Positions 1 to 64,000 of a stretch of DNA of 64,000 nucleotides are shown one piece after another. Position numbers and translations under genes: made by a program. A model generated the notes under the pieces. That model worked only from the letters and a program-made list of their open reading frames with translations, ran no database searches and had not been told where the DNA came from. This stretch comes from an uncultured candidate division Zixibacteria bacterium. Its GTDB lineage: Bacteria; Zixibacteria; MSB-5A5; GN15; FEB-12. Location of the stretch: NCBI GenBank assembly GCA_963735035.1, contig CAVTJJ010000005.1, positions 32,001 through 96,000 on the forward strand. The letters are read 5' to 3'. Numbering within the stretch: the first letter of the stretch is position 1; the number at the start of each line of letters is the position of its first letter.

Positions 1-14
1 GATTTCGGGGACCT

Positions 15-112
15 GGGTGCCCCGCATGAAGCGGGGCAAGACAGAGGTGGGAAGCGGGGCAAGACAGAGGGGGAAGCGGGGCAAGACAGAGAAGGGGAGC
101 GGGGCAGACAGA
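15..112. repeat. REP-like hairpin followed by a short tandem repeat (GAAGCGGGGCAAGACAGA-like unit, 4 copies)
   Basis: GCCCCGC-ATGAA-GCGGGGC hairpin, then repeated gcggggcaagacaga; the same family occurs at about 50612, 50722 and 60881. Confidence 0.85.
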
Positions 113-298
113 GTGGACGGGGATTTACACAAGTGGCCGTTGAAAAGAGGGGTAGGTCTGAATAAGTTCAGATCGGTCAAGTATCCTAATGGAGTGCTGT
201 TTTGGCTCCAATAGGACTCTTTGAGGGTACCTGTCTGGGGTCACTAGAGCGGCATTTGAGGCTTGACTAACGCGGACCTCTAATACGAAATTGACACC

Positions 299-502
299 AT
301 GACTACCAAACGTCTTTACAGATCAAGAAGCAGCCGGATGATCGCCGGCGTGTGCGGCGGAATCGCCGACTATTTCGAAGTCGATCCGACCATCATTCGC
401 CTGGGCTGGGTTATCCTTATCCTGGCTTTTGGGACCGGCATCCTGGCTTATCTGCTGGCGCTGATTATTATACCCAACGAGCCGATCCAGCCGGCGCCGT
501 AA
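299..502 (+). CDS. pspC: PspC domain-containing membrane protein
   Basis: KRLYRSRSSRMIAGVCGGIADYF..DPT.IR signature plus a hydrophobic C-terminus. Confidence 0.9.
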   Translation: MTTKRLYRSRSSRMIAGVCGGIADYFEVDPTIIRLGWVILILAFGTGILAYLLALIIIPNEPIQPAP

Positions 503-523
503 TCGCGTCTCAGATCGCGGGCA

Positions 524-910
524 GGTGTCGGGTCATCCGGTACCCCACAGCTTGCTGTGGGTTCGTCGGTTTCGACCTATGCAAGATTGGGGATAATCCC
601 GTTTCGCGTCGGGTCACATCCCTCCCTCGCCTTCGGCGAGTTTGGGACAAGACCCCCGATCTTGTCGGGGGCAGGCTCTGACGCAACAAACGTTCGAGAT
701 CGCCACGGCCCCGATAAGATCGGGGCCTCGCGATGACGGATTCGAGGGTTTTGTACTCCTCCAAAACTGTTGCCAAGCGGCAAACAGACGCGTAGTTTCC
801 ATAAGAAGTAAAATGCACTCGCCGGCAGATGTAGGCATCTGCCGGGCACGGGATACTCAATGGCAGATGATGCCCCGCAGTCAACTCGGGGGCAGGCATC
901 TGCCGGGCAC
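524..910. repeat. Composite cluster of REP-like palindromes (several families)
   Basis: cccacagcttgctgtggg, cccccgatcttgtcggggg, gagatcgccacgg...cctcgcgatgac and ggcagatgtaggcatctgcc; all recur elsewhere in the window. Confidence 0.85.
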
Positions 911-929
911 AAGTAAGGAGGGCCGCAGG

Positions 930-3080
930 ATGCGCGCTCGGATTATTCTCGTCTCAGTACTAACTCTGTTGGCTATTCTTGTTGGCGTCGCTGTGGTCGA
1001 AAGCGCCACACTCGCGACTTTCGAGAAGCATGATCTTCGGATCACGCTCGATGTCCCCAACCAGCAAGCGACAATTTCTGACAAGGGCACCGTCCGCGTG
1101 AACGCGGGATGGAACTTCTTCTATCTGAACCAGGACGCCAAGGTCGGCACGCTGTCAGTAGGCGGCACTTCGGTTGACTATCATGTGGTCGGTTCCGGTG
1201 ATACGGCCCAGTTGCCGGTTGACATCAAGAAGGAAATGCCCAAACTGGAGACCGCAGGAAACCCGCTGCTGGTGTTCTTCCAAACAAAGCAGGCGACGTC
1301 GGTGCCGTTCGAAGTTGTCCTTACGGCGAAACTTCACGACTCGGTGGAAAATGTCCAGTTCTCGCGGGAATCGGTAGGCAACGAAGTCAGAGCGACGATA
1401 GGGGAGCAGGGCGCTTATCTGAGTCCGGCGGCGTATTTCTATCCGATAGGTGACGAGAAACTGGTGCAGTTCAGCGTGACGGTCGATATGCCGGGGAACT
1501 GGCTCTCCGTATCCGATGGCAACCCGGGGACTTCAACTGTTGAAAACGGTCGTCGGATCGAGACATTCGCGAATCCATACGTGAATGACGGCCTGAGCGT
1601 GATGGTGGCGCCGTTTGTGTCGCGCATGGAGACGCGTGACGGGGTCGAAGTGGCCTGCTACTTCTTCGAGGCTGATACGTCACTGGCCCAGGGATATCTC
1701 GACGCAGCCGCGGGGTATATCAAGATGTACTCCGATCTGATCGGTCCGTATCCGTTCAAGCGGTTCACGATTGCGGAGAATTTCTTCCCGACCGGCTATG
1801 GCTTCCCGGCCTGGACGCTTCTCGGACAGCAAGTCCTAAGACTGCCGTTCATTAAGACCACGTCACTTGGCCACGAGGTGCTCCACAACTGGTGGGGGAA
1901 CAGCGTGTATGTGGACTATGAAAAGGGGAACTGGTGCGAGGGGTTGACGGTCTACGGAGCCGACTATCGCTACAAGCTGATGGAGTCGGAAGCGGCGGCG
2001 AAAGATTATCGCAAGGATATTCTCAAAGAGTATGTCAGCTATGTCAACAAGGGGAATGACTTCCCGCTGCGCGAGTTCAAGTCGCGCACGAGCGCCGAGA
2101 CCCGCTCGATAGGCTACAACAAGGCGATGATGGTCTTCCACATGATTGAGCAACAAATAGGCACGCAGGCGTTTTTCGACGCCTGGAAACTGGTGTACAG
2201 CCAGTATAAGGCGAAGCAGGTTTCATGGGAGGACTGGGTTGCGGCGTACGAAAAGACGAGCGGACAGAAATTGTCGTGGGTGATTCCGGAATGGATCGAC
2301 CGGGCCGGCGCGCCGGTGATTGGATTGGATTCGGCCGTGCTCTCACAGGCAGGCTCAATCAGTCAGGGTGTAATGTTGAAGCTTTCACAGCGAGGAAAAG
2401 AGCAGTATCACCTAGCTGTGCCAGTTCGGGTTGAACTGTCGAGACAATTCACCTCAAACCCGAACGTCGATACCGTGTTCGATACTTCCGTGGTGCTGGA
2501 TAACAAAAGTCAGCTCTTTGGAGTGACAACTCAGATGGGGCACGGTGTCGTAGAAGTCGATCCCGATTATCATCTCTTCCGCAAGCTGTACCCCGAAGAG
2601 ATCGAACCGATCATCTCGGGTGTGATGGGTGTAGAGAAGAAGCGGCTGGTAGCGTATGATGCGTCAGATGCGAACAAATCTCTTTATGAAGCGTTCGGCA
2701 GCAGCCTGACTGAAGGTGGTGGGTTGGTCGAGACGGCGGCGATTCTCGATGAACCTACGAAAGACTTCGCGCCGGTGCTGTTGAATCCGAAAGAGATTCC
2801 GGTCGACATGGCTGCGATGATTACGACAACTGACACTTCACTGACGATCAACGGCGTGGCGTACCTGCGCAAGGGCCACACGTTTCTGCTGGCTGGTCGC
2901 AACTGGAACGGATTCGAGAAGTATCTGGTCGTGTTGAGTGATGATCCGGCGTCGTTGCCGCGGATCGGTCAGCTCGCGCCGCATTACGGTAAGTATTCGT
3001 ATCTGGTGTTCGAGGGTGCGAAGAATGTCGGCAAAGGGCAGTGGCCGACCGTGGGTTCGCCGTTGAAGAAGACGTTCTAG
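930..3080 (+). CDS. Secreted M1-family zinc aminopeptidase
   Basis: HEVLH..WCEG zinc motif; signal peptide MRARIILVSVLTLLAIL; SD aaggag upstream of 930; the ORF extension to 642 is repeat sequence. Confidence 0.85.
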   Translation: MRARIILVSVLTLLAILVGVAVVESATLATFEKHDLRITLDVPNQQATISDKGTVRVNAGWNFFYLNQDAKVGTLSVGGTSVDYHVVGSGDTAQLPVDIKKEMPKLETAGNPLLVFFQTKQATSVPFEVVLTAKLHDSVENVQFSRESVGNEVRATIGEQGAYLSPAAYFYPIGDEKLVQFSVTVDMPGNWLSVSDGNPGTSTVENGRRIETFANPYVNDGLSVMVAPFVSRMETRDGVEVACYFFEADTSLAQGYLDAAAGYIKMYSDLIGPYPFKRFTIAENFFPTGYGFPAWTLLGQQVLRLPFIKTTSLGHEVLHNWWGNSVYVDYEKGNWCEGLTVYGADYRYKLMESEAAAKDYRKDILKEYVSYVNKGNDFPLREFKSRTSAETRSIGYNKAMMVFHMIEQQIGTQAFFDAWKLVYSQYKAKQVSWEDWVAAYEKTSGQKLSWVIPEWIDRAGAPVIGLDSAVLSQAGSISQGVMLKLSQRGKEQYHLAVPVRVELSRQFTSNPNVDTVFDTSVVLDNKSQLFGVTTQMGHGVVEVDPDYHLFRKLYPEEIEPIISGVMGVEKKRLVAYDASDANKSLYEAFGSSLTEGGGLVETAAILDEPTKDFAPVLLNPKEIPVDMAAMITTTDTSLTINGVAYLRKGHTFLLAGRNWNGFEKYLVVLSDDPASLPRIGQLAPHYGKYSYLVFEGAKNVGKGQWPTVGSPLKKTF

Positions 3081-3085
3081 GATTT

Positions 3086-3298
3086 GGTGTTGTGCGATGT
3101 TGCGGCAGGTCCTGCGTCGTCGAAGGCGGCGTGTGACCTGCCGCTTTTCTATGACACGTGGTGGCGTCAGTACTTCCTGACAAGCAACGGTCAGGTCACA
3201 ACCCGCCTGGTCTTCGCCCAGCCGGGTCAGGACCTGACCGAACCTCGTAAGACGTCTTTCCCGTACAATAGCCGTCAGGCAGAGACGCCTGACGGCAC
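3086..3298. repeat. REP-like palindromes between convergent genes
   Basis: gcggcaggtc...gacctgccgc, ggtcaggtc...gacctgacc, ccgtcaggcagagacgcctgacggcac (also at about 62509). Confidence 0.75.
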
Positions 3299-3334
3299 GA
3301 AGCTTACAACGGGCGTTTGAAAAGAAAACCCTAT

Positions 3335-4090
3335 CTATCCGCACAAGACGGCGCCGCCGTTGACGTTCAATATCTCGCCGGTGATGAAAGTCGAAAGGTC
3401 GGACGCGAGAAACAAAATCGGTCCGGCCAATTCTTCAGCCGTTCCCGCACGTCCCATCGGAATCTTGCTCAAAATGTCCGCTCGCTCCGGTCCGATCAGA
3501 GCATCATGTGACATATCAGTATCGACCCAGCCGGGAGCGACACAGTTCACCCTGATATTGTATTCGATCAATTCAGGCGCGAGGGACTTGGTCAGGCTGA
3601 TGATCGCGCCCTTGGTCGCAGCATACGGAGAATGAAACGCTTCGCCGCGCTGCCCCGCAGTCGATGAAATCAATATGATATTGCCACTGCGCTGACGCTT
3701 CATGTACGGCACCACCGCCATGGTGGGGTAGAACGTTCCGAGGATGTTGACGTCCAGGGCACGTTTCAGGCGGGCGTCGTCCATGCCATCAATCGGATTA
3801 TGCTCCCAGATGCCGGCGTTGTTGACGAGGACATCGATGCGGCCGAATTCCTTTATCGTCTTGTCAACCATGGTGTCGACTTCGGAGCGGTTGGAGATGT
3901 CGGCCTTAGCGAGCGTAGCTTTCACGCCGTATTCGAGACACTGGCGTCTGATTTGCTCGGCGGCTTTCTCATCAGCGCGGTAGTTGATGATTACGTGACT
4001 GCCGGCTTTGGCGAACATGACAGCCGCCGCGGCGCCGATACCGCGCGATGCGCCGGTGATGAGGGTGACTTTGTTCTTGAGTTTGATCAT
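3335..4090 (-). CDS. SDR-family oxidoreductase (FabG-like)
   Basis: TGASRGIG, NNAG and YAATK motifs; start at MIKLKNKV with SD ggagg. Confidence 0.92.
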   Translation of the reverse strand: MIKLKNKVTLITGASRGIGAAAAVMFAKAGSHVIINYRADEKAAEQIRRQCLEYGVKATLAKADISNRSEVDTMVDKTIKEFGRIDVLVNNAGIWEHNPIDGMDDARLKRALDVNILGTFYPTMAVVPYMKRQRSGNIILISSTAGQRGEAFHSPYAATKGAIISLTKSLAPELIEYNIRVNCVAPGWVDTDMSHDALIGPERADILSKIPMGRAGTAEELAGPILFLASDLSTFITGEILNVNGGAVLCG

Positions 4091-4105
4091 TGGATTCCTC
4101 CGTGC

Positions 4106-4320
4106 GTCGGCAGATGTGGGCATCTGCCGGGCACGTATTCAAATGCCGTAGTAGGGCGGGTCCGTCTTCGAACCCGCCATGGTGCCCCACCGCTTGCGGT
4201 GGGTTAAGATTTCGGCGAACGATGTCGGGTTGCTCGTCGTTCGCTCTGCAAACGACTCGTGAACCCGACCTACATTTCTCCAAACGAATGTCGGCAGATG
4301 TGGACATCTGCCGGGCACGG
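4106..4320. repeat. REP-like cluster (two GGCAGATGT..CATCTGCC copies, a GTAG-type hairpin and a CCCACCGCTTGCGGTGGG hairpin)
   Basis: Direct inspection; the motifs recur many times. Confidence 0.85.
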
Positions 4321-4352
4321 TTCAAGTATGTAAGGTGCCGAGTCCGTCAGAC

Positions 4353-5489
4353 CTACAACCCTTTCGGTTTCAAATTCTCCTTCGAGAATGACTGCTCGAT
4401 CTTCGGATCGGTGAACACACCGTCCTTGCGGATCAGCTTGTCGTCAAACCAGAGCTCGCCGCCGCCGTAATCCTTGCGCTGAATCAGCACCAGGTCCCAA
4501 TGAATATTCGATTGGTTGCCGTTGTAGGCTTCGTCGTAGCACTGGCCGGGTGTGAAATGAATCGAGCCGGCGATCTTCTCGTCAAACAATGTGTCTTTCA
4601 TCGGCTTCATGATGAATGGATTGACGCCAATCGCGAACTCGCCGACATAGCGCGCACCGGGGTCGACATCGAAGACTTTATTTATCGCCGCGGTATCGCC
4701 GTCGAAAGTCGCCTTGACGATCTTGCCATTTTCGAATGTCAGCGAAATATTGTTGTACACGACACCTTCATGGAGCGAAGGAGCGTTATACGTAATCGTA
4801 CCGTTGACGGAGTCGCGCACGGGAGCGGTGTAGACTTCGCCATCCGGAATGTTGCGGAGGCCATCGCATTTGACGACCGGTATACCTTTGAGCGAGAATG
4901 TCAAATCGGTGCCGGGGCCCTTGATATGGACCTTATCAGTGCGATCCACGAGCGCGACGAGGTCGTCCATGGCCTTCGACATCCGCTCGTAATCGGCGCA
5001 GCAGACGTCGAAATAGAAATCTTCGAATGCTTCCTGCGAAGTCTCAGCGAGTTGGGCCATGCCATTGTTCGGATAGCGCAGCACTACCCAGCGGGTACGT
5101 TTGACACGCTGCTCCAGATGCACCGGTTTGTAGAAGTTGGCGTTCCAGAGATCCATCTGGCTTTTCGGAATGTCGGCCAGGTCAAAGGGATTGTCCGAGC
5201 CGCGGAGGCCGATATAGGCGGCGGCACGTTTCATGAGTTCCATGTGAAGCTCGGCCTGTTTCACATGCTGTTCTTTGGTCGCCTTTCCGAGATACTGGCG
5301 CAGGAGTGATTCGTCGTTGTAGAACCAGAACGGGATGGCGCCCTTCTCGGTGGCGATGCGGATGATCTGCTTGCCGAGTTCGAGCGTCTCTTTACCCTTG
5401 ATTTCCAGATAGAGAATTTCGCCCTTCTGCAGTTTGGTGGAATAGTCTATCAGTTGGCGGGCGAGTATTTCGTTGCGCTTGTCTTTCAT
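4353..5489 (-). CDS. Aminopeptidase, M29 (AmpS/aminopeptidase T) family
   Basis: NIPDGEVYTAP, GEFAIGVN, LFDEKIAGSIHFTPG and IHWD motifs. Confidence 0.9.
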   Translation of the reverse strand: MKDKRNEILARQLIDYSTKLQKGEILYLEIKGKETLELGKQIIRIATEKGAIPFWFYNDESLLRQYLGKATKEQHVKQAELHMELMKRAAAYIGLRGSDNPFDLADIPKSQMDLWNANFYKPVHLEQRVKRTRWVVLRYPNNGMAQLAETSQEAFEDFYFDVCCADYERMSKAMDDLVALVDRTDKVHIKGPGTDLTFSLKGIPVVKCDGLRNIPDGEVYTAPVRDSVNGTITYNAPSLHEGVVYNNISLTFENGKIVKATFDGDTAAINKVFDVDPGARYVGEFAIGVNPFIMKPMKDTLFDEKIAGSIHFTPGQCYDEAYNGNQSNIHWDLVLIQRKDYGGGELWFDDKLIRKDGVFTDPKIEQSFSKENLKPKGL

Positions 5490-5615
5490 ACATTCACCTC
5501 ATGAGTCGGGTACGGCGTCTTTTGAGGAAAAGATAACAAATTGGGATGCGCTTGGCAACGGGCTCTATTTGTCCAGGAAGGTGAACCAAGGCCGAAAGTG
5601 GTTGTTACATTCACC

Positions 5616-6386
5616 ATGGCGCAAGGCAAGGTTTACATCGGCACAGCAGGGTTTAGCTACCGCGACTGGCTGGGCAACTTCTATCCGCAGTTTTGCCCGG
5701 CGGCTGATTTCCTCCAGTGCTATGCGATGACCTTCAATACGGTGGAACTCGATTCGACGTTCTATGGCATACCGACCCGTAAGGTCGTGGAGAAATGGTC
5801 TGCTACAACACCGGCCGGATTCCAGTTTGCGGCCAAGTTTCCCCGGACCGTTACTCACGAAGGGGAATTGAAGGCCCGCATGGAAGATGCGGAGAAGTAC
5901 CTCGCGGTAATGGCTGCCATGGGTGACAAACTCGGACCGCTGTTACTTCAATTTCCTCCGAGCTTTCAACCGTGCAGCCGGAAAGACCTCTGTGAGTTGC
6001 TCAGTCTGATTCCGCGCGGGCTAAGGGTGGCGGTGGAAGTCCGGTGCCGGAGCTGGCTTACGGAAGAACTCTACTCAATGTTGAAAGCCCGCGAGATAGG
6101 CTTGTGTCTGGCCGAGCTTCCAGGCATGCCCCGGCTGAATGTGCGCACCGCCGACTTCATCTATCTCAGGTTTATAGGCGATCACAAGGGCATCCCGGAT
6201 GATTTCAGCTACGTTCGCGAACCCCGCCTGGATGAACTTGACTACTGGACCGATACATTGGAACATTTTGCCGGTGAGAATGCCGATATTTTTGCCTATT
6301 TCAATAATCAATTTTCGGGTCATGCCCCATCTACAGCCCTTGATTTTCGTAATCGAGTAGGGGGCGGCAAGGGACGCGCGACGTAA
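5616..6386 (+). CDS. DUF72 domain-containing protein
   Basis: YIGTAGFSYRDWLG.FYP, VELDSTFY, KFPR.VTH, LLQFPPSF, YFNN..GHAP. Confidence 0.92.
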   Translation: MAQGKVYIGTAGFSYRDWLGNFYPQFCPAADFLQCYAMTFNTVELDSTFYGIPTRKVVEKWSATTPAGFQFAAKFPRTVTHEGELKARMEDAEKYLAVMAAMGDKLGPLLLQFPPSFQPCSRKDLCELLSLIPRGLRVAVEVRCRSWLTEELYSMLKAREIGLCLAELPGMPRLNVRTADFIYLRFIGDHKGIPDDFSYVREPRLDELDYWTDTLEHFAGENADIFAYFNNQFSGHAPSTALDFRNRVGGGKGRAT

Positions 6387-6469
6387 CACCTTACATCATA
6401 AGTAGTTCTATCTCTCGGGGAGGGCTGTGCATGGTTTGGACAGAAATCCGACCGGGTGGTCGATCTTAC

Positions 6470-6497
6470 TCAACTAAAGTAAACCGGATTCCGATAG
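6470..6497 (+). promoter_or_regulatory. Possible sigma28 (FliA)-type promoter upstream of cheW
   Basis: TCAA-N16-TCCGATAG versus the consensus TAAA-N15/16-GCCGATAA. Confidence 0.35.
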
Positions 6498-6640
6498 ACT
6501 ACTCAGGTCGGTCGGCGTAGTCCTGGATGGAACAGAGGACGTGAAGACCACGGTGGAGAGGGAGCTCCGATCAAATCTACGCGATCGGACAAAGCAACGC
6601 GACGACAAGAGACATATCATAAAAGGATGGGACGTTCTCG

Positions 6641-7132
6641 ATGCACAAAGAAATCACTAACAAACAGGAAAGCGCCGGTATGGCGGCTTCTGACGAACTG
6701 CAGTTGGTGTCCTTTAACATAGGCACCGAGGAATTCGGCGTCGATATCCTGAAAGTCCAGGAAATCAACCGGATGGTCGAGATCACGCGCGTACCGCAGG
6801 CGCCGCACTATGTGGAAGGTGTCATCAACCTCCGTGGGAAAGTGATCCCGATTGTTGATTTGAGAAAGCGCTTCAATCTGGAACTCAAGGAACACGACAA
6901 GAATACCCGAATCGTGGTGGTCGACATCGGTGGCAACATCATGGGCATGATTGTAGACTCCGTGTCGGAAGTTCTCAGACTGCCGGCCAATACTATCGAA
7001 CCGCCCCCGGAAATCGTTACGGGTGTCAACTCGGAGTACATCAAGGGCGTGGCCAAGCTGGACGACCGGCTGCTGATCTTCCTCGATCTCTCCAAGGTCA
7101 TCGACATGGCCGAAATAGCTTCGGTAAACTAG
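6641..7132 (+). CDS. cheW: Chemotaxis coupling protein CheW
   Basis: QLVSF.IG.EEFGVDILKVQEI, ITRVP.AP.YVEGVINLRGKVIPIVDLRKRF; the start may be 6680. Confidence 0.95.
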   Translation: MHKEITNKQESAGMAASDELQLVSFNIGTEEFGVDILKVQEINRMVEITRVPQAPHYVEGVINLRGKVIPIVDLRKRFNLELKEHDKNTRIVVVDIGGNIMGMIVDSVSEVLRLPANTIEPPPEIVTGVNSEYIKGVAKLDDRLLIFLDLSKVIDMAEIASVN

Positions 7133-7152
7133 GCGAAAACGAAGTTTGATAT

Positions 7153-7182
7153 AAGGACCGGTCAACGACCGGTCCTTTTTTT
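7153..7182 (+). terminator. Rho-independent terminator after cheW
   Basis: aaggaccggtc-aac-gaccggtcctt followed by a T run. Confidence 0.85.
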
Positions 7183-7198
7183 GTCTGGTCGTCAGGGT

Positions 7199-7227
7199 TT
7201 GACAGGTCACCGGCGACCTGATACATT
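7199..7227 (+). promoter_or_regulatory. sigma70-type promoter, probably driving a leaderless transcript
   Basis: TTGACA-N17-TACATT, 6 nt before GTG at 7234. Confidence 0.6.
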
Positions 7228-7233
7228 TGCGAT

Positions 7234-8418
7234 GTGACTTCTCCTCAAAAGATCTGCTTTCTCTATTTGAATATTGGGCGCGGCCATCCGTTCTATCTCG
7301 ACGGCATAAATGAAGCCATGATCGCTGCCGGAAGCAGGCCCGTCCAGATTGTCATTGAGGATGCTCGATCAGTATGTTCTTCGATCCCACGTCTGATGCT
7401 GGATTCCATGTCACGGTTATATCGTCGCGGCGGGTCCAGAGGACCGTGGGGATGGCTCTACGCGCTGTTCAGGAAGGGTGCTGAAGCGGGGGGACAAAAC
7501 TTCAGTAGCGCAATACTTCGTCGGGCGTTTGAGAACTATCCATCTGACGAGTTGATCGAGACGGTTGTGGTTTCGCATCCGATTTTGGTTGGCGTCTTAC
7601 CCAGGCGACTGAAGATCATATATCAGCACGGCGAACTGGTAGCTCCGAGGGGGGCTTTGGTAGAAGGCGCGGACGAAGTCCTGGTGCCGACCGAAAAGGT
7701 TGCGGAGATGTTCGTTCAGGCCGGATACTTGCGTGAGCAGATTTTTGTATCCGGGCTTTGCATCGAGCCGGGAGCCGTAGGTGTTGCAGTCGAGGCCTAT
7801 CGCAGTCGGCACGAGCGGATCGATCAGACGGTCCCGTTGATTGGTCTCTTCGTATCATCTGGTGCTGAGCCGTACCAGCATGTTAAGGCTATTATCTCAA
7901 GCGTTACTTCATGTAATCGTGTCGGTATACGCACGATTGTTCTCGCCCGGCAGGGCGGAAAACTGGAGACTGAAGTAAAACGGATGGGCCACAAGACCGG
8001 ACTTCAGATTACCGACTTGCAGGGAATCAGCTCCGGAAATTTGGACTGGGGGGAATGCTCTGTGATAGCCTTCCGTTCGAATCTCGAAGAGTCGCAGGCG
8101 ATAGGATATCTTCTTCCGCAGATCGATTTCTTCGTTGGTCCGCCGCACGAGCGCACGAATTGGGCGCTCGGACTCGGGTTGCCCATGTTCGCGTTGACTC
8201 CATGTATAGGACCGTTTGCTCCGCTAAATATGCAACTATTGGAAAGCTCCGGGACAACCGTCACGCTCGGATCGAGCCGAGACGCCGAATTTCTGGGGGA
8301 GACGGTGACCGAACTCCGCCGCACAGGTCAACTAGGTCGGATGGCCGAATGCGGGTGGGGGAACTTCTCGATCAACGGGTTCGAGCGAATCGCCGAACAC
8401 CTGCTCAAGTCCGCCTGA
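7234..8418 (+). CDS. Hypothetical protein, possibly GT-B glycosyltransferase-like
   Basis: 394-aa ORF; the N-terminal GRGH and VVVSHP segments resemble UgtP/MGDG-synthase-type enzymes (weak). Confidence 0.65.
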   Translation: MTSPQKICFLYLNIGRGHPFYLDGINEAMIAAGSRPVQIVIEDARSVCSSIPRLMLDSMSRLYRRGGSRGPWGWLYALFRKGAEAGGQNFSSAILRRAFENYPSDELIETVVVSHPILVGVLPRRLKIIYQHGELVAPRGALVEGADEVLVPTEKVAEMFVQAGYLREQIFVSGLCIEPGAVGVAVEAYRSRHERIDQTVPLIGLFVSSGAEPYQHVKAIISSVTSCNRVGIRTIVLARQGGKLETEVKRMGHKTGLQITDLQGISSGNLDWGECSVIAFRSNLEESQAIGYLLPQIDFFVGPPHERTNWALGLGLPMFALTPCIGPFAPLNMQLLESSGTTVTLGSSRDAEFLGETVTELRRTGQLGRMAECGWGNFSINGFERIAEHLLKSA

Positions 8419-8463
8419 CATTGGCCTTGCGAAGGGGGAGAGTGACAATATATTGGCCGGAAC

Positions 8464-9693
8464 ATGTTTGCCCGTCCACTTGCATACGTCCGCCAGTTCG
8501 AGAGCAATCTCTGGATTCTTTGTGTGGGGTGGTTCGTGGGGGCGTTGGGGTTCGCAGCGGCTATTCCGTTTCTGTCGATATATTTTCACGATCGTCTGGG
8601 CCTTTCGATAACTGAAATAGGCTTGTTCTTTGGGGCGATGGCGATAGTTCGGGCCGCTTTCCAGATAGTGGGCGGGGAACTTTCGGATTTCATGAGTCGC
8701 AAGACGCTGCTAGTCCACGCCCAGATTCTGCGAGCGGTGACGTTTCTCCTGCTTGGCGTTGCTATCGACTACAACATGGGTTTCTGGTGGGTGGCTGTAT
8801 TCATGTCGCTCAATTCACTGTTTGGAGCCATTTACTATCCGGCGCAGCATGCTTTGGTTTCGGACATCTTGAAGGAACATCAGCGTCTCGACGGCTACGC
8901 CCTGACGAGGTCGGCCGGCAATCTCGGCTGGGCGGCAGGGCCGGCCATAGGCGGTTTCATGGCGCACAGCTCATATGCGCTTCTGTTCTACATAGCGGCT
9001 GCGATTCTTATGACTTCAGGACTGATTTTCCATTTTGCTTTCCGCGAGCCGAAACAGCACCGACGGGAAGAAGGATTTCGACTGGCCGATCTGATGACAA
9101 TCAAGGATGATCGTCGTCTTGCGGTTCATTGCGTGCTGTCTCTTGCGCTCTACCTGGTGGTGGCGCAGTTGATTTCGCCCTTCTCGATCTACGCGGTAGA
9201 GATGGTTGGAATTTCAGAAGTGCAATTGGGCTACTTATATACCGTCAACGGGTTTCTGGTAGCGGCGGCTCAGATTCTGGTCACACGTGCGCTCGGCAAG
9301 ACCCGTTTCAGTACGCAACTGGCGGTAGGCTCACTGATATACTTCATAGGCTACGGGTCGATGGGTTTCTCGGGTAACTACGGCTACATGGCCTTCGTGA
9401 TGGTTATCGTGACGACCGGGGAGATGATCATGTCGCCGCCATCGCTGACTTTGGCATCGCGTTTGGCCCCGCCGAATCGACTCGGACGATATATGGGAGT
9501 CTATACGTTCTTTACGACAACGGGTTGGTCACTCGGCCCGCTCTACGGTGGATGGTTCCTCGACCACTTCGGTACTCAACCACAATTGGCATGGGTGATG
9601 ATTGCGTCGCTGGCGCTGGTGTCGTGTGCAGGCTATATCTGGTTCGGTCGTCATCTTGACGACTCTGTGAACGGACTGCCGAAGACTACTTGA
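8464..9693 (+). CDS. MFS transporter
   Basis: About 12 hydrophobic segments; GGELSDFMSRK resembles MFS motif A. Confidence 0.92.
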   Translation: MFARPLAYVRQFESNLWILCVGWFVGALGFAAAIPFLSIYFHDRLGLSITEIGLFFGAMAIVRAAFQIVGGELSDFMSRKTLLVHAQILRAVTFLLLGVAIDYNMGFWWVAVFMSLNSLFGAIYYPAQHALVSDILKEHQRLDGYALTRSAGNLGWAAGPAIGGFMAHSSYALLFYIAAAILMTSGLIFHFAFREPKQHRREEGFRLADLMTIKDDRRLAVHCVLSLALYLVVAQLISPFSIYAVEMVGISEVQLGYLYTVNGFLVAAAQILVTRALGKTRFSTQLAVGSLIYFIGYGSMGFSGNYGYMAFVMVIVTTGEMIMSPPSLTLASRLAPPNRLGRYMGVYTFFTTTGWSLGPLYGGWFLDHFGTQPQLAWVMIASLALVSCAGYIWFGRHLDDSVNGLPKTT

Positions 9694-12268
9694 TCACTAC
9701 AAATTTGCCGATCTGTGTGCGCTCGGCCGATTCTACCACCCAATAGTACAAGCCCGAAACGACGGACTGGGAGTTGCGTGTGATCATGTCCCAACTGTCG
9801 TGCTGTGAACCGGGATCGCCGACCGAGTAATGGTGATCGATTTGGCGTATCATATCCCCGTCGAGAGAGAAGATGCGTATGACACACTCGGCCGGAAGAT
9901 TGTAGAACTGAATTCGTCGTCCTCGCTCAGGATCGGGGATGTCGCGCGACCTGTTTTCGAATCCGGCGGCCGCGTAGTCGGCGTCGATGCGATACGGATT
10001 TGGAAGGACGTAGACATCAAGTTTGTGTTCCGCAACCTCGGTGGTGCCCGGCTGAGGGAAGTCCTGAATGAAGTTGTTCTCCGGTTTTGTTTCGAGCGAT
10101 TCAAGACCGGAGCGAGGCGAACCATAGTCAAAGGCCGTTACGGCCGCACAGTAGGACAAGGTAGGAAGCAGGGAATCGAGCACGTACTCATATTCGAAAT
10201 ATTTCGGGAGCGGTTCGCCGTAGTCGAATACCAGGTCTTCATCCTGCCACTTGGACGTGTCGGTTCCCGGATTGACGGCGTCAGGGTAGACCTTTCTGAT
10301 GCCTCGAGGCTCGGTCAGGCTGGACTGATTGAAATCCTGCTTTTGGAAATAGGCCATTTGGCCGTCGAGATTGACCGGATTGACCCGGGTGTACTGCAGG
10401 GGGGCAAAGGATGGGTTACGGTAGAGAACACGTAATGAGTCCAGGGTGTAAGGCACTTCGTCTTGCACCCAGCTCATTCGTTCATTCTGTGACTGCCAAA
10501 CAAAACGGCTGTAGTCGTCCAGATCGTAGGTACGGGCGATACTGAAACTCGACGGTCGGTCGTCGAGCCCGACATAGATACGGTAACCTTCGAAATCGAC
10601 CCGGTTCGTGAATATGTCGCGAGTGTTTTCAGAGTAGTAGCCGTTGAAGCGGATCGCCAGCTTTCCCATCGACGATACGACGCGCATCCTTGGGGCGGGC
10701 GGCGGTCCAGCACCTCGAAAGTCAGGGACGCCGTCACCCTCGTACCACAACGAATCTTCGGGGGTGGTGTCGGTTGTTCCCGGTGGCAGGCAGACTCGGG
10801 CTTTGCCTTTGTAGCCGTCGCCATCGGTATCGACGCCCGGGTTGTCGTAAATCCAGGAGGCCCATCGGGCGTTTACCGCCAGATTGTTGAAGTTCAGGCG
10901 GTCATAGTAATTTTCGGGGTTTTTGGGATCGAAGTATTTATAGTAATCGTCGGGTGCCTGGTGGAAATCCTCACCGCCTACCCAGACAAACGTAACCGGT
11001 AAAGACTGGCCCGGTTCAATGTCGAACGGTCCAAAAGAAAGCAGATAGCGGCAATCGTATCCCTTTGCGTAAGTATCGGCCAGAGTCGGCGGCGAGAGCC
11101 AGCCATCGGGAGAGTGATCCTTAGCCGTTTCCATGAGATCATAGTCAAACTCGGGCTTTCTCATGACGTAGTATTTGTTCTTATCCCCCAGCGGGGTGCC
11201 CAACCGGTCGCCGAATGATCGAAAGGGGTATGTTTCCGTGCTCTGCATTCGGGGACCAAAGTCGTAGAGCGGCTCGCCGTAGATCCACCAGTTGAAAGAG
11301 TATGCCAGTGAATCGGACGGCGTCCTGACGACACGTGTGCCTACTACTCCGGTGCAGGAACGATAGTCCCACTGCGTCGGATTTGCCTTGGGCATTGGAT
11401 CGCCGTCATTATCGGCATGCCAGGCGATATTCACGGTGTCGATGAACCCGCACCCTTCCGGAGCCGGATTGGTTCGATAGAAACCGGAAATGTCGTCGTT
11501 CCAGCCTTCTTCAGAATTATTGCGTGAGACATGCCAGGTATCACCGTCCACCCACAAGCCGATGTACACTTGACGAAGGCGTTCCTTACCAATGTTCTTG
11601 ATATCCAGGTCGAAAAGGATGAAATCGTCGGCGTAGGAGTAGCTCCAGGCCATCGTTCTCTGTTTGATCTTTAGGCCCAAAGGGATGTGGCCCCGGGCAT
11701 CGGTTTCATCCTGTCCGACCAGACCCGGTTTCGTGATTGTGTCAGTAAACTCGGCGAGAATGTCTTCTTCGGAGTAGGCTTGCACGTCCGGATTGTAGTA
11801 TTTGGAATTGATGTCAATCGAACCGTAGCGGAAATTGCCGCCGAACTCGGGAAGATCGGGCCAGAACTCACTGGTTCTATAGACATCTTCGTCGCCGCAC
11901 GACACGAGTGTGTCACTGTTCACCACCGCTCCGATCCAGTAGGCTGCGACGTAGAGAAAGACTATGTCGGAGCCGCGTGGGTACTCACAGGAAACCAGAG
12001 GTTCGTTAGTGAAGGGATCGATAATGGTCTCGCCGGAAGTTCCGAAAGTGCCGTTGTTGGCGACGGCAAGGCGGATATTGCCCCGACCATGGGCCGTATG
12101 CTGTACTTTGGGATCTTCGGCGCTTGATTGGTACGGTTGTACGCGGCGCGCGGCCTCGGCCTTGTAATTGCCCTGTAGATCACGGGCATCAAGAACGCCT
12201 GGCAACGAAAGCAAGAGAATGATCAACGGTGCGATCAGAAATGTGAGCGAATGCAGACGCTTTACCAA
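9686..12268 (-). CDS. Large secreted hypothetical protein with an FN3-like region and a C-terminal T9SS/FlgD-Ig-like domain
   Basis: Signal peptide; DTDGDG Ca-binding-like motif; C-terminus PNPY...NLP...IRIFSLDGD...WD.ITRN...SGLYYW.VE...GKFVVIK; start at TTG 12268 (SD gagg) or ATG 12322. Confidence 0.8.
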   Translation of the reverse strand: MVKRLHSLTFLIAPLIILLLSLPGVLDARDLQGNYKAEAARRVQPYQSSAEDPKVQHTAHGRGNIRLAVANNGTFGTSGETIIDPFTNEPLVSCEYPRGSDIVFLYVAAYWIGAVVNSDTLVSCGDEDVYRTSEFWPDLPEFGGNFRYGSIDINSKYYNPDVQAYSEEDILAEFTDTITKPGLVGQDETDARGHIPLGLKIKQRTMAWSYSYADDFILFDLDIKNIGKERLRQVYIGLWVDGDTWHVSRNNSEEGWNDDISGFYRTNPAPEGCGFIDTVNIAWHADNDGDPMPKANPTQWDYRSCTGVVGTRVVRTPSDSLAYSFNWWIYGEPLYDFGPRMQSTETYPFRSFGDRLGTPLGDKNKYYVMRKPEFDYDLMETAKDHSPDGWLSPPTLADTYAKGYDCRYLLSFGPFDIEPGQSLPVTFVWVGGEDFHQAPDDYYKYFDPKNPENYYDRLNFNNLAVNARWASWIYDNPGVDTDGDGYKGKARVCLPPGTTDTTPEDSLWYEGDGVPDFRGAGPPPAPRMRVVSSMGKLAIRFNGYYSENTRDIFTNRVDFEGYRIYVGLDDRPSSFSIARTYDLDDYSRFVWQSQNERMSWVQDEVPYTLDSLRVLYRNPSFAPLQYTRVNPVNLDGQMAYFQKQDFNQSSLTEPRGIRKVYPDAVNPGTDTSKWQDEDLVFDYGEPLPKYFEYEYVLDSLLPTLSYCAAVTAFDYGSPRSGLESLETKPENNFIQDFPQPGTTEVAEHKLDVYVLPNPYRIDADYAAAGFENRSRDIPDPERGRRIQFYNLPAECVIRIFSLDGDMIRQIDHHYSVGDPGSQHDSWDMITRNSQSVVSGLYYWVVESAERTQIGKFVVIK

Positions 12269-12481
12269 CGTTTCCTCGATCAAATAAATCACTACCGACA
12301 ATCCGAAAAGTCTGCGACCCACATCGACTTCGCCAGCCCGGCTTCCATTCGTAACCGTCTGTCGGTGGTCCGCCTACCTGACCGGATCACCGACAAACCA
12401 ATAGTACACAAAAAGAGGGATATATGCAACGTCCGATACGACTAGACGCTTCCGGTCCGGGCCGCGTAGAGCGCCTCAAAC

Positions 12482-12513
12482 AAAACGACCCCGGCGAACT
12501 GCCGGGGTCGTTT
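12482..12513 (-). terminator. Terminator hairpin between the two large paralogues
   Basis: aaaacgaccccggc-gaact-gccggggtcgttt. Confidence 0.75.
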
Positions 12514-12558
12514 CAAACTAACTCGGTTCTATCATAGACAGGATCAGGATCAAGCCTC

Positions 12559-14865
12559 TCAGAGAATGATCGCCAATTTTCCCATCTGGATGTTGCCTTT
12601 TTCGTCCTCTACGGTCCAATAGTACAGACCGGAAACGACCTGTTGCATGTTACGGGTAATCAGATCCCAGCAGTCTTCGTGGACTGTCTCGGCGCAGCCA
12701 TAGGCCGAATTAATGGCCGGGTGCGGCAATTCACGAACCAGGTCGCCGTCGAGCGAGTATATCCTGATCGTGCATTTTTCCGGCAAGTTGGCGAAATGGA
12801 TCAGACGAACGCGATCGGCAGGTATGGCACTCAACCCACGGCCCTCATAACCGCTCTCACGATAGTCGGCGTCTCCACGGTATGGATTCGGCCAGATAAA
12901 GACCGGGGCGTTCGACGCGTCACCGGCAGCAGGCTCATCGAGCGGGTAGCTGACTTCAGGCAGAAGGGTGGGACTCGTCTCGAGCGCTTCCAATCCGGAC
13001 TTAGGCGAACCGTAGTCAAAAGCAGTAACGTTGGCCCAATACGGTACGGTCGGCAGAAGCCCGTCAATCGTGTACATATACTCGTAATACTTGATGAAGC
13101 CTTCGTTCGTCAGGTAATCTGACCAGGTATCGGGGTACCTGGCGCGAATCGAATCTGGTTCGAGTACGGGCGGTTTCGGGGCGTCCGGCCAGGTCTTCCG
13201 GATTTCGGTCAGAGCGCCGTCCTCATTGCCAAGCACAGACCGGTTGAAATCCTGCGGAGTAAAGTAGTAGACGCCTACTCCTGGAACATTGAGCGGGTGA
13301 CTTCGAGGATAGCTGGCCGGATCCCAGGTAGTGCTGTTGCAACTGTCAGGCGCGTAGAGACAGCGTAATTGCTGAAGCGTGAATGGTGACGTCTTCAACC
13401 TGAAAGCCTTGGCGGATTCATCGTATTCCCAGCGGTTATAGTCTTGAATGTCATAAGATGCGATGGTTGAGTAACTGCCACCCCGGTCGTCGCGCGCTAC
13501 GTAAACCCGGTACCCTTCAAAATCAATCAGGCGCGAGAATACATCCGGCGTGTTTTCCGAGCGGACTCCGTTCCACCTGACAATCAACTGCGACACACTG
13601 GCTTCGAGCCGAAGGCCTTTGTGGCGAACCCCATTAGCATCGGTGGTGCTATAGCTTGAAGGTGCTGGCGGGGGAGTGGCACCCATGAAATCCGGTACGC
13701 CGTCACCTTTACGCCAGACCGTGTCATTGATTTCGTAATCGTAGAAGCATTGGGTGATGGGATTGGGCGGATGAGCTGTGTCCCAACCGATGGTATCGCA
13801 GTGATTGAGGGTGGAGTCGCCGCCCTGGCAGAGCGTAAATTCACCAGCGTAACCATCGCTGTCAGTGTCAACACCGGGATTGTCATAAACCCATTCCGCC
13901 CAGGTGGCGTTGGAGCCAAGGGAATCGAAATTCAGGCCCTCATACCAACCGTCGGGATTGAAAGGTAAGTTGCTGAAGTTCTGGCCAGTCTTATGGAAAT
14001 TCATCCCGGCAACGTAGGCCAAAGAAATCGGAAGAGTTTGACCGGGCTCGATATCAAACGGGCCAAAAGACAGAAGGTAACGGGTGTCCAGCCCTTTCGC
14101 CCACAGAGTGTCCTCGGGAGAGGGCGGCTCAAACCACGTGGAATCGGTGTTAGAAATCAAGGCAGTCCTGGCCTGGTCAAAATCGAATTCGCCGTTACTG
14201 AGGAGAAAGTACTTGTTATTGTCCCCTGTCGGGGTTCCCGTTCCACCATGTCGGTAGACTCGACGGTGGCCAATCGACTGTGGACCATAGTCCAAGCGGG
14301 TGTCTTGATTGCTAACCCACCAGTTGAAAGAGACTTCGAGTGAATCGGACGGTGTCCGTACAATACGCATCGCTGTCACGTTGGGGACAGTCTGGTATAC
14401 CGGAGTCAGCTGGTTCAGGTCGCCGTCGTTATCAGCAGTCCAGGCGATATTGACAACGTCTGAATCTGGTTTGCAGGGAGGTTCAAGATAGAGCGCGGGC
14501 TGCTTTTCGCGGAAACCGTTCAAGTCGTCCTGGGCGCCGTTATTTTGATTGGCTTCATCATGGATGTCAGCGTCAACGTAGAAGCCCATAAAGACGCGCC
14601 GGAGGCGGTCCTCGCCAATGTTCTTGACGCCAAAGTCAAAAAGCACGAAGTCCTGAGCGTAAGAGTATGACCAGGCGTAGGTGCTCTGAGAGACCTCAAG
14701 ATATAGCGGGCGGTGTGCGCTGCCGGATACCTCATCGGTGCTAACACCGAAGCAGCCAGTGCCAGCGCCGGAGCACGTGTCGCGGTACTTACAGATATAG
14801 TCTTCCTCAGAAACAGCTCCGTCGTAGATGTCGCTGGTTGGATCAATAGTTGAACGACGAATCAT
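12559..14865 (-). CDS. Second paralogue of the large secreted protein (main body; the true N-terminus is separated by frameshifts)
   Basis: Shares AWSYSYA.DF.LFD, RYLLSFGPFDIEPGQ.LP, WVYDNPGVDTD.DGY and TAFDYGSP.SGLE with 9686-12268. Confidence 0.85.
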   Translation of the reverse strand: MIRRSTIDPTSDIYDGAVSEEDYICKYRDTCSGAGTGCFGVSTDEVSGSAHRPLYLEVSQSTYAWSYSYAQDFVLFDFGVKNIGEDRLRRVFMGFYVDADIHDEANQNNGAQDDLNGFREKQPALYLEPPCKPDSDVVNIAWTADNDGDLNQLTPVYQTVPNVTAMRIVRTPSDSLEVSFNWWVSNQDTRLDYGPQSIGHRRVYRHGGTGTPTGDNNKYFLLSNGEFDFDQARTALISNTDSTWFEPPSPEDTLWAKGLDTRYLLSFGPFDIEPGQTLPISLAYVAGMNFHKTGQNFSNLPFNPDGWYEGLNFDSLGSNATWAEWVYDNPGVDTDSDGYAGEFTLCQGGDSTLNHCDTIGWDTAHPPNPITQCFYDYEINDTVWRKGDGVPDFMGATPPPAPSSYSTTDANGVRHKGLRLEASVSQLIVRWNGVRSENTPDVFSRLIDFEGYRVYVARDDRGGSYSTIASYDIQDYNRWEYDESAKAFRLKTSPFTLQQLRCLYAPDSCNSTTWDPASYPRSHPLNVPGVGVYYFTPQDFNRSVLGNEDGALTEIRKTWPDAPKPPVLEPDSIRARYPDTWSDYLTNEGFIKYYEYMYTIDGLLPTVPYWANVTAFDYGSPKSGLEALETSPTLLPEVSYPLDEPAAGDASNAPVFIWPNPYRGDADYRESGYEGRGLSAIPADRVRLIHFANLPEKCTIRIYSLDGDLVRELPHPAINSAYGCAETVHEDCWDLITRNMQQVVSGLYYWTVEDEKGNIQMGKLAIIL

Positions 14866-15295
14866 CTTGCCGCCAAACTCAGCGAAGTCGGGGTGCCATT
14901 CGTTGCCGGCAATTGTAACCAGCCGTCAGCTCCGGTGGAGACCAGGGTATCGTTTCCCAAAATGGCGCCAATCCAGAGCGCTCCACCAAAACAATACCTG
15001 GTACGGCTTCCTTTGGGGACTTCACAGTACGGCAATGTGACGCTGGTAAAACAGTCAGTTGACGTACCAACGTTCAGTCCGGTGGCAAAAGTGCCTGAGT
15101 TTGATATACCCAGCGACATCCGGCCAATGTGATGATAAGTGTTACAGTACGCCGGAGTACCCACAGTCAGAGTGCTCGGCTCGGGGAGTTGGGTTCTGGA
15201 GAGCATTCGCAGGTTCGTCCTTCAACTACGGAAAAACCGCACATCAGCACCAGGCATCCTATGACGCTGGCCTTGGTAAGAAAGTTTCTTGCCAT
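14862..15295 (-). pseudogene. N-terminal part of the second large protein, split by two apparent frameshifts
   Basis: ATG 15295 opens a signal peptide (MARNFLTKASVIGCLVLMCG); another frame gives HHIGRMSLGISNSGTF...GALWIGAILGNDTLVSTG, homologous to the paralogue; the frame changes again near 14920. Confidence 0.7.
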
Positions 15296-15599
15296 TACCT
15301 AGTCCTTGAAAGTCCTTGATAGCATTGATCTAAGAACGTTTTGCCACCACATTCTGTGCAAAACATCCACACCGTAATTCTGTAATAGAACTACCGCTGG
15401 GACAGGAAAGCAAGCCTTTTTTGACGACAGATCGCACCACCCGGTTCACTATGTCTCTGAGGGGGTTACCTCATGTCGCCAAACGTCAAAATGTCAGGCA
15501 TTCGGGTGGCGCGGATGGTCCACCAAGAATCTTTACCTGCCAGCCCTAATTATGAGGCGGCACACTGTGCGATGTCTAACCTGACGTTTTCGGCGGACG

Positions 15600-16598
15600 C
15601 TATTTCTGCGCCGGGATAGCCACGTCAATTCTGGTCACGGCTCCAAAACCGAGCGAATCGAGCGGGATATCGAAATCCTTGGCGTTGCCGACTACCAATA
15701 TCTTGAGGGCGTCCGGGTGCAGGTTCTTCTTGGCCGCCGCTTCAACGCTTCCAGCCGTCACGGTCTCGACCCGCTCTTTGACAGTCTGGAGGAAGTTCTC
15801 CGGAATACCGTAGAAGTCATATTCCATTATCCGATTGACTATTTCTGACCGCGAGTCGAACTGGAAGACAAATGAGTTCAAGTAGCTGTCCTTGCCCTGA
15901 CTGAGTTCTTCGTCAGTCGGTGGTTCGGTTTGCATGCTCTTGATGACCTTGGTCATCTCCTGAATCGCCTTTCCGGTAGAACGTGATTTGGTCGCGGCGT
16001 AACTTCGGAAAGTGCCCGGGCGTTCGAGCCCGGCGGAATAGGCCGAAACCGTAGAGTAAGCCAGTCCTTCCCGCGATCTGATTGCGTCGACCATCCTGCT
16101 GCCGAAGCCAACACCCAGTATATTGTTCATTACGATGAGGTCGGCGTAGTCGGGATCGGTCATGAAGCCACCGATGTGACCGATTAGAACCTGTGATTGG
16201 TTAAGGTCGGGCTTATCGACCAGGTACACTCCGGGCTTATATTGGTAATCAACTTTCGGAGGAGCAGGGACTTTTGTCCCACCGGCTTTCCAATTGCCAA
16301 AGCGCTGCTCCAACAGTTTCAGGATTGAGGCCTTATCGAAATCGCCCCAGATGGCAATTTGGATGTTCTCCGGGTGGAACCAGGCTTTGTGAAACGCGAG
16401 CAAGTCGTCCCGGGTGATGGCGTCGACGGTCGCATACTCCGGGTACCGGGCGTAGGGCGATTCAGTTCCGAACATCAGCTTTGCGAATTCCCGACCGCCG
16501 ATCTGCGCCGGCTGGTCGTTTCGACGGGCGATACCCGACCTGAGGGCTACCCGCGACAGTTCCAGCTTGTCGGCATCGAAGATCGGGTTGCGAAGCAC
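15600..16598 (-). CDS. M16 peptidase non-catalytic subunit, C-terminal part (frameshift near 16620)
   Basis: AITRDDL.AFH..WFHPEN, ILG.GFGSR....IRSREGLAYS. Confidence 0.85.
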   Translation of the reverse strand: MLRNPIFDADKLELSRVALRSGIARRNDQPAQIGGREFAKLMFGTESPYARYPEYATVDAITRDDLLAFHKAWFHPENIQIAIWGDFDKASILKLLEQRFGNWKAGGTKVPAPPKVDYQYKPGVYLVDKPDLNQSQVLIGHIGGFMTDPDYADLIVMNNILGVGFGSRMVDAIRSREGLAYSTVSAYSAGLERPGTFRSYAATKSRSTGKAIQEMTKVIKSMQTEPPTDEELSQGKDSYLNSFVFQFDSRSEIVNRIMEYDFYGIPENFLQTVKERVETVTAGSVEAAAKKNLHPDALKILVVGNAKDFDIPLDSLGFGAVTRIDVAIPAQK

Positions 16599-16611
16599 GT
16601 CGGAAAGGACC

Positions 16612-17043
16612 TCAATTCCTATGCGGAAGATTGTCGCTCAGCACCCGGACCGAGGCGCCACAGGCGGTGGTTCCGCCGTAGGTCTCGACACTTCCGCCGA
16701 TACTTTCGAGCAGCTCGTCGAGGGCGTCACCGGTTCGAGTGGAAGTTCCGCCGGTGCGGAGAACCTCACCGAGAATCGATACCAGGCCGATTTTGTCGGC
16801 CGGTTCCAGATAGGCGCCGCAGTTGATCCGCACTGACATCCGGAACAGGGGCAGTTCATGGTCTTCCACCATGTAGAGGCGGAGTCCGTTGGCGAAGGTG
16901 TGTCTGGTTACATCCGGAATAACGACGTCATGAAGTTTGGGATACTTGAGCTGGGCAATTTCGGTCGGGGACTGGGCGTTAACAGAGGAAATCAATACCA
17001 GCGTGACGGCCACAATAAGAAGTAGTTTTTTCATATCAGCCAA
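16612..17043 (-). CDS. M16 peptidase non-catalytic subunit, N-terminal part
   Basis: Signal peptide, NGLRLYMVEDHELP, GGTSTRTGDALDELLESIG; continues in another frame as IGIEVLSDVLRNP. Confidence 0.8.
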   Translation of the reverse strand: MADMKKLLLIVAVTLVLISSVNAQSPTEIAQLKYPKLHDVVIPDVTRHTFANGLRLYMVEDHELPLFRMSVRINCGAYLEPADKIGLVSILGEVLRTGGTSTRTGDALDELLESIGGSVETYGGTTACGASVRVLSDNLPHRN

Positions 17044-17049
17044 CCTCTA

Positions 17050-18552
17050 TTAACTCTGTTTCGTTTCCAGCATGACCACTGTACGGTTCTGCCGAGTGAG
17101 ATATTTGTTAGCCACGCGCATTATGTCTTCGGTCGTGACGGCGTTGATGCGATCGAGTTGGCGAAACATCTTCCGCCAGTCACCGAAGTACTGCTGGTTT
17201 GTCGTCAGTTGCCTGGCAATACCGGAGTTTTCGGAGAGCCGACTAATGAATGAGGCGCGGGCCCGGGTCTTGACTTTGTCCAGATCGGCCGCCGTCATGG
17301 GGACTGTCTTAACTTTCTCGATTTCAGCCATAATCGCCGCTTCACATTCCAAATTCGAATGACCGTTGGAAGGCTCAGCCTCGGCGACTATAAGAGTGGG
17401 GTATTTCCAGCCGACACCGCCACTGCTGATATCGACACTGGTCGCTATCTTCTTTTCTTTGACCAGGCTCTTGTACAAGAGAGAAGTGCGCCCGCCTCCG
17501 AGATAGTCACACATCGCATCAATAGCAGCTACGTCCGGATGCGTAATATCCGGCATGTGCCAGGCGGCCATATACTGAGGCTGCGACGGGTCCTCAATCA
17601 CCATGCGGCGTTCGCCCAACTGCGCCGGTTCTACCGTGACGATTCGTTCCGGGGCGGGGCGATAGGGAATGCGACCCCAGTATTTGTCGGCCATCTGGAA
17701 GACTTCGTCGGCCTTGACGTCCCCGACTATCGCGGCAACCAGATTCGAGGGGCCATAATACTTCTGGAAGAACTGGACGGCTGCCGCGCGGGTAAGATTC
17801 TGGATATCGGACATGTGTCCGATTCCCCGGATGCCGTATGGATGCGCTTTGAAGGCGAGGCCAATCAATTCCTCGTACATCTTTCCGGAAGGGCTGTTTT
17901 CCACGCGCATGCGACGTTCTTCGGCTACGACATCGCGCTCTTTGTACATCTCGCGCAGGACCGGGTGCAGGAACCGTTCGGAATCCATTGCCATCCAAAG
18001 TTCGAGCTTGTTCGATGGCAGGCTATAATAGTAGCTGGTATTGTCCGGGCCGGTGCCGGCGTTAATCCCGGTAGCTCCCTCGCGTCGGAGAATCTCCTGG
18101 TAGGCGTTTGGCTCGACCTGTTCGAAGGCCGCCTTGCGGGCAGATTCGAAGGCCTTGGACAGCGTCGCCAGACGCATCGAATCAAGCAACGGCCCTTTAA
18201 GGCGCTCGGCGCGCAATTCCATGGCGAGAGAATCCTCGACCGCCATCAGCTTGAGTTCGAGATCGATGTTCTTGCTTCCGAGGGTGGTTGTGCCCTTGAA
18301 TGCCATGTGCTCAAACATGTGAGCCAGGCCGGTAAACTCTTTGGGGTCGTCCACCGATCCGACATTGGCCAAAATCACGAACGAGACGACCGGGGCATCG
18401 TGTCGTTCCAGCACAATGAATTTCATCCCGTTTTCCAAAGTGTGCTCTTTGACCGAGTTCTCCAGTTTGCCGAGATCGAAAGACTGGGCAGCAAGTAACG
18501 TGGGGAGGGTCAGAACAGCGGCGAGTAAGAGAATCCAATTCCTGCGAACCAT
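17050..18552 (-). CDS. M16 family (insulinase) zinc peptidase, catalytic subunit
   Basis: GLAHMFEHMAFKGT (HXXEH), ERDVVAEERRMR; signal peptide. Confidence 0.93.
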   Translation of the reverse strand: MVRRNWILLLAAVLTLPTLLAAQSFDLGKLENSVKEHTLENGMKFIVLERHDAPVVSFVILANVGSVDDPKEFTGLAHMFEHMAFKGTTTLGSKNIDLELKLMAVEDSLAMELRAERLKGPLLDSMRLATLSKAFESARKAAFEQVEPNAYQEILRREGATGINAGTGPDNTSYYYSLPSNKLELWMAMDSERFLHPVLREMYKERDVVAEERRMRVENSPSGKMYEELIGLAFKAHPYGIRGIGHMSDIQNLTRAAAVQFFQKYYGPSNLVAAIVGDVKADEVFQMADKYWGRIPYRPAPERIVTVEPAQLGERRMVIEDPSQPQYMAAWHMPDITHPDVAAIDAMCDYLGGGRTSLLYKSLVKEKKIATSVDISSGGVGWKYPTLIVAEAEPSNGHSNLECEAAIMAEIEKVKTVPMTAADLDKVKTRARASFISRLSENSGIARQLTTNQQYFGDWRKMFRQLDRINAVTTEDIMRVANKYLTRQNRTVVMLETKQS

Positions 18553-18745
18553 CGGCTACCTCCAAAAGAGGGTTGTCTATCATTTCAGGTTCATGAAGGA
18601 ACAGACAGGAGGCATGACCGTCAAGTGTCAAATGACCCAAACGGGGACCGAGAATTCTGTGAGAGACAATATTTTGTGGGAAGAAATTGCCTGGGTGGCG
18701 GTAACCAGGGTGAAGAATCGAATTGATACAGGAAAGGAGCATACC

Positions 18746-20275
18746 ATGAGCCCCCGGTCTATCGTCATCAGTCTGTTGGCGCTGTCATTGTTCATATTTT
18801 CCGCCGTCCAGGCAGGGGAGAAGTCCAAAACCGGCAGCATCAGTGGCTGCATTACCGACCCGGTTACGGGACTTCCGGTGATCAACGCCAAGGTTACTAT
18901 TATAGAAACGTATCAGGAAGCGACGACCGACTCATCCGGCTGCTTCGACTTTGTTGGTGTCGCCCCCGGTCAGTACCATCTTTCAATTACTCATGCCAAT
19001 TTTGGCACTATTAAAGGTCTGGTCGAGTTGACGGTCAAAGTGAGTGCTGAAAAGACCTCGAAGCTCTCGCTCTCTTTGGCCTCACAGAGTGTGAAGCAGG
19101 GAGGCATAGTACAGGACTCGCGCGGTGATATGAACAAGACTATAGACGTTTTGGGTGTCGACCGGTTACCGAGCACATCCCCCAAACTTAGCGCGCCTCA
19201 GTTAGAATCATTCGATAGAGTTCCACAGGGTAGTTCTTATGCTCCGAAGTGCGCTCCGGCTCCATATTACGAACCCCCGATGGATTACAACCAGCCGCCG
19301 CAGGACATGTTCTTCCGCGACTATGGCACCAACGGGTTTGTCGACACGCGGCGGGATCGGTTTTCGACCTTCGCGATCGACGTGGACGACGTCTCATATA
19401 ATATCGTCCACCGCTATCTCCAGGACGGCCTGATGCCGCCTTCGGACGCAGTCCGGGTCGAAGAATTCATCAACCATTTCAATTACGGCTACAACGGACC
19501 GGTCGATGAAACCTTCCGCGTCTTCACCGAAATCACCAATTCCCCGTTCGAACGCGATCGTTACATCATGAAGCTGGCTGTGAAAGGTCGGGAAATCGCA
19601 AAATCCGAGCGGAGCCCGTTGAATATCACTTTCGTCATTGACGTTTCAGGCTCGATGAACGAAGGTGACCGTTTCGATCTCGTGCGCGAATCTATCAAGA
19701 CCCTGGCCCGGCAGCTCAATAGCCGCGATCAAGTGGGAATCGTGGCCTACGGCAGTCAGGCTTATGTGGCCCTCGACCCTGTTTCGGGCAATCGCAGCGG
19801 TGAAGTCTGGTCGGTAGTCGACCGTTTGGAACCGGGCGGATCGACCTATGCCGAGGCGGGGATTCGCCTCGGGTACGAGATGGCCAACAATCAGTATGTG
19901 AACGGACATAATAATGTGATCGTGCTGTGCAGTGACGGCGTCGCCAACGTTGGACGCACCAGCCCTGAAGCCATCATGAACGAAGTTCAGCGTTTCGCCC
20001 GTAAAGGTATCACTCTTTCAACGTTCGGCTACGGCATGGGTAACTACAACGATGTCTTGCTCGAACAACTCGCCACCAAAGGCAATGGTCGTTACGCCTA
20101 CATCAACAACGATGAGGATATCCGTACTGCCATGGTTGACAATTTCGTGAGCAATCTTCAGGTGCTTGGCACGGGACGTCAAGATTCAGGTCGAATTCGA
20201 CCCGAAGAGTGTGGCCGCTTATCGTTTGCTTGGTTACGAGAACCGCGCCGTCGCAGACAGCAAATTTCGCGATAA
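18746..20275 (+). CDS. Secreted VWA-domain protein (YfbK-like) with an N-terminal carboxypeptidase-regulatory-like domain; N-terminal part
   Basis: SD aaggag, signal peptide; [30 protein letters not shown] motif; frameshift near 20165. Confidence 0.87.
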
Positions 20276-20717
20276 CCGTCAGGACGGCGGGGAAGTCGGC
20301 GCCGGACACGAAGTGACCGCGGTGTACGAACTTGAACTGAACCACGGAGCCAAATCAGGTTCACTGGCTACAGTCAATGTGCGGTGGAAGAACGCCGAAG
20401 GCACCGAAGTATTTGAACTCGCCCGCGAAGCCCGGATGAACGAACATTATACGTCATTCGACCAGTCCCGTCCGGAACTCCGGCTGGCGGCTGTAGCGTC
20501 AAGGTTTGCCGAGATGCTCAAGGGCACCAAATACGCGGACAATACTTCGTTTGAGACGCTTTCCCGAATGGGTGAATCGCTTCGACAGGACCTGCCAGGT
20601 GAACAGGCCGATGATTTGCTCGATATGATTCACCGCGCAGGTAGTCTATCTGACCGTCACGCCGAACGCGATGACCGGGACGACGATGACTACGGCGACA
20701 TCAACTACAAACGGTAG
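20166..20717 (+). CDS. C-terminal (DUF3520-like) part of the VWA protein
   Basis: [39 protein letters not shown]. Confidence 0.82.
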
Positions 20718-20852
20718 AGTTCTGGCGATTGCTGCTTTCCTGTCGCGGCAGGTTTCTCGTCACCCGAGGTGGTGTGAGACCTGCCGCTTTTCATTTGCTC
20801 ATCATACCGGTTGTTGCGTATTCTTCGATGAACGCACGAAGGAGAATTAGTT

Positions 20853-21200
20853 ATGCCGATATTCAAGTATGAAAAGATCAGGCTCCAGAATATCCAGATG
20901 GACGGAGTTGACCGGACCTCCAAGGCGAACGTAATCGGCCCACAAGAGGGCTGGAAAGACCACACCTTGCGCGTCTTCCGTATAGCCCCAGGTGGATGTA
21001 CCCCACTTCACCAGCACGACTGGGAACATTTCAATTATATCATCAAGGGGAGGGGGACTTTGACAATTGGAGAGGAGACGCACAAAGTTAAGGAACATGA
21101 CTTTGCGGTCGTGCCGTCAAATACGATGCACCAGTTCCGGAACCCGTACGAACAGGATTTCGAGTTTATCTGTATCGTGCCCGACCGCGGCGCGTATTGA
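20853..21200 (+). CDS. Cupin domain protein
   Basis: PGG.TPLHQHDWEH..YI.KG.G and VP.N..HQFRN motifs; SD aaggag. Confidence 0.9.
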   Translation: MPIFKYEKIRLQNIQMDGVDRTSKANVIGPQEGWKDHTLRVFRIAPGGCTPLHQHDWEHFNYIIKGRGTLTIGEETHKVKEHDFAVVPSNTMHQFRNPYEQDFEFICIVPDRGAY

Positions 21201-21211
21201 GTTGTAGTCGT

Positions 21212-21616
21212 TTACAGCTTCTCGACTCGAAAATTCGCTGTGCCGTCAAAATCGCTGAAGATAATTCGTATCTTCCAAGTCCCGGCCACTCCGAACGCAC
21301 TCTGCTCGGTACCACTGGCCTTCAGAGAGCTTGTATAGACCTGCTGATTGTTGGCGTCGAATATGGTAACCACGGCCGTACCGCCCGTAAGAGCGGTCGC
21401 ATGATTGATAGTGCCTCGGGTACCCGAATTCACCCAGGAATAATTGAGCGTGGTGCTGACATTCTTGGCGTGGGTGATCTGGAACTGGAAAGCATCGGCG
21501 TGGTTGACGACCTCGGGTTGATACGAGGCAATCGGATTTGTCTTGTCACTGCAGCCGCCGAGGACGAAGATGGCGATCAAGGCCGAGGCTATGATTGAGT
21601 AGATTTTCACTTTCAT
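21212..21616 (-). CDS. Hypothetical lipoprotein
   Basis: Signal peptide with lipobox LGGC; SD aggag. Confidence 0.8.
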   Translation of the reverse strand: MKVKIYSIIASALIAIFVLGGCSDKTNPIASYQPEVVNHADAFQFQITHAKNVSTTLNYSWVNSGTRGTINHATALTGGTAVVTIFDANNQQVYTSSLKASGTEQSAFGVAGTWKIRIIFSDFDGTANFRVEKL

Positions 21617-21734
21617 GATTGGTTCTCCTGTCGTCACAAGTCATAGCTTAAATGATATCATAATTCATCTATTTTAACTACAAAAGCTGTCCGGCGGTTC
21701 CTTTGATTCATGGGGCTCTCTCGGCTATCGAGCA

Positions 21735-21905
21735 GTCATCGCGAGGCTCCGACTTGTTTGGGGCCGCGGCGAACTCGACTTCGTGGGCGGCACACGTCCC
21801 GTGTGCCCCTGAGGGGCAGACCAGGAGGTCTGCCGCCCACTTCACTTTGAGATTTCCGCGCTACACTGACCCGCCTGACGGCGTGCCATCTCCACTCGCT
21901 ATGAC
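21735..21905. repeat. Composite REP-like element (GTCA-type inverted pair enclosing a GTGG-type doublet)
   Basis: Same architecture as 26146-26317. Confidence 0.85.
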
Positions 21906-21948
21906 GTCTTGGTGGATTTCTTCGACAAACCCTATGCGGTTCACGCAC

Positions 21949-21980
21949 AAAAAAAGACCGGGTCGAAACCCGGTCTCTTG
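21949..21980 (-). terminator. Terminator after RRM gene 1
   Basis: A run plus agaccgggt-cgaa-acccggtct. Confidence 0.8.
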
Positions 21981-22025
21981 TCTTGGCAGGTCGGCTTAAG
22001 GGCCGACCGATCTCGTTACTAATTA

Positions 22026-22325
22026 TTAGTAACGACGGCTGCCGCCGCCGCTGCCGCCACGATTACCGCCGCCACCGCCTTCGGTTTTCGGGCGCGCTTC
22101 GTTGACGTTCAACGTGCGACCGTTGAGGTCCTGACCGTTGAGGCCTTTGATGGCCGCAATCGCTTCAGTTTTTCCGGCCATTTCAATAAAGCCGAAGCCT
22201 CTTGATTCGCCGCTGAATTTGTCCTTCACGATGCTGGCGCTGGTGACTTCACCGTACGCACCAAACATCTGACGCAATTGATCTTCGGTCGCTTCAAACG
22301 ACAGATTGCCTACGTAGATATTCAT
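22026..22325 (-). CDS. RRM RNA-binding protein (Rbp-like) with a Gly-rich tail
   Basis: MNIYVGNL (RNP2) and RGFGFIEM (RNP1). Confidence 0.95.
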   Translation of the reverse strand: MNIYVGNLSFEATEDQLRQMFGAYGEVTSASIVKDKFSGESRGFGFIEMAGKTEAIAAIKGLNGQDLNGRTLNVNEARPKTEGGGGGNRGGSGGGSRRY

Positions 22326-22503
22326 TCTACACTCCATGTTCGTTTATCCGCGGGGAGCATCTCGTCCGTTAGGATTCGCGCTAGTCGCGATAAACCTGTT
22401 GTTGCGCAATATTGCGCTGCGGTTCCGAGATTGGGCTTATGAAGATTTGCGTGAAACAACAAAGTCTAGACAAGAGAACCAGGGAAACCAATCGTAACTA
22501 CTT

Positions 22504-22532
22504 ACTATATCGGCGAAAGTTGAATAAGTCAA
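22504..22532 (-). promoter_or_regulatory. sigma70-type promoter of RRM gene 1
   Basis: TTGACT-N17-TATAGT on the minus strand. Confidence 0.65.
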
Positions 22533-22725
22533 TACATATTATCGACATTCAGGTACTATGTTTCGATCACACAAAGAGACCGATTCGAACCAAAAGAGCT
22601 TCATAGTGCGGGTTTATGGGCCGAAAGCGGCGTCGCGTGCTGTCGGGTGTCCCTGCCTGATGGCTGTTCGACAACGGTCCGTTCCGTCATTTCGCTCACT
22701 TCTCGTTATCCCCGTTCCCACAAAC

Positions 22726-23050
22726 GTCATTCCCGGCTTGACCGGGAATCCAAAGGTTGTCGCGAAGGACTACGTCCGTTGCGTCAGAGCCTGCCCCCGA
22801 CCAGATCGGGGGTCTTGCGCCGCCAAAGGCGGCGTGTGACCTGACGCGTGCAGATCGCAGCGAACCAAAATACGTCCCGAGTGACGCGACGTATTCTGCG
22901 GCCACGAGTGGTCATGGATGCCCGACGGAATCGGGCATGACGGCGAAGGGGCTACCCGGCATGTTGTCTCAGAGAACCGGCAGATGTGGACATCTGCCGG
23001 GCACTTTGTACGCAGGCGAAATCTAATCCCACCCGAAGGGTGGGGCACCC
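22726..23050. repeat. REP-like cluster
   Basis: gtcattcccggcttgaccgggaatcc, gcgtcag...ctgacgc, ggcagatgtggacatctgcc, cccacccgaagggtgggg. Confidence 0.85.
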
Positions 23051-23067
23051 AGCGAAGGATCGTCGGT

Positions 23068-24237
23068 TTACTTACCGGCGCGCCAGTCGGAGAGTTTCTT
23101 CTCGAACCAGATAGCGGTCGGGTCAAGTGCGAGAGATTCATTGGCCAGCTTGATTGCTTCGTCGGCTTTACCACGCGTGTAGCAGAGTTCGGCCAGCACC
23201 CGAAGATGCGCCGCGCGAAACTTGTCTTCAGTCGCTTTGTCGGTTGCCATGCGAATATAGCGCTCGGCCTCGTCAATATTGATGCCGCGTCGGAAACACC
23301 ATTCGCCGAAACGAAAATAGCGCGCCGGATCAGTCTCCCAGCCGTCGCCAAGTGCCAGCTTCTTGATCCGCAGCGCCTCGGTGGTATCGTTCAGAGAATG
23401 AAGTGCAAAGTCGGCCTGAAGATCGCGATTCACATCGATCTCGGCAGATTTCTTCGCTTGGGCGGTCGCGTCGATTCCAGCCTTCAGATATTTCGCAAGA
23501 CGGTTGGTATTGCCGGTCTTGCGGGCAACCTGCGCCATCGTTTGTCCCATCTCGCCAAAGTAGTACCGAGTGCCTTCGGGATTGGCGAGCATGTCATCCG
23601 CCGCCGCAGTCAGACTATCGAACGGCAGCATGTCGCTCCAGACCGCCTCCGCAGTCAGCGAAAAGACACGGTAGTACAGATTGACGCCTGTCTGCAAGGT
23701 CTGTAGTTGGCGCAAGTACGACAGGGCCTTCACGTACTCACGGGAATCCGCATAGTAGTTGGCGAGAAACTGCACGTCGGCATCGCTCGGGGCGTTCTGA
23801 CACTTGATCACCCGCTGATCAATCGTCATCCGATCGGCCAGGGCTTTATCCAACAACGTCATGAAACGGTCCGAGCCGGTGTATCCGGTCCAGCGCGTGA
23901 TAACGTTTCCGGTCGAGTCGGTCAGGATGAATACCGGGAAGGACGTTCCGATGCGAAACGTTTCAGCCATCGCCGTACCTTCGCCCTGAAGAACACTAAT
24001 GCGATACAGCACGACCGCCTGCAGCTTGGCGATCAGTTCGGGGATTGAATCAAATTCGCGGGTCGCCTGCTGGCAATGGATGCAATCATCGTGATTGAAT
24101 TCCAGCAGGACCGGTTTGCCGGTCTGGACCGACAGAGCTTTGGCCTGCTCGAACGATTCGGCCTTTTCAGCCCGCACTGAGCAAGCAAGCAAGACGGTGA
24201 CAGTCGTTATCGCAGTAATGAACAGTCTGAATTTCAT
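23068..24237 (-). CDS. Secreted thioredoxin-fold (CxxC) protein with TPR-like repeats
   Basis: Signal peptide, GKPVLLEF...CIHC, a cis-Pro FP motif and helical repeats. Confidence 0.8.
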   Translation of the reverse strand: MKFRLFITAITTVTVLLACSVRAEKAESFEQAKALSVQTGKPVLLEFNHDDCIHCQQATREFDSIPELIAKLQAVVLYRISVLQGEGTAMAETFRIGTSFPVFILTDSTGNVITRWTGYTGSDRFMTLLDKALADRMTIDQRVIKCQNAPSDADVQFLANYYADSREYVKALSYLRQLQTLQTGVNLYYRVFSLTAEAVWSDMLPFDSLTAAADDMLANPEGTRYYFGEMGQTMAQVARKTGNTNRLAKYLKAGIDATAQAKKSAEIDVNRDLQADFALHSLNDTTEALRIKKLALGDGWETDPARYFRFGEWCFRRGINIDEAERYIRMATDKATEDKFRAAHLRVLAELCYTRGKADEAIKLANESLALDPTAIWFEKKLSDWRAGK

Positions 24238-24257
24238 AGATGATACCCGATTGTAGT

Positions 24258-25994
24258 CTAAGCTTGTTCAGCCTTCTGTATCTTCGCCCAGGTGTCGCGC
24301 AACGTAACGGTGCGGTTGAACACCGGTCGTCCGGGAGTCGAGTATTTCGTATCGACACAGAAATAACCCATTCTCTCAAATTGATACCGCACACCGGGCT
24401 GAGCGTTCCGAAGGCTGGACTCCAATTTGCACCCGGTCAATATTTGCAGTGAGTCGGGATTGATATAATCCGTGAACTGCTTGCCTTCTTCGACAGCCAT
24501 CGGATTTTCCTGGGTGAACAGATTGTTGTACAACCGGACTTCTGCTTCGATCGCATGCGGCGCGGATACCCAGTGCAAGGTCGCCTTTACTTTGCGACCA
24601 TCGGGGGAGTCGCCGCCCCGCGAGGCGGGATCGTAAGTGCAGCGAACTTCGACAACTTCGCCGGTCTTCGGGTCTTTGACCACCGACTCACACTTGATGA
24701 AATAGGCGTAGCGCAGGCGAACTTCTTTGCCGGGGGATAGACGATAGAACTTGTTCGCGGGAACCTCCATGAAATCTTCCCGCTCGATAAACAGCTCACG
24801 CGAGAACTGTACTTTTCTTGTCCCGGCGTTCGGGTCTTCAGGGTTGTTGACCGCGTCCATCGCTTCGACCTGACCTTCGGGATAGTTCGTTATGACTACC
24901 TTGAGCGGCTGCAAGACTGCCATCACGCGCAGTGAGGTCTTGTTCAGATCTTCGCGTACGGAATGTTCGAGCAGGGCGATGTCCACCATCGAGGCCCGTT
25001 TGGCCAGACCGATCGCCTCGGCGAAACGGCGTATAGCCGCCGGGGTGTACCCGCGCCGACGCATCCCACTGAGTGTGGACATGCGGGGATCGTCCCAACC
25101 GTCGACGATACCGTTTTCCACCATCTGCATCAGCAGCCGCTTGCTCATGACCGTGTAGGTCAAATTGAGCCGGGCAAATTCGATTTGTTGGGGATGGTGT
25201 ACGCCGAGCTGGTCGAGGAACCAGTCGTAGAGCGGTCGGTGATCCTCAAAGCCCAGGTCGCAAAACGAATGGGTGATCCCTTCAATCGAATCGGACACGC
25301 AATGCGTGTAATCGTACATCGGGTAGATGCACCACTTGTCGCCGGTTCGATGATGATGCGCGTGCAGGATGCGATACATGACCGAGTCGCGCATATTCAG
25401 ATTGGGGGAAGACATATCGATCTTGGCGCGAAGCGTCCGGGACCCGTCGGGGAACTCGCCTTTGCGCATGCGTTCGAACAGGTCGAGGTTTTCTTCGACC
25501 GAGCGGTCGCGGTCAGGGCTGTTTCGTCCCGGCTCTGTCAGGGTGCCACGATACTCGCGAATCTGATCGGCGCTAAGATCGCAGACGTATGCTTTGCCCA
25601 TCTTGATTAGACGGACGGCGTAGTCATACAACTTTTCGTAATAGTCTGAAGCGTAGAAAAGCTTGTCTTTCCAATCGTAACCCAACCAGCGGATGTCGCG
25701 CTGGATGCCGTCGACGTAACGGGTGTCTTCTTTGACCGGGTTGGTGTCGTCGAACCGAAGGTGATAGACGCCGCCGTACTGTTCGGCGATGCCGTAATCG
25801 ATCGTAATCGCCTTGGCGTGGCCTATATGAAGGAACCCGTTCGGTTCGGGAGGGAACCGGGTTACTACTTTACCGCCGTTCTTGCCGGCCTTGATGTCCG
25901 CCTCGACGATCTGGCGTATGAAATCGGTTGGGGTGGATGGACCGCCGGAACCGGTATCGTTCGATTTCTTGTCTTCGGGATCTTCTTTGCCCAT
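24258..25994 (-). CDS. glnS: Glutamine--tRNA ligase
   Basis: [39 protein letters not shown]. Confidence 0.96.
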
Positions 25995-26145
25995 ATCTGC
26001 GCTTTCCAAAAGGTTATACACTGAGACTACGGGGGCCAATTAGAAGCCGGGACGGCGGATTCGCAACAAGAAAAGGCGGGACAGTGCAATGCGTCAGGTC
26101 ACACGACCCGTCCGCCAAGGAGCCTGTTGAGAGACCACTGAGTAT

Positions 26146-26317
26146 GTCATCGCGAGGCCCCGACTCGGTCGGGGCCGTGGCGATCTCAATTCCGTGGGCG
26201 GCACACGTCCTCGTGTGCCCCCGAGGGGCAGACCAGGAGGTCTGCCGCCCACTTCACTTTGAGATTGCCGCGCTACGATGACCCGCCTTACGTCGGGTCG
26301 TCTCCGCTCGCAATGAC
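26146..26317. repeat. Composite REP-like element
   Basis: gtcatcgcgagg..ccgtggcgatctc / gtgggcggcacac..gccgcccac / gagattgccgcg..ctcgcaatgac. Confidence 0.88.
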
Positions 26318-26470
26318 GGGGAAAGGGTCTTCTTGGCGGCGCTGTTTTACCTTTCTTGCCGGACCGAGCGGCGGCTATATTCGCGGCGAATCCGGCCGCC
26401 AAGGGATATCGATTGGAACCCGATGGCAGTCGACGAAACCGATCGCTGTTTATGGAGGAATCTGGCTTTT

Positions 26471-27553
26471 ATGAATCGACAGACTCATCGCATTTCGCAG
26501 AAAGCGGGTCTGAGCCCCGGCAGCGCGGTCTATGTCGGTCCGGACCGGACCGGCAAGGTCAACATTGACGTTATCGATTACGATGCCACCAGCCTGACTG
26601 AAAAGCGGGTCGGGGGGCCATCGGATTGCGCTCCTTTTCGCGAAACGACGACAGTAACCTGGATCAATGTCGATGGACTTCACGAACCGGCGGTGGTCGA
26701 GGGGCTGGGCAAGATTTTCGGGATTCATCCGTTGCATGTCGAAGACATCGTCAACAGCGGTGGTCGCCCCAAGGCTGATGACACGCCGGACTATGTCTTT
26801 GTCGTGCTCAAGATGTTGTACGGGAACCCGGAAACCGGCGAGCTGGTGGTCGAGCATGTCAGCGTGGCGTTTGGTCGTAACTGGGTGCTGACTTTTCAGG
26901 AGCCAGGACGCGATGTGTTCGATTCCGTGCGGCAGCGTATCCGCAAGACCGATCCGAGAGGACGTCTGCTCTCTACCGACTATCTCGCGTATTCATTGAT
27001 CGACGCCGTGGTGGACAATTATTTTATCGTCTTAGAAGATGTGGGGGAGGCAATTGGGAAGCTGGAGGACGAGATTGCCCTCCAACCCAAGACGGAAAGT
27101 CTGGCGGCCATCCGGGAATTGAGGAAGAAACTCATACTTCTACGCAAAGCGGTCTGGCCTTTGCGTGAAGTTATCGGCAGCCTTGAGCGGATGGAAACGG
27201 AGTTGATTCATCCGGCCACGGAACCTTACCTGCGCGATCTGTACGAGCATTCGGTTCAGGTCATCGATTCGGTGGAGACCTATCGCGATATGATGGCGAC
27301 CATGCTCGATCTGTATCATACTGCTGTGAGCAATCGTCTCAACGAGATTATGAAGATGCTCACGATCATCGCTACCATTTTCATTCCCCTCGGTTTTCTG
27401 GCTGGAGTCTACGGGATGAATTTCGACACCGGCGCCGGCCCGCTCAATATGCCCGAGTTGCGCTGGAAGTACGGCTACCTGTTGTTCTGGGGCATGGCGT
27501 CCTGTGTGGGCGGCGGGTTGCTGCTGTTCTTCCGTCGGAAGAAGTGGCTCTGA
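26471..27553 (+). CDS. corA: Magnesium/cobalt transporter CorA
   Basis: KAGLSPG, WINVDGLH, GVYGMNF and MPEL.W.YGY signatures. Confidence 0.95.
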   Translation: MNRQTHRISQKAGLSPGSAVYVGPDRTGKVNIDVIDYDATSLTEKRVGGPSDCAPFRETTTVTWINVDGLHEPAVVEGLGKIFGIHPLHVEDIVNSGGRPKADDTPDYVFVVLKMLYGNPETGELVVEHVSVAFGRNWVLTFQEPGRDVFDSVRQRIRKTDPRGRLLSTDYLAYSLIDAVVDNYFIVLEDVGEAIGKLEDEIALQPKTESLAAIRELRKKLILLRKAVWPLREVIGSLERMETELIHPATEPYLRDLYEHSVQVIDSVETYRDMMATMLDLYHTAVSNRLNEIMKMLTIIATIFIPLGFLAGVYGMNFDTGAGPLNMPELRWKYGYLLFWGMASCVGGGLLLFFRRKKWL

Positions 27554-27559
27554 TGTACT

Positions 27560-28492
27560 ATGAAGAAACGTGTCGCATCTGTAAGTAACGTCACGCTCGC
27601 GACCACTGAGGAATATCTCCGTAAGTTGGGGCGCTGGGTATGGTACTATATCGGTGGGCTAAGCCATCGTATGGGCGAGCATCACGCCTTCCTGATGGCC
27701 GGCGGACTGGCTTTTTCGCTCTTTGTGTGTGCTGTACCGCTGGTTTTGGTGGTTTTCTCCGTATCGAGCGGGCTCTTTGCGCGACCCGCGGTAACCGCCG
27801 AGATTCAACAGATGGTTGACCGGCTCGTACCGTATCCGGAATATGCGGTTTCGGTAAAAGCGTTCATTGTCGAACGTCTGACGGCCATGGCTGATGTCAA
27901 GCAAGTGGCCGGGATTGTCGGTGTGGTCGGTTTGCTGGTAGCAGCGAGCGGTCTTTTCAGCAGTCTCAGGACAATTCTCAAAGCGATATTCAGGCCTGAA
28001 AAGAGGGAATGGGTGCTTATCGGCAAGCTGTGGGATCTCGGGCTGGTTGTGGTCGCGCTCAGTTTCTTTGTGCTGCTCATTGTGGCGCTGCCGACCTGGG
28101 AGGCAGCATTTCAACTGGCGCGAAACACGGGATGGCTGAATCAGCTGCCTTCCGCCCTGACACGCGGCTTCAGCATGTGGTTGATCTCGTTGGTCACGCT
28201 GTTCGTAGCGTTCTCGGGTATCTATTGGCTGGTGCCGGTGCGAAAGCCGACTCGACGGGCGGTGCTGACCGGGGCGCTCTGGGGGGCGGTCCTTTGGCTG
28301 CTGGCCAAAGAGGCGTTTGGTTATTACATCGCCCACATGGCCACGCTCAAGCAGGTGTACGGAGTGTATACGTTCCTGATCGTCGCGGCGTTCTGGGTTT
28401 ATTATTCCGCGCTGGCTTTGATAGTTGGGGCGGAGATAGGGCAGCTTTCATCCGAGCGGCACAAGACGCGAGCCCAGCACAAGAAGGAATAG
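27560..28492 (+). CDS. YihY/virulence factor BrkB family membrane protein
   Basis: AGGLAF...PL, Y.LVP, VYG.....WVYYSA..L.VGAE. Confidence 0.9.
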   Translation: MKKRVASVSNVTLATTEEYLRKLGRWVWYYIGGLSHRMGEHHAFLMAGGLAFSLFVCAVPLVLVVFSVSSGLFARPAVTAEIQQMVDRLVPYPEYAVSVKAFIVERLTAMADVKQVAGIVGVVGLLVAASGLFSSLRTILKAIFRPEKREWVLIGKLWDLGLVVVALSFFVLLIVALPTWEAAFQLARNTGWLNQLPSALTRGFSMWLISLVTLFVAFSGIYWLVPVRKPTRRAVLTGALWGAVLWLLAKEAFGYYIAHMATLKQVYGVYTFLIVAAFWVYYSALALIVGAEIGQLSSERHKTRAQHKKE

Positions 28493-28512
28493 TTGAATAA
28501 GTCTGTCCAATC

Positions 28513-28641
28513 GTCATTGCGAGCGGAGATGGCTCGCCGTCAGGCGTGACATCGTAGCGCGGCAATCTCAAGCTTGTTGTGGTAGCGTCATTTGAGATCG
28601 CCACGTCTCGCCCGCGAAGCGCGGTCGAGACTCGCGATGAC
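28513..28641. repeat. GTCA-type REP-like inverted pair
   Basis: gtcattgcgagcgg...ggcaatctc / gagatcgccacg...ctcgcgatgac. Confidence 0.85.
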
Positions 28642-28688
28642 GAGGTAGGAACTTCTTCAACACTCCCAAGAAGGCGTAGGCTGGCGGA

Positions 28689-29042
28689 TCAGGCTTCGGG
28701 GTCGTCGGTTTCGAGATAGACGATGTCGAGTTCGTACCCCTGCTCGATCACCGGCTTGCAGGTGTGGCAGGCGGGGCAGATGAAATCAGGCTGATCGACT
28801 GTCCACCGGTGGCCGCACATTTCGCACCGAACGGCGGCGGGCACCCACTCGATTACCAAACGAACTCCGTCCATGGGCGTATCTTTGCAGACGCACGTGA
28901 AACCGAAGGTCAGGGCGTCGGGGTCGACCGCGCTGAGGGCGCCTATGCGGACTCCGACGGCGCGAAGGTTCTCGAGGTGTTGTCGAGTAATCTCGGCCTG
29001 AACGCGTTCGACGATTTCGGTGGCGATGCCTAGTTCGTGCAT
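28689..29042 (-). CDS. hypA: Hydrogenase nickel metallochaperone HypA
   Basis: MHELGIA start and two CxxC motifs. Confidence 0.93.
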   Translation of the reverse strand: MHELGIATEIVERVQAEITRQHLENLRAVGVRIGALSAVDPDALTFGFTCVCKDTPMDGVRLVIEWVPAAVRCEMCGHRWTVDQPDFICPACHTCKPVIEQGYELDIVYLETDDPEA

Positions 29043-29101
29043 AAAGTACCCGTATGAGTACCTGATAACACACGGGTGGAGGGATGTCAAGGGGGGCGGT
29101 G

Positions 29102-29345
29102 GGTAGGGCGGTTCCGCCTTCTCGGGTGGCCCACCATTTATGGTGGGGGATACTTAATAGTTGTCACCCTGAAGGCTTGTTGAAAGAGTCTATGTTGGCT
29201 CAATTCGTGGCCTTACGCTCGTGACGGCGAATTCCTAACTCGCTGCAACGCGTCAGGTCACACGCCGCCTTTGGCGTCGCAAGACCTGACGCAACAACAT
29301 TCGGGAAGTCCTTCAACTTGCCCTAAGTGTCGGGCCACCCATCTT
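29102..29345. repeat. REP-like palindromes
   Basis: gtagggcgg..., gtcaccctga..., gcgtcaggtcacacgccgcctttggcgtcgcaagacctgacgcaac. Confidence 0.7.
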
Positions 29346-29346
29346 C

Positions 29347-30705
29347 TCACCGCTGCTCCACCGAGTATGTTATCAACCGCGCGCTGCGGTTGCGGGTGAA
29401 ATAGTTCCAGGCCCACTGGATGAACACCAGCAGTCGGTTGTCGAACTCCACCAAATACATCAGGTGAACGAACAACCACAAGAGCCAGGCCGGATAGCCG
29501 GTCATGCGCATCCAGCCAAAATCGGCCACCGCCGAGGCGCGCCCGATCACCGCCAGATTCCCTCGATTGCGATAATGATATGTCGGCGTCGTCTTACTCT
29601 GTATACGATTGTCAATCAGGTGAGCCACGTACCGCCCTTCCGACATCGCTACCGGCGCCACACCGGGCAACGGACTGCCGGTCTGATGACTGAAATTGGC
29701 AAGGTCGCCGATCACAAATATCTCTGGGTGGCCCGGCAGGCTGAGGTCCGGCTCGACTAAGATGCGGCCGGATTTGTCGAGGCTGGCGGCGTTGTTGTCG
29801 GCGAGAAGGCGACCCAGAGGCGACGGTCTTACGCCCGCGCTCCAGATGACAGTGGCGGAATCGATACGGGATTGGTCTGAGCCAGTCCGCACCGTGGCCC
29901 CGGTTGGGTTAATATCTGTCACTAAACATGACGTCCGAATTTCGACACCCAGCCGCGTCAGGTCACGAGCCGCCGACTGCGCGAGCTTTTCAGGGAAGGC
30001 GGGCAGAATTCTCGGACCGCCTTCTAAAATGACAATGCGCGCTTCGGCCGGATCAATCGAGCGGAAATCCCGTTTGAGCGTGATGTGGGCGATCTCACCC
30101 ATAGCGCCGGCCAGCTCGACTCCGGTCGGACCGCCGCCTACGACCAGAAAGGTCAGCAGGCGACGCCGTGCTTCGGGATCGGCGGTAATTTCGGCCTCTT
30201 CAAAGGCCTGGTACAGGCGGGCGCGAATCCTGACCGCATCCTCGATCCCTTTGAGGCCGGGCGCAAACGGCTGCCACGAGTCGTGTCCGAAGTAGTGATT
30301 TTCGGTCCCGGCCGAGACTATTAGACTGTCGTATGGAATGCGGCGTTGCGCTAAGACTACCTCGCGATTCTCGCGGTCGATCCCGATAACCTCGCCCAGC
30401 ACGACTGTCGCATTCTTCTGACGGCTTAGCACCCCGCGCAACGGCGACGCTATATCGCCGGGGGAGAGGCCGCCGGTAGCAACCTGGTACAGAAGCGGCT
30501 GGAAGAGGTGGAAATTGCGACGGTCGATCAAAGTCACGTGAACCGGCGCACGACGAAGCGATTTGGCCGCATACAGGCCGCCGAACCCGCCGCCGATTAT
30601 GACCACCCGGTGTGGGGCAGTCTCGGATCGAGGGTGGCTGTCTCTACCGGTTGAAACAGTCTCATACGTTCCAGAAGTTGAATTGTCTTCCAAAGTAGCT
30701 CTCAT
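29347..30705 (-). CDS. ndh: Type II NADH dehydrogenase (NAD(P)/FAD-dependent oxidoreductase)
   Basis: GGGFGG, NFHLFQPLLYQVATG, GGGPTGVELAG, IGD; the start is uncertain. Confidence 0.92.
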   Translation of the reverse strand: MRATLEDNSTSGTYETVSTGRDSHPRSETAPHRVVIIGGGFGGLYAAKSLRRAPVHVTLIDRRNFHLFQPLLYQVATGGLSPGDIASPLRGVLSRQKNATVVLGEVIGIDRENREVVLAQRRIPYDSLIVSAGTENHYFGHDSWQPFAPGLKGIEDAVRIRARLYQAFEEAEITADPEARRRLLTFLVVGGGPTGVELAGAMGEIAHITLKRDFRSIDPAEARIVILEGGPRILPAFPEKLAQSAARDLTRLGVEIRTSCLVTDINPTGATVRTGSDQSRIDSATVIWSAGVRPSPLGRLLADNNAASLDKSGRILVEPDLSLPGHPEIFVIGDLANFSHQTGSPLPGVAPVAMSEGRYVAHLIDNRIQSKTTPTYHYRNRGNLAVIGRASAVADFGWMRMTGYPAWLLWLFVHLMYLVEFDNRLLVFIQWAWNYFTRNRSARLITYSVEQR

Positions 30706-30872
30706 TTCAGCAACCTGCCGTCTACGTCTGCGCCATCATGCTGTGTAACAGTGGCGAGATTCATCTGTTCGCGGAATCTGTCCATGATGTGGATCGCCCC
30801 GTCGCAAAACTATGCTTGATATGATAAGTGGTTCTGAGTAGAATGACCGGTACGCTTTGGAAAGGGGATCAA

Positions 30873-31259
30873 ATGCATTACGTCTTTACATTTACCACGT
30901 CGAAGTTTGATGTTACTAAAGAGGATGAGAACCCGATCAATCCTATTTACGGTCAGTCTCTGCTGCTGTGGCTCAAAGAACGAGTTGGGGATGCCGTTGA
31001 GATTGGCAAGCCGGAAACCGAGGACTGGGGTTGGTATGTTGACATCAAGTGGAAGGGTCGGAACTACATGCTGGGTGCGAGCACGCAAGATGAGGACATA
31101 GTGAATGGAGAATACTACTGGTTCTTCCAAATACACTATCATCGCTCGCTCAAGAATTGGTTCCTGGGTCGCGGAAAAGGCCCGGAAGACGAATGCGTTC
31201 AGTTCTTCAAGTCAGTTCTTGAGGGCGAGCCGGAGTTCCATGACGTGAGTCTGGAGTAG
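30873..31259 (+). CDS. Hypothetical protein
   Basis: SD aagggg, 128 aa, PETEDWGW motif. Confidence 0.75.
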   Translation: MHYVFTFTTSKFDVTKEDENPINPIYGQSLLLWLKERVGDAVEIGKPETEDWGWYVDIKWKGRNYMLGASTQDEDIVNGEYYWFFQIHYHRSLKNWFLGRGKGPEDECVQFFKSVLEGEPEFHDVSLE

Positions 31260-31401
31260 AACCGGGGCGTCACATCCTGCTTGCTCTAGCCAACAATAAT
31301 GGGTATGTTGATAGACAAAGGCTGGTATCAGCGATTGAAAGCCCAATTCCGCGCGGATGTCTATCATTTGACGTCTACGCCCAAGGGAAAGGACCACTGA
31401 T

Positions 31402-32145
31402 ATGCTCAAGAAGATCCTGCTGGCTATCGCCACACTAATCGTAGTCGTACTCGTGACCGCCTATTTCGTCCGCAATGTGCTGGTCAAGAAAGCGGTCGAG
31501 AAGGGTTCCACTTACGCCCTCGGTGTCGAAACCGATCTCGGTTCGGCCAATCTAGCCATCACCGGCGGCAGTCTCGAACTCAGCGACCTCAAGATTACTA
31601 ATCCAAAGGGTTTTTCCGCCACGGATTTCCTCACGTTACGTCGGGGCATGTTCAGTGTGGACGCCGGGTCAGTACTGGACGACGAAGTCGTGGTGGATTC
31701 GTTCATCATCGAAGGGATCACGCTGAATCTCGAACAGTCCGACCGAAAAGGGAATTTCCAGGAGTTGATGAACAACATCAAACGTCTGGATATGACCTCG
31801 TCCGGGCAATCTCAGAAATTCCGCATCGGTCTGATCGCAGTGCGGGACGTCAATGTCAACGGCTCGCTTAGCATACTCGGAAAGAAGTCCGAGAAATCGT
31901 TCAAGCTCGACAATTTTGCTCTGCGCGATGTTGGAAGCAGCAGTGGCGCGACGATCAGTCAGGTTACTTCGACTGTCGTGAAGGCGCTTGTCGCAAAAGC
32001 TCTGAGTGCCAAGGGGGGGCTGTTGCCGGACGGTTTAGGGAAGAACCTTTCCGAATTGAAAGAAGAGGGGATCGAAAAGGTTAAGACCGAGGCGACTGAC
32101 AAACTCAAGGACTTGGGCAAGTCGCTTACCGGGGGCAAGAAATAG
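31402..32145 (+). CDS. AsmA/DUF748-like membrane-anchored protein
   Basis: N-terminal TM anchor, L.ITNPKGF, beta-rich. Confidence 0.75.
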   Translation: MLKKILLAIATLIVVVLVTAYFVRNVLVKKAVEKGSTYALGVETDLGSANLAITGGSLELSDLKITNPKGFSATDFLTLRRGMFSVDAGSVLDDEVVVDSFIIEGITLNLEQSDRKGNFQELMNNIKRLDMTSSGQSQKFRIGLIAVRDVNVNGSLSILGKKSEKSFKLDNFALRDVGSSSGATISQVTSTVVKALVAKALSAKGGLLPDGLGKNLSELKEEGIEKVKTEATDKLKDLGKSLTGGKK

Positions 32146-32314
32146 TCGTTTGACCGTTTCAAACGAACTCGTCTCGACGTGCGTATCGCCCGTCAATCAG
32201 GCTATTGTGCAATAACATAGGTCTGGTAAAATTTGGGAACTTCTCTAATTGGCAACGCGGTTAATAGGGGAACGATTTAACGGCAATTCATTGCCGCAGC
32301 CATGAGGAGAAGAT

Positions 32315-32857
32315 ATGTCTGGAAAGAACAAGTCCAACGGAGCATCAGCCGAAAGGGAATTCGTTATCAGCCGCGTGCTCGATGCCACTCGCGATCGGGT
32401 CTACCGGGCCTGGACCGACCCAAGCGTGTTGTCCCAATGGTGGGGGCCCAGGGGTTACACCAATCCGGTTTGTGAAACCGACTTGCGCCCCGGCGGCGTC
32501 TGGCGAATCACAATGCGCTCCCCTGAGGGGGTTGAATACCCGATCAAGGGCGTCTATCGCGAGGTTGTTGAGGGAAGGCGTCTCGTCCTCGTCGAAGATT
32601 GGAAAGATCACCCGGTCGAATTTCTCGAAACGATTCGCAAGGCGGTCGGCGGTAATCCCACGACGGAGGCGCTCAACACCGTGACCTTCGACGAGCACGG
32701 CAGCAAGACGAAGCTGACTATTCGTACCCATTTCGAAACGCCGGCTGTTCGTGACGCCATGGTGAAGATGGGCATGAACGACGGCTGGAGCCAGAGCCTG
32801 GATCGACTTGAAGAACAATTGGTGCGGATGGCGACCAAGAAAGAGTCCGTCCGCTAG
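32315..32857 (+). CDS. SRPBCC (AHSA1-like) domain protein
   Basis: VYRAWTDP....WWGP, DLRPGG.W, GWSQSLDRL. Confidence 0.92.
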   Translation: MSGKNKSNGASAEREFVISRVLDATRDRVYRAWTDPSVLSQWWGPRGYTNPVCETDLRPGGVWRITMRSPEGVEYPIKGVYREVVEGRRLVLVEDWKDHPVEFLETIRKAVGGNPTTEALNTVTFDEHGSKTKLTIRTHFETPAVRDAMVKMGMNDGWSQSLDRLEEQLVRMATKKESVR

Positions 32858-32878
32858 ACTCATAGCCAGGGGGCAACT

Positions 32879-33292
32879 ACGAAATCGACCAGTATAACCG
32901 GGCAATGGTCCACATGGGCGCCTCGCCTCCAGAGTGTGTTGCGCATAATGGCCGCATTCATGTTCATGGAAGTGGGCTCGATGAAGCTCTTTGCATTCCC
33001 TATGGGAATGCCTCCTGACGGCGCTACCGCTCAATTGCTCACCCAAATAGGTGTGGGCGGCGTGCTGGAGTTCTTTGGTGGTGGGTTGCTATTGCTGGGT
33101 CTGTTCACCCGTCCAGTAGCGTTTATCCTCGCGGGTGAAATGGCGGTGGCATATTTCCAGTTCCACTTCCCGAAGAGTTTCTGGCCGTCCATCAACGGTG
33201 GTGGCGAAGCCGTGCTGTATTGTTTCGTGTGGCTCTATTTCTCTGCGGCCGGCGCCGGGCCGTGGAGCCTGGACGCTTTGCGGCGGAAGTGA
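32879..33292 (+). CDS. DoxX family membrane protein
   Basis: LLLLGLFTRPVAFILAGEMAVAYF, GAGPWSLD; an SD-linked in-frame ACG at 32879, first canonical start GTG at 32936. Confidence 0.88.
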   Translation, partial: TKSTSITGQWSTWAPRLQSVLRIMAAFMFMEVGSMKLFAFPMGMPPDGATAQLLTQIGVGGVLEFFGGGLLLLGLFTRPVAFILAGEMAVAYFQFHFPKSFWPSINGGGEAVLYCFVWLYFSAAGAGPWSLDALRRK

Positions 33293-33337
33293 CCTGGGCG
33301 CGATCACACGGGATAGCGTACGTCGGTGGCGAAAGGT

Positions 33338-33521
33338 TGTGTCAGGTCCTGTCACCGGCCCACCGGAGGTGGGGTGGGGATGTGACCTGACACTACCACT
33401 ACCACTCATTTGCATCGAGAGGTGTCAGTTCACACGCCCCCGATTAGAATCGGGGGCGCAGGAACTGACACAACATTGTCTACCCCTTCTGAAGGGGCAG
33501 ACCAGGAGGTCTGCTGCCCAC
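33338..33521. repeat. REP-like cluster
   Basis: gtgtcaggtc...gacctgacac, gtgtcagtt..cccccgattagaatcggggg..aactgacac, ggcagaccaggaggtctgc. Confidence 0.8.
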
Positions 33522-33540
33522 GTAATAGAATACTGTCTAC

Positions 33541-35733
33541 CTACTTCTGGTGGAAGGCTCGGCCGGTCGGTTTTAGATTCAATTCCTGCACCAAAGCATC
33601 CAGATGATAAACACGATCCACTATGAACATGACATACCGGATGTCAACCCCGATGGTGCGCGTAACTGATTCATTGAAGAGATAATCCGACGCGACCCCT
33701 TCCCAGTTACCGTCGAAAGCGACGCCCACCAATTTACCTTCGCCGTTGATCATCGGGCTGCCGGAATTGCCGCCGGTGATGTCATTGGTGGTGAGGAAAT
33801 CAACCGGGATATCCTTGGCAACGGCGTCGACCCATGAGCCAAAGTCCTTGTCGCTGTACGCTTGTCCCAGTGAATCCGGCACGATGAACGGATCCTTGCC
33901 GGTTTCTTTCTCGATCACACCACGCAAGCTGGTGATGTAGAAATAGTCAACCGCATCGCGCGGGGAGTAGCTTTGCACTTGTCCGTAGCTGAGCCGCATC
34001 GTGCCGTTGGCGTCGGGATACATAGCGGCCTGTTTCCATTCCGCCAACGCCTGTACCAGCAGCGGGGTGAGGCGAGTCTCGGCGCCGGAGAAGGTCTTAC
34101 CACGCTCGCGGACGACGTCGTTCTCAGGCTTGAGGTCTCGCGCAAGATTGATGAAGGCATCGCCCAATTTGTCCAGTTGCGCGCGAGTCATCGCGAACAT
34201 CGCGACACGATCATTGGCATTGCCAATTTTGGTATTGGCATACCAGATCTCGATCATGTCTTTGGTGGTTGTGCCACGCTTGGACGCGTCACTCAGCAGT
34301 GTTGTAATCGGATCGATTTGCTGATCTGTCGGAAGCTTTCCAGCTTCTCCAAGAAAGTATGCCAGAACGATCTTGTCGACTTCCGGAACAAGATTAATCT
34401 GGGCATTCTGGAGCCGTTCCCTGGCGGTCAGCGTGTCGCGACTCTGGAAACCGCGGTCGCGTTCGAGATCGGGCTTCTCGCGTTCACACGCCCAGCGATA
34501 GATCGTGTTGGCAAGGCTCAGATAGTCACACGCCCGTATCATGCGACCCAGCATGAAATCATGCGCTTGGACTTTGGCGTTGGCTTTGTACAAGCTGTCC
34601 AATTCGGGCAACACGCGGCCGTATTTGGCCTGCAGCGTCTTGTCTTTCGCGAGGAATTCGGTAAGCTGGCGTTCGGATTCGCGCTTCTGGGCGAGCGTGC
34701 TGCTCTTCTGGAATCCTTCCATCGTGCCGTAGCTCTTCTTGAGACCATTATTGAGGCCCGCGAGGTCAGAGGATAGACGGAGCCCGATAGCCGAGTCGTT
34801 CTTGCCGGCGGCATCCATGATGGCAATGATGTCTTCGTTCGCCTTGATCGACGCCGGGTAGGAGTAATTGATCTTGCTGGCGAGTTCATAGGAGCTGATG
34901 TGACGCGAGGTGGTTCCGGGGAAGCCGATAGTCATCACGAAGTCGCCTTCTTTGTAGCCGTTCGTCTCTATTGGAAGAAACACTTTCGGTTTGTAAGGGA
35001 TGTTGTTGGGTGAGAAGTCGGCCGGAGTGCCGTCAGGGGCGACATAGGCCCGCAGGAACGAGAAGTCACCCGTGTGACGGGGCCACATCCAGTTGTCGAT
35101 ATCGCCGCCGTAGTTGCCGATAGCGTCCGGCGGGATGTAGACCATGCGGATGTCGCGAATCTCGAGCGTGGTATAGAGCATGTACTGCTTGCCGCCGAAC
35201 ATCGCAGCCACTCGCGCCTTGATGGCGCGCCCTTTTTCGGTCTCGCGCACCAATTGCTTGGTATTCTTGTCGATCGTCTTGTATCGCAGGAGTGGCGGCA
35301 TGGCGTCCTTGACGCCTTTGAGAATCTTGGTGGTGACATCCTGAATAGAAAGCGTCACGTAGACTTTGTACCCGATAGCGGAAAGTTCCTTGTCGCGCGT
35401 CGGGGCGTAGAAACCGTTCTGGAGATAATTGTGCTCGACCGAACTCTGCTCCTGGACGGCGTCGAAGGCGACATGGTGATTGGTGATGACTAATCCGTCC
35501 GCGGATACAAACGAGCCGGTGGCTCCGCCGACCTGCACCACGGCGTCGGATAAACCGGAGCCGGAGGTGTTGTAGATCTGCTGGGGCTGGAGTTTGAGGC
35601 CGCGCGTCCGAAGGTAGTCCATCGGAAGTTGATCGACACTGTAGAGGGGCCACATGCCTTCGTCGGCCAGAAGCATGGCGGGAAGGATGAGGGTGGTGCA
35701 CAGAACGAGAAGGGTGCTACGCAGAGCGTTCAT
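33541..35733 (-). CDS. S46 family dipeptidyl peptidase
   Basis: ADEGMW, TNHH, DNWMWPRHTGDFS, DITGGNSGSP. Confidence 0.95.
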   Translation of the reverse strand: MNALRSTLLVLCTTLILPAMLLADEGMWPLYSVDQLPMDYLRTRGLKLQPQQIYNTSGSGLSDAVVQVGGATGSFVSADGLVITNHHVAFDAVQEQSSVEHNYLQNGFYAPTRDKELSAIGYKVYVTLSIQDVTTKILKGVKDAMPPLLRYKTIDKNTKQLVRETEKGRAIKARVAAMFGGKQYMLYTTLEIRDIRMVYIPPDAIGNYGGDIDNWMWPRHTGDFSFLRAYVAPDGTPADFSPNNIPYKPKVFLPIETNGYKEGDFVMTIGFPGTTSRHISSYELASKINYSYPASIKANEDIIAIMDAAGKNDSAIGLRLSSDLAGLNNGLKKSYGTMEGFQKSSTLAQKRESERQLTEFLAKDKTLQAKYGRVLPELDSLYKANAKVQAHDFMLGRMIRACDYLSLANTIYRWACEREKPDLERDRGFQSRDTLTARERLQNAQINLVPEVDKIVLAYFLGEAGKLPTDQQIDPITTLLSDASKRGTTTKDMIEIWYANTKIGNANDRVAMFAMTRAQLDKLGDAFINLARDLKPENDVVRERGKTFSGAETRLTPLLVQALAEWKQAAMYPDANGTMRLSYGQVQSYSPRDAVDYFYITSLRGVIEKETGKDPFIVPDSLGQAYSDKDFGSWVDAVAKDIPVDFLTTNDITGGNSGSPMINGEGKLVGVAFDGNWEGVASDYLFNESVTRTIGVDIRYVMFIVDRVYHLDALVQELNLKPTGRAFHQK

Positions 35734-35937
35734 CGAGTGATCTCCTTAGCTGCAAGACACGGTGTGAACGCTGGCGTGTGGTGGATCGGTGGTGTCGATC
35801 ACCCGTTTGTCCGCTGGTTAGAGCCTACTATTCCGGCGGGAACATAGGCCAAACCCGGCCAGATTACAAGGGCAAAGTGCGGGGGGACTTCTAAACTTAT
35901 CGCGGGATAAGGCAACAGGCCGCCGAACTCATGCTCG

Positions 35938-36855
35938 TCAATTGGTCTGTCCTCCGGGATTGATAACGAGCGTATCCTCAATTGCGAAGCCTCGCACTGA
36001 CGGCGTATCGGGGGGGATGACGATCTTGAGAATCCTTCCAGGGATAACATCAATCGTTCTTGTGTAAGTGGATTCATAACGAACCTGCGGATTTGCGGGG
36101 GTGTAGCCATAGTGTAGGGTATCAATGGCATAGGTGCGAACAAATGTCAGAGTGCTGGTAGTTGGCTTGTTGATATCTGCAATGCCATCAGAAAATCGTA
36201 TGTCCGCGGTATATTCCACTGCCTGACTGGCTGCGTCATCTACCGGGATGCTGAAGGATGTGCTGATTGGCTTTCGAATACCTGCAAGTTCCCTTCCTGC
36301 GCCATGTGTGCCGAGTACTTTGCCGTTGTGATAGCTGACACTTGTCAGTTTCATCTGCTGTGGTTCGCAGGCAGATTCTCTGACCGGCCTGGTGTCACGA
36401 ATTGTAGTGCGAAGCACGATCTCCCGGCCGTCACGAATTCGGCCAAGGTCCAAGTCTATTGGTTCGTTCAAGACAATCGGTCGATCAAGGATCAATCGTC
36501 TGCCGGTTTCGATGCTGTCCTGGTTGGATATACGCAGGTTGAGCATTGTGCCGGTCAGTCTCAACTGTGAAGCGGAGCCGCCAAGCAAAAGGTGAAAGCA
36601 GCACTCGGTACCCGCTCTTGGAAGCGTAGAGGTCGAAATTATAGCCCCAGTTGATCCGTGTTCACCGCCGTCGGTCCAATAGAACGCGCCGCTAGCGATG
36701 GTGGAAAAAGATATTGACTGACTTCGCCAGGAGCCGGCGTCTACTAGTTGACCTTCGACCTTACTCATAGCCTGCAACTCTACATAATATTGCTGGGCCG
36801 CAGTAGAAGTACTGAGCCAGAGTAAGGCACTTACGAAGAGAATGAATTGTTTCAT
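35938..36855 (-). CDS. Secreted hypothetical protein
   Basis: Signal peptide; SD; co-oriented with the ECF pair. Confidence 0.75.
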   Translation of the reverse strand: MKQFILFVSALLWLSTSTAAQQYYVELQAMSKVEGQLVDAGSWRSQSISFSTIASGAFYWTDGGEHGSTGAIISTSTLPRAGTECCFHLLLGGSASQLRLTGTMLNLRISNQDSIETGRRLILDRPIVLNEPIDLDLGRIRDGREIVLRTTIRDTRPVRESACEPQQMKLTSVSYHNGKVLGTHGAGRELAGIRKPISTSFSIPVDDAASQAVEYTADIRFSDGIADINKPTTSTLTFVRTYAIDTLHYGYTPANPQVRYESTYTRTIDVIPGRILKIVIPPDTPSVRGFAIEDTLVINPGGQTN

Positions 36856-36871
36856 AACACGCCCCCTATTG

Positions 36872-37294
36872 CTAAGGTTGAGTTCTTGTCGGAGATGTTA
36901 GTGTTGCGCTGTTAGGCGTCAACTTTATGATGTCAATCTGTTCAGTGGCGACATATTGGTCAATGGTCGAGTTGGTGCTGGACGAATTCTGAGAGCGAAG
37001 CTGTGCCAGCCAGGTTGCGAGAAGGAGCAGAATCCCCGCCGCTATGGTGGGAACGGGGACCGCGATCTTGCGCCGCCACCACGGCGTTGAAGGTCGATGG
37101 GACTGCAACGGTTGCGAAGATGATTGCATAGGCAGCGAGCTGACCTCTTCTCGCAATCGGGTTGCTGCGTCCAGAAACGCGCGACACGCCGCACACTCGG
37201 AAAGATGTTGATCCAGCTTGACCAGTACGTCTGGCGACAGCGGCTCGTCAAGATTGTCCGATATCAGACGTTGATACTCATCACATCTATACAT
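36872..37294 (-). CDS. Zinc-finger (zf-HC2/ZAS) anti-sigma factor
   Basis: HLSECAAC (HxxxCxxC) and a single TM; the start overlaps the sigma stop. Confidence 0.88.
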   Translation of the reverse strand: MYRCDEYQRLISDNLDEPLSPDVLVKLDQHLSECAACRAFLDAATRLREEVSSLPMQSSSQPLQSHRPSTPWWRRKIAVPVPTIAAGILLLLATWLAQLRSQNSSSTNSTIDQYVATEQIDIIKLTPNSATLTSPTRTQP

Positions 37295-37817
37295 TTGTGT
37301 GCCTCTCGTTCTCATGGATGCTCTTGCGGATGCGATATAGACGTACCCGGATGTTTTCCGGAGACTGATCCAGCATGGTAGCAAGTTCGCTGATGCTAAA
37401 CCCCTGATGTTCTCGTAGCAGCAACAGCTCCCGATCTTCTGCCGCGAGCCGAGATAGAATTCCGCTTATTCGGAGACTTAGATCAGGCTTACTCTTTTCA
37501 ACGAGATAGACCTCTGGGATTTCTTCGATAGACCGATGCGGATTCTCTCGCGATAGGTTCAGGAGCAAATTGCGCGCGGTGATAAAGAGCCAGCTTCGAA
37601 CCGAGCGCGTGATTGTTCCGTTCTTTCGCTGAGCGAGAAGTCTCAAGAATGATTCCTGAACTACTTCTTCGCTGGTCGCACGATTGCCGCTCTGATACAG
37701 GCAAAATGAGAAGAGCCGAGGGTTGAGCCGGGTGAAGATACGCTCCATAGCGGCGTTGTCTCCGTCGCAGAATGCTTGCCAGTCCTGAAGGTCAGTTGAT
37801 TCCATTTCCTGTCTCAC
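37287..37817 (-). CDS. ECF RNA polymerase sigma factor
   Basis: EEVVQESFLRL, SWLF.TARN, ENIRVRLYR. Confidence 0.92.
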   Translation of the reverse strand: MRQEMESTDLQDWQAFCDGDNAAMERIFTRLNPRLFSFCLYQSGNRATSEEVVQESFLRLLAQRKNGTITRSVRSWLFITARNLLLNLSRENPHRSIEEIPEVYLVEKSKPDLSLRISGILSRLAAEDRELLLLREHQGFSISELATMLDQSPENIRVRLYRIRKSIHENERHTNV

Positions 37818-37823
37818 GAAAGT

Positions 37824-37852
37824 GAAGACACATGAGATCAGAGAATGTTACA
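37824..37852 (-). promoter_or_regulatory. ECF-type autoregulatory promoter
   Basis: TGTAAC-N17-GTCTTC directly upstream of the sigma gene. Confidence 0.55.
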
Positions 37853-38193
37853 CAGGAAAGGTTGTTGATGCAACTACTGGCGCGGCTGGCCCCGCCCTGC
37901 GGGTGGGTCAGCTACATCAAGTAGTCACATAACGTACTGCCGCATAGCCCGTTGCTACATCCGATAGACGTCCGATTCCGCTACATCTCCGGGCAATGTA
38001 TCAATTCGCACTTACCACCGCTGGGGGAAACTTGTAACTCATTTGGAACGAGCCTATCCCTAAACGGGTTCAATCAAAGGTCGTATTTCTGATGAGTAAA
38101 TCTGGCCGCTGAAAGTGATACAATCCTTTCGAAACTATTTCTCTGCCACAATCGTCAAACTCCCGAGGCACTCATGTTTGGAAACAAACCGCT

Positions 38194-38979
38194 ATGAATA
38201 AGGTCGCACAGGTAACTGTCGCCTTCTGGATCATGAAGATCTGCGCGACCACGCTCGGTGAAACGGCGGGGGACCTCATGTCGATGACCCTGGACATAGG
38301 GTACACCATCAGTTCGATCATTCTCCTCGCCGTATTCTTGATCTGTTTGGTGACTCAGCTTCGCACGAGCAAGTTTCACCCGCTTCTATTCTGGACCGTA
38401 ATCCTCACAACCAGCACCGCCGGCACTACGATGTCTGACTTCATGGATCGAACCCTCGGGCTGGGGTATGCGAAAGGTTCGCTGATCCTTGTAATGATTT
38501 TAGTCGCGGTTCTCATAGTGTGGCGGTTCAGCGAAAAATCGCTCTCGGTCAATAACATCACGACCACCAAAGCCGAGTTGTTCTACTGGGCGGCCATATT
38601 GGCGTCGAATACGCTGGGGACGGCTCTCGGCGACTATCTGGCCGACAGCTCCGGTCTGGGGTTCCTCGGTGGAGCCACGGTGATCGCGAGCGCGCTCGGA
38701 TTGGTCCTTTTTGCCACATATTTTACCCGACTCAATCGGGTCATGTTGTTCTGGGTGGCGTTTGTGCTGACACGTCCGTTCGGGGCCACTTTTGGCGACT
38801 TGCTGACCAAGTCGGTCGATCGGGGCGGTCTCGGTTTCGGGACAATCGGGTCATCGGCAGTCCTGGCCTTACTGCTGGTAGCGGTAGTCATTTATACGAC
38901 CATGACCGTGAAGAGTGTGGTTCCGGTCGCTGAGGTCGAAGTATTACTGCCCGAGGATTACGATCAACCTTCGGTGTAG
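38194..38979 (+). CDS. COG4705/DUF347-type membrane protein
   Basis: NKVAQVT..FWIMKICATTLGETAGD, repeated GT..GD motifs, FVLTRPFGATFGD. Confidence 0.88.
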   Translation: MNKVAQVTVAFWIMKICATTLGETAGDLMSMTLDIGYTISSIILLAVFLICLVTQLRTSKFHPLLFWTVILTTSTAGTTMSDFMDRTLGLGYAKGSLILVMILVAVLIVWRFSEKSLSVNNITTTKAELFYWAAILASNTLGTALGDYLADSSGLGFLGGATVIASALGLVLFATYFTRLNRVMLFWVAFVLTRPFGATFGDLLTKSVDRGGLGFGTIGSSAVLALLLVAVVIYTTMTVKSVVPVAEVEVLLPEDYDQPSV

Positions 38980-39015
38980 GTATTAGGCTGAGTGGTGTTG
39001 AAAGGCCCTTCGTCC

Positions 39016-39184
39016 GTCATCACGAGGCCCCGACTTGATCGGGGCCGTGGCGATCTCAAGGCAGGGTGAGTCCCCGGTCCGCCTCGGCGGATCCACTTCT
39101 GCCGGCTCGTAGCGGTGCAGTCAAATTGAGATTGCCGCGCTACGATGCCCCGCCTGGCGGCGGGCCATCTCCGCTCGCAATGAC
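39016..39184. repeat. Composite REP-like element
   Basis: GTCA-type pair enclosing a degenerate GTGC-type hairpin that carries a tccgcctcggcgga insert. Confidence 0.85.
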
Positions 39185-39237
39185 GGGGAGCGCATGGTGG
39201 CCTCGGGTGGGTTTCTTTTTTTGGAGTATCGCTCGCT

Positions 39238-40515
39238 TCACTCCGGCGCCGTCGTCAGCAAATCGTCCCAGCCGGTCGTGTAACGATTCGAATTGTAGTC
39301 CTGCTTCATCTTCCAGCTTCTTGTGCGGCCACTCGCTGACGGGCGAAGTGTGTCTGAGCCGTACTTGCCGTTGATCGCATCCACCGCTCGATACAGCCGC
39401 TCCTCCTTGTCGATATCCCTTCGGGCGAACAGGTCAATCTGCCGCGCCCGCGCCGGTGTAATCTGCCCCAGCTCAACCCCCGCCTTGATGTAGCGGTACC
39501 CCGGCTTGTACGCTTTCTCAACCGCGATCATGGCCAGCTTCACCAGGTCGCCGGTGGCGTTGGTCGACGGGTTCACCGAGACCGACACCGAGGCGCTGTA
39601 CTGGGGGTTTTGAGCAAAGACGTTGGTAGTAATGTACGCGGACAATTGCCCGGCCACCGACCGATCCTGGCGGAGTTTGGTCGCGGCAATGGTGACATGC
39701 ATGGAGATCGATTCCTTGAGGTCGGCCAGGTCGGTGACATACCGTCCGAACGAACGGGACGAAATGACATTCTTACGGGGCGCGAACATGGAGCGCAGTT
39801 CGATACATGATACCCCCCGAAGCTCCAGCACCGTCCGCAGTCCGGTGACACCGGCACGCTTGCGTATCACCGCATCGGGTAAACGCAGCAAATCAAGCGC
39901 GGTGTTGATGTTACGCTCGTACAGCCATCGGGCGATTTTCGGCCCGATCCCCCAAACGTCCTGAACCAGGGTAGCTTTGAGGATCGCATCCGGGTCGGGA
40001 CAGTCGGTCAGGTCGAAAACGTGGCCGGTGTCTTCGTGCGATTTCCCATATTCGGCAGCGATCTTGGCCAGGGTCTTGGTCGAGCCGATTCCGACCGTGA
40101 CCGGAATGCCCACGCGTTGCAGGACTTCCTTGCGGATCAGGCGACCGGTCTCGGCGCCGTCGCCTTCGTAGAATCCGACAAAAGCTTCATCGATAGAGTA
40201 GAGATCGACTTTCGGCAGGTATTCGCGCAACACCTCCATGACGCGACCGGACATGTCGGCGTACAGGGTATAATTCGAGGAGAACACCTTGACGTCATTT
40301 TTGATGATCAGGTCCTTGACCTTGAAGTACGGTATGCCCATCCCGATCCCGAGAGCTTTGACTTCCTTGGAGCGTGCGACTATACAGCCGTCGTTGTTGG
40401 AGAGCACCACGGCGGGACGATTTTTCAACTGGGGTTGAAAAACCCGTTCGCAGGAGACATAGAAGGTGTCGCAATCGATGAGGCCGACGCGACTATCGGG
40501 TTTTCTTGATGACAT
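39238..40515 (-). CDS. umuC: Y-family DNA polymerase V subunit UmuC
   Basis: LIDCDTFYVSCERVF, VVLSNNDGC, SSNYTLY, YSIDEAF, YTT.WDDL. Confidence 0.95.
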   Translation of the reverse strand: MSSRKPDSRVGLIDCDTFYVSCERVFQPQLKNRPAVVLSNNDGCIVARSKEVKALGIGMGIPYFKVKDLIIKNDVKVFSSNYTLYADMSGRVMEVLREYLPKVDLYSIDEAFVGFYEGDGAETGRLIRKEVLQRVGIPVTVGIGSTKTLAKIAAEYGKSHEDTGHVFDLTDCPDPDAILKATLVQDVWGIGPKIARWLYERNINTALDLLRLPDAVIRKRAGVTGLRTVLELRGVSCIELRSMFAPRKNVISSRSFGRYVTDLADLKESISMHVTIAATKLRQDRSVAGQLSAYITTNVFAQNPQYSASVSVSVNPSTNATGDLVKLAMIAVEKAYKPGYRYIKAGVELGQITPARARQIDLFARRDIDKEERLYRAVDAINGKYGSDTLRPSASGRTRSWKMKQDYNSNRYTTGWDDLLTTAPE

Positions 40516-40894
40516 AGGTGACAACGCCCCAAATTACCGCGTCGGTAAGGTCGGCCAGAGGGATCGGCGCGTAGTCGGGGTTGTCGGCGTGCAGGGCCGC
40601 GACGTTCTTGATGATGCGGAGACGTTTGACGGTGAAATCGCCGTTGACGCAGGCGATGACAATGTCCCCGGTCTTGGGCTTGAAGGCACGATCAACAACC
40701 AAAAGATCACCGTCGAAAATCCCGGCGCCAATCATGGAGTCACCTTTCGCGCGGATGAAAAATGTCGCAGACGGGTGCGAGATGAGATGCGTGTTCAGGT
40801 CGAGCGGTCTTTCGGCGTAGTCCGACGCGGGTGAGGGAAAACCGGCCGGCACCGACGATTCGATAAGGACCGAATGTTTCTTTGTGGTCGCCAT
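40493..40894 (-). CDS. umuD: UmuD (S24 autopeptidase)
   Basis: VPAG/FPSPA cleavage site, GDSM Ser and TVKRL Lys. Confidence 0.95.
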   Translation of the reverse strand: MATTKKHSVLIESSVPAGFPSPASDYAERPLDLNTHLISHPSATFFIRAKGDSMIGAGIFDGDLLVVDRAFKPKTGDIVIACVNGDFTVKRLRIIKNVAALHADNPDYAPIPLADLTDAVIWGVVTYVIKKTR

Positions 40895-40978
40895 ACCGGC
40901 AAGGTACGGCGGGCCGCCGCCGGGGGAATCACTTGTGTGTCACATTAACGAGGGTATGTTGACGACGTTCACCCAGAC

Positions 40979-41171
40979 GTCATTGCGAGCGGAGCCGACC
41001 CGCCGTAAGGCGGGTCAGCGTAGCGTGGCAATCTCAAAGTAAAGTGGGCGGCACACTGCCTGCCCCCGACTTGATCGGGGGTCCTCGTGTGCCCCAAATC
41101 AGGGGCAGACCAGGAGGTCTGCCGCCCACGAAATAGGCACGAGCCGGCAGATGTGGACATCTGCCGGGCAC
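40979..41171. repeat. REP-like cluster between SRAP and umuD
   Basis: GTCA-, GTGG- and GTGC-type hairpins; nested cccccgacttgatcggggg. Confidence 0.85.
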
Positions 41172-41206
41172 ACTGCAACATTCGCGATGACAGGTTCAGG
41201 AGTTTT

Positions 41207-41896
41207 TCAAAGGACCTGGGGGAGGGGCTCGATACAGGTCGGCGAGTCGTTGCGGGGCGAATTCACCAATTTCGACACGGGAAACGCCTCAAGCAGATCC
41301 GACGGGCACGACACGAGAAAATCACGCAACGCCTTCATGTCGGCGGTATCGCTGAGCCACACCTTTTCGGATTCGCTCGACAAAATGACCGGCATCCGGT
41401 TGTGGTAGGCCTTCATGAGATCGTTGGGCTCGGTCGTGAGGATCGTATAGGTCAGAATTTCTTCGTTCTTAGCGGGGTCTTTCCACGCCGACCACAAACC
41501 GGCAAACGAGAAGATACCTTGATTACGGGTCCTGACAAAAATTGGCTGTTTGCCCTGCCCGCCTCTGGCCGGCGTCCACTCGAAAAACCCGGTGGCGGGA
41601 ATGAGACAACGCTTGGACTTGAAAGCATCCCGGAAACTGGGCTTATCGGGCGCAGTCTCTGAGCGGGCATTGATCAACGACGCGCCTATCGATGGGTCCT
41701 TCGCCCAGTGGGGGATGAGCCCCCAGCGCATGCCACGCAGCTTTATTCCGGTGTCTCTAGTTATGACAGGCGCCATCTGGGAGGGGGCGATGTTGTAGCG
41801 GGGTGTCGGGTGAAACGACGACGAGGGGTCGTCGATGAACCCAAAGCGAACTTTGAGCGCCTCGTGTTCCTGGGCCAGGGCATACCGTCCACACAT
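41207..41896 (-). CDS. SOS response-associated peptidase (SRAP/YedK, abasic-site protecting)
   Basis: MCGRY N-terminus, RYNIAPSQ, WGLIP.W, INARSET, GFFEW, HNRMPVIL. Confidence 0.95.
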   Translation of the reverse strand: MCGRYALAQEHEALKVRFGFIDDPSSSFHPTPRYNIAPSQMAPVITRDTGIKLRGMRWGLIPHWAKDPSIGASLINARSETAPDKPSFRDAFKSKRCLIPATGFFEWTPARGGQGKQPIFVRTRNQGIFSFAGLWSAWKDPAKNEEILTYTILTTEPNDLMKAYHNRMPVILSSESEKVWLSDTADMKALRDFLVSCPSDLLEAFPVSKLVNSPRNDSPTCIEPLPQVL

Positions 41897-42075
41897 ACGA
41901 ATATAATACGGCCGACCAGGTTGCCGTGGCAATCTCATTTTGGGGGTGTTAGTGCGGTTACAATTTGGTAAAGGAGTAGGGACAGAAAAGGTTTGTCGGG
42001 CGTCTACCAAGTTCGTACCGTAGATACGCAACATTGTACGTAGCGAGTCACTCAAAATCAGGGTAGGAGATCGTC

Positions 42076-42837
42076 GTGAAACCGAATGATTCTGACAAGA
42101 TCTACAGTGATGGCAGATTTTTCGACCTCGAAAGCGGGGCATTGGCAAATGACATCCCGTTCTACTTGAAACAGGCAGCCATATCTGGCGGTCCGGTACT
42201 GGAACTCGGTTGTGGGACCGGCCGCGTTACCATACCAATGGCCGAGGCCGGCTTTGAAATGACAGGACTTGACATATCAGCTCCAGTGCTCAAACAAGCG
42301 CGTATCAAAGCTGCGGCGAAAAACCTGGACATTCGATGGATCGAAAGCGATTGCAGGGATTTCAATCTGGGCACCAGGTTCGGAACGATCATCTTTCCTT
42401 TCAATGGGATTGCTCATATACACGACCGCGAAAGCCACGAGGCGCTGTTTGAGCGGGTGCGGGCGCATCTGAAAGACACCGGTCACTTCATCATAGACTG
42501 GTTCAATCCGTCGTTGGAGATCCTTCTGAGAGGAAATGAGCAGAGGCATTCTTGCTTTGAATACGATGATCCTGACGGACATGGTAAAGTCATTGTCACT
42601 GAGGACAATTTCTACGATCGATCGACGCAGATTAACCATATCAAGTGGTACTACAAGATCGGCAACTTGCCGGAGGAAATCCGCGAACTCAACATGCGCA
42701 TTGTCTATCCTCAGGAGCTCGATGCCCTGTTTCATTACAATGGTTTTGAGATTGTTAGTAAGTACGGCGATCATCAGGAGAGCCCTTTCGAATCGAGTTC
42801 GCGGCATCAGTTGATTGTGAGCCGCCTAAGGCAATAG
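42076..42837 (+). CDS. Class I SAM-dependent methyltransferase
   Basis: VLELGCGTGR, GLDIS; GTG start with SD aggag. Confidence 0.92.
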   Translation: MKPNDSDKIYSDGRFFDLESGALANDIPFYLKQAAISGGPVLELGCGTGRVTIPMAEAGFEMTGLDISAPVLKQARIKAAAKNLDIRWIESDCRDFNLGTRFGTIIFPFNGIAHIHDRESHEALFERVRAHLKDTGHFIIDWFNPSLEILLRGNEQRHSCFEYDDPDGHGKVIVTEDNFYDRSTQINHIKWYYKIGNLPEEIRELNMRIVYPQELDALFHYNGFEIVSKYGDHQESPFESSSRHQLIVSRLRQ

Positions 42838-42918
42838 ATTTCGGTGAAGGTCATGCGGGGCAAAAACTCCCTTGCGCTCGAACGAACAATCCTCTAACAT
42901 ATTGCCACATCGCTCGTT

Positions 42919-43006
42919 GCCGGAGTGGTGGAATGGCAGACACCAGGGACTTAAAATCCCTTGGGCCGTACGGCCCGTGCCGGTTCGAGTCCGGCCTCCG
43001 GCACCA
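42919..43006 (+). tRNA. tRNA-Leu(TAA)
   Basis: GCCGGAG acceptor stem, anticodon loop CT-TAA-AA, long variable arm, GGTTCGAGTCC, encoded CCA; upstream TTGCGC-N17-TAACAT. Confidence 0.95.
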
Positions 43007-43019
43007 TCAAACAATCATT

Positions 43020-43270
43020 AGGTTGCCCGGCTAAACCGGGCAATGACAGAGGGGGCGGGCAATGATTGGGAGGGGGACTCGGGAAATGACGTGGGGGTGG
43101 GGAATGACGAATAGGAGCAGTCATCCGTTGCGGTGTCCGGCTAAACCGGGCAATGACGGAGAGGGGTGCCACCTGTCCTCACGGAAAATGACTGGGGCAC
43201 CAATGTCGAAACCTCGCCACGGCGAGCAGGCGCAGGGGTTTCGACCTGCTTTGCTGAACCGGGGAATGAC
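43020..43270. repeat. GTCA-type REP-like hairpins downstream of tRNA-Leu
   Basis: ccggctaaaccgggcaatgac twice; repeated ...aatgac ends. Confidence 0.7.
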
Positions 43271-43354
43271 GAATCTTGCCGCCTGCTCAATTTGTATACA
43301 GCCAGATTCTTGCAGATCGAAGACGTTTGCGGGCGTCGTTATCATCCCGAAATC

Positions 43355-43382
43355 TAAAGCCGGATAATGTCAGAGCCGATAA
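43355..43382 (+). promoter_or_regulatory. Possible sigma28-type promoter upstream of the pilin
   Basis: TAAA-N16-GCCGATAA. Confidence 0.5.
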
Positions 43383-43428
43383 TGATGCTATCGGTTACCG
43401 GCTAATGAACTTCTGGAGAAACCTGGTC

Positions 43429-43920
43429 ATGGGCACTGCAAAGTCACAAAGAGAGAATGGCTTCACACTGATCGAACTGGTTGTGATAATCGTCGTCCTC
43501 GGCATTCTCGCCGCGGTCGCAATTCCGAAGCTGTTCTCAGTGAGCAAAGAGGCTGAGATAGCCTCGGTCAATAACATGGTGTCGAGTCTCGAAGGGGCAA
43601 TGTCGGTCTACGTATCAAAGCAGTTCGTCAACGGTCAGCCGATTGTGGTCCACAACCCGTTTGACGATCTCTCCAATGTTCCTTCCAACTATGCCGGGAC
43701 CAACGATCCGGTGGGTCCGACCAACACGCCCAACGGCAAGTGGAGCTATCGCGCAACCGGCAACTGGATCATGTACAACCCGAACTCAGCCGTTACCGGC
43801 GGATGGAGTTCCGGAGGGGAAAACTTCATCATCTACCAGATTCAGGCGGTAGTCGACGGCACCGATACGGTGGGACTTCGTCTGAACACGACCCCGGTAT
43901 ATACTTACGTCTGGAACTAG
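43429..43920 (+). CDS. Type IV pilin/pseudopilin (prepilin N-terminal methylation domain)
   Basis: G/FTLIELVVIIVVLGILAAVAIP class III signal. Confidence 0.92.
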   Translation: MGTAKSQRENGFTLIELVVIIVVLGILAAVAIPKLFSVSKEAEIASVNNMVSSLEGAMSVYVSKQFVNGQPIVVHNPFDDLSNVPSNYAGTNDPVGPTNTPNGKWSYRATGNWIMYNPNSAVTGGWSSGGENFIIYQIQAVVDGTDTVGLRLNTTPVYTYVWN

Positions 43921-43997
43921 CCGTCAAATCCAGCACAAGCTTTGAAGCCGGCGCCCAAGTGGCCCGGCTTTTTTAATGGGTGGAATCGACGTCCCGA

Positions 43998-45359
43998 TCA
44001 GAGGTCGAAAATCTTCCCCGGATTCAGAAGGCTGTAAGGATCGAACTGCCTTTTGATCCGTCGCATGAGTTCCACTCCGGCTCCATGCTCAGAGAGGAAG
44101 AGGTCTCTGTGGCCGAGACCGATGCCGTGCTCGCCGGAAATCGTCCCCCCAATTTCAATCGTCCGGGTAATTATCTGATTGTTCACATCATGGGCGAGCG
44201 CCCAGCGAACCGGATCGTTCGCGTCGGCCAGCATCAAAGCGTGCAAGAGGCCCATTCCGACATGACCAAACGTGAACATCGGTAGTCCGTGTTTGTCCCC
44301 CAGGGTATGGCAGTACTCAACCATCTCGGGTAGCTTCGAAATCGGAAACGCGACATCGTTGCGGATGATGCTCAACCCGGGCTGGAAGTGCTTAACGGCA
44401 TCGGTGGCCCAATGGCGAATCTCCCACGGGCGCTGGCCTTCGCTCAACGTTATCGGTTCGGCGCCGAGCTCGGAGCAAATCAGGTCGGCTTGTTCTTCGT
44501 TTGAATCGAGCACGGCCAACGGACCGTGGAATTCAAGAAAGAGCAACGGCGCTTCCTGGAGTCCATAACCTTTGAGTTTATTGAGCGCCATCGTAACGTG
44601 CCGGTCGAGAAATTCGATCGCAGCGATATCAAGACCATAGCGCCGCATCTCGGACACGGCACGGGCGGCATCTTGATCGGATTTGAATACATACGCCGAT
44701 TGTTTGCGTCCCTCTGGGAGACCGGCGAGGCGAAGTGTTATCTTCGAAATAATCCCGAGTGTGCCTTCGGAGCCCGCTACCAGATCGACCAGGTTGTAAC
44801 CACTGGAACGTTTGATGGCGCGATTGCCGAGGCGGACGATTTCGCCCTCGCCGGTGACTATCTCCAGCGCCAGGACGTATTCGCGCGTGCCGCCATACTT
44901 GACCGAGTAGATGCCCGAAGCATTGGTAGAAACCATGCCGCCAATAGTGGCAACATCGCCCGATCCGCCCGGCGACGGAGGGAAGAAGAGGCCGTCCCTC
45001 TTCAAGCGGTCGTTCAGATGATCGTAAATGATGCCCGGCTCGACTTCGATCTGAAGGTCCTCAGGCCAATAATTGACTTCGGCGGTCATTCGAGTCAGAT
45101 CGAGTACGATTCCGTTAGCGAGTGGCACGGCGGAACCCTCAAGAGCCGATCCGGCGCCACGCGTAGTGATGGGGGTTTTGTACTCGATGCAGCACCGAAC
45201 GATGTCACGAATTTGGGACGTGGTCAATGCCCATACCACCGCGAGTGGCGTAACGGGAGGTAGAGTGGATTCATCGTGTGATGCCACCTGAAGTTGGTCG
45301 GCCTGAATTGAAACCTGGTCGGCCGGTAACAGCTCTTGAAGTCTTGAGACAATTCCCAT
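43998..45359 (-). CDS. FAD-linked oxidase (GlcD/D-lactate dehydrogenase-like)
   Basis: RGAGSALEG, ATIGGMVSTNASG, GSEGTLG, GGTISGEHGIG, LLNPGKIF. Confidence 0.92.
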   Translation of the reverse strand: MGIVSRLQELLPADQVSIQADQLQVASHDESTLPPVTPLAVVWALTTSQIRDIVRCCIEYKTPITTRGAGSALEGSAVPLANGIVLDLTRMTAEVNYWPEDLQIEVEPGIIYDHLNDRLKRDGLFFPPSPGGSGDVATIGGMVSTNASGIYSVKYGGTREYVLALEIVTGEGEIVRLGNRAIKRSSGYNLVDLVAGSEGTLGIISKITLRLAGLPEGRKQSAYVFKSDQDAARAVSEMRRYGLDIAAIEFLDRHVTMALNKLKGYGLQEAPLLFLEFHGPLAVLDSNEEQADLICSELGAEPITLSEGQRPWEIRHWATDAVKHFQPGLSIIRNDVAFPISKLPEMVEYCHTLGDKHGLPMFTFGHVGMGLLHALMLADANDPVRWALAHDVNNQIITRTIEIGGTISGEHGIGLGHRDLFLSEHGAGVELMRRIKRQFDPYSLLNPGKIFDL

Positions 45360-45381
45360 GAAGATCTTGATGCCGTATCGG

Positions 45382-47088
45382 CTATTTGAAGTTAACAATC
45401 ACGGAGAGTGTGTCCGCACCGCGCACTACTTCAACTCTGCAACTATCGCCCTTGCGATATCGCTGAAGGACGTTCATATAATCCTGGATATCACCTACCG
45501 TTCGATCACCGATCTTGATGATGACATCCCCTTTAAGAATACCCGCCCGCTCTGCAGGCCGATCGGGTGAGACGCCATCGACGCCCAACCCTTTCACCTG
45601 CGACACAAAATCGGGAGTGATGCCCAGGCTGACTGAGAGTTGCGGGGGGCGTCCGGTGCCATCGCTCCTGGTGCGGTGAAAAGTCAGCGGACCCTGGTAG
45701 GTGTCGAAATAGGTCAATACGCTGGCCACCAGATTGGCAACGGTGGCGATCCCCGGCGCGTCGATCTTGGAAACGACATCATCTGGTGTGTGATAATCCT
45801 GATGGGCACCCGTGAAAAAGAAAAGACTTGGAATAGAATCATTGCAGAAGGCTGCCTGGTCGGACGGACCTGAGCCAGATTCATTGAAGGTTACTTTGAG
45901 AGAACCAAGGTCGGTCTTGTCAAAATATTCCTTGAACTGTGGGCAGGTGCCCGTTCCCATAATCGCCAGTCCTTTTTCCTGCTGCGACAAACGCCCGATC
46001 ATGTCCAAGTTGATCATCAGTCGGGCTTTTGTGCGATCGACTGTCCAATGGCGGACATAATGCCCCGATCCGAGCGTGCCGGCTTCTTCGCCGGAGAACG
46101 CGATGAACAAGATCGAATTGTGAAGGGAGTCGCGTCGTGAAGAAAAATAGCGCGCCAATTCGAGCAGAGCCGCGACACCCGAGGCGTTGTCGTCAGCGCC
46201 GGGATGGATGCGACGCTCGGGACCACGATACCTCGAAGTCGCGCCGCCATAGCCTATATGATCATAGTGCGCCCCGACAATCTCCACCGTATCGGTGCGA
46301 CCCGGCAAATACCCGACGATATTGTAGCCGGTACCGGGGACTCTGACCAGATCAGTCGTACCAACGACGTTGGCAAAACGAGGGGATACCAAATCAAGAC
46401 CGAGTCGCTCCAACGCTGCCCGTCGGATCAGAACGACCGGAATGTCTTTGGGATTAACGTGGGTTCCAGATGATCCTACCAGGGTATCGTCATATGTCGT
46501 CGGCGTGACAAAGATTATCCCCGTCGCACCACGAGACAGCGCCGTCATAATCTTGGCGTTGAAGCTGCTGAAACGGTCATAGATGCTGTCAGCGCCCGTG
46601 GTATCGCCCTCGATCCTCGGTGCGTAACGGCGCACCAGAACGGCTTTGCCTCGGACGTCTTTGCTGCGATAATCGTTGTAGCTGGAATCGTCGGTGATGA
46701 TGCCATAGCCGACATCGATTATGCTGTCAAAATTGAAAGTGACATTCCCCGACTGCTCAAGTGGTTGAAAGTCCGCCCCAATTTGTAGCGACTTGCCATT
46801 TACAGTCAGCTTATTGCCGGGCCCAAAGTCGACTCTCTTGATAAACGAGAAGGGTTGCAGATACGAGCCGCTGTCACCTTTTGGCTCAAGCCCGGCAGCC
46901 TTGAATTCTGAAATGATGTAAGCCGCAGCTTTCTGTTCGCCGGGTTCGCCGACCTGGCGCCCTTCCATCGAATCCGCAGCCAATACGGCCACGTGGCGCA
47001 AGGCAGAATCGGCGTTTATGTCATAAGCCGCCGCCGACGCTGAAGCGACCAGGAGGGCGGCCAAGATCGAAGCTGAGAATAGTCTCAT
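45382..47088 (-). CDS. Secreted M28 peptidase with PA and PDZ domains
   Basis: GAHYDH, GADDNASG, GEEAG, NLDMIG, SD, YH.P.D; C-terminal PDZ (PAERAGILKGDVI). Confidence 0.92.
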   Translation of the reverse strand: MRLFSASILAALLVASASAAAYDINADSALRHVAVLAADSMEGRQVGEPGEQKAAAYIISEFKAAGLEPKGDSGSYLQPFSFIKRVDFGPGNKLTVNGKSLQIGADFQPLEQSGNVTFNFDSIIDVGYGIITDDSSYNDYRSKDVRGKAVLVRRYAPRIEGDTTGADSIYDRFSSFNAKIMTALSRGATGIIFVTPTTYDDTLVGSSGTHVNPKDIPVVLIRRAALERLGLDLVSPRFANVVGTTDLVRVPGTGYNIVGYLPGRTDTVEIVGAHYDHIGYGGATSRYRGPERRIHPGADDNASGVAALLELARYFSSRRDSLHNSILFIAFSGEEAGTLGSGHYVRHWTVDRTKARLMINLDMIGRLSQQEKGLAIMGTGTCPQFKEYFDKTDLGSLKVTFNESGSGPSDQAAFCNDSIPSLFFFTGAHQDYHTPDDVVSKIDAPGIATVANLVASVLTYFDTYQGPLTFHRTRSDGTGRPPQLSVSLGITPDFVSQVKGLGVDGVSPDRPAERAGILKGDVIIKIGDRTVGDIQDYMNVLQRYRKGDSCRVEVVRGADTLSVIVNFK

Positions 47089-47246
47089 CGAAAATGTCTC
47101 CAGCAAGAGTGCAGGTTCAACGGCGGGAAATATATACGCCCGAGAGGGAGACGTCAGGTCTTAAGTTTACGAAGAACCTTGTTGATGCGGAACAAATTGA
47201 AACTATATTGCCGGGGTCTTTGTAAATGTGATAACACAGGAGCGAT

Positions 47247-47900
47247 ATGGAACGGATAGTTTGTAAGAGTTGCGGTAAAGACCTCGAAGCTGGGACCCGT
47301 TATTGTCCTGACTGCGGTACTCCCACGGCCGGACCGGCCAAGGCAGGCGGTTGGCGGCGTGATGGGATTATTCTGGTGGGTGTGGCGGTTTTGGTAATAG
47401 GTGGGTACTTCATTCTGCGTGAGAAACCGGCGGCCCCTCAGCAACAACCGACCGAGAAAGCCGCCATTCCCGGCCACGAACAGATGACAGGCGCCGTTAT
47501 AGATAGTTTCCCAACCGGATACGGTCCCCTGGTCGAGCAAGGCAACGCGTTCATGGATCATCAGAACTACGCCATGGCCGCCGAAGCTTATCGTCGGGCC
47601 CTGGTGATCGATAGTTCTTCGGTTGATGTGCGAAGCGACTTCGCGTCCTGTCTCCACGCCATGGGATTGCCGAAACGGGCCTTGGAAGAATTCCGTAAAG
47701 TGCTGGCCCGTGATCCCAGGCATGTGGTGGCCTATTTCAATCTGGGCGTTGTTTTCCACGGTGAAGGTGTGGTTGATTCGGCGCGCTACTATTGGAAAAA
47801 GTACCTGGAGATTGATCCGAATGGCGAACCGGCCGAGGCGGCTCGGGAATTTCTCAAGGAGTTGGACTCGGTAGCCGCTGCAGGCGGAGCCGGAAAGTAG
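47247..47900 (+). CDS. Zinc-ribbon + TM + TPR protein
   Basis: CKSCG..CPDCG, one TM, TPR-like repeats. Confidence 0.85.
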   Translation: MERIVCKSCGKDLEAGTRYCPDCGTPTAGPAKAGGWRRDGIILVGVAVLVIGGYFILREKPAAPQQQPTEKAAIPGHEQMTGAVIDSFPTGYGPLVEQGNAFMDHQNYAMAAEAYRRALVIDSSSVDVRSDFASCLHAMGLPKRALEEFRKVLARDPRHVVAYFNLGVVFHGEGVVDSARYYWKKYLEIDPNGEPAEAAREFLKELDSVAAAGGAGK

Positions 47901-47953
47901 CGGTCGGCCTTTTTTAGTCTTGCCGGGGGATATGGCGGAATCCATCTTGGATT

Positions 47954-48673
47954 ATGTTAACCGGGCTAACAGAGCGGTTTCCACTCCTCAAGGGGCTGGT
48001 CGATTTTGTCTATCCTCCTCTATGTGCCGGGTGCGGCCGTTATGCCGAAAGTCCGCACTGTGTCTGTGATCGGTGCCTGGAACGGATCGATTGGTGGGAC
48101 CAGCCAATTCCCCTTACGGATATCGATTTCGCCCCCGAAGGTCGGTTTGACGACAGCAAGCCTCGTTCGTTTACCGCCTATATTGCAGCATCCTACGTCG
48201 ACCCGCTTCGACAGATAATTATCCAGTACAAATTCCGTGGCGCGGTTGCTATTGCTCCGGTGATTGCGGAAAGGTTGTGTGGCCAGTTCGGCGCCAAGAT
48301 CAAGAAACTTGAGCCGGCCGTGCTAGTACCGATTCCCCTTCATCCGAGCCGCGAGTACGAACGGGGATACAATCAAGCCAGGATTTTCGCCGACGAGTTA
48401 TCGAGCCGGCTGGAAATTCCGGTCGACGATAACCTGATAGTTCGAGTTAGAAAACGTCGCCCGCAGTCTCGTCTAGGAAAGTCCAAACGGGTAGCCAATA
48501 TCAAGTCGGTATTTGCTCTATCGCCGGGTGTCAACTTAGCGGAGCGGTGTAACCGAGTTATCCTGGTGGACGATGTTATCACGTCGGGGCAGACCGTTTT
48601 CGAAGCCCGCCGGACCTTGCAGGAAGCCGGGTTCGAGGTAGTCGGGGCTGTGGCCATGGCTCATCGGATGTAG
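47954..48673 (+). CDS. comF: ComF family protein (phosphoribosyltransferase domain)
   Basis: YPPLCAGC, PIPLH..R..ERGYNQA, ILVDDVITSG.T. Confidence 0.92.
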   Translation: MLTGLTERFPLLKGLVDFVYPPLCAGCGRYAESPHCVCDRCLERIDWWDQPIPLTDIDFAPEGRFDDSKPRSFTAYIAASYVDPLRQIIIQYKFRGAVAIAPVIAERLCGQFGAKIKKLEPAVLVPIPLHPSREYERGYNQARIFADELSSRLEIPVDDNLIVRVRKRRPQSRLGKSKRVANIKSVFALSPGVNLAERCNRVILVDDVITSGQTVFEARRTLQEAGFEVVGAVAMAHRM

Positions 48674-48681
48674 GTGCGACT

Positions 48682-49587
48682 ATGGAACCGAAGGTAGCTA
48701 TCGAGGATTTTCTCCAGCACCTGACATTGGAGTTGGGGCTGTCAGCAAACTCCGTGGCGGCCTATCGCACCGATCTCGTCGCTCTATTCAATCACACGGC
48801 AACGCGCGACGTATCAGCAAGTAAGCCACAAGACATAAACCGCTACTTTAGCGCCCTTTCGACTCAGGGACGTAAGCCAGCGACTCTGGCGCGCAAGCTC
48901 TCGGCGGCCAAACGATTCTACGACTATATGGTCGGGCGGGGGGTCGTGAAGCATAATCCGACCACCGGCTACCGGGCGCCACGAATTGCGCGGTACCATC
49001 CCGATTACCTGTCGGTCGAAGAAATCGAGCGAATTATTGCCGTCTGCAATCTGGACAAGAGTCTCGCTACCCGCGACCGGGCGGTGATCGAACTGCTCTA
49101 CGGTTGCGGTCTGCGAATCTCCGAACTTCTCGACCTGAAGATTGGCAGTCTGGAGACTGAGGCGGGGTTTATCAGAGTCATTGGCAAGGGAAACAAGCAA
49201 CGGCTGGTGCCTATAGGAAAATTCGCTATCGAAGCGGTTCGGAAGTACCTCGACAGCCCGGAGCGGGCGCGAGTGCCGGCGGATAGTTCGCGTAACTTGC
49301 TAGTCAATCGGACCGGTCGGAGGATGTCCCGGGTCGGTTTATGGAAAGCGGTGCGAAAACTGGTAATTCGGGCCGGAATCACCAAAACGGTCACGCCGCA
49401 TACATTTCGCCACTCGTTTGCAACACATATGCTTGCCGGGGGGGCCGATCTTCGGACAGTGCAAGAAATGCTCGGGCATGCCGATATATCCACTACTGAG
49501 ATATACACTCAGATAGACCAGGGATATATCGTTGCCGAACACCGAAGACATCACCCTCGCGAACTGGCCGGTTTTCGCAGCAAGTGA
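48682..49587 (+). CDS. xerD: Tyrosine recombinase XerD
   Basis: ELLYGCGLRISE, GKGNKQRLVP, TPHTFRHSFATH, GADLR.VQEMLGHADISTT.IYT. Confidence 0.9.
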   Translation: MEPKVAIEDFLQHLTLELGLSANSVAAYRTDLVALFNHTATRDVSASKPQDINRYFSALSTQGRKPATLARKLSAAKRFYDYMVGRGVVKHNPTTGYRAPRIARYHPDYLSVEEIERIIAVCNLDKSLATRDRAVIELLYGCGLRISELLDLKIGSLETEAGFIRVIGKGNKQRLVPIGKFAIEAVRKYLDSPERARVPADSSRNLLVNRTGRRMSRVGLWKAVRKLVIRAGITKTVTPHTFRHSFATHMLAGGADLRTVQEMLGHADISTTEIYTQIDQGYIVAEHRRHHPRELAGFRSK

Positions 49588-50533
49588 CCGTCCGCAGCCG
49601 CAGACGACCACGCACTTTGCTATCCGCCAAACCAGGGTTAACCTGGACTTCTATCTCGAGACATTTTTCCGCGAGCGGCGCCTCAAGTTTCATTTCTTCA
49701 ATACCTTCGAAGAACTCATCGTCATCTGTCATCGGCACAATGTCAGCGCGATACTGATGGCCGGCGACGACAACTTCCTGCACGAACTCGAGCTGGTCCG
49801 GGCGATCAAGCAGAATATCCTGCTGTCGATTGTCCCGGTGATTCTGTACCATCCCGATCCGGACATCAACACGGTCATTGCGGCTTACGAAGACGGGGTG
49901 GAAGAATTCATCTACGGCGAATGGATCAAGAAGCTGGTGCAGGTGCGTATCCGGCGCGTGATCGACCGGAGTGCGCGCGATGTCTCCGTAAACCCGTCGA
50001 CCCTGCTGCCCGGACCGGCGATGATCGAGGACGAGATCAATCGACAGATGAAGGCGGGGGAGCAGTTCGCCGTATGTTACGCCGATCTCGACAATTTCAA
50101 AGCCTTCAATGATTACAGTGGCTATGTCTATGGCGACAAGATCATCCGCATGACCGGCTGGATTCTCAAGGATGTGGTGTTCGATCTATGCCGCGAGGGA
50201 TTTGTCGGACATATCGCCGGGGATGATTTTATATTCGTGGTGCCGTCGGAGACGGCCGAAGAAGCCTGCCGCTGGGTGATCAAGAGTTTCGATGCTTTCA
50301 TCCCGTTCAGATACTCTGAAGAAGACAGACAGAACGGTTTCTACGAATCCAAGAACCGTCGCGGCGAGGTAGAGCGGTTCCCGCTGTTGTCGATCTCGAT
50401 CGCGGTGGTCATCAACCACAACGGCGAGTTCGCGCACGTAGGTGAGATTTCGAAGATGCTGGCCGATTTGAAACGGGCCTGCAAAGCGCTGGACGGTTCC
50501 AACTACATGATCGAGCGCCGGAAGAAGTACTAG
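49532..50533 (+). CDS. Receiver-like + GGDEF-like domain protein
   Basis: YADLDNFKAFND..GY..GD, FVGHIAGDDF; the start is uncertain (overlaps xerD). Confidence 0.85.
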   Translation: MPNTEDITLANWPVFAASDRPQPQTTTHFAIRQTRVNLDFYLETFFRERRLKFHFFNTFEELIVICHRHNVSAILMAGDDNFLHELELVRAIKQNILLSIVPVILYHPDPDINTVIAAYEDGVEEFIYGEWIKKLVQVRIRRVIDRSARDVSVNPSTLLPGPAMIEDEINRQMKAGEQFAVCYADLDNFKAFNDYSGYVYGDKIIRMTGWILKDVVFDLCREGFVGHIAGDDFIFVVPSETAEEACRWVIKSFDAFIPFRYSEEDRQNGFYESKNRRGEVERFPLLSISIAVVINHNGEFAHVGEISKMLADLKRACKALDGSNYMIERRKKY

Positions 50534-50544
50534 GTCACACAATA

Positions 50545-50747
50545 CCGTGCCCGGCAGATGTCCACATCTGCCGACGAGAACACGATACCCAGTCCATCAT
50601 TTCCCGCACCCCTTTCTGTCTTGCCCCGCTTCAGGCGGGGCATTCAAGGAGCCGTGCCCGGCAGATGCCCACATCTGCCGACGAGAAAACGACACCCATT
50701 CCGTCATTCCCCGCACCCCTTTCTGTCTTGCCCCGCTTCAGGCGGGG
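50545..50747. repeat. Tandem 107-bp unit of REP-like hairpins; the second copy is interrupted by IS30
   Basis: Units start at 50545 and 50652; the array resumes at 51781. Confidence 0.9.
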
Positions 50748-51736
50748 CTGGATTCACATTTGAAGTGCAACAGTTCGAGCCAAAAGAACTCTGCTGGAGT
50801 GAGGAAGTCCAGGCATTTTCGAGGCGTGTTATTGTAGATTTGAAAGAAGTCTGCGAACCGTCTCGGCGAGAGTTTGGTCAAGTCGGTTGACCGAGGGAGT
50901 CGGCGTCGGAGGCGACCGATTCCATTTTCGACGCCGCCTTTCTGCCAGGGTGAGTAGGTGTTACAGAAGTAGGTCTCGATGTCGTGGTCATGGAGTCGGT
51001 AGTGCTGGCCGAACTCGGGACCGTTATCGAAGGTGATGGTCTGTCGCCAGGCGGGCGGCAAGGGTGCCAGGAGAGTGCACATGGCCTTAGCAACCGAGGC
51101 GGCATCTTTGGCGGGTAGCTTAACCCCCATCATCAGGCGTGAGTGTCGCTCATGAAGGACGAGGACGCTCTGATCGGGTTTTCGGAAGTTCATGAGATCA
51201 CCTTCCCAGTGTCCTGGTGTTTTCCGGCTCTTGGCGCTCTTCGGCCGCGCGGAGATAGGGCACCGCAGGGCTATAGACGACGTCGACCGACCTCTCTTGC
51301 ACCCTCGCCAGCTACGTCTGGCTCGGCCACGGATCAGTAAGTACCGCCAAGTGTAATCCTTAGTACGGGCGATCTGCGCGTAGATAAACCGGTAGATCGT
51401 TTCGTAGGAAATCACCTTCCGGCCCATCTCCACGGCCAGCCTTCCCGCGACCAACTCCGGAGACAAACCATTAGCTAGTCCCATCACTACCATGTCGCGC
51501 AGTTCTGGACGGCGATCCAATTTGGAGCCGGTCCAACGCCGGGCACGGCTCTGGTCGTTGGCATAGGCGGGCAGGTAACCGCTTTGTCGGCTGCGATTTC
51601 GCCTTATCTCCCGAGCAATGGTCGATGGCGCGCGATCCAGAGCTGCCGCGATTTGCCGGAGCGACCGCCCGTTGGTGTGTAAGCGGGCAATCTCACACCG
51701 CTCTTCAAGATTGATCTGTGCATATCTTCGTTCCAT
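50738..51736 (-). CDS. IS30-family transposase
   Basis: N-terminal HTH (SLRQIAAALDRAPSTIAREIRRN), GHWEGD, TITFDNG, WQKGGVEN, NNTPRKCL. Confidence 0.96.
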   Translation of the reverse strand: MERRYAQINLEERCEIARLHTNGRSLRQIAAALDRAPSTIAREIRRNRSRQSGYLPAYANDQSRARRWTGSKLDRRPELRDMVVMGLANGLSPELVAGRLAVEMGRKVISYETIYRFIYAQIARTKDYTWRYLLIRGRARRSWRGCKRGRSTSSIALRCPISARPKSAKSRKTPGHWEGDLMNFRKPDQSVLVLHERHSRLMMGVKLPAKDAASVAKAMCTLLAPLPPAWRQTITFDNGPEFGQHYRLHDHDIETYFCNTYSPWQKGGVENGIGRLRRRLPRSTDLTKLSPRRFADFFQIYNNTPRKCLDFLTPAEFFWLELLHFKCESSPA

Positions 51737-51779
51737 GACAACACCTTTAACAGGTGTTGCACTTCGTTTGTGAACTTAG
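50748..51779 (-). mobile_element. IS30-family insertion sequence
   Basis: Imperfect 25-bp terminal inverted repeats CTGGATTCACATTTGAAGTGCAACA / TGTTGCACTTCGTTTGTGAACTTAG; the exact ends are ambiguous by a few bases in the flanking G runs. Confidence 0.9.
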
Positions 51780-51924
51780 GGGGGCATCCAAGAAGCCGTG
51801 CCCGGTCCGCCGCGGCGGACCCACATCTGCCGACGAGTACATGATCCGCAACCAACTTGATCGGCAACTGACTTAAGCGGCAGCTAACTTGATCGGCAAG
51901 GTTCCACCCCTGCCGTTTTATGTT

Positions 51925-52114
51925 CCGGCAGGCGCGGAGGCCTGCCGATTACGAGGCGTTCTGTTCCAGCAGGCGCGGAGGCCTGCCGATCACGAGGGGA
52001 TCTGTTCCGGCCGGCGCAGAGGCCTGCCGATTAAAGGGGGATTCGTCCCGGCAGGCGCGGAGGCCTGCCGATTAAACGAGGTTTTCTTTTCGGCAGGCGC
52101 AGAGGCCTGCCGAT
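51925..52114. repeat. Five-copy tandem array of a 25-bp palindrome, period 41-42 bp
   Basis: CCGGCAGGCGC(G/A)GAGGCCTGCCGAT at 51925, 51966, 52007, 52048 and 52090. Confidence 0.92.
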
Positions 52115-52145
52115 CACTAGCGGCGAGCGCATTCAGAAATCTATC

Positions 52146-53087
52146 TCAGTTATCCTTCTCCAACCATTCCAACATAGCCTTGATGCTTCCAGTGGCTAGG
52201 GCGATGCTCGTGTCGGCGGCCCCGTAATAGACATGAATAGTATCCCCATCGGGAAGAATCGTTTGACCGCAGGGAAAAACCACATTCCCGACGTCGCCTT
52301 GTAACTCGTAGGAATCCTCAGGACCAAAAATCCACTGACTGCCTCGTTTGAGACACACCTCAGGGGACTTCAGGTCGAACAGCGCAAGACCAAGTCGATA
52401 TATCGCTCCCGCGGCGGTATGTCGCACGCCATGGTAGAGCATCAGCCAGCCCTTCGGAGTCTCGATCGGGGGAGACGAGAGACCGATCTTGTTAGCATCC
52501 CACCACCCACCACGGCGGGCTTCGAGCATGATCTTGTGACTACCCCAGTGAGTAAGGTCAGGCGAGTACGAAATCCAAATGTGCGCTCGGGGCGAACTGA
52601 CCGGTCGATGAATCAGCGCCCAGCGACCGTCGATGCGATGCGGCAGCAAAGTAGCGTCTTTATCTTCCGGGGGCATGATTACGCCGTAGCGTTTGAACTG
52701 GCGGAAATCTTCGGTAGTCGCCAGCGCCACGCCTGGTCCGTCGCGAGTGAAAGCGGTATAGACAATGACATACTTACTCAGCTCAGGGACATAAGTAATG
52801 CGTGGATCTTCAATGCCCCAAATCTCCTCGGGAAAATGCTCCGGATCCGGCATCAAAGTTGGTTCCGGATCAATCTGCCAGCCATCCAGGCCATTGGCTG
52901 AGCGGGCCGCACAGAGATGAGACTGGCCGCGTCGATCTTCAACGCGACACAAGAGCAGGGTGGTGCCATCCGGCAACAACGTCGCGCCGGGATTGAACAC
53001 GCTATTAACAGGATAGGGCCAGTTCGTGGACGTTAACATCGGGTTGCGACTGTGACGCCGAAGAAGTTCGGGGTGCGAATTGCTCAT
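52146..53087 (-). CDS. GH130-like glycosidase/phosphorylase
   Basis: SVFNPGA, RVED, GIEDPRIT, DKDA.L.P, HRP, YHGV, NVVFPCG, YYGAAD. Confidence 0.9.
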   Translation of the reverse strand: MSNSHPELLRRHSRNPMLTSTNWPYPVNSVFNPGATLLPDGTTLLLCRVEDRRGQSHLCAARSANGLDGWQIDPEPTLMPDPEHFPEEIWGIEDPRITYVPELSKYVIVYTAFTRDGPGVALATTEDFRQFKRYGVIMPPEDKDATLLPHRIDGRWALIHRPVSSPRAHIWISYSPDLTHWGSHKIMLEARRGGWWDANKIGLSSPPIETPKGWLMLYHGVRHTAAGAIYRLGLALFDLKSPEVCLKRGSQWIFGPEDSYELQGDVGNVVFPCGQTILPDGDTIHVYYGAADTSIALATGSIKAMLEWLEKDN

Positions 53088-53108
53088 CAGGTATGATTCT
53101 CCCACAGG

Positions 53109-55394
53109 CTAAAAAGTGTTCTCGGCCAGGCGCAGTTCCAGTAACGACTGGAGGAAGGCGAGCGTAGATTCGGCGCCGAGATTGGCGTTGGCGCGGTCGG
53201 GGTGAAGGCCGTCGCGACATCCCCCCGTAGTAGGGTCGTAGATAGATAGATTCAGATCGTTGCGTCCAAGGAACCATTCAAAGGCGCGTTGGGCTTCCTT
53301 GCGCCAGAGATCGTCATGAGTGATGCGATAGGCCTCGAGACAGGCCGACACCATGGCCTGGCCTTCGACTGGCTGCTGATCGAAGCGGGCGCGGTCGTGA
53401 CCTCGTTGATAGAAGCCGTTGGATCCGATCGGGACAAAATGCCCGCCTTTGCCGGCTCGTTGAACGTTAGTCAACCAGGTGAGCGATTCCAGTCCGGCGT
53501 CGATCATGGCCGCACTCTGAACCGATTGTCCGCAAATAAGCGAAGCGTGGGGTAGGACGGCGTTGCAGTAGGTAAGTCCCTCTTCGTACCAGCGCCAGTC
53601 GTCCGAGCGACACTTCTTATACAACGACAGGAGACGCTGGGATAATACTTCCTGAACCTGGCTGGCGCGTCGATCTCCGGCAAACCGGTGGAGGTATTCA
53701 TGGATGCCGATGAGCGCGAAGGCCCAGGCGCGAGGACTGGTCGTGTTGACAATGGCCGGCAATGCCCGCTCGAACAGCCACCCGGCCATACTCTGAAGCG
53801 CCGGGGTATGAGAGCGACCCAGAACCGTCCCGAGAGCCCACAACGCGCGGCCATGGCTGTCGTCGGAGCCGGTTGCTTCGAGCCAGGTACGCTGGTAGGT
53901 CATGAAATTGCGAAATCGTCCCGTCTCGGCATTGTACGCATACCAGATGAAAGCGAGATAGCGCGAGGCCAATTCGAAAGCCTCCTGATTGCCGACATCT
54001 TCGAGCAGCGCGCTCACCGTAAGGGCACGGGCATTGTCATCCGTGGTGTACCCTTCGTGATAATTCGGGATGGTGAAGATGGCATGCTGCAGGATACCGG
54101 TCTCGTCGGTCATGTTCAGCAGGTGATCGAGTTTCAGAGGCGGCAGTTCGCCCGGATGTTTATCGAGAGCCTTGACTGCAAAGCCCGGGTGGCTGAAATG
54201 GCGTCGACCGGCTCGCGCGCGCTCGAAAGTCTCGCGATAGCGACGAGCAACCTGCGGCCAGATCATTTCCCGTCCGAACAGGTAGGCGCGTTTGCGCATG
54301 GCATGACGTGCGGCTTCGTCACTCAACAGATCGTTGACCTTTCGGGCAAGAGCAGGCGGATCTCGAAACGGAACCAGAACGCCGCGCTCATCAGCCAGCA
54401 TTTCTTCGGCGTACCAGTACGGTGTCGAGATTACTGCCTTCCCGGCGCCCAGTGTGTACGCGAGCGTGCCGGAAGTGATCTGCGCCTTGTTGAGATAGGG
54501 CGTGATGTATATATCCGCGGCTCCAATAAACTCAATCAGTTCTTCCAGACTAACAAAGCGGTTGTAGAAAATGACATTGCTCTCGACGCCCCGCTCACGC
54601 GCCAGCCACTGCAGCGAAAGACGATAGGCCTCGCCGTCGGTTTCTATGACGTGAGGATGCGTCTCGCCCAGAATTATGTAGACTACATTGGGATGTACAG
54701 CCAGAATCTCGGGGAGGGCTTCGATGACATTCTCGATCCCCTTGCTGGCCGAAAGCAAACCGAAACTGAGCAGGACCATTTTCCCTTCGACACCGAACAA
54801 ATCCTTGTGAAAACTCGGGTCAACAAAGGGCACGTCGGGGATGCCGTGGGGGATGACGTCGATCTTGTCGGCAGACACATGGTAGATATCTGTCAGGAAA
54901 TCTTTGCCGCGCTGGCTCATTACTACTAGTCGGTCAGAGAGAGTGACAATTTCTTCCAACACCGACCGCTGGTCCGCATCCGGTTCGAGCAACACGGTGT
55001 GCAGGGTCGTGACAATCGGCATACGCAGTTCGCGAAGGAGCGCCAGGACGTGGCTGCCGGCCCTACCTCCGAAGATACCATATTCGTGCTGCAGACAGAC
55101 CAGATCGACATTGTTGATATTCAAGAAGTCAGCCGCGCGGCGATATGATTCAATGTCTTTTTCGGTGAGCTCGAAACGAACGCGGGCGGGATATTCGTAT
55201 CCTTCGTCGGTGTCATTCACCGGCAGGGCGATACAGGTCGTTCCTTCGCGTTCGGCGGCGACTGCTTCACACAAATCGGTGGTGAATGTAGCGATACCAC
55301 AGCGTCGCGGCAGGTAATTGCCGACAAACGCAATGCGCTTGATAATCGGGCTGTCGTCGCCTTGTGGCATGGTCGGCAGGTTCCTTATTGACAA
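53109..55394 (-). CDS. GT4 glycosyltransferase fused to a C-terminal helical (glycosidase-like) domain
   Basis: YLPRRCGIATFT, QHEYGIFGG, ITSGTLAY; C-terminal YTTDDNARA, FDQQPVE; the start may be 55370. Confidence 0.9.
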   Translation of the reverse strand: MSIRNLPTMPQGDDSPIIKRIAFVGNYLPRRCGIATFTTDLCEAVAAEREGTTCIALPVNDTDEGYEYPARVRFELTEKDIESYRRAADFLNINNVDLVCLQHEYGIFGGRAGSHVLALLRELRMPIVTTLHTVLLEPDADQRSVLEEIVTLSDRLVVMSQRGKDFLTDIYHVSADKIDVIPHGIPDVPFVDPSFHKDLFGVEGKMVLLSFGLLSASKGIENVIEALPEILAVHPNVVYIILGETHPHVIETDGEAYRLSLQWLARERGVESNVIFYNRFVSLEELIEFIGAADIYITPYLNKAQITSGTLAYTLGAGKAVISTPYWYAEEMLADERGVLVPFRDPPALARKVNDLLSDEAARHAMRKRAYLFGREMIWPQVARRYRETFERARAGRRHFSHPGFAVKALDKHPGELPPLKLDHLLNMTDETGILQHAIFTIPNYHEGYTTDDNARALTVSALLEDVGNQEAFELASRYLAFIWYAYNAETGRFRNFMTYQRTWLEATGSDDSHGRALWALGTVLGRSHTPALQSMAGWLFERALPAIVNTTSPRAWAFALIGIHEYLHRFAGDRRASQVQEVLSQRLLSLYKKCRSDDWRWYEEGLTYCNAVLPHASLICGQSVQSAAMIDAGLESLTWLTNVQRAGKGGHFVPIGSNGFYQRGHDRARFDQQPVEGQAMVSACLEAYRITHDDLWRKEAQRAFEWFLGRNDLNLSIYDPTTGGCRDGLHPDRANANLGAESTLAFLQSLLELRLAENTF

Positions 55395-55838
55395 CGTTAG
55401 GTGATGGCAGGCTCACGAGCCTGTAGTGATGATCCAATTATCACTAGGTAGTCCCCACAGCACAAGAAATATCTGCATTAATGCGAGACAGGCTATTCCA
55501 GGTCAAATCACTGCCAGGCAGTAGCTACAGGTGCCGTATCCGATGGCATTTGGTCACAGGACACATGCTTGCAGAGGTCGCGCTCGTCGGCTGCTTCCGG
55601 TTATACTTATCATGATCTTCTTTGATGGTCACGCTCTGCCGGCGTCATGAAATACGGCCGGGTGTTATCAGACCTCGCGCGGGCTGTTTGACGGTTATGT
55701 GCCGCCAGGGCTCCGGCGAGAAACCCCGGTATCATGCCGACTATGATCCAAGCTACTACTGACATTAGTTGTCCCTTCAGAGTGTGAGCAAGAATGCGTG
55801 GGCGGCAGACGTCCTCGTCTGCCCCAAGTAAGCGAAAT

Positions 55839-56072
55839 CTATTCCTCTTGCACCTTCAGAACGTTGCCACCCAGTTCCTTCCCCTGCATGCCGATGATCG
55901 CCGCGCTGGCGTGGTCATTGGAGGGCATGTCCACCTGGCCGAAGCCTTTAGCTTCGCCGTGCACTTTGTACGCGCTGATGCTGCATTCGGCGACCGGGCC
56001 GAACGGCTCGAAGCATCCGCGAAGTTCCGCCACCGAAGTGGCAGGTGATAGGTTTCCGACGTAGATATTCAT
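55839..56072 (-). CDS. RRM RNA-binding protein (short, divergent)
   Basis: MNIYVGNL, KGFGQVDM; SD aaggag. Confidence 0.85.
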   Translation of the reverse strand: MNIYVGNLSPATSVAELRGCFEPFGPVAECSISAYKVHGEAKGFGQVDMPSNDHASAAIIGMQGKELGGNVLKVQEE

Positions 56073-56303
56073 ACTACATCTCCTTTGGTTCCCATGTCAC
56101 GGTTCGGGTATCGCCTGGTCACGATGCCGGAATACGCCGTGGTGACGCCTTATTGCGTCATTGTTACCTGATCAAGGGTTAGACAAGGATTGTTTTGCCG
56201 GGACAAAACTTGAGAAACGATCAATGGGTAGACACTAGGTCTATGTATAGTATACGTTTGAAACGCTCTAACGCCTACGTTTATTTCTGTCGGCGCCTTG
56301 TCT

Positions 56304-56404
56304 CGGCAGGCGCAGAGGCCTGCCGATTACAGGTGCAAAAACTGATCGGCAGGGTTCCATCCCTGCCGTTCTTCATTCGGTAGGCGCAGAGGCCTGCCGA
56401 TCAC
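56304..56404. repeat. REP-like hairpins (GATC-type family)
   Basis: cggcaggcgcagaggcctgccgat and gatcggcagggttccatccctgccg. Confidence 0.85.
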
Positions 56405-56488
56405 GACCGCATGACGTCTTGTAGGTCGTGACCATTGTGCCTGCTCGCTGAGGCGAGGTCCCGACATTCCGCTTCAAACGCTGCTGCC

Positions 56489-56522
56489 AAAAAAAGGAGA
56501 CCGGTCACAGACCGATCTCCTT
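56489..56522 (-). terminator. Terminator after RRM gene 3
   Basis: A run plus ggagaccggtc-aca-gaccgatctcc. Confidence 0.7.
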
Positions 56523-56570
56523 CAAGATCAATGCCACAGCATTGCGGCCGTGGATTCGGTCAGGTCGAGA

Positions 56571-56861
56571 CTAGTAAACCTTGCGGTAGTTGTTATTACC
56601 ACCACGGTTGCCACTGTCTTCGCGCGGCTTCGCCTGATTGACATTCCAGGCGCGGCCGTTCTGGTCGTGACCGTTGAGTCCGCTGATGGCCGCATTGGCC
56701 TCGGCCGCTGTCGGCATTTCGACAAAGGCAAAACCTTTGGGCTGGCCGCTGTCACGGTCGGTGATGACCTTGACGGTTGAAACTTCGCCGTAGCCTGAGA
56801 AGGCCACGCGCAATTGATCTTCTGTCGTATCATACGACATGTTGCCGATGTAGATATTCAT
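56571..56861 (-). CDS. RRM RNA-binding protein (Rbp-like)
   Basis: MNIYIGNM, KGFAFVEM. Confidence 0.95.
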   Translation of the reverse strand: MNIYIGNMSYDTTEDQLRVAFSGYGEVSTVKVITDRDSGQPKGFAFVEMPTAAEANAAISGLNGHDQNGRAWNVNQAKPREDSGNRGGNNNYRKVY

Positions 56862-57035
56862 TCTACACTCCATTCATATTACTCTTGACGAGGCCTGGCT
56901 GCATAGAGAAGCCGGTCATCTCAAGAGCGTTGATAAAGCGCATGATTGCGCGATCAATTCGAGATAGAACAATTTGGCGGAGAGTTGTAGATTAGGACAA
57001 GACTTCGAGAAAAGGTCAGACTCAAATCAATGTTT

Positions 57036-57064
57036 ACTATACAGTATAACGGCATTTATGTCGA
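57036..57064 (-). promoter_or_regulatory. sigma70-type promoter of RRM gene 3
   Basis: TCGACA-N17-TATAGT on the minus strand. Confidence 0.6.
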
Positions 57065-57198
57065 AAAGCTACAGTTTAATTTGACTTTATTTGTCCATTT
57101 TTCGCACAAATCTTTCTGTGCGATACTGATTGAGAGGGTCAAAACGTGGAGGAAATAGCCTGTAAGCTCATGCCCGGTATGGAGTGTGCCCCTTCCGT

Positions 57199-57727
57199 GA
57201 TCGGCAGGGTTCCATCCCTGCCGTTCTTCTTCCGGCAGGCGCAGAGGCCTGCCGATCACAGGGGGTAATCACCGTGCCCGGCAGATGCCCACATCTGCCG
57301 ACGAAATACTGATCGGCAGGGTTCCATCCCTGCCGTTCTTCTTCCGGCAGGCACAGAGGCCTGCCGATCACAGGGGGTAATCACCGTGCCCGGCAGATGT
57401 CCACGTCTGCCGACGAGAACGCGACACCTTGTTCGTAGTTCCCAGCACCCCACTCCGTCATTCCCGGCTTGGCCGGGAATCCATGGGCCGTAGCGATCGA
57501 TATTGCACCCGCTTCTACGTGAGCACCGAATTAACGCTGGGACAAGCGAGTTCTGCGCTCTCCCGTGTGACTGATCGCCTTATGCGGACGCGAGTGGTCA
57601 TGGGTGCCCGACGTCTCGGGCATGACGGGACTAGTGTCCCGTTTCGCGGTTGGTGGCCCCAATCTATGATCGGCAGGGTTCCATCCCTGCCGTTCTTCTT
57701 CCGGGAGGCACAGAGGCCTGCCGATCA
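57199..57727. repeat. REP-like cluster including a 112-bp tandem duplication
   Basis: 57199-57304 is nearly identical to 57311-57416. Confidence 0.9.
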
Positions 57728-57808
57728 CGGGCGCACGAAGTGATTGACACGCTCCCATCACTGCATTATCAAACCGGCGTCCGAACAACAAATACATGAG
57801 GCAACAAC

Positions 57809-58213
57809 ATGACTAACCACTTCGACGACCCGGTAAAACAGGAAATCTGGCAAACCCTGCGCGCGCTCAACGACGCCTGGACCAAGGGTCATCCCGACGA
57901 TCTGAACAATTACTTCCACAAAGACATGGTCGCGATTACGCCGATGGATCGCGGTCGTCTCGACGGTCGCGACGCTTGTGTGACGTCGTGGACCAACTTC
58001 GCGAAGGCGGCCACGATTCACTATTGGAAGGAGCTCGAACCGAAGATTCAGGTGTATGGCCAGACGGCAGTTGTTACGTACTATTATGATATGTCGTTCG
58101 ACATGGGCGGGAAGACGATCACACTTCAGGGCCGCGACATGTTTACGTTCGTGAAGGAAGACGGCCGCTGGCGGGCGGTCGCCGACCAGTTCTCGCGCCA
58201 ACCCACCGAATAA
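57809..58213 (+). CDS. NTF2-like (DUF4440/SnoaL) protein
   Basis: NDAW..G, YG.TAVVTY, G.D.F.FVKEDGRW; SD gagg. Confidence 0.87.
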   Translation: MTNHFDDPVKQEIWQTLRALNDAWTKGHPDDLNNYFHKDMVAITPMDRGRLDGRDACVTSWTNFAKAATIHYWKELEPKIQVYGQTAVVTYYYDMSFDMGGKTITLQGRDMFTFVKEDGRWRAVADQFSRQPTE

Positions 58214-58223
58214 CGAGCGTTTC

Positions 58224-58604
58224 TGGTGCCCCACCGCTTGCGGTGGGTTTATACGTGGGCGGCAGAAACCGCCCCCGACTTGATCGGGGGTCCTCGTCTG
58301 CCCCAAATATCTTCAAGGGTTGTGATATTACGGAGCGCACGCTCCGTCACCCCGGTGAAAACCGGGGCCCAGTTGTGTTGGAAAGAGCGCAGACGCCAAT
58401 GTACAAGCATTCGTAGCGATGGGAGGAGTCAGGCATTACGCCGCTGCCTTAGCGATCACAACTGGGTCCCGACTTTCGTCGGGATGACGGGACTAGTGTC
58501 CCGTTTCTTAGCTGATGGCCCCATTCTGTGATCGGCAGGGTTCCATCCCTGCCGATTACAGGGGGTAATCACCGTGCCTGGCAGATGCCCACATCTGCCG
58601 ACGA
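58224..58604. repeat. REP-like cluster
   Basis: Several repeat families; 58484-58554 repeats 57622-57692. Confidence 0.88.
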
Positions 58605-58639
58605 GACCAACCGCCGCCTCACTTTTCGCTCGCCGCATC

Positions 58640-58668
58640 TTGACACAATCTCATCACAGAGCTATAAT
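58640..58668 (+). promoter_or_regulatory. Perfect-consensus sigma70 promoter
   Basis: TTGACA-N17-TATAAT. Confidence 0.75.
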
Positions 58669-58784
58669 ACCACCATGCGAGGAAGCAGCGCGGGGCAGTA
58701 CAGAGTATCGTGTGAACCCGCCCAAGAGCGAGTGGGACACCGGTCCAAATGTGCAGTAGGAGTTCTCAAGAAGGGAGCATCTCA

Positions 58785-60269
58785 ATGAAGATGACTGCTA
58801 AGACTCGTGCGATTGACAAAATTTATAAACGGCGCGATAGGTACGAAATACCAGAGTGGCAAAGACAGGAAGTGTGGAGCAATTCCAAGAAGCAGCATTT
58901 GCTTGACACGATACTGAGAGGCTGGAGACTTCCGAAGTTCTACTTCCTAAAGACGTCGGATGAGCCAGAAAACTACGAGGTTGTGGACGGACAACAACGA
59001 CTGGCGACCATTTTTCAGTTCTTTGAGGATGACCTTTCTTTGTCCAAGGAGAGCGCCAAACTCTTCGGTGGTTTCAAGTACAGTGACCTGCCTGACGCCA
59101 TTGCTGATCCTTTCGACGATTATGAAATTGAGTTTGACGAGATCGAGGATGCTTCGGACGAAGAGGTCAAGGACTTCTTTCAGCGGCTTCAATTGGGTGT
59201 TCAGCTTACAGCCAGTGAGAAATTGAATTCGATTCCGAGTAAACTCCGAGATTTCGTAAAGAAGGGGACCAAGCACAAGTTTTTCGCCAAGATTTCCGCG
59301 AGCGACAGAAGATACGGGCATTTTGACATATTAGCGAAAGTCGCAACGATGGAATTAGAGGGGATTGACGCAGGTCTGCGATACGACGATATGAAAGCTG
59401 TGTTTTTGAGCCATGCGATGTTCTCGCCAGCATCGAATATAGGCAAGAGACTGACAGCGGCATTGGACTTTGCCTATTCTGGCTTCGCCGACGGATCCGG
59501 TGGGTTGAAAAACAGGACACTTGTACAATCTCTCCTGACGATGATCTGTCGACTTATTCAATCCCCTGAAGCGATGAAACAACATAGGCGTGTTGCAGCC
59601 TTCTTCGTGGAGTTTCAGAAGGAACTCAAACGACAGGTGGAACTGGGTCAGCAGGCCACCGATGAGGACTATCTGAGGTTTCAGAAGACGATAAATGCCA
59701 ATGTCAAGTCGGGCGCTCGTATCCGACAGGAGATACTGCTCCGCAAGCTGTTTTCATTTGATCCGGCATTCGCAGAACTGCTCGACACGGCAACTGTGGC
59801 CGAAAGTGGGCTACGCTCAGCCGTTAGCAGGGATGCTCAAGAAATTGTCTACCGAATCGCATCATTGAATGAGCAATATGCTGCCAAGCACGGGGAAAAT
59901 CTGATAACAACTACTAATAGAACACTGCAAGCCCAAACCAGGCTAGGAAACGCGGTCAAGAACTTCGACGAGTACAAGAGGCTTGTTGACGATCTGTACT
60001 TTCTATTTCGTGAGGGGGTTGGGGCGCGGCTTGACGGTCAGACTTTGAAGTCTTTTAATGACGTCAATGTCTTGCGGACCGATCTGCGCCACGACGTTGA
60101 ACACGGCAAAAAGAATAGGATCCGCTCGAAGAAGCTGAAGTCGGGGGAAGTCTTCAAGTCCTACTCAGGCAGCACTTCTCCGGTCGGGCTAGGTGATGAT
60201 AAGTTCGTAATGGTTCAGGCAAATCTGCTGTCAGCTATAAAGAGAGATATCGTCGCCATCAAGATCTGA
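58785..60269 (+). CDS. DUF262 (ParB/Srx-like, GmrS-type) domain protein
   Basis: IPEWQRQEVW, VVDGQQRL, FFQRLQ.G..L; SD aagggag before ATG 58785. Confidence 0.88.
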   Translation: MKMTAKTRAIDKIYKRRDRYEIPEWQRQEVWSNSKKQHLLDTILRGWRLPKFYFLKTSDEPENYEVVDGQQRLATIFQFFEDDLSLSKESAKLFGGFKYSDLPDAIADPFDDYEIEFDEIEDASDEEVKDFFQRLQLGVQLTASEKLNSIPSKLRDFVKKGTKHKFFAKISASDRRYGHFDILAKVATMELEGIDAGLRYDDMKAVFLSHAMFSPASNIGKRLTAALDFAYSGFADGSGGLKNRTLVQSLLTMICRLIQSPEAMKQHRRVAAFFVEFQKELKRQVELGQQATDEDYLRFQKTINANVKSGARIRQEILLRKLFSFDPAFAELLDTATVAESGLRSAVSRDAQEIVYRIASLNEQYAAKHGENLITTTNRTLQAQTRLGNAVKNFDEYKRLVDDLYFLFREGVGARLDGQTLKSFNDVNVLRTDLRHDVEHGKKNRIRSKKLKSGEVFKSYSGSTSPVGLGDDKFVMVQANLLSAIKRDIVAIKI

Positions 60270-60287
60270 TCCTATGCCGCTTTTCCG

Positions 60288-60315
60288 TTGACAAGTCCCT
60301 CAAAACCAGTACATT
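60288..60315 (+). promoter_or_regulatory. sigma70-type promoter of tRNA-Thr
   Basis: TTGACA-N16-TACATT. Confidence 0.6.
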
Positions 60316-60347
60316 GGCCGGTCTGATTGACGATAATCGTCAAGTAA

Positions 60348-60420
60348 GCCACCGTAGCTCAGATGGTAGAGCAACTGATTCGTAATCAGTCGGTCGACGG
60401 TTCGATTCCGCCCGGTGGCT
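60348..60420 (+). tRNA. tRNA-Thr(CGT)
   Basis: GCCACCG/CGGTGGC acceptor stem, AGCTCAGATGGTAGAGC D arm, anticodon loop TT-CGT-AA, GGTTCGATTCC; CCA is not encoded. Confidence 0.93.
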
Positions 60421-60456
60421 CTTTTTTATGCCTCTTATTTTGGCGGGTTTGTCTTA

Positions 60457-60997
60457 CGAGTCGGCAGATGTGGACATCTGCCGGGCACGGTTCAAGAGTG
60501 TCCGGACCCACCGCAAGCGGTGGGGCACCCGGACACGTATAGTTCAAGAAGACGGACGCAAGTCCGTCACCCCTGCGGCGGCAGGGGCCCAGTCAAGGTG
60601 GCTAATAACCCAATCCAAATGTCAGCATAGACCTTCCAAAGAGAGGTCTTCAAAATAGTTGACTTAGGTGCTCTGCGGTCTTGTCTGGGTTCCTGCCTTC
60701 GCAGGAATGACGAAGAGGGGGGCAGGAATGACAAAGTAAACGCGTCAGGTCACACGATCCGCCCGCCTTCGGCGGCCAGATCGCAGGACCTGACGCAACA
60801 GCTATAGGGGGCTTCGTACGAGTCGGCAGATGTGGGCATCTGCCGGGCACGGTTATTTCACCCACAATCTCACAACCCTTGGGTGCCCCGCCTGAAGCGG
60901 GGCAAGACAGAATTGAGTTAGCGGGGCAAGATAGGTTTGGGGGACTATTCGCGTCAGGTCACACGTCCCGCAAGGCGGGCCGCAGTACCTGACGCAA
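60457..60997. repeat. Large REP-like cluster between tRNA-Thr and pfk
   Basis: Two GTGC-type, two gcgtcaggtc..cctgacgc, GTCA-type and GGTG-type hairpins. Confidence 0.88.
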
Positions 60998-61008
60998 CCC
61001 TATAGGCC

Positions 61009-62214
61009 CTAATATATCCGCTGGGGGTAGCGGGTTTCCTTTTTGCATGCCGGCTCGTACTCCTGGCGCACCCGACCAAACGTGAACCCCAACTGCTCAA
61101 ACACCGCCACCTCGGTCAAGTCCACCAGTCGCGACTTGATCGCGTCCTTGATGTCCATGTACCAGGCGGTATTGTTCGAGAACCCGGTCACCGTAATCCC
61201 CGAAAAGTCGCGCAGGAGCAGCACTACCGCGTTGGCCCCGGCGACCATCCCAAAATTAGCGTCGTAGGCCGAGGTCGTGCCCGAGCGGACCAGGTGCGAC
61301 GGGACAATTGTCCGCACTTCGGGCACCTCGAACAGGCCGTCGACATACATCCCCTGGCGCAGCATGAACTGTTTGATATCGGGGTCGGCCTTGAGGCGTT
61401 TCTTCATCTCCTGCTCGACAAACCGCCCCGCCCCGGCCAGCTTTTTGTGCCCGAACGTGTCCAATCCGGCCGATTCGTCGTACATCTCCTTGCCGGAAGC
61501 GTCTTTCAGCCCCTCGGCGACCACGACCGTGTAGGTGCCGGCTTTGACGTCGGACTCGATAATGCGTTTGGTGAACACCTTCTTGCAGTGGCGGTAGAGT
61601 TCGTCGAAATCGACCGGGATTTCCGGAATCAGGATAGCGTCCGCCTCGCCCGCGACCCCGCCCCGAAACGCAGTGTGTCCGGCGTACCTGCCGAAAACTT
61701 CGACCACCATGATCCGGTTGTGGGTCCGTCCGGTTGTTTTCAGTTCGCGAACAAAAAATCCGATCCGGTTGATGGTCGAATCGCCGCCGACCGAGTAGCA
61801 GACGAGGTCGAGGTCCATCGTCTTAGGCGCGTGAACGCAGTGGATGCCGCGCTCGGAGAGATCGGCCACGACCGCGCCGGTGTCGTCGCCGCCGCTGATG
61901 ACAAGGCCGTCGATCTGGAACTTGGCGAGCCCGGCTTTGATCCGCTCGTATTTCTGATCGTCTTTGATTTTGGCGATTTTGACCCGCGAATGGCCGGCTT
62001 CGGATCCCGCCTGGCCGATACTGAACGTGTCGAGCCGCGACGGGGTTAGTTCGACCAGGTAGTCCATATCGACCATGTTGTAAAGTCCGGCGTAGCCGTT
62101 GGGGATGGCGTAAGCCGAGAGGCCCTTGCGTGTTGCCATTTGGGCCGCCCCTTTGACGACCGCGTTGAGGCCGCCGCAGTCGCCGCCGCTGGTGATGATG
62201 CCTATGTGCCGCAT
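61009..62214 (-). CDS. 6-phosphofructokinase (probably PPi-dependent)
   Basis: TSGGDCGGLN, GGDDT, PKTMD, VEVFGRYAG. Confidence 0.9.
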   Translation of the reverse strand: MRHIGIITSGGDCGGLNAVVKGAAQMATRKGLSAYAIPNGYAGLYNMVDMDYLVELTPSRLDTFSIGQAGSEAGHSRVKIAKIKDDQKYERIKAGLAKFQIDGLVISGGDDTGAVVADLSERGIHCVHAPKTMDLDLVCYSVGGDSTINRIGFFVRELKTTGRTHNRIMVVEVFGRYAGHTAFRGGVAGEADAILIPEIPVDFDELYRHCKKVFTKRIIESDVKAGTYTVVVAEGLKDASGKEMYDESAGLDTFGHKKLAGAGRFVEQEMKKRLKADPDIKQFMLRQGMYVDGLFEVPEVRTIVPSHLVRSGTTSAYDANFGMVAGANAVVLLLRDFSGITVTGFSNNTAWYMDIKDAIKSRLVDLTEVAVFEQLGFTFGRVRQEYEPACKKETRYPQRIY

Positions 62215-62317
62215 AGAATATTATCCTTTAGAGTGAGTCTCATTTTGTCGCGTTCGTGGTTCGATGAATTGATTCACGGGGGATAGTATAGGAGCGGCGT
62301 GAGGTGACGTCAATGTT

Positions 62318-62697
62318 TTGATCGGCGGCCACTTTTCAATCGCCAGCCAATTTTTTTGATCGGCAGGCAACTCTTTGATCGGCAGGCCACATTTTGATCG
62401 GCAGGCCTCCGGGCCTGCCGCCAAGAAGACGGCGGGGGTGGGACCCTGCCGATTAAGGAGGAACGTGGTGTCGGGCGTCTCTGGCCGACACCGGATCGAT
62501 CGGAACTTCCGTCAGGCAGAGACGCCTGACGGCACGAAATCCCAGCGCAAGCGCTGGGGCACCAGGAAGACGGAGATTCGTTCGAGCCGGCAGATGTGGA
62601 CATCTGCCGGGCACGTGAACCGGTGGCCACTTTTTGATCGGCAGGCCTCCGGGCCTGCCGGAACGTAAGGCGGCAGGGGTGGGACCCTGCCGATCAC
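62318..62697. repeat. REP-like cluster with an approximately 19-bp tandem of half-sites
   Basis: gatcggc(a/g)g at 62320, 62358, 62377 and 62396, then full hairpins. Confidence 0.85.
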
Positions 62698-62791
62698 GCG
62701 TGGTCCGGAACAGGGGCGGGGGGAAAGTTGTTGCTTTTGCCGACGTCCGGGATATCTTGGCGCATCGACCCACGGTGGTTGTAACATAGTT

Positions 62792-63448
62792 ATGTGGTGG
62801 AAACTTCTCATATTCTTAGGCATGGCGGCGATGATTGTCGCCAGCTTTGCCACGCCCGCCCCGCAAGCTCAGATCGGCGAGGCCAGCCGGATATTCTACT
62901 ATCATATCCCGCAGGCCTGGCTGTGCGTGATAGCCTTTGCGGTCTCGATGATCTTCTCGATCCAGTTTCTCCGCACTCGCCGCATTGCCGACGATGACCG
63001 AGCGGTTACGGCCGCTTCGTTGGGGTTCATCTTCTGTTTTCTGGCGACTGTAACCGGGGCGACTTTCGCCAAGATCACCTGGGGGTCATTCTGGAACTGG
63101 GACCCGCGAGAAACCTCGATCTTTGTCCTGTTGTTGATTTATGCGGCTTATTTCGCGCTGAGAAACGCCATAGAAGAAGAACAAAAGCGGGCCGCGTTAT
63201 CGGCCGTTTATTCGATATTTGCCTTTGTGACGGTGCCGTTTCTGATCTTTGTCGTGCCCCGGATTGTCCCGTCGCTTCATCCGGCCGATTCGGTAGTGGA
63301 CCAGAACATGCGCTTTACGATGGGGCCGCTGGTTGGGACAATTTTTGGCAGTTCGCTGGCGTTGTTTACGGCCCTTTTCATCTGGATTTTGAACCTGGCG
63401 GTCCGGATCAAGCGAATCGAGCGGGCCCGTTTGGAGAAGGAGTTCTAA
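62792..63448 (+). CDS. ccmC: Cytochrome c biogenesis heme exporter CcmC
   Basis: RIFYYHIP.AW, WGSFWNWDPRET (WWD domain), SLHP. Confidence 0.9.
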   Translation: MWWKLLIFLGMAAMIVASFATPAPQAQIGEASRIFYYHIPQAWLCVIAFAVSMIFSIQFLRTRRIADDDRAVTAASLGFIFCFLATVTGATFAKITWGSFWNWDPRETSIFVLLLIYAAYFALRNAIEEEQKRAALSAVYSIFAFVTVPFLIFVVPRIVPSLHPADSVVDQNMRFTMGPLVGTIFGSSLALFTALFIWILNLAVRIKRIERARLEKEF

Positions 63449-63559
63449 ATGGACGGCAATTATGTCGCTTTGGCGGTCACTCTGCTGATCTGGGTCGGTT
63501 TGTTCTTCTTTCTGATGCGGCTGGACAAGCGGGTCAAAGAGCTCGAAAAGCGTTCGTAG
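63449..63559 (+). CDS. ccmD: CcmD-like small membrane protein (36 aa; below the ORF-track cutoff)
   Basis: MDGNYVALAVTLLIWVGLFFFLMRLDKRVKELEKRS; SD aaggag; abuts the ccmC stop. Confidence 0.8.
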   Translation: MDGNYVALAVTLLIWVGLFFFLMRLDKRVKELEKRS

Positions 63560-63584
63560 TTTTTCAGGCTTCAACCAAGCGAAT

Positions 63585-63871
63585 CGGCGGGTTTGAAGCA
63601 GACCCGCCCTACAAGAGTTTCCCACTCGGTTTCATACCCAAGATCTAGGCGCGGAGTACCTCTAAGTCACCCTGAGTCTGTCGAAGGGTGACTAGGCGGG
63701 TGAAAGTCATGCTTCGACAAGCTCAGCATGACTTGTAGGGCAGGTCCGTCTTCGAACCTGCCATCTTCTGCGCACAAGCGAAAACAACGGCGGGTTTGAA
63801 GCAGACCCGCCCTACAAGAGCTGGTCGCATGACCCGCCAAAGCAAGTCACCCTGAGCCTGTCGAAGGGTGA
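63585..63871. repeat. REP-like cluster (GTAG-type and GTCACCCTGAG..GTCGAAGGG type)
   Basis: ggcgggtttgaagcagacccgccctaca twice; gtcaccctgag(t/c)ctgtcgaagggtga twice. Confidence 0.88.
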
Positions 63872-64000
63872 TTCAGTTTTTGGAACTTACCCTTCAGCCA
63901 AGCTTATAATCCTACAATAGTTAAATCTGCCGATGGCCGTCCCCCGGAATCAGCGTTGGTTCGCGTTTGGGGCCGGCCCCGGCAGGCCAGAACGAGAACA

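Follow-up and report, generated by a model that had tools for sequence, protein, structure and literature searches.

Introduction

How the short hairpin repeats of bacteria (REPs, SRMs and SDRs) reach new places is an open question. SDR1-8 of the Nostocaceae, attributed to the work of Elhai et al. in 2008, are reportedly about 20-27 nt in size and are said to nest in their own copies. SDR5 was found inserted precisely into HIP1 (PMC4390886, PMC5861425, PMC2884548, PMC3116915), and according to one of these sources they are restricted to the Nostocaceae (PMC5861425). In the SRM/Ssn system, SsnA cuts single-stranded DNA only, upstream of a palindrome; the C right after the palindrome has the strongest effect on SsnA binding, the three bases before the palindrome matter for cutting, and the cut, as counted here from the oligonucleotide, lies at a distance of 8 nt from it (Chenal et al., 2025; PMC11893778). 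Mobility, filled and empty sites and nesting are absent from the account given in the available part of this source (PMC11893778). As for REPs, their presence inside small palindromes and in frame within genes has been described (Di Nocera, 2013).

The present analysis concerns a 24-nt module, i.e., a 6-nt leader followed by a hairpin, in a 64-kb stretch of DNA (hereafter the window) taken from contig C5, the genome as a whole measuring 3.6 Mb. As judged by descriptions of SDRs, the module appears to work like these cyanobacterial elements: it falls within their reported length range and is dispersed in about 65 copies, it inserts precisely into other repeats without duplication, some 5' junctions being imprecise, it forms nested and tandem self-copies, and, as for SDRs, no enzyme is known for it. 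It differs from SDRs in that it is not confined to Nostocaceae but occurs in many other phyla (80 titles listed), and in that its hairpin can be traced to repeats associated with Ssn, with the target completing the stem. Where an earlier note on this DNA had not recognised a described class, the SDRs constitute a precedent.

With SRM/NTS repeats, the module shares the same 8-bp stem geometry and the conserved C after the hairpin, here supplied by the target (position +3, in 36 of 56 contexts), but instead of the conserved 5' tag directly before the stem it has a different 6-nt leader (PMC11893778). Its hosts in this genome are RAYT-associated REPs, in which the module is a passenger and not a REP itself; it lacks the REP tetranucleotide guide at the hairpin foot, as well as the doublet, and, unlike its hosts, does not flank a RAYT gene as inverted copies (PMC3733652, PMC3116915, PMC8266576, PMC6006769). 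The terminal inverted repeats and target-site duplication of MITEs are both absent from the module. As with the Rickettsia palindromic elements (RPE), insertion occurs in frame into conserved proteins, but RPEs are longer and lineage-bound whereas the module adds 8 residues in many lineages (PMC3733652). The literature searched, with Elhai 2008 and two supplement files of PMC11893778 outside its scope, held no description of the module and no match to its 14-letter core. The module is among the smallest insertion elements seen, and the present analysis contributes a base pair formed between element and target, a rule of target choice, exact alleles of glmS that lack the insert, and tests of partner enzymes.

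The inserted unit and its copies in the window

The palindrome on which the earlier note was built occurs 8 times in the window, where shuffled sequences would lead one to expect 0.11 matches, and the coordinates quoted for it all hold. The unit of 17-24 bp proposed at the time, however, merges two things, since leaderless palindromes are the tips of other repeat families. The true inserted unit is the 24-nt module and not the bare palindrome, an identification that can be held with high confidence. As had been proposed, the filled type A host REP at 41044..41094 (plus strand), belonging to the first family recognised in this DNA, equals its empty counterpart at 26194..26220 (plus strand) with a clean 24-nt insertion at 41057..41080 (plus strand). 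This copy begins with T where the usual first base is A, and together with its target bases it folds into a 7-bp stem (z -3.7). A second empty type A host, the loop of which is shorter by one base, lies at 21783..21808 (plus strand). For the type A variant at 58255..58303 and its empty counterpart at 55798..55824 (both plus strand), the filled-to-empty relation stands but the insertion is not clean, with a net difference of +22, two host bases lost and a diverged leader in the module (58266..58289, plus strand).

The claim that the palindrome sits inside unrelated families divides in the same manner. On the one hand, the leader-bearing module is again present at 654..677 (minus strand), in a type B host, and at 22788..22811 (plus strand), where it forms a clean 24-nt insertion in a type B host, within the arm nearer the tag; on the other hand, the palindromes at 709..725 (minus strand), 26158..26174 and 39028..39044 (both plus strand) and 33438..33455 (strand unassigned) are leaderless tips and not modules. 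A fifth copy, decayed and absent from the earlier note, occupies a type C host at 875..898 (minus strand). Empty hosts on the minus strand comprise the 5' parts of two type B hosts (29280..29295 and 60784..60799) and a type C host adjoining the 41044 site (41146..41171). When the orthologous site (40300-41900) was searched in 20 relatives, matches were to repeats or short gene stretches only, and none of the contigs listed bridged a filled site.

Leaderless palindromes and hairpin tips

Genome-wide, 93 palindromes fall by pattern class into 35 leader-bearing modules, 35 native stems, 16 tips and 7 others, and the palindrome is commoner inside repeats than elsewhere, in keeping with the earlier note. 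The native stems belong to a repeat family resembling that flanking the GIY-YIG gene L219, the 16 leaderless palindromes are tips of three other repeat families, and insert behaviour is restricted to the leader-bearing form. The palindrome at 26158 is the tip of a repeat family flanking another GIY-YIG gene, L204, and those at 39028 and 709 belong to the same family, while that at 33438 is the central hairpin of another family, with a 6-nt loop. Among the 60 of 83 central-segment variants listed for the 26158 family, the tip is exchanged for other hairpins of 11-42 nt and an empty form is absent. Tip swapping looks like a second process, separate from the module. Across the genome, several repeat families that are unrelated to one another draw their central tips from a shared set of interchangeable mini-hairpins of 11-42 nt.

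Host REPs and copy history in this genome

A fuzzy search returned 66 matches in the genome, of which one was dropped as a leaderless tip. All 65 modules kept lie in REP hosts, 60 of which a pattern assigns to seven types while the other 5 were taken by eye as variants of these, and empty hosts, from 7 to 173 per type, exist beside the filled ones. The orientation of the module is always that of the host tag. In this genome, genes for Y1 transposases are flanked by repeats of the three main host types, with the type B family flanking the RAYT gene L006 and the type C family the RAYT genes L001, which passes the RAYT cut-off, and L003. These filled and empty forms in seven host types, together with insertions in unique genes, bear out the earlier proposal of an ultra-small non-autonomous insert; insertion is not limited to the arms and loops of hairpins, for the module also lands in coding sequence.

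As the host arms measure 10-13 nt, the association between host type and module variant was assessed by permutation in place of trees. The first base of the module tracks host family (p=0.0002), as does one stem variant (p=0.004), and a loop variant is independent of it (p=0.35). Among distal-arm sites of this genome with the same six target bases, 0/69 are filled. Given the host-linked variants and these empty distal-arm sites, most copies here are probably descendants of a few founder insertions multiplied with their hosts rather than independent insertions. That all filled copies go back to a single ancestral composite, an alternative raised at the outset, is unlikely because junctions are host-specific and paired arm variants are found both filled and empty; the seven host types and the insertions in genes of other genomes likewise tell against it. 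Type A hosts minus two bases have 7 upstream and 5 downstream bases in common with a type B variant, which itself takes a clean insertion, and the module would have passed from type B to type A by conversion between families. A 60-nt tandem array at C4:273318-273452, with one empty and two filled hosts, represents a filled repeat that was duplicated locally. The genes lying between module pairs, inspected in six regions of this genome, are ordinary.

Distribution across genomes and insertions in genes

Exact patterns detect the module in 2/61 relatives and in 8/251 genomes of the same phylum, with 33 copies here, 11 in a genome of the same genus and 1-2 in each of six others. An all-GTDB scan gave at least 120 loci of near-identical letters, and the 80 titles listed cover Alpha-, Beta- and Gammaproteobacteria, Dehalococcoidia, Desulfobacterales and Syntrophaceae, as well as Terracidiphilus, Chitinophagaceae, Rhodothermales and Binatia, i.e., about six phyla by our own grouping of the matches listed. 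Another 20 module loci come from viral contigs, and in the family sampled around the carrier G065 the module is present in 20/121 genomes. Elsewhere, the hosts comprise many unrelated repeat families, and many are not REPs. Five related viral contigs (L530, L532, L538, L539 and L548) have a module inserted at an identical position, apparently in frame, which suggests inheritance from a single event.

In glmS of G262 (NCBIfam glmS), the module is inserted in frame and corresponds to a 24-column gap in 8 orthologues, these being the loci aligned out of the 11 others returned; the flanking hexamer is exact in 4 of these 8, with neither duplication nor loss, and the other full-length glmS matches are shorter by 24 bases in 23/24 cases and by 21 in the remaining one. 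A strawberry-notch gene contains an exact in-frame 24-nt insertion, seen as the same gap against the 2 plasmid records aligned of 454 found. As read in the carrier genes themselves, in-frame copies are also present in pyrF and coaBC. In most of the proteins identified, it is the module's minus strand that is translated, and this would fit the stop codon that the plus strand presents in frame at this target. Not every insertion is clean, since that in an IS481 remnant amounts to a net +21. Module dimers at L041 and L128 and four head-to-tail units in G063 establish that the unit is 24 nt. In both G061 and G262 a single copy was detected, and the insertions in unique genes of other genomes are independent events. 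A 24-nt element thus keeps nearly the same letters across phyla and gives GlmS, PyrF, CoaBC and further proteins the same 8 extra residues. An amidohydrolase-like protein has one and the same in-frame insertion immediately after its predicted signal peptide in three genomes of one family (L575, L579 and L580).

Hairpin structure and target rule

Within the stem, changes are compensatory. Of 47 copies in this genome, 39 have C-G at pair 11/21 and 5 have G-C; at pair 13/19, the 39 viral contexts comprise 33 with A-T and 5 with G-C. Position 7 of the module pairs with target base +1, the target giving the last base of the stem: T is found with A in 10/10 contexts and C with G in 209/227, these contexts being partly non-independent and most searches having fixed position 7 as C. 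With the target bases added, the predicted stem extends from 6 to 7 pairs. Clustering of 168 contexts gave 64 groups, the 56 singletons of which formed the non-redundant set. Against backgrounds of 0.18-0.31, these 56 contexts have G at +1 in 50, T at +2 in 21 and C at +3 in 36 on the downstream side, and G at -1 in 34 and A at -2 in 38 on the upstream side, the +1 count being in part a product of the searches, most of which prescribed C as the pairing base. Over 64 weighted contexts, the first base of the module is A in 53, G in 6, T in 3 and C in 2.

A sister module (L181-L203), with the same leader and length and another hairpin, occurs at 23 viral loci; target base +1 is G in 20 of its 24 matches, and the upstream preference is absent. 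The leader of this sister module repeats a segment of its own loop, and there are hints that the leader arose by self-nesting. Two further pairings were considered. The leader as a guide pairing with the upstream target was rejected as a general rule, as the sister module has the same leader without the upstream preference. Pairing of the loop with the target was set aside as a weak idea; the six favoured bases complement a loop segment, but position +4, compared between this genome and others, contradicts the prediction.

Origin of the hairpin and partner-enzyme tests

The same hairpin with a different 5' tag is present at 119 viral loci, at one of which (L327) letter-identical inverted copies bracket a gene for a 99-aa GIY-YIG protein (Pfam PF01541). 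Loci related to the L327 protein have this parent hairpin type in 80/83 cases, though they are not independent because their proteins are 69-100% identical; whereas SRMs flank an Ssn gene, the leader-bearing module is near 0/83 of these GIY-YIG loci. As far as the sequence tells, the L327-type layout corresponds to that of the SRM/Ssn system (Chenal et al., 2025). The likeness of module and SRM rests on an alignment of stems by eye, in which the SsnA-binding C coincides with target base +3, the expected position of the cut is 3 nt upstream of the leader, and the leader differs at the bases, three in number, that SsnA needs for cutting.

Partner enzymes were compared in one family between 20 module-positive and 99 negative genomes, G324 and G333 being left out and kinship uncorrected. 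The mean number of PF01541 matches is 2.95 in the positives (n=20) and 2.15 in the negatives (n=99) (p=0.002), and four or more such matches are found in 7/20 positive against 4/99 negative genomes. Any GIY-YIG match beyond the first shows no enrichment (17/20 vs 75/99, p=0.56), and the difference in counts may be a mere reflection of repeat-rich kin. In a separate comparison, the module and the exact parent repeat do not co-occur (3/8 positive vs 63/243 negative genomes, p=0.44), and in another set of module-positive genomes the exact parent repeat is present in 1/5. The genome G065 carries 10-12 modules, yet its GIY-YIG frame is only UvrC-sized. No match to GIY-YIG, RAYT or DUF559 was obtained in 57 module loci, and DUF559 was not found in the present genome.

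Possible mechanisms of insertion

The module is best described as a 24-nt non-autonomous insertion element, the hairpin of which derives from SRM-type repeats flanking small GIY-YIG 'Ssn' nuclease genes. The explanation tentatively favoured here is a rare single-stranded insertion aided by an Ssn-like nuclease, followed by spread as a passenger of host REPs; it starts from the observed unit length, exact insertion, target preference, junction pairing and hairpin identity, to which the enzyme and every chemical step are putative additions. In a first and rare tier, a new insertion would take place on single-stranded DNA, with the 3' end of the module joined inside its own stem and the target giving both the last stem base (+1) and the +3 C required by Ssn proteins for binding. 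An Ssn-like nuclease, recognising the completed structure, would hold the donor or cut it a few nucleotides upstream of the leader, with the joining completed by the repair functions and ligase of the host, the outcome being a tight 3' junction, a looser 5' junction and no target duplication. In a second and common tier, partly observed, filled host REPs would multiply with their family and the module would reach related families via short shared flanks, as the host-linked variants and the 0/69 filled distal-arm sites indicate.

The Ssn-like route is supported by the hairpin type at 80/83 loci, the higher PF01541 counts in carriers and the five small GIY-YIG genes of this genome, four of which have inverted repeats of this class alongside; it is opposed by the absence of the module from all 83 loci, the absence of GIY-YIG matches from the 57 module loci, the lack of co-occurrence with the parent repeat, the case of G065, the differing cutting bases and the sister module, which shares the leader but not the upstream preference. 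GIY-YIG enzymes hydrolyse, and we know of no strand transfer by them. More broadly, there might exist a cross-phylum class of 24-nt mobile elements in which a 6-nt leader is set on exchangeable Ssn-target hairpins, recognition is completed by the target and a tiny GIY-YIG nuclease of single-stranded DNA aids integration. This extension is doubtful; if true, it would mean a transposition route without transposase, by which core enzymes repeatedly acquire the same insert of 8 residues. Should an Ssn-like nuclease integrate the module, these enzymes would gain a role in mobility and a very small single-stranded DNA insertion tool could be envisaged. Since the ends are exact, the target rule can be measured, one base pair covaries between element and target and candidate enzymes can be named, these matters are testable with oligonucleotides.

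Among the rival explanations, one dispenses with a dedicated enzyme altogether, invoking a template switch or gene conversion, while DNA is replicated or repaired, over 2-5 nt of shared flanks, with the hairpin as a splint and, between taxa, travel of the module inside REP-bearing DNA. The variable 5' junctions (net +21 to +24) agree with it, the two-base loss in type A is what conversion by a filled type B host is expected to give, and there are carriers in which no RAYT gene was found and carriers in which no small GIY-YIG gene was. Such a process is nonetheless unlikely in view of the exact 24-nt insertions in unique genes and in genomes with one detected copy (G061 and G262) and of the existence of a second module of the same leader and length; moreover, the near-identical letters across phyla and the paired stem changes suggest that a protein reads the module. 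A RAYT/HUH (Y1) transposase, acting by single-strand cleavage and strand transfer as in IS200/IS605-type elements, would account for the absence of target duplication, the fixed orientation, the tandem arrays and the Y1 genes flanked by the three main host types; the minus-strand attacking target base is also usually C, and strand transfer by TnpA-REP requires an attacking C (PMC8266576). It is quite improbable all the same, as the leader is without canonical REP guide, the 24-nt junctions mostly misfit a cut between C and T, RAYT presence is equal in carriers (15/20) and non-carriers (74/99, p=1.0), none was found in G063 (23 modules) or G305 (5 modules), and many hosts elsewhere are not REPs. 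An RNA route is said to have been suggested for SDRs; for the module, this would imply that a small hairpin RNA serves as template at a nick, either for target-primed reverse transcription or for repair, and the variable first base is such as non-templated addition would give. With no reverse transcriptase match in 5/5 carrier genomes, this genome included, and the related Ssn system acting on DNA only according to the available part of its description (PMC11893778), it appears very improbable. Next to these alternatives, the two-tier explanation with an Ssn-like nuclease is retained as the preferred reading.

Gene content around the repeats

Six Y1/RAYT genes are present in the genome, each with its own REP family; the family flanking the RAYT gene L002 has tandem or clustered copies at 51916-52122 and 56294-58564. 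Five small GIY-YIG genes are present as well, namely L204, L213, L216, L219 and one at C5:31487-31702, about 300 bases before the window; four of the five have inverted SRM-like repeats beside them, and L216 lies among longer repeats. Together, these genes make an unusually rich set for one genome. As named from translations, the genes flanking the 41044 site are SRAP-like (41207-42148) and umuD/umuC-like (39238-40894), i.e., a mutagenesis cassette.
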